A stretch of 16,998 nt of DNA from Candidatus Brocadiia bacterium (GTDB lineage: Bacteria; Planctomycetota; Brocadiia; SM23-32): the NCBI GenBank assembly GCA_046538485.1, contig JBKHIT010000080.1:1-16998 (forward strand), written 5' to 3'. The notes below the pieces were generated by a model. It did not search any database. It was not told the DNA's origin and worked only from the letters and a program-made list of their open reading frames with translations. How positions within the stretch are numbered: position 1 is the first letter of the stretch; each line of letters begins with the position of its first letter. The position numbers were made by a program, and so were the translations under genes. This document shows, piece after piece, positions 1 through 16,998 of this stretch.

Positions 1-7
1 GGAAAAT

Positions 8-105
8 TAAGGAATTTGCGCCCCGTCCGAGGGCAGAGTCAGCCGGGATTTTCGGAGAATGTCCGGCTTCCGGGCAGCGAAAAGACCGACAGCGCAAATT
101 CCTTA
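8..105. mobile_element. Putative MITE (non-autonomous, ~98 bp) with perfect terminal inverted repeats
   Basis: TAAGGAATTTGCGC (8-21) is the exact reverse complement of GCGCAAATTCCTTA (92-105). It can be read as a 12-bp TIR plus a TA duplication. Internal hairpin AGCCGG(41-46)/CCGGCT(63-68). No coding capacity. Confidence 0.6.
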
Positions 106-183
106 TGGGGTTGCTAAACTTGTATCTGCCAACCGGTGGCGGTATGTTGGATCGGGAAAATGAGCCCATACGCAAGGCATCGA

Positions 184-208
184 AACAATCGTTTTCAAAA
201 CTGTTTTG
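184..208 (+). promoter_or_regulatory. Candidate operator sites upstream of 227..1231
   Basis: AACAATCGTTTTCA (184-197) resembles a LacI-family site (central CG, TTTTCA half-site). It overlaps the palindrome CAAAAC-T-GTTTTG (196-208). RBS GGAGG at 215-219. Confidence 0.3.
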
Positions 209-226
209 TCCCCCGGAGGTCTGTAA

Positions 227-1231
227 ATGGCGAAAATCATCAGACAGACGACCGTGATTCGAGACGGGATGCACAACGCATTCACTGATTTGCAATACTG
301 GCAGGGTTGTTACTGGATCGGATACAGGAAAGGGGCGGGACACGTATCGATGGATGGCGAGGCCGTAGTTTCGGTTTCGGCCGACCGCCGGCGGTTCCGG
401 GAGGTGGCGCACTTTCACGTTCCGGGAGATAACAGGGATCCCAAGCTGCTGCCGGTCGATGAGAACCGCATGGCGGCGTATTTCCCGAGCTGGACGCGCG
501 GTGTGGGGCCGCGCGATCTGCAGCACTACATTTCCTTCAGCCCGAACGGATTCGATTGGGAAGAGCCGCGGCCCATTCTCGAACCGAGACTGTGGTTGTG
601 GCGGATCCGGGAACACGATGGCCGATACTACGGACTTGTGCAGAATCTCCAGGGCGACTGGAGCGACGGGAAAAAACCCCATCAACTGGAGCTGATTGTG
701 AGCGACGATTTAGTTGAATGGGAAACCCTCTGCCGAATTGGCGAGGAATATGGTCTGAACGAGAGCGACATTTTCTGGCACGAGGACGGCGAAGCGTGGA
801 TCGTCGCACGGAGCGTACTCAAAGGAAACGCCAGTTTCTTCTGCTCGGCCCAACCCCCGTATACCGAATGGGAAGTCTCTGAGATGGGGCCGATGGTACA
901 TGCCCCCGTTTTCCTCGCCCACCAAGGCGACCTGTATGTGGCTGGACGCAGTTCGCCGGAGAAGGAGGGCGTTAGAACGTTCCCGTTCGGCGGGGCGAGT
1001 CTCGGTTTATGGCGTGTCGAGAGAGGGGGGCTTGAACCTGTCCTCCGAATCCCTGCTACGGGCGATTGTTCCTACCCCGGGATGATTAAAGATCCCGAGG
1101 GCCGGATTTGCATGAGCTATTATTCTCAGCACGCTTATGCCATGGGCGTTGTGGAACCACCGTCCGGTCTTTCCGGTGAAAGCGGTCAGAGAGCCAGTGA
1201 CGTCTATTTTGCGGAACTCGAATTGCCGTGA
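227..1231 (+). CDS. BNR/sialidase-like beta-propeller protein (putative glycosidase-fold protein), 334 aa
   Basis: RBS GGAGG 215-219. Motifs HNAFTDL, RDPKL, WLWRI, LNESDI and GDCSYPG..MSYYS, with Asp-box-like SxxGxxW/SDDLxxW. No signal peptide evident. Confidence 0.8.
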   Translation: MAKIIRQTTVIRDGMHNAFTDLQYWQGCYWIGYRKGAGHVSMDGEAVVSVSADRRRFREVAHFHVPGDNRDPKLLPVDENRMAAYFPSWTRGVGPRDLQHYISFSPNGFDWEEPRPILEPRLWLWRIREHDGRYYGLVQNLQGDWSDGKKPHQLELIVSDDLVEWETLCRIGEEYGLNESDIFWHEDGEAWIVARSVLKGNASFFCSAQPPYTEWEVSEMGPMVHAPVFLAHQGDLYVAGRSSPEKEGVRTFPFGGASLGLWRVERGGLEPVLRIPATGDCSYPGMIKDPEGRICMSYYSQHAYAMGVVEPPSGLSGESGQRASDVYFAELELP

Positions 1232-1281
1232 GGAGTCCAGCGCAAAAGCCCCTTACGTCCCCTGTGTGCCTTCTGCTGGGT

Positions 1282-1384
1282 CCCGCGAGCGCCGCGTTCT
1301 GAACTCCAGCCCGCTCGCGGGGATTGAGACTCGAGTTCAGCTGAGCCCGCCACGGAGCGGGCGAAACTGGACTTGAGGCGGACA
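1282..1384. repeat. Palindromic doublet repeat, copy 1 (short module A plus module B)
   Basis: CCGCGTTCTGAACTCCAGC-CCGCTC (1292-1316), then CTCGAGTTCAGCTGAGC...GGACTTGAGGCGGAC (1330-1383). The same two modules occur in the same order at 16564-16662. Extra stem CCCGCGAGCG(1282-1291)/CGCTCGCGGG(1312-1321). Confidence 0.8.
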
Positions 1385-1390
1385 AACGTG

Positions 1391-1443
1391 GGGAAATGCG
1401 AGGTAGCTGCAGGTCCGCATCGCCGAGCCGGACCTGCCGTTGG
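1391..1443 (+). repeat. REP-like hairpin (GYAG-type), copy 1
   Basis: 47/53 identical to 4656-4708. Core AGGTCCG..ATCGCCGAG..CCGGACCT hairpin. Confidence 0.8.
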
Positions 1444-1483
1444 TCGTTCTGCTGTTTTGCTGCGAGACCTGTTGGTTTATGGC

Positions 1484-1526
1484 CCGCGTTCTGAACTCCA
1501 GCCTCCGGCTGAAGTCCAGTCCGCTC
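1484..1526. repeat. Module A, full form (43 bp)
   Basis: CCGCGTTCTGAACTCCAGCCTCCGGCTGAAGTCCAGTCCGCTC is identical to 16564-16606. It contains a 13-bp imperfect stem. Confidence 0.9.
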
Positions 1527-1551
1527 GCGGATCCGGACCCGCTTACAAATC

Positions 1552-1570
1552 CGCCGGGCTTGTCCCGGCG
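1552..1570. repeat. Short perfect GC hairpin (REP-like or terminator stem)
   Basis: CGCCGGG-CTTGT-CCCGGCG between convergent genes. No poly-T tail. Confidence 0.45.
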
Positions 1571-1779
1571 TGCTTAAGGATTCAACTTGCAATTGTGGGG
1601 TAAAACTTTTTTCTGACCATGCTAAGTCCCGGCTGTGCCAAGATTTCTGATCAACGCAAATGGCTCTACTCTAATTGGGCAAGAATAGCTTTCAATTATC
1701 CGTAAAATCCGCGCTAGCGATTGAAGTTGGCCGGAAGCTTTCTCCACGCCTCTCCCGTCCGCGGAAATTCAGTATAGCC

Positions 1780-4035
1780 TTACGACGCTCCATCGCGGCG
1801 CACCCAGATCGGGCTTGAGATGGCGAGACCACCGTCTGCTGTTCGGGCCGTCAGAAAGAAGCTGGCTTCACCTTCGCGGGGTGGGATGGCTGCGATTGTG
1901 CCCGCGGCCGTGGTCGTTTCCTCAGGATGGGCTGTTTCAAGCAGGGTGCCATCGCGGAAGATATCGATTCGGTCGAGTTCTGAGGGCGCGCAAACCGACC
2001 ACTGGATGGGCGTCTGGTCATCTGCTTCGACGGTTCCACCCATGAGGGTGCCAGATGCCTGTATTCGCATTTCAAATCTTCGCCCATTCGTGGCGAAACA
2101 ACACCGCGACTGCAGTGCTTCCCAAACACCTTCCTGTGTGATTTCTTTCACATAGAGTCCCGTCAGACAGCCAGGCGACTGTCGGTCGCTCGGCCGGCAG
2201 TGATCGCTTCCTCCGGTGACCCCCTTGTGTTGTCCGGCCTGAAGCATCCGGCAATACCACGGGATGGAGTGTCCGCGGGTCTGGATGACTTCGATGACGG
2301 GTTCCACGGTGTCGTTTTTGGCGAGTTCATTATCGAAGAGCTGCCGACTGTGCCCGCCGTTGATCATTCCATGGAAATGGCGTTGCATGATGACCTGGCC
2401 GACCAGATCGTTTTTTTCGAGGTAGCTGATAGCTTCGGGGAGATCGTTTTTGTATTTTTCAACGAGTTCTGAGATGTGCGGGACGAGCTCACGACGGGGG
2501 ATGTAGACGTTGACATCGCCGATCGATCTCCATCCGCCCGGTTCCGCTCCGAAAATCGGCGCGAAGGTTCCATTTTCAACCGATGAGTCGACCGCCGACA
2601 GCCCGGCTCGCTGCTCGCCTTTGCTGGCCTGGCTGAGCCAGTGGTCCGTGAGGCAGAGGCTCCCGTGATGTTCGAAATCCCGCGCCCATCGCAGGTGTTC
2701 TCCGACATCGGCATCGCCCTCGGGTATGCACCGTGAGATGGAGCTGTGTCGGTGCAGATCGGCGTAGATGAGAACACGATCTTTCCAGGGCTGCCGCAAT
2801 CGGTTCACACCGGCAACAAGGGCAGGCCCCGCAGCAGTATGCGGAGTCCAGGGAGCAGACGTTGCGGCCGATTCGCATTGGAAGCGGTAGAAGGTAATCC
2901 GTGGCGGCGAAGAGCTGCTTCGTTGTGCGAATGCGTTGCGGCTGACCGGGTAATCCAGCTCCGTCACGGCCGCAAGCATGTCTTCCGACTCGCGCTCAAC
3001 GGCGTATTGTCCGTCGGGGAAGCCGGCTTCGAGGCTGATTTCCCGGGCAGGCTCGAATCCCGAGGCGCTCATTTTCATCGTGCGGAGCGTCCATCCCCAG
3101 TCATTCATCTGCGCGTCGCGGAAATGACGGAAGAGCAGCCGCAGGTTGCCGGTTGGGTCGATTACGACGGTTGGGGCGAGGGCGAGGCGCCGGTTCTCCG
3201 GGGGTTCATCGCGGTACGACTCAAATCGGGATGTGGTGGGAATTGGCACCTGGCCGGCCGGTTGCGCGTCGAGGGCCTGCAGCTCCCCGTTTTCGTATTT
3301 GAAAAGGTTGATGCGTGTATCTTCGTTGAGTCTTTCGGTGGATTGTCCCCAGAGCCCATCGGACCGGCAGGCGATGAAGATGACGTCGTCATTGGCGGTG
3401 ATCGAAGGGCGTCCGAGGTAGCGATCGGAAAGTTGCACCGAGAAGTCTTCGGTTACTTTAAGGTTGTTTTTGAGTTTTACGACTTCGATCGCGCCGCTTT
3501 CTTCCCAGGCGACCAATGGCGCGCCGGTTTCATCAAAGACCGCAACGGGATCGTTGATGGGACCGCAGGCAAGATCGAAGACGTCATCTTCGTCCAATCG
3601 GCACGCTTTCAAGGAGCGTCCTTCGGGTCCGGTCTCGATCCAAACAATCACGTTGTTTTTGCCGCTGCGGGCGATATCGAACGCGGGAACGTTTTTGCTT
3701 GGAGCCGAGATCTTTTCATCCGGCTCAGTTGGGGTTTTGTTTTCGAGGTCATAGCTTTCGAGCAGCCAGTTGTCACCCTGGAGTTGCACAGCGAACAGGT
3801 GCGGGTTCCCATTGAATATGGCGATTCGAGGTGATGTATGAAATATTCCATCGATGGCCGAGAGTTGGTCTTCTAAGCCGTCTTTTCCGATTTCAGCAAC
3901 GATGATACTTTCGGGTTTTTCGAATCCCTGGTCGGGATCGAACGTCCGCCACGCGGCCAGAGTGCGTTTGGCGGTGCAGAAAAGGTCCGGTTGCCAGGCG
4001 TCTTCGACGACATCGAGTTTTTTGAGATCCTGCAT
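1780..4035 (-). CDS. Multidomain protein: N-terminal propeller-like region plus C-terminal PHP-fold metallohydrolase (CehA/McbA/DUF3604-like), 751 aa
   Basis: PHP metal motifs YADLHRHS, LTDH and GGSDH, followed by the typical tail GLTGLY...GVWEAL..R.CFATNG and AISSPIWV. Start moved from 4104 to ATG 4035 (MQDLKKL) because GGAGA lies just upstream (4045-4041). Confidence 0.8.
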   Translation of the reverse strand: MQDLKKLDVVEDAWQPDLFCTAKRTLAAWRTFDPDQGFEKPESIIVAEIGKDGLEDQLSAIDGIFHTSPRIAIFNGNPHLFAVQLQGDNWLLESYDLENKTPTEPDEKISAPSKNVPAFDIARSGKNNVIVWIETGPEGRSLKACRLDEDDVFDLACGPINDPVAVFDETGAPLVAWEESGAIEVVKLKNNLKVTEDFSVQLSDRYLGRPSITANDDVIFIACRSDGLWGQSTERLNEDTRINLFKYENGELQALDAQPAGQVPIPTTSRFESYRDEPPENRRLALAPTVVIDPTGNLRLLFRHFRDAQMNDWGWTLRTMKMSASGFEPAREISLEAGFPDGQYAVERESEDMLAAVTELDYPVSRNAFAQRSSSSPPRITFYRFQCESAATSAPWTPHTAAGPALVAGVNRLRQPWKDRVLIYADLHRHSSISRCIPEGDADVGEHLRWARDFEHHGSLCLTDHWLSQASKGEQRAGLSAVDSSVENGTFAPIFGAEPGGWRSIGDVNVYIPRRELVPHISELVEKYKNDLPEAISYLEKNDLVGQVIMQRHFHGMINGGHSRQLFDNELAKNDTVEPVIEVIQTRGHSIPWYCRMLQAGQHKGVTGGSDHCRPSDRQSPGCLTGLYVKEITQEGVWEALQSRCCFATNGRRFEMRIQASGTLMGGTVEADDQTPIQWSVCAPSELDRIDIFRDGTLLETAHPEETTTAAGTIAAIPPREGEASFFLTARTADGGLAISSPIWVRRDGAS

Positions 4036-4179
4036 AAGTATCTCCAATGGGAAAGTTCGGTTTGAATGGCAGATGAGGGTAAACGGTCCGGGCGACGATA
4101 TCAATCGGCAAGCGTTGGATATCTAAATTCGGGGCGAGGCCCATTGATTCACATTGTGCTCCCGTGGCACAGGAGTTTC

Positions 4180-4467
4180 TGGCCGGTTCTTCTGACGTGG
4201 CATCGTCGGTACAATGACCATGCTTCCGATGAGATTCCCGCGTTGGATCTGGACGAATTGGGCTTTGAGGAAGCAGAGTGGGACGGATGGTTGCCGCCGC
4301 GTATGCTTCTTGAGTTCCGGGCTGAGAATGAAAGCCGCGTGCGACTCTGCGATTTTGATAGCGCCGGCCGCGGTGGGTCGCCGTATCGAAGCTGGTTGCC
4401 GATGGTGGAGACCAAAGAAGATCTTTTTGAACCGTACGCGCCGGGCGAGGGAAAGATCGCATTCTGA
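4180..4467 (+). pseudogene. Probable 3' fragment of a GH127-like (beta-L-arabinofuranosidase-like) gene
   Basis: In-frame PVLLTWHRRYN..DEIPALD..W.GWLPPRMLLEF..VRLCDFDSAGRGGSPYRSWL matches, from memory, the C-terminus of long GH127-family proteins. No convincing start or RBS, and the upstream part of the ORF looks non-coding. Confidence 0.5.
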
Positions 4468-4655
4468 GAAACGTTGTGATGGCCTTTCACCCCTCCGTTA
4501 CGCAGCCAGGCGGCGCAGTCGTGCCGTTGTTTGGCGCGCAAGCTCCGGGTTAGATCGGTCCCACAAAATAAGAGTCCCCGAAGGGGGCGAAGCAGAGCTA
4601 AGGGAACTCGGATAAGTCTTCCCAGGTTTTGCCCTGAGATCACCATCAAAACTCC

Positions 4656-4798
4656 GGAAAATGCTCGATAGCTGTAGGTCCGGATCGCCGAGCCGGACCT
4701 GCCGTTGGCCCCCGCAGTTGCGCGGCTGGCCAAACACCGGGCCAGCGCTCCGCCGCGAAACCAGCAAGTTTCCGGACCGCGTTCAGACCCGTCCGCTC
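4656..4798 (+). repeat. Composite repeat copy: GTAG-type REP hairpin plus spacer plus degenerate module A
   Basis: 4656-4708 matches 1391-1443 (GTAGGTCCGG-ATCGCCGAG-CCGGACCT). 4752-4784 matches 1459-1491 at 24/33 ungapped. It ends CCGCGTTC-agaccc-GTCCGCTC. Confidence 0.75.
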
Positions 4799-4827
4799 CC
4801 GATACGGTATTTTGGGAGCGGATTTAT
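4792..4827 (+). terminator. Possible intrinsic terminator-like hairpin
   Basis: TCCGCTCCC(4792-4800)/GGGAGCGGA(4814-4822) stem followed by TTTAT. Confidence 0.3.
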
Positions 4828-4832
4828 GGTGA

Positions 4833-5050
4833 GCCTTCAGCCCACTATATTTTCCTCCGAACCCTTAATCCAGGGCTCCGAGGGTTTTCAGCCCTCTCTA
4901 CCTTGGGCTATTATCTGCCGGGCCGTTGGCCCTCAGGAACGCCACTTGAAGGGCTGAAAGCCCGATAGATATCAGCCCAGACAGAAGAGGTCTGAAGGAT
5001 CACGGAGGTCTGGGTTTTGGATCAGTGGCATGATTTTGAGGGCTGAAAGC
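4833..5050. repeat. 218-bp imperfect palindrome built from GGGCTGAAAGCCC-like units
   Basis: 4867-4933 vs 4950-5016 gives 44/67 ungapped. 4833-4843 vs 5040-5050 gives 10/11. All share the same axis (4941/4942). Confidence 0.75.
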
Positions 5051-5207
5051 CTGGCACATTGTTACGTATGACGGCCCTAAACCGCTAAAATGCTCTTATT
5101 AATACCCTCCTTAAAAGAGCTGCGAAGCGGGATTGAAGTCCAGTTCGCCCAGGGGAATGTCGCCACCAGGAAACCATGCGAGAAATCGCCTTGTTGCCAC
5201 CTGTTTC

Positions 5208-5235
5208 TTGAAAGTTCCCGGATCTGCGTTATGAT
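5208..5235 (+). promoter_or_regulatory. Candidate sigma70 promoter of the 5315-14004 operon
   Basis: TTGAAA(5208-5213)-16 bp-TATGAT(5230-5235), about 80 bp upstream of the ATG. RBS GGAGGAG 5300-5306. Confidence 0.5.
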
Positions 5236-5314
5236 CTCCATTCTGAGAGCCAACGGAATCAGTCGTATGTCGTTCGACCGCGAGGTGCCCCTCCGGGATG
5301 GAGGAGATATTTGA

Positions 5315-7165
5315 ATGTACCGCTGCATGAACGCCGGGAATATTGGAATCGATCTGGACTGGGAAGATTGCCTGCCGCTGGCCCGGGATAACGGATTTGA
5401 GGGTATCGATGTGCCGGTGACGACCGCGACGAACCCGGAGTGGTGTCGCAGTAAATTGGAAGAGTTCGGTCTGCGGCCTGGAGGAATCGCATTGCCGCTT
5501 GATTTCCGGGCGCTCAAAAACGATTTCCGTGACGGACTTCAGGTGTTGAAAGATATCGCCGGGCTGTCGGCAGCGATCGGTCAGAGGCGATTTGTAATCT
5601 GGATTTCGCCGTATTCCGACGAGAGATCCCGGAACGAGAATTTTCAGTTCCATGCCGATCGGCTCAAGCAGGTCGCCGATGTGCTGTCCGATGAGGGGTG
5701 TCGCCTGGGGCTGGAGTTTATCGGCCCCCGGACATCCCGGCAGGGACATGCCTATCCGTTCATTTACACGATGGGAGGGATGCTTGATCTTTGCGAGGCG
5801 GCGGGCGAAAACGTCGGTCTGCTGCTGGATTCCTGGCACTGGTACAACTCGGTCGGCACGGTGGATGAAATAAAAGCGCTTGATCCGGAGCAAATCGTCT
5901 ACGTGCACATCAATGATGCTCCGGCCGGCATCCCTGTCGAGCAGCAAATAGACAATGTTCGGGCGCTTCCCGCAGTCACCGGAGTGATAGATACGGGAGG
6001 CTTCCTCGAAGCTCTGCGTGAGATCGAATACGACGGGCCGGTGACGCCGGAACCTTTTGTACCGGAACTGGGCCAGTTGGAGCCGACGGAGGCTGCCCGG
6101 CAGGTGGGCGAGGCACTGGATACTGCCTGGCGAAAGGAGCCGCATGGCTCGCTCCCCGGAACGATGAAAGTGGTGGCGCTCGGGGGGAAAGAGGCGTGGT
6201 TAGTTGACGGGCCCGTGCCGCGTCCGCAAGGCAGGGAAGTGATTGTTAAAATACATGCGTCCCCGATCTGCGGCAGCAATATGGGGGGGTGGTATGGTGA
6301 AGAAACGACGATCAACAATGGCCACGAAGGGACCGGAGAGGTTGTGGCTGTTGCGCAGAGCAATCGGGTTGAAGTCGGCGACCGGGTTGCGTTGTCGCCG
6401 CTGAATGCCTGCGGGGTTTGCAAGGACTGTCTCCGCGGAGATACGATTTTCTGCAGTAATCGGGATGAATCTTACGGCTACTTCGCACAGTTCACGCGCG
6501 TGGCCGATGTCAACTGCATCCCCATCCCGGCGGACCTCGATTATGAGACGGCGTCGTTGATGGGGTGTTGTCTCGGACCTCCGCACGAAGCGGTGAAGCG
6601 TATCGGAGTCAGTCCCTATGATACGGTAGTGATAACGGGTTTGGGTCCAGTGGGGCTGGGCGCGACTGCGCTGAGCGTCTATCACGGCGCCCGTGTGATT
6701 GCACTGGATCCGGAGCGTCACAGGCGCGAGATTGCGAAAAAGCTCGGCGCCGAGCAGGTGATGGATCCCACTGCCGATAATTGTCACGAAGCTCTCAAAG
6801 AGACAACGGGTGGGGGCGTGATGCGGGCGATTGAGTGTTCGGGAGAGCAGCAAGCCGAAAGAATGTTGATCGATCTGGCGGGTGTGCGGGCGTTTATCGC
6901 CTTTGTCGGTGAAAATAAGGGCGAAATATCTCTTTCGCCGAGCAATGATATGCTCCGTAAAGGCTTGACTCTTGTCGGTTGCTGGCATATGAATTTGCTC
7001 GATGCGTCGGATCTTATCCACTTTCTGAGAAGATCTCCGGAGAAAGTCGAATTGCTGATCAGCCACCGATACGGTTTCGACCAGGTGGCGGAGGCGTTTG
7101 AAACTTTTGCATCACGGAAATGCAGCAAAGTTCTCTTGCTTCCCTGGCAGGGAGTTGATGCATGA
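5315..7165 (+). CDS. Fusion: sugar isomerase/epimerase TIM barrel (AP_endonuc_2 family) plus Zn-dependent MDR alcohol/sugar dehydrogenase, 616 aa
   Basis: N-half has the metal/catalytic motifs LEFIG, LLDSWHW, VHIND, R.LP and PEPF. C-half (from MKVV, 6164) has ICGSN, GHEGTGEV, structural Zn CGVCKDC-x7-C and the Rossmann motif GLGPVG...ALD. Confidence 0.9.
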   Translation: MYRCMNAGNIGIDLDWEDCLPLARDNGFEGIDVPVTTATNPEWCRSKLEEFGLRPGGIALPLDFRALKNDFRDGLQVLKDIAGLSAAIGQRRFVIWISPYSDERSRNENFQFHADRLKQVADVLSDEGCRLGLEFIGPRTSRQGHAYPFIYTMGGMLDLCEAAGENVGLLLDSWHWYNSVGTVDEIKALDPEQIVYVHINDAPAGIPVEQQIDNVRALPAVTGVIDTGGFLEALREIEYDGPVTPEPFVPELGQLEPTEAARQVGEALDTAWRKEPHGSLPGTMKVVALGGKEAWLVDGPVPRPQGREVIVKIHASPICGSNMGGWYGEETTINNGHEGTGEVVAVAQSNRVEVGDRVALSPLNACGVCKDCLRGDTIFCSNRDESYGYFAQFTRVADVNCIPIPADLDYETASLMGCCLGPPHEAVKRIGVSPYDTVVITGLGPVGLGATALSVYHGARVIALDPERHRREIAKKLGAEQVMDPTADNCHEALKETTGGGVMRAIECSGEQQAERMLIDLAGVRAFIAFVGENKGEISLSPSNDMLRKGLTLVGCWHMNLLDASDLIHFLRRSPEKVELLISHRYGFDQVAEAFETFASRKCSKVLLLPWQGVDA

Positions 7166-9720
7166 AGACTGATTTCGCGTATAGCCGGGTTCGGCGGTTG
7201 AGCGACACGATTGGTTTCTGTTTGATGCTGATCGTGTTTGTGTTCTCGGCAGGATGTGCGGCCACAGAGCCCCCCGCGGTTACTATCGCCTCCAATGGCA
7301 CGCCGCAGCTGGACATTATCGTCGGAGGTGAGGCCGATGAGGATGTCCGAAGTGCAGCGGGAAGCCTGGCGGACTATCTGGGTCGAATCAGCGGCGGCAA
7401 ATTCAAGGTGGTGGCCGGCGACGGACGCGAGGGTATCGCGGTGGGACGGTGCGAGGAGTTTCCGGCACTCGGTCTTCAAAATGAATTCGATATCGAGGGC
7501 ATTGCCGGCCGCGAGCAGTATATTCTGCGTTCGCATCGAAAGGGACTCTTCGTTGTTGGACGCACCGAAATTGGGTTAGAGAATGCCGTCTGGGATCTGC
7601 TTCACAGGCTGGGCTACCGCCAATACTTTCCCGGCGAAACATGGGAAATCATCCCGCATGAGCCGGACCTGACCATTTCCGTGGATGCGAACGAATCGTC
7701 CGATTATTACAGCCGAAAAATCCGGTACTCCTACGGAACATGGGGGTTCAACCGGAAAGATTACACGCAGTGGCTTCTACGAAATCGCATTCGCCGGGGC
7801 TTTGCGCTCAATTCCGGCCATGCGTACGGAGGCATCATTCGGGCGAACAAGGAAGAATTTGACAGCCATCCCGAGTACTTTGCTCTCATTGACGGTGAAC
7901 GTCGACAAAGACGCAATGCCAAGTTCTGCATTTCCAACGCCGGGTTGCGGGATCTGGTTGCGGAATGGGCAGTGAAACGTTTCAAAGAAAACCCCGGTCT
8001 CGATTCAGTCTCGGTGGATCCCAGCGACGGAGGGGATTGGTGTGAGTGTGAAAAATGTAAGGCGCTGGGAAACATCTCCGATCGGGCATTGCTGCTGGCC
8101 AACACGGTGGCCCGGCGGGTGGTTTCGGAGGTTGGCAAGAACAAATATGTCGGCATGTATGCTTATAATTATCATTCTCCGCCTCCACTTAAGCACAGGG
8201 TGCATTCGAAGGTGATCATCAGCGTCGCGACGGCTTTTTTGAAGGGCGGAATGAGTGTGGATGAGATCATCCATGGCTGGAAAAAGGCCGGAGCTGAACT
8301 GTTTGGAATTCGGGAATATTTCAGCATCATCCACTGGGATAAAGATCTGCCGGGAGCGGCCCGGGCGTCCCATCCGAAAGCTCTCGCGCAGAAAATGGCT
8401 CGCTTCCACAAAATGGGTGCGCGGTTTGTGGACGCCGAGTCGAGTGAAAATTTCGGTCCCAACGGGATCGGGTATTACGTCGCGAGCCGCGTTTTCTGGG
8501 ACACTTCTGAGGCGGAGCGAGTGGAGGAAATTAAGGAAGAGTTTCTCCGGAAAGCCTTCGGGTCGGCGCACGATTCAATGAGAAAATACTACGGACTGAT
8601 CGTTTCTCCCCCGCAACGTCCGGTTTTGTCGGACGACCTGGTCGGGCGCATGTACAGGCACCTGGCGGCGGCCATGGAAACGGCAAAGTCCGCGGATGTC
8701 AAAGAACGCATCCGGCATCTTGTTCTTTACACTCGTTACGTCGACCTTTACGTGGACTACAAGCGTGCCCGCGGGAGAAAGCGGCAGGGGATCTATGAAC
8801 GGTTGATCCGGCATGCCTACAGAATTCGCCGGACTATGATGGTGCACTCAAAGGCGATATACCGCACGGGGTTGCGAGATAGGAGTGTGAAAATTCCAGA
8901 GAACGCTCATTGGCAGGTGCCGCCCGAAAAAAATCCCTGGAAAATTGAAGAGCCGTATCCGGTTGAACAGATATACAAAATGCTAAAGACCGGGGTGAAT
9001 GAACACCAGCTTCTGGATTTTGAACCGGTTCAATACAGCGAAAATCTGGTGCCAGCGACCCGTCTGAAGTTGCGAGACGTGAAGACGGTTCTCCCTTCGG
9101 CCCGTCGCAGCCGGGGACGACGCACCTATTACACCTGGGTCGATGAAGCGCCACATACCTTCCAGCTCAAATTGGTCGGTGGGCTGATTAAACATTACCG
9201 GGACCGCGGCGATGCCACTATCCGCTTGCGTTCGGCGGGCGGAGAAATTGTCGCGGAGCACAATGTCCCTCCGGACGGGAAGATGCAAGACGTCCCTCTG
9301 AGCACTTCGCAAACGGGACTTCATTTGATCGAACTGTCCGATGGTATGGATAGTTCGCGTCTCGCGTGGGAGTCCGGGACACCCATGACCCTGCGTCTTG
9401 ATTTCGGGCCTCGTTACGATTCGGGGAAACAAATTCTTTATTTTTATGTTCCCCGGGGGCTTGGCATAATAGGCGGATACCACCAGCGGACGAAGGGAAC
9501 GATAGTCGGTCCCACGGGCAAAACCGCCCATGAATTTGACGGCGGCATGGGATATTTTGAGGTCCCGGTTCCCGAGGGCCAGGACGGCAAACTGTGGCGG
9601 TTCGAAGGCCGGTTCTACAAAGCAAAGCTGATGCTTATGAATGTGCCGCCGTATATGGCAAGAAATGCCGAAGAGTTGCTGCTGCCGCGAGAGGTTGTGG
9701 AGGCCAATGCACCTGAGTGA
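7162..9720 (+). CDS. DUF4838-domain protein, probably exported or a lipoprotein (putative carbohydrate-active), 852 aa
   Basis: ATGA overlap with the upstream gene. Hydrophobic leader ending SAGC (lipobox-like). N-terminal EQYILR..VVG..AVWDLL..LG....PG domain. HPEYFAL, FCISN, DPSDGGDWCEC and YAY motifs. Confidence 0.8.
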   Translation: MKTDFAYSRVRRLSDTIGFCLMLIVFVFSAGCAATEPPAVTIASNGTPQLDIIVGGEADEDVRSAAGSLADYLGRISGGKFKVVAGDGREGIAVGRCEEFPALGLQNEFDIEGIAGREQYILRSHRKGLFVVGRTEIGLENAVWDLLHRLGYRQYFPGETWEIIPHEPDLTISVDANESSDYYSRKIRYSYGTWGFNRKDYTQWLLRNRIRRGFALNSGHAYGGIIRANKEEFDSHPEYFALIDGERRQRRNAKFCISNAGLRDLVAEWAVKRFKENPGLDSVSVDPSDGGDWCECEKCKALGNISDRALLLANTVARRVVSEVGKNKYVGMYAYNYHSPPPLKHRVHSKVIISVATAFLKGGMSVDEIIHGWKKAGAELFGIREYFSIIHWDKDLPGAARASHPKALAQKMARFHKMGARFVDAESSENFGPNGIGYYVASRVFWDTSEAERVEEIKEEFLRKAFGSAHDSMRKYYGLIVSPPQRPVLSDDLVGRMYRHLAAAMETAKSADVKERIRHLVLYTRYVDLYVDYKRARGRKRQGIYERLIRHAYRIRRTMMVHSKAIYRTGLRDRSVKIPENAHWQVPPEKNPWKIEEPYPVEQIYKMLKTGVNEHQLLDFEPVQYSENLVPATRLKLRDVKTVLPSARRSRGRRTYYTWVDEAPHTFQLKLVGGLIKHYRDRGDATIRLRSAGGEIVAEHNVPPDGKMQDVPLSTSQTGLHLIELSDGMDSSRLAWESGTPMTLRLDFGPRYDSGKQILYFYVPRGLGIIGGYHQRTKGTIVGPTGKTAHEFDGGMGYFEVPVPEGQDGKLWRFEGRFYKAKLMLMNVPPYMARNAEELLLPREVVEANAPE

Positions 9721-9780
9721 ATTGACGGTTTGTGATATGTTCGAGTGATCATCGATACAAGAATATCGAGGAGAAGTCTG

Positions 9781-12003
9781 ATGAATGAGTCCGCGTTTCT
9801 GGTGGAGAAGCTCTTGATGTTGGGTGTTTTCATGATTTCTGTTTGCGGAGTCGCCTGCGCCGCCGAGACCGTGTTAGTCCGTGACGGTCAACCCCGGGCG
9901 GGTATTGTCCTGGCGGAAAAGGCCGACGATAACGAGAAGCTGGCGGCGGAGGAACTCAAGAACCACATCGAAAAAATAAGTGGTGCCTCTCTGGTGATCG
10001 ATACGAAACCTACAAAAGGTGTGCCGACGGCGATCTATATCGGCGCCGCTTCCCCAGATCCGGGCAAAGCGGCTATCCGAAAAGGCGGGGAGAACGGCGC
10101 ATCGTTCCGCCTGCGAATCGGGAAGAAGGATCTTCATCTGGTCGGTCTTGAGTCGGTGGGAACGCTCAATGCGACCTATGAACTGCTCGAACGAATCGGA
10201 GTGCGCTGGTGCATGCCGGGAGAGCTGGGGACAGTGATCCCAAAACGGAAGACGATCGCCGTTGAGCGCGGCGACACGATACAGTATCCGGGCTTCCAGG
10301 GGAGGCACCTGCAGGCGATCGGCGACAGGGAATGGTCACGGCGTATGCGGATGGGGGGACTCGACAGTGGCGGACACGGTCTCGGGCCGCGTTTCAATCG
10401 GAAAAAAGAGCCCGAACTGTTCATGAAGCAAGATGGACGGGTGACGGGTCAGGTGAATGTCGGTAAACCGGAAGTGCTTCGGCGCGTTGTGGATTACTGG
10501 ATGAAAAGACTGGAGAAAAATCCCAACATCAAATACCTGAGGATCGGGCCGCGAGATGGTGGCGGATTTGGAGAACATCCGTGGGATGCCGGCGACATGG
10601 ATCCGTTGCACGGTAAGGTCTCTGTGACGGATCGCTATGTGAAGTTTTTCAACCAGGTGCTTGAGCGGATTCAGAAAAAGCACCCCGACGTCGGTCTTGG
10701 TTTCTACGCCTATTCCCAGTACATGCGGCCGCCGGTTCGTGAAGAACCAAATCCGCGCATTCTGCCGATGCTTGCTCCGATCGATCTGTGCCGCATTCAT
10801 AAAGTCGATACCCCGCATTGCTGGGAGCGGCAGTACATGGGCAGCATCATCGATGGCTGGCAGAAAACCGGCGTGAAGATGATGTATCGCGGATATCTGT
10901 TCAATCTCTGTAATCCGGGGATCCCTTACTCGATGGGCCGGCAGGTGGCGGTGGAGTTTCCCTTTTTCCAGAAGAAAGGCATCATCGGTTGCCGCGTGGA
11001 AACGATGCCGGCCTGGTCGTTCCATGGCCCGGGCCTTTACCTGGCAGCCAAAATGATGTGGGATCCGCAGCTCGACGCGCAGGCAGTGATGAAAGATTAC
11101 TATGAGAAGCTCTACGGGCCGGCGGCTGAAGGAATCCGGGGCTATTTTGATATTCTGGAGAACGCTTATCTGGAAGCGCATTACCACACAGGGAATGTTT
11201 TTGATGTCCCAAAAATTCTCAATGATGAGGTGATGAAGCAACTTGACGGCGCGATCAAGAAGGCGGAAGCCGCGGCGAAAGGGAGCGAGATTTATGTGCG
11301 CCGTGTAGAGATGATTCGGAAGGGGTTCCGTGCGGGCGAGCTCATTCTGGCAACCATCAATGCGTTGAACCACACGGATTTCGAGACGGCCAAGAAGAGC
11401 GCGGATCAGGCGCGCGAGTTGCTGAAAGAAGGCCGGAAACATGAACCGCCTCTGTTCAATAAACGTGTCGGGATCGGGTACTTCAACCGGTTCTGGGCCA
11501 ATACCGTCGATCACGGCTACGAATGTACCCACACGAAGGGAGAGAAAGTTCTGCAACTCCCCGACGAATGGCTCTTCATCATTGATCCTTATTCCGGCGG
11601 AGTTGACCTGGGTTTGTGGAAAGAGAAAGTCGACGAACAACCGTGGCATAGGATCCGCACCTACTCCCGGTCCTGGTCAAACCAGGGTTTGCGCTACTAC
11701 ATGGGAGATTCGTGGTATAGGACCCGGTTCAATGTGCCGGCGAAATACAAGGACCGACCGCTGATGTTGTGGCTTGGCGGTGTCGACAATGATGCTCGGG
11801 TGTGGGTCAATGGCACGGAACTCAAACAGGTAAAACGGGGCGCGTCGCCGATCGGCCGTCCGTGGGTCTATGATATGGCGCAAACCGTACGTTTTGGCTC
11901 GAAGAATACGATCGTTATTCGCGTCAGGAACAATCGGTTGCGGGAGCTAGGAACCGGTGGGTTGACCGGACCGGCCATGATTTACGCAAGCAATAAGAAA
12001 TAA
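9781..12003 (+). CDS. DUF4838-domain protein with C-terminal galactose-binding-like (GH2 sugar-binding type) domain, 740 aa
   Basis: RBS GAGGAG 9768-9773 favours ATG 9781 over GTG 9745. Signal peptide ending VACA-A. YELLERIGVRW.MPG, FYAYS and YLAAKMMWDP motifs. C-terminal WYRTRF, LGGVD..ARVWVNG, N.IVIRV and GGL.GP. Confidence 0.8.
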   Translation: MNESAFLVEKLLMLGVFMISVCGVACAAETVLVRDGQPRAGIVLAEKADDNEKLAAEELKNHIEKISGASLVIDTKPTKGVPTAIYIGAASPDPGKAAIRKGGENGASFRLRIGKKDLHLVGLESVGTLNATYELLERIGVRWCMPGELGTVIPKRKTIAVERGDTIQYPGFQGRHLQAIGDREWSRRMRMGGLDSGGHGLGPRFNRKKEPELFMKQDGRVTGQVNVGKPEVLRRVVDYWMKRLEKNPNIKYLRIGPRDGGGFGEHPWDAGDMDPLHGKVSVTDRYVKFFNQVLERIQKKHPDVGLGFYAYSQYMRPPVREEPNPRILPMLAPIDLCRIHKVDTPHCWERQYMGSIIDGWQKTGVKMMYRGYLFNLCNPGIPYSMGRQVAVEFPFFQKKGIIGCRVETMPAWSFHGPGLYLAAKMMWDPQLDAQAVMKDYYEKLYGPAAEGIRGYFDILENAYLEAHYHTGNVFDVPKILNDEVMKQLDGAIKKAEAAAKGSEIYVRRVEMIRKGFRAGELILATINALNHTDFETAKKSADQARELLKEGRKHEPPLFNKRVGIGYFNRFWANTVDHGYECTHTKGEKVLQLPDEWLFIIDPYSGGVDLGLWKEKVDEQPWHRIRTYSRSWSNQGLRYYMGDSWYRTRFNVPAKYKDRPLMLWLGGVDNDARVWVNGTELKQVKRGASPIGRPWVYDMAQTVRFGSKNTIVIRVRNNRLRELGTGGLTGPAMIYASNKK

Positions 12004-12021
12004 GTTCGAAGGAGAAGTTGG

Positions 12022-14004
12022 ATGGAATCTGCTGGCAAGTGGCACGACGATGTTTTTTTCGGCATTCATTACGATCTTCATGCCGGTGAAAACGATACGG
12101 AACTCGGCGCCGAGCTCACGGAGGAACATCTGGAGGAAAGATTGCGGCTGATCGATCCGGACTGGATCCAGTGTGATTGCAAGGGACACCCTGGGTGGAC
12201 AAGCTGGCCGACAGATGTCGGTTCCACGTCCCCGGGAGTAGTCAAAGACGCCCTGCGCATCCACCGTGACGTTACAAAAAAGCTGGGAATTAAGCTCGGT
12301 ATGCACTATTCGGGGGTTTTTGACAGGCGCGCGATTGAGCTGCATCCCGAATGGGGCCGAATCAACGCCGATGGCAGTCGCGATGAAAAAAATACCTGCC
12401 GTATGAGCGGCTACACCGAGGAACTGATGATCTCCCAGATGCTCGAACTTATCGACAAATACGACATCGACGGATTCTGGGTCGATGGAGAAAACTGGGC
12501 CTCCGCTCCGTGCTACTGCGAAAAATGCCGGGAAGAATTCCGGCGCCGCACCGGCCTGGAACATATTCCCGAAGAATCGGACGAGGAAAATTGGGACGAG
12601 TGGCTCGCGTTTCACCGCCGGCTCTTTGTGGAACACGTCACGAAATATGCCAACGCAGTCCATGAGCGAAAGCCCGAATGTTGCGTCTGCAGCAACTGGA
12701 TGTACACGATCCGTCAGCCCGATCCCGTCGAGGCACCCGTCGATTACCTGAGCGGAGATTTCGATTGGATATGGGGCGCGGACCGCGCGGCCGTGGAGGG
12801 GCGTCTGCTCGATGGCAGAGACCTGAGCTGGGACCTGATGGCGTGGGATTTCATCAAAACGCGGGGTATGAAAAGTCAGCAACCCTGGACCGTGAAACCG
12901 GCCCTCCATCTCAAACAGGAGATCAGCGAGGTCCTGGCGCTCGGGGGAGCGGTTATGTGTTACGAAAAGCCGCAACGATCGGGCTGGCTGGTGGGTTGGC
13001 GACACGAGATGCTGGCGGACGTGGCGCGGTTTGCCCGGGAACGCAAAGAACCGCTTTTCCAGTCTGAGACTGTCCCTCAGGCGGCGGTTCTGCATCTGGC
13101 GGACCATTATTACCGCCACAACGCACCGCTTTTCAATTACGGCGAGGCGGTGCAACCGGTTGAAGGCGCGCTGCACTCCCTCCTGGAGACCCACAGGTCA
13201 ACGGATATCCTGACCGAAGAGAGGGCGATCGACACCGGCGGGGAGTATCAGCTTCTGGTGGTCCCCGAGCAGACGCACCTGTCCGATGCGATTGTGCAGA
13301 AACTGGAGAGTTTTGTGGCGGCCGGCGGATGCGTGCTGATGAGCGGATCCCATCTCTCTCATGATTATCCTGAGCTCGTGGGCGCACGGCCGAGCACTGA
13401 AGAACCCGAGCGCAAGACGGCAGGACGCGGCATTCAGTGTTGTCTGCCGGTGGACGACGAAGCGGTTGCGGTTTTCGGGGATTGGCAACCGGTGGTTCCG
13501 AAATCAGGGACCGAGTCTCTGGCGAATCGGATGGTAGGTGAGGAACCCGGAAAGGATACGACCGATGAGGTCGTGGTGACGAAACGGGGTGGGGGCGATG
13601 GAGAGATTGTCGCGGTTCACGGCCCGCTTTTCGAAAACTATTACGCCGGGCATTACCCGAAATTGCGGAGGTTTATTGCCAGTCTCGTGGATCGGATGAA
13701 GATCGACTGGGTGGTTGAGATTGATGCCCCACCGCAACTGGAGGCTGTTTTGCGGCGCAAAGACGGGAATTTAATCGTGAACCTGATCAATCGCGGGGCG
13801 GGGGAGATGCTGATGCCGCGTCGGGTGCTCGTGGAGAACCTGCCGCCCATCGAAGATGTTGTGGTTCGAATACGAACCGATGCGAAACCGGAGAGCGTTG
13901 CTGCGATGCCGGAGGATCAGGAAATTGAATGGTCCTATGCGAACGGATGGACGACCGTGCGCGTACCTCAGATCCATATCCACATGGCGCTTGTCGTGCA
14001 ATAA
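12022..14004 (+). CDS. Alpha-L-fucosidase-like glycoside hydrolase (GH151/GH29-like barrel plus GH42-type trimerisation/GATase-like domain), 660 aa
   Basis: RBS AAGGAG 12009-12014. FGIHYDLHA, DCKGHPG.TSWPT and YDIDGFWVDGE (nucleophile-type Asp) motifs, CYCEKC, and YQLLVVPEQTHL...FVAAGG. No signal peptide. Confidence 0.7.
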   Translation: MESAGKWHDDVFFGIHYDLHAGENDTELGAELTEEHLEERLRLIDPDWIQCDCKGHPGWTSWPTDVGSTSPGVVKDALRIHRDVTKKLGIKLGMHYSGVFDRRAIELHPEWGRINADGSRDEKNTCRMSGYTEELMISQMLELIDKYDIDGFWVDGENWASAPCYCEKCREEFRRRTGLEHIPEESDEENWDEWLAFHRRLFVEHVTKYANAVHERKPECCVCSNWMYTIRQPDPVEAPVDYLSGDFDWIWGADRAAVEGRLLDGRDLSWDLMAWDFIKTRGMKSQQPWTVKPALHLKQEISEVLALGGAVMCYEKPQRSGWLVGWRHEMLADVARFARERKEPLFQSETVPQAAVLHLADHYYRHNAPLFNYGEAVQPVEGALHSLLETHRSTDILTEERAIDTGGEYQLLVVPEQTHLSDAIVQKLESFVAAGGCVLMSGSHLSHDYPELVGARPSTEEPERKTAGRGIQCCLPVDDEAVAVFGDWQPVVPKSGTESLANRMVGEEPGKDTTDEVVVTKRGGGDGEIVAVHGPLFENYYAGHYPKLRRFIASLVDRMKIDWVVEIDAPPQLEAVLRRKDGNLIVNLINRGAGEMLMPRRVLVENLPPIEDVVVRIRTDAKPESVAAMPEDQEIEWSYANGWTTVRVPQIHIHMALVVQ

Positions 14005-14058
14005 ACCAGGGATATGCGCGGTCTTTGGTTCATTACGTATTTCGCCAGGCCAGCGTGC

Positions 14059-14087
14059 CAGGGCTGCTGAATGCTGCCCTGTGTTTT
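14059..14087 (+). terminator. Weak terminator candidate between convergent genes
   Basis: CAGGGC(14059-14064)/GCCCTG(14076-14081) followed by TGTTTT. Confidence 0.3.
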
Positions 14088-14833
14088 CATTCGAACGGGC
14101 CCATAAGGGGAGCCAGAAGGCGTTCCCAGATGGAATCGCCCGACCATTCTTGTCCGTCGCTTGATTCTTCGGGGAGGAAACTTGCTCCGATTCGCACATT
14201 GAGCCAGGTCCAGGAACTGCCCGCTGCTTTCAGAATAGTGTCTGTGAACTCCGGCGGATCAAAACTATGTTCGAGTCCCGACAGAACGTCGCTGCGTGGT
14301 TTACAACGCCGGAGTTTCAGTCTTTGCAAATCGGACATCCAGAGGTGCACTGATTCGTCCCATTTGAGCAAAGAATCGGGGTCGCGAGGATCGAATTCGT
14401 CCGGATCTTCCATGTATCCGCCGAGGACATCCACGCACACTTCAAGCGAGGTTTCCGTTGCGATTTGCTGGATAATATCGAAGATCTCCCCACTTTTGAG
14501 CAGTTCCGCGAATCGGTGCCAGGCCCAGCTATCATCCATCAGATAGTTGTCGACATCAGAGGAAGTGAAGGCTTCCTCCACCTCGGGATCAAGGCCATTT
14601 TCGAGGTGAACGGCGGCTGTGTAACCGGGGCGAAGATCGCAGCTGAAAAACTGACATTTCGCCTGCCCATAAACTGGCCAATCCGTTGCTGGCGCCAGCC
14701 ACCAATCGGTTTCATCCGGTTTAAAACGATTATAAGGACGCGCCGTCAAACGGCCGAATCCAGCGTCCTGGGCGGCTTCCTGGACGGCGTAGGCAAGATC
14801 ACGTTTTGTTTCGTAAGGTATTGTAGGGGACAT
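14087..14833 (-). CDS. Hypothetical protein, 248 aa (acidic, Trp-rich)
   Basis: Protein-like composition. Starts 11 bp after the URO-D-family stop on the same strand and fills the gap without overlapping neighbours. Confidence 0.75.
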   Translation of the reverse strand: MSPTIPYETKRDLAYAVQEAAQDAGFGRLTARPYNRFKPDETDWWLAPATDWPVYGQAKCQFFSCDLRPGYTAAVHLENGLDPEVEEAFTSSDVDNYLMDDSWAWHRFAELLKSGEIFDIIQQIATETSLEVCVDVLGGYMEDPDEFDPRDPDSLLKWDESVHLWMSDLQRLKLRRCKPRSDVLSGLEHSFDPPEFTDTILKAAGSSWTWLNVRIGASFLPEESSDGQEWSGDSIWERLLAPLMGPFE

Positions 14834-14844
14834 AATTCTCAGTT

Positions 14845-15987
14845 TCAGTATTTACCGTATGTTCGGGCTGTTTCAACCATCGCGCGGAGATTTTCGTCTG
14901 GCGTATCACGCCCACATTGATCGCCAGTTGAGAGAATAAATCCACCGCCTTCTGCAGCATCATTGATGGCTTTTCTGCTCGCTTCCACCACGTCGTCGAC
15001 CAAACCTTCAAGCATCGTGCGGGTGGTGTGGAGATTGCCTTTAAGCACAATTTTATCGCCGTAAAGTTCTTTAAGCTCGGCAAGATTGCAATCTCCCATG
15101 GGGGGTTGTTCAAGGGGATCAATCACGGTCAAGTCTGTTTCTTCGGCAAAGATTCGAACGAGTTCTTTCTCCGGTCCGCAGGAATGAACGTGCGTCGGTA
15201 TCCCGGCCTCAGTGGCGAGTTCGATAACACGTTTTGCGCCGGGCAGTGCGATCTTGCGAAAAATCTCAACGGTTTGAAAGATAAGGCTTCCTGAACCACC
15301 GACGCAAAGAAAATCGGGCTTTTCTTCAAGCGACATGAGGTATTCAAACCGTCGTTCACCTTGCCGAATCCTTTCTTCGGCGAGGTGTTCGTATTTCTGC
15401 GGGTTGTCGTGGTAGTCGTAGATTGCTTCGGGGTTGTTCAGAACACATGAATTGAGCACGAAAACGCCGATCAGACCCTGATTGCCCATGAGGTCTTTGA
15501 CACGTTTCAGGGCTTCGGGCCCGCATTCAACCGGTTTGAGCCCTTCAAGAGGCTCGTACTCTGTCGGTTCGTCCGGCAAACCTACCTTTTCAACGGGCAA
15601 ACCGTAAGTCGGTGGGTCGGACCGGTAATAAACATCGACATTCGGTGCCCAGAGGCGTTCTCCGTTTTCAATTCGGCTTCGGCGAGTTATGATGCGGTCG
15701 TCAGTTCGCCGGACGATGAACCGTTCCCATGGCGGATCTTCGGATTCGGTCCCGCCGGGGGACGGATACCGGAACGGGAAGTAACCATCCATCAGCGAGT
15801 CCACGTCGAAATGTTTGGCGCAGTCGATGTAGGCTTCCCAGATGGGCGGGTCGTTATAGAGATACAGATCCCAGAACGGTTTTCCAGTGAGCCGAGCGGG
15901 GATCATATTCGATGTGTCCGGCATTACCGGAACACAGTCCGGGAGCTCTCCGTTCAGAACGGCCAGCAATCTTTCACGTGATGTCAT
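14845..15987 (-). CDS. Uroporphyrinogen decarboxylase (URO-D) / MtaA-CmuA methyltransferase family protein, 380 aa
   Basis: N-terminal MTSRERLLAVLNGELPDCVPV, plus HVHSCG, LKGNL and GGGFILSTGDQC...ENL.AM. The HxC...C Zn motif is present. Not a canonical HemE. Confidence 0.85.
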   Translation of the reverse strand: MTSRERLLAVLNGELPDCVPVMPDTSNMIPARLTGKPFWDLYLYNDPPIWEAYIDCAKHFDVDSLMDGYFPFRYPSPGGTESEDPPWERFIVRRTDDRIITRRSRIENGERLWAPNVDVYYRSDPPTYGLPVEKVGLPDEPTEYEPLEGLKPVECGPEALKRVKDLMGNQGLIGVFVLNSCVLNNPEAIYDYHDNPQKYEHLAEERIRQGERRFEYLMSLEEKPDFLCVGGSGSLIFQTVEIFRKIALPGAKRVIELATEAGIPTHVHSCGPEKELVRIFAEETDLTVIDPLEQPPMGDCNLAELKELYGDKIVLKGNLHTTRTMLEGLVDDVVEASRKAINDAAEGGGFILSTGDQCGRDTPDENLRAMVETARTYGKY

Positions 15988-16460
15988 GTTTTTCTACGAA
16001 GTATCTGATAGCGATAAAAGCCGCGGGCAAACTCCGGACAAGAAGTTCTCCCACCTGGAAGTAGAGCAATCTGCGAGACGCATGGAAGTTCCTGGCTTGC
16101 AGAACTGGCAGATGAAGAAGGGCAACTTCTTGTCAGGATACACGACTCACAGCTCTTCTGCTTTTTGTAAAAGAAATGTCCAGCGCCGATATGGGATTGT
16201 GGTCGAATGTCGATTCGAGTGTACGCTATCTGCTTGCTAAGACGCAAGCTCGGGCCAATGCGAGAAATTAGTTCGAAACCCGGCAAAGAGCCTGGTCTCT
16301 GGAAACCAGATTTGTGGAGGTCTGTGCTCCGGCAGCTTAAATGAATAGCATACTAAAATACGACACAAAACTACAGTTTGTTTGACATAAGGACGCCTGC
16401 CTGTCACCGGTTGAGTTGCGATAACTGACCTTATCTCTTCTGGCAGAATAACGGAAAGGT

Positions 16461-16483
16461 TGCAAGCAAGATGCTTCCACTAC
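16461..16483 (-). repeat. GTAG-type REP-like element
   Basis: Minus strand reads GTAG-TGGAAGCA-TCT-TGCTTGCA (8-bp stem, one mismatch). Confidence 0.55.
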
Positions 16484-16495
16484 TATAGCGGCGGA

Positions 16496-16520
16496 TCGGC
16501 CGGCATCCCCGGCTCCCACA
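16496..16520 (-). repeat. GTGG/GTAG-type REP-like element
   Basis: Minus strand reads T-GTGG-GA-GCCGG-GGATG-CCGGC-CGAT, the GTRG plus GA plus stem architecture of proteobacterial REPs. Confidence 0.5.
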
Positions 16521-16551
16521 AGTGGTATTGTCTGTGTGTGACAAAGGCCGA

Positions 16552-16662
16552 AGGCTGCACTGTCCGCGTTCTGAACTCCAGCCTCCGGCTGAAGTCCAGT
16601 CCGCTCATGCTCTGCAGCCTCGAGTTCAGCTGAGCGGTAGCGAAGCGGGACTTGAGGCGGAC
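16552..16662. repeat. Palindromic doublet repeat (full module A plus module B)
   Basis: 16564-16606 is identical to 1484-1526. 16619-16662 matches 1330-1383 with a shorter inner stem. Module A is enclosed by AGGCTGCA(16552-16559)/TGCAGCCT(16613-16620). Confidence 0.85.
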
Positions 16663-16827
16663 GATTAGGGGGGTATGGACCACCAAGGGCACGGGATTCG
16701 GGACTGGCTGCTCCGGCACCGTCTTTTCGAAAGTTCTCGCGTTGAGACGGTTTCGGAGTTTTTGGGCCCCCTGTCCCATCCGCGAAAGCCATACGGAAAA
16801 AAGACGTACCTGTGATCGATATTCGAA

Positions 16828-16870
16828 TCGCAAATCTTTGCTCCAGGAAGTATAATACAGCAAAGCGCTT
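16828..16870 (+). promoter_or_regulatory. Candidate sigma70 promoter plus LacI-type operator for the prepilin-like gene
   Basis: TCGCAA(16828-16833)-17 bp-TATAAT(16851-16856). Palindrome AAGCGCTT (16863-16870) lies at the expected +1 region. Confidence 0.55.
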
Positions 16871-16898
16871 CCGTCGTGTATGATCACCGGGAGGATAT

Positions 16899-16947
16899 AT
16901 GAGGGAGATCAATTCATCGGGCAACAGGGGTTTCACATTGATCGAGC
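16899..16947 (+). CDS. 5' part (exon 1) of a prepilin-type N-terminal cleavage/methylation protein gene, interrupted
   Basis: GGAGG (16890-16894), then ATG AGG GAG ATC AAT TCA TCG GGC AAC AGG GGT TTC ACA TTG ATC GAG C = MREINSSGNRGFTLIE plus the first base of a possible Leu codon. The expected hydrophobic helix is missing, and read-through stops at TAA 16959-16961. Confidence 0.75.
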
Positions 16948-16998
16948 GTGTGCCCAGTTAAGGCTGGGTAAACTTGTTGGGTGTAAGTCCCAATCGTA
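16948..16998 (+). mobile_element. Probable 5' end of a group II intron (runs off the window)
   Basis: Begins GTGTG (GUGYG consensus) plus CCC exactly at the break. It contains the hairpin TTGGG-TGTAAGT-CCCAA (16977-16993), the GGG-UGNRA-GU-CCC motif of proximal domain I. Only 51 nt are visible. Confidence 0.65.

Follow-up and report, generated by a model that had tools for sequence, protein, structure and literature searches.

The window, by which we mean the complete contig of 16,998 nucleotides (C56 of genome G000), ends in a mobile group II intron that interrupts a prepilin-like leader inside its GFTLIE motif region, and the contig terminates 51 nt into this repeat. The intron very probably belongs to a lineage specialised in retrohoming into the leaders of prepilin-like (DUF1559-type) genes, with EBS1 as the guide and an in-frame GFTLIE tail at the intron's 3' end. 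The features at the end of the window are as follows.

16851..16856, plus strand: TATAAT hexamer, a possible -10 box, spotted by eye only
16889..16894, plus strand: Shine-Dalgarno-like GGGAGG, 4 nt 5' of the ATG, read from the sequence
16899..16947, plus strand: exon 1, a prepilin-like leader (MREINSSGNRGFTLIE) followed by C, the first base of a Leu codon, from ORF reading
16941..16947, plus strand: IBS1, AUCGAGC (Ile and Glu codons and the first base of Leu), pairing with the loop GUUCGAU, which was found and covaries across lineages
16948..16998, plus strand: opening 51 nt of the group II intron, with GUGUG at the 5' end and the beginning of domain I; copies C20a, C54, C38, C49 and C42 match it at 100%
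16959..16961, plus strand: TAA stop in the leader frame, 12 nt into the intron (ORF 16899..16961)

The leader starts with the ATG at 16899 and reads M R E I N S S G N R G F T L I E, with GFTLIE at 16929-16946. The C at 16947 is followed by GTGTGCCCAGTTAAGGCTGGGTAAACTTGTTGGGTGTAAGTCCCAATCGTA (16948-16998), which runs to the end of the window, and the switch from exon to intron appears as MREINSSGNRGFTLIE plus C broken by GTGTGCCC... (also given as GTGTGCCCAG...). The insertion point lies 16 codons into the ORF, 3' of the Glu codon of the leader motif and not at a start or stop codon, and it splits the prepilin N-terminal domain (Pfam PF07963), of which only the first half (GFTLIE) is in the window. 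GTGTG at 16948-16952 is a GUGYG-type 5' end, and the same start is found in 8 of 8 genome copies; continuing the leader frame into the intron gives RVPS* in six copies and CVPS* in C20a. An Rfam scan of the window, which holds only 51 nt of the intron, gave no match at the gathering threshold. In C20a, which equals the window over the 51 nt (100%), GGGTGTAAGTCCC aligns with the start of RF02003 (group-II-D1D4-4). The 211 nt 5' of the leader (16680-16890) are unique in the genome. A sequence-only reading of the window had proposed a ribosome-binding site, a leader ORF and a promoter; the first two are present (GGGAGG and the ATG listed above), and the promoter found no backing in a sigma-70 consensus scan of 16600-16998, which returned zero sites and left only the hexamer seen by eye. 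GGAGG-like motifs also occur 5' of other leaders in the same genome.

Copies were sought across the genome with the window end and with intron-only sequence.

C54, C38, C49 and C42: at contig tips, 100% identical over 42-51 nt
C20a: contig-internal, 100% identical to the window over 51 nt
C20b: at a contig tip, 96% identical
C44: contig-internal, minus strand 128384-126318, 80-84% identical
C120: a fragment lacking the 5' end

In all eight copies with a 5' end, the insertion lies one base past the Glu codon of (G/A)FTLIE, and every leader peptide differs. The junction pattern TTYACNYTNATHGARYGTGYG occurred eight times in the genome against zero times for a reversed-pattern control, and the genome holds 133 uninterrupted FTLIE-LLVV sites. 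Of five other group II introns that this genome contains (copies on C79, C117, C55, C113, C104), none has its 5' end at an FTLIE site. At every contig tip, the length of intron present plus the exon bases shared with another copy comes to 55; the contig ends are therefore de Bruijn repeat breaks (k = 55) and not biological ends. There are six 5' tips and five 3' tips, and no pairing between them is assignable, including the partner of C56. The genome as a whole is very rich in short repeats, and most of its contig tips are repeat breaks.

The contig-internal copy C44 is complete, at 2,067 nt, and ends in AC (terminal sequence ...CUAAUAGUAC). Its ORF of 424 aa contains FADD and matches RVT_1 (142.7 bits) and GIIM (43.3 bits) in Pfam, in which no endonuclease domain was found, as well as the group II intron RT/maturase family TIGR04416 (415 bits; cut-off 300). 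When the C44 intron is removed in silico, GFTLIE-T is joined to TG-CTG-GTG..., the frame is restored and the reading continues as LLVVIAII into a body of 202 aa with a weak match to DUF1559 (PF07596, 16.6 bits). Domain V/VI of C44 scores 33.6 bits against RF00029, below the gathering score of 40, and domain I of C20a scores 39.2 bits against RF02003, below the gathering score of 49. Relatives of the same lineage exceed both scores: L066 and L067 reach 51.9 and 51.5 bits on RF02003, and seven matches of 40.6-46.2 bits on RF00029 are all at least at the gathering score. RNAalifold on eight tails gave D5 and a long D6, with compensation in 12 of 29 pairs overall and a bulged A situated 7 nt before the 3' end. 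A minimum free energy fold of nt 1-673 of the C44 intron was uninformative on domain assignment.

The choice of site can be explained by the RNA itself. A hairpin loop in domain I, GUUCGA(U), at intron positions ~279-306 in C44, C20a and the copy of a related genome (G024), and up to ~375 in some relatives, can pair over 6-7 bp with AUYGARY, which comprises the Ile and Glu codons and the first base of Leu, with G-U wobble covering synonymous positions. GUUCGA(U) loops accompany AUYGARY exons in eight lineages, loop and exon change together where they differ (GCUCGA with UCGAGC in L062; GUUCUA(U) with AUAGAAY in L061 and L082), and the stems closing the loop also covary across lineages. EBS2 and EBS3 were looked for by eye and not identified. 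The intron sits exactly between bases 1 and 2 of the Leu codon after G-F-T-L-I-E (the class III signal and N-methylation motif). We propose that it would enter there by retrohoming, that is, by reverse splicing guided by EBS1 pairing, and that G-U wobble would absorb synonymous third positions, so that a single intron could enter many paralogs.

These results bear on most of what the sequence-only reading had put forward. Its group II intron inside the GFTLIE-L motif, with the leader ORF broken at 16947/16948, is borne out by the junction copies and their absence from the control; the RT/maturase, the domains V/VI with an AY end and the frame-restoring pilin body that it expected downstream are all present in the paralogous copy C44, the domain V/VI match being below threshold; an EBS1 complementary to (A)UCGAGC exists; the other copies lie at the same position of different leaders; and its many targets per genome correspond to the 133 empty sites, 87 of which pair fully with the loop. 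The idea that the repeat is the end of an insertion sequence, a MITE or another repeat lying by chance beside pilin genes might draw on the abundance of short repeats and repeat-broken contig tips in this genome, yet it is hardly conceivable given the 5' GUGUG, the Rfam matches of domains I and V/VI, the RT/maturase ORF, the bulged A, the 3' AC, the exact frame-restoring boundaries and the covarying EBS1 loop. We consider it refuted by intron anatomy, boundaries and EBS1 covariation.

The target codons may bear a trace of the intron. AUYGARY is present at 8 of 8 occupied sites and at 87 of the 133 empty sites, and exon 2 begins with T at every empty site (133 of 133). ATA is the sole Ile codon that mismatches the loop G. 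Where empty sites have Ile at the target position, ATA is the codon in 40 of 128 cases, compared with 15.4% genome-wide and 58 of 507 Ile codons within the next ten residues of the same genes (binomial p = 7e-6, a value overstated since paralogs are non-independent). This ATA excess is suggestive of an intron footprint at the target codon. More generally, statistics over paralogs and related introns overstate significance.

Beyond this genome, the lineage is rare among assembled genomes. The junction pattern was found in one of 131 other genomes of the class, namely G024, of the same family and another genus, whose single copy, reduced to ~340 nt of domain I but containing the GUUCGA loop, lies at an FTLIE site (1 of 1). 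An intron-only 5' pattern recovered that same locus alone in the genome contig collection and had zero matches in the metagenome contig collection. The single match among 400 other genomes of the phylum (G323) was judged to be due to chance, leaving zero credible matches in 400.

Metagenomes yielded more members. The junction pattern with GGN matched 36 metagenome contigs, of which 13 were judged to be introns; the other 23 were recognised by eye as ordinary proteins, such as CheY-like proteins (GFTFIERAR) and pilins (GFTLIECVV). Rfam matches to domain I and/or V/VI were obtained in 12 of these 13 introns, with nine matches at or above the gathering scores. L061 is full-length at ~2.1 kb, whereas the ORF-less introns L051, L062 and L084 measure ~925, ~840 and ~880 nt. 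In seven cases the introns stand head to tail, the "leader" being domain V/VI of the upstream intron; tandem neighbours differ in sequence (L084, L081), so these are not assembly loops. The metagenomic set was found by a pattern that contains the site, the exceptions being two extra junctions outside the search pattern, MPFTLVE-C (L084) and MKKPFTLIE-C (L066), the tails and the G024 copy.

The RT phylogeny agrees with a common origin. Nine RTs from FTLIE-site introns, including C44, form one clade with support of 100/99 when compared with 17 group II RTs of other introns in this genome and in its relatives; the tree left out six FTLIE loci for want of an RT ORF of at least 200 aa, and 12 of the 29 other loci because their ORFs fell short of 300 aa. 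Within the clade, identity to the C44 RT is 44-61%, which indicates that the lineage is old. RTs of 60 relatives were also considered as members and were assigned to other lineages, the nearest full-length one being at most 46% identical. One specialised lineage thus occupies the prepilin leader site, unrelated metagenome contigs included.

The 3' ends of the window-type introns were found at five other contig tips (C99, C118, C138, C140, C143), which open with an identical sequence of 48-54 nt homologous to domain VI of C44. These tails end TAATAGAAC followed by T (...GGCTTCACTCTAATAGAAC up to the junction) and are followed by five different pilin-like bodies of 232-305 aa. Against DUF1559 (PF07596, cut-off 23.3), the C118 body scored 28.4 bits, C138 23.2 and C140 20.7, and C99 and C143 gave no match. 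Relative to C44, the D6 stem carries compensated changes (GGAGGAAGCC/GGCUUCCUUC versus GGGUGAAGCC/GGCUUCACUC). We take the five tails and the six 5' tips to be parts of the same elements, given that the tails are homologous to C44, that the numbers match and that the k-mer logic agrees; the interior, the 3' end and the partner body of the window copy would then be supplied by other contigs.

The tail itself resembles the leader that the intron interrupts. The window-type tail adds an ATG (MRLWRRGFTLIE), and its last 37 nt read, in the frame of exon 2, ATG CGC CTC TGG CGG AGA GGC TTC ACT CTA ATA GAA C, or MRLWRRGFTLIE. All five ORFs beginning at the tail ATG match Pfam N_methyl (PF07963) completely at ~34 bits (cut-off 21.2). 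Among 14 tail types, 13 encode G/A-F-T/S-L-I-E in frame with exon 2, formed by domain VI and the 3' tail; the exception is C44, which reads ...RRGFLLIV at the homologous place and has no start codon. The metagenomic tails end GGN/GCG-TTY-(A/T)CT-YTA-ATH-GAA-C in 12 of 12 cases, and wherever exon 2 is present its LL(V)VV... continues their frame. An ATG near the GFTLIE codons occurs in the window's type and in L061, the latter with AAGGGGG 7 nt 5' of it; five other tail types have an ATG inside domain V and the remainder have GTG or TTG only. The tail codons form the 3' strand of the D6 helix, and at the third base of the Ile codon A or C changes in step with U or G in the pairing partner.

This arrangement suggests two routes to the mature protein. 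Splicing, presumably active in vivo, would join the exons and use the original leader, while internal initiation could use the leader borne by the intron; by either route the leader would be cut between G and F to give the same mature protein. Translation from this spare leader is predicted from the reading frame. The sequence-only reading held that the insertion makes expression of the pilin-like protein splicing-dependent, and this may be wrong, as the intron's 3' end carries an in-frame ATG and GFTLIE leader. At the 3' junction the tail would also recreate a site resembling the target, in keeping with the observed tandem arrays. A tail is followed by another intron in 6 of 7 cases with ATC and 1 of 7 with ATA (Fisher p = 0.03; rows non-independent), which is suggestive of a link between the tail codon and further insertion. 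Terminal tails that mismatch their own EBS1 are those of the window's type, L051, L062, L084b, L081b and L061.

Taken furthest, the spare leader would make the intron a device for silent insertion, in which domain VI encodes a replacement leader (start, basic residues, and FTLIE after the G) that spares the protein without splicing, the choice of ATA or ATC for Ile sets how open the site is, the 31% of ATA at empty sites reflects host counter-adaptation, and certain 63-nt inserts described below are scars. We regard this full scheme as possible but rather doubtful.

It is close to an even chance, though somewhat short of it, that the targeting is as described and the GFTLIE tail is never translated, being a device at the RNA or DNA level or a by-product, with expression wholly dependent on splicing. 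With that same near-even standing, such a tail might rebuild the homing site at the 3' junction and allow tandem growth, aid exon alignment, or be a relic of the lineage's origin. The codons of the tail are indeed the 3' strand of D6, including the branch A, with the covarying Ile third position, and they are constrained beyond coding need, being always ACT or TCT, YTA and GAA. C44 keeps a paired D6 and yet reads GFLLIV without a start, which indicates that RNA structure alone can maintain most of the mimic. A nearby ATG exists in just 2 of the 14 tail types, seven tandem junctions are known in which the ATC tails are those with following introns, and tandem integration of a group II intron has been observed experimentally (PMC12584367). 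On the other hand, the changes among tails are synonymous or permitted at the residue concerned (G/A at -1, T/S), C44 excepted, and the G follows basic residues, as it does in real leaders. Two independent tail types have gained an ATG at leader distance, one of them (L061) with AAGGGGG upstream, and each of the five ORFs that begin in the tail scores as a complete N_methyl domain. Such a tail is absent from the genome's other group II lineages, so D6 has no need of one.

Depth data bear on the form of the window copy under the preferred reading of a specialised, retrohoming lineage. Contigs of four DNA runs (microbial mat metagenomes) were compared with the C44 intron at 80% likeness. In run X1, the likely source, contigs identical to C44 have depths of 24-34, and a diverged contig has a depth of 119; in the latter, position 3410 of L010 is joined to 4656, with 1,245 nt skipped and 68 other letters between. 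It is without nearly the whole RT ORF and keeps D1-D3, the start of D4, and D5/D6. The deletion seen in C20a and C120 (3754 to 5067) occurs in X1 at a depth of 56. Contig depth is not copy number, and the order of depths fits one RT-bearing copy and several ORF-less copies. For the window's type, an ORF-less intron of ~0.9 kb is the most likely form. The genome has a single copy with an RT (C44 type) beside several copies of the window's type that are nearly identical to one another, and the ORF-less copies, whose RNAs are about 80-84% identical to that of C44, probably depend on the C44 maturase in trans.

Degenerate copies of this lineage do exist. C20a has an internal deletion (C44 positions 324-1630) and an altered D5 region without an Rfam match, and no LLVV body follows; C120 begins at intron position 164 beside another repeat and has no D5; and orphan leaders lie on C7, C20 (83221) and C112. 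It is conceivable, though unlikely, that the window copy is itself a dead remnant, either a 5' fragment or an internally deleted form, and its leader MREINSSGNRGFTLIE an orphan pseudogene stub without a body. C20a without a recognisable D5 or LLVV body, C120, the further orphan leaders and the G024 copy, which retains only ~340 nt of domain I, would be precedents, and the window can be read for only 51 nt of intron. Against this, those 51 nt are 100% identical to five other copies, and the five identical 3' tails stand at tips with intact bodies of 232-305 aa, as the overlap logic of one repeat family at k = 55 would have it. The variant with D1-D3 and D5/D6 has the highest contig depth in the likely source run, and the leader keeps its Shine-Dalgarno motif and ATG behind a unique upstream region.

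Scars of such introns may also be present. In four genes (three on C73, one on C19), an in-frame insert of 63 nt lies exactly at the intron site. These inserts form a 9-bp hairpin whose 3' strand encodes F-T-L, carry their own ATG or GTG, and end ...ATCGAAT or ...ATAGAAT. Such "double leader" inserts are possible intron scars consisting of a 5' stub and D6. In a limited test, hairpins with the G-F-T codons were sought 5' of 128 intact leaders and compared with a reversed-strand control: pairings of 9 of 10 numbered 11 versus 5 in the control, and pairings of 10 of 10 numbered 0 versus 1. With no hairpin excess over the control, scars are not general.

No paper connecting genes of the prepilin, pilin, pseudopilin or DUF1559 kind with group II introns came up in a literature search, which covered papers free of subscription. 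IIB1 introns reportedly occur at the start and stop codons of housekeeping genes. Gomes et al. (2025, PMC12584367) place the majority of group II introns of bacteria outside coding genes, and describe a specialised IIB1 lineage (Avi.groEL, EcKTE56.groEL) at housekeeping-gene start or stop codons; there, the groEL intron regenerates the stop codon, its first G turning UAA into UAG, and tandem integration took place in experiments. That lineage resembles the one studied here in being monophyletic and tied to one type of position in coding genes, in leaving the host frame usable without splicing (here a proposal) and in forming tandems. It differs in that the target here is an internal coding motif of more than 130 paralogs per genome rather than the start or stop of a single housekeeping gene, in that a whole leader of 12 or more codons is built into domain VI here whereas one base is supplied there, and in the codon-level footprint at the target here. 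The same paper reports several ORF-less introns in the dnaN and RIR coding genes of Trichodesmium with one related ORF-bearing intron, whose RT is a possible general maturase (PMC12584367); as described there, this combination is like the present one, except that the ORF-less copies here are spread over different members of a single gene family and share one homologous site.

Affinity to group IIC is suggested by the RT and contradicted by parts of the RNA. Among solved structures, those nearest to the C44 RT are 7uim (4e-61), which we take to be a IIC intron RT, and the GsI-IIC RT 6ar1 (9e-58), followed by 6me0 (9e-49) and LtrA (2e-42). The ORF-less forms here (0.84-0.93 kb) are larger than minimal IIC ribozymes. 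Like IIC introns, the present lineage has an RT with RVT_1 and GIIM only and many target sites per genome, and its junction of tail and exon 2, a D6 hairpin followed by IBS1, resembles a target made of a hairpin and a short IBS. The true targets here are coding leaders in which no conserved hairpin was detected. The nearest solved RTs are of IIC type, but neither the RNA size nor the length of the EBS1 pairing agrees with IIC. Gomes et al. describe IIC introns as recognising a hairpin and a short pairing at the target, against 6-7 bp of EBS1-IBS1 pairing here (PMC12584367).

The avoidance of coding genes described for most bacterial group II introns (PMC12584367) is reversed in this lineage, which enters the most conserved codons of a family of more than 130 members per genome by means of a short, wobble-tolerant RNA guide. 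Here a single retroelement naturally confronts a large number of near-identical coding targets, ATC or ATT versus ATA amounts to a natural experiment on EBS1/IBS1 specificity, and a ribozyme helix may also encode a functional signal peptide. In Clostridium tetani, a group II intron in surface-layer protein genes is reported to use alternative splice sites that give rise to protein isoforms. There too, a group II intron shapes the terminus of a surface protein; the present introns have one splice site, and an alternative N-terminus would come from a translation start inside the intron. For the annotation of PVC-type MAGs, this means that the intron lineage can be the cause of contig breaks and of leaders or bodies that look like "orphans", and that gene callers will place the start of an interrupted gene at the ATG within the intron.

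The source genome carries further group II intron copies on contigs other than that of the window, and the five with inspected 5' ends (on C79, C117, C55, C113 and C104) served as an internal control for the FTLIE site. All five 5' ends lay off FTLIE sites and began GTGCGCC... or GTGTGCC....

Further group II intron copies, source genome (G000)
C79:8830-9526
C113:35210-36753
C117:270-440
C55:735-899
C104:2235-2397
C99:8606-9908
C65
C10

In the complete, RT-bearing copy on C44, the frame of exon 2, the pilin-like body, contained no stop in the 82 codons preceding the 3' splice site (L010:2708-3565, minus strand). This open stretch spans domains V and VI and shares sequence with the end of the RT ORF, which is read in a different frame. 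The frame was also open from domain V to the junction in most metagenomic tails, the 3' ends of related introns on unrelated contigs. Downstream of the C44 pilin-like gene, L010:2215-2279 (minus strand) matched the Rfam Acido-Lenti-1 RNA at 30.2 bits, below the gathering score of 37.

Two sets of leader-bearing loci were also found in the source genome. "Double leader" genes, three on C73 and one at C19:4070, read (A) followed by 30 further residues (not shown). They carry a 63-nt in-frame insert exactly at the intron insertion site, containing a domain VI-like hairpin of 9 bp together with an ATG or GTG of its own; this insert may have been left behind as an intron scar, or may be a miniature derivative. 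Orphan leaders have a Shine-Dalgarno sequence, ATG and ...GFTLIE plus C, followed by unrelated sequence in place of the hydrophobic helix, and could have arisen from rearrangements between intron copies.

Orphan leaders (G000), and an ORF in the window
C7, reverse complement 84043: orphan leader
C20:83221: orphan leader
C112:39535: orphan leader
C20:82297: orphan leader
Window 14845-15987, minus strand: 380-aa ORF located upstream of the window's own leader

A short repeat of about 100 nt occurs in the window at 16564-16662, upstream of the leader, and at 1484-1526. With blastn, this repeat gave 196 matches on 74 contigs of the source genome (median identity 90%), and one copy is situated downstream of the pilin-like gene on C44. 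A different repeat at the contig start (window 1-104) gave 36 blastn matches on 32 contigs and was frequently located at contig tips; therefore, both ends of the window contig are repeat breaks.
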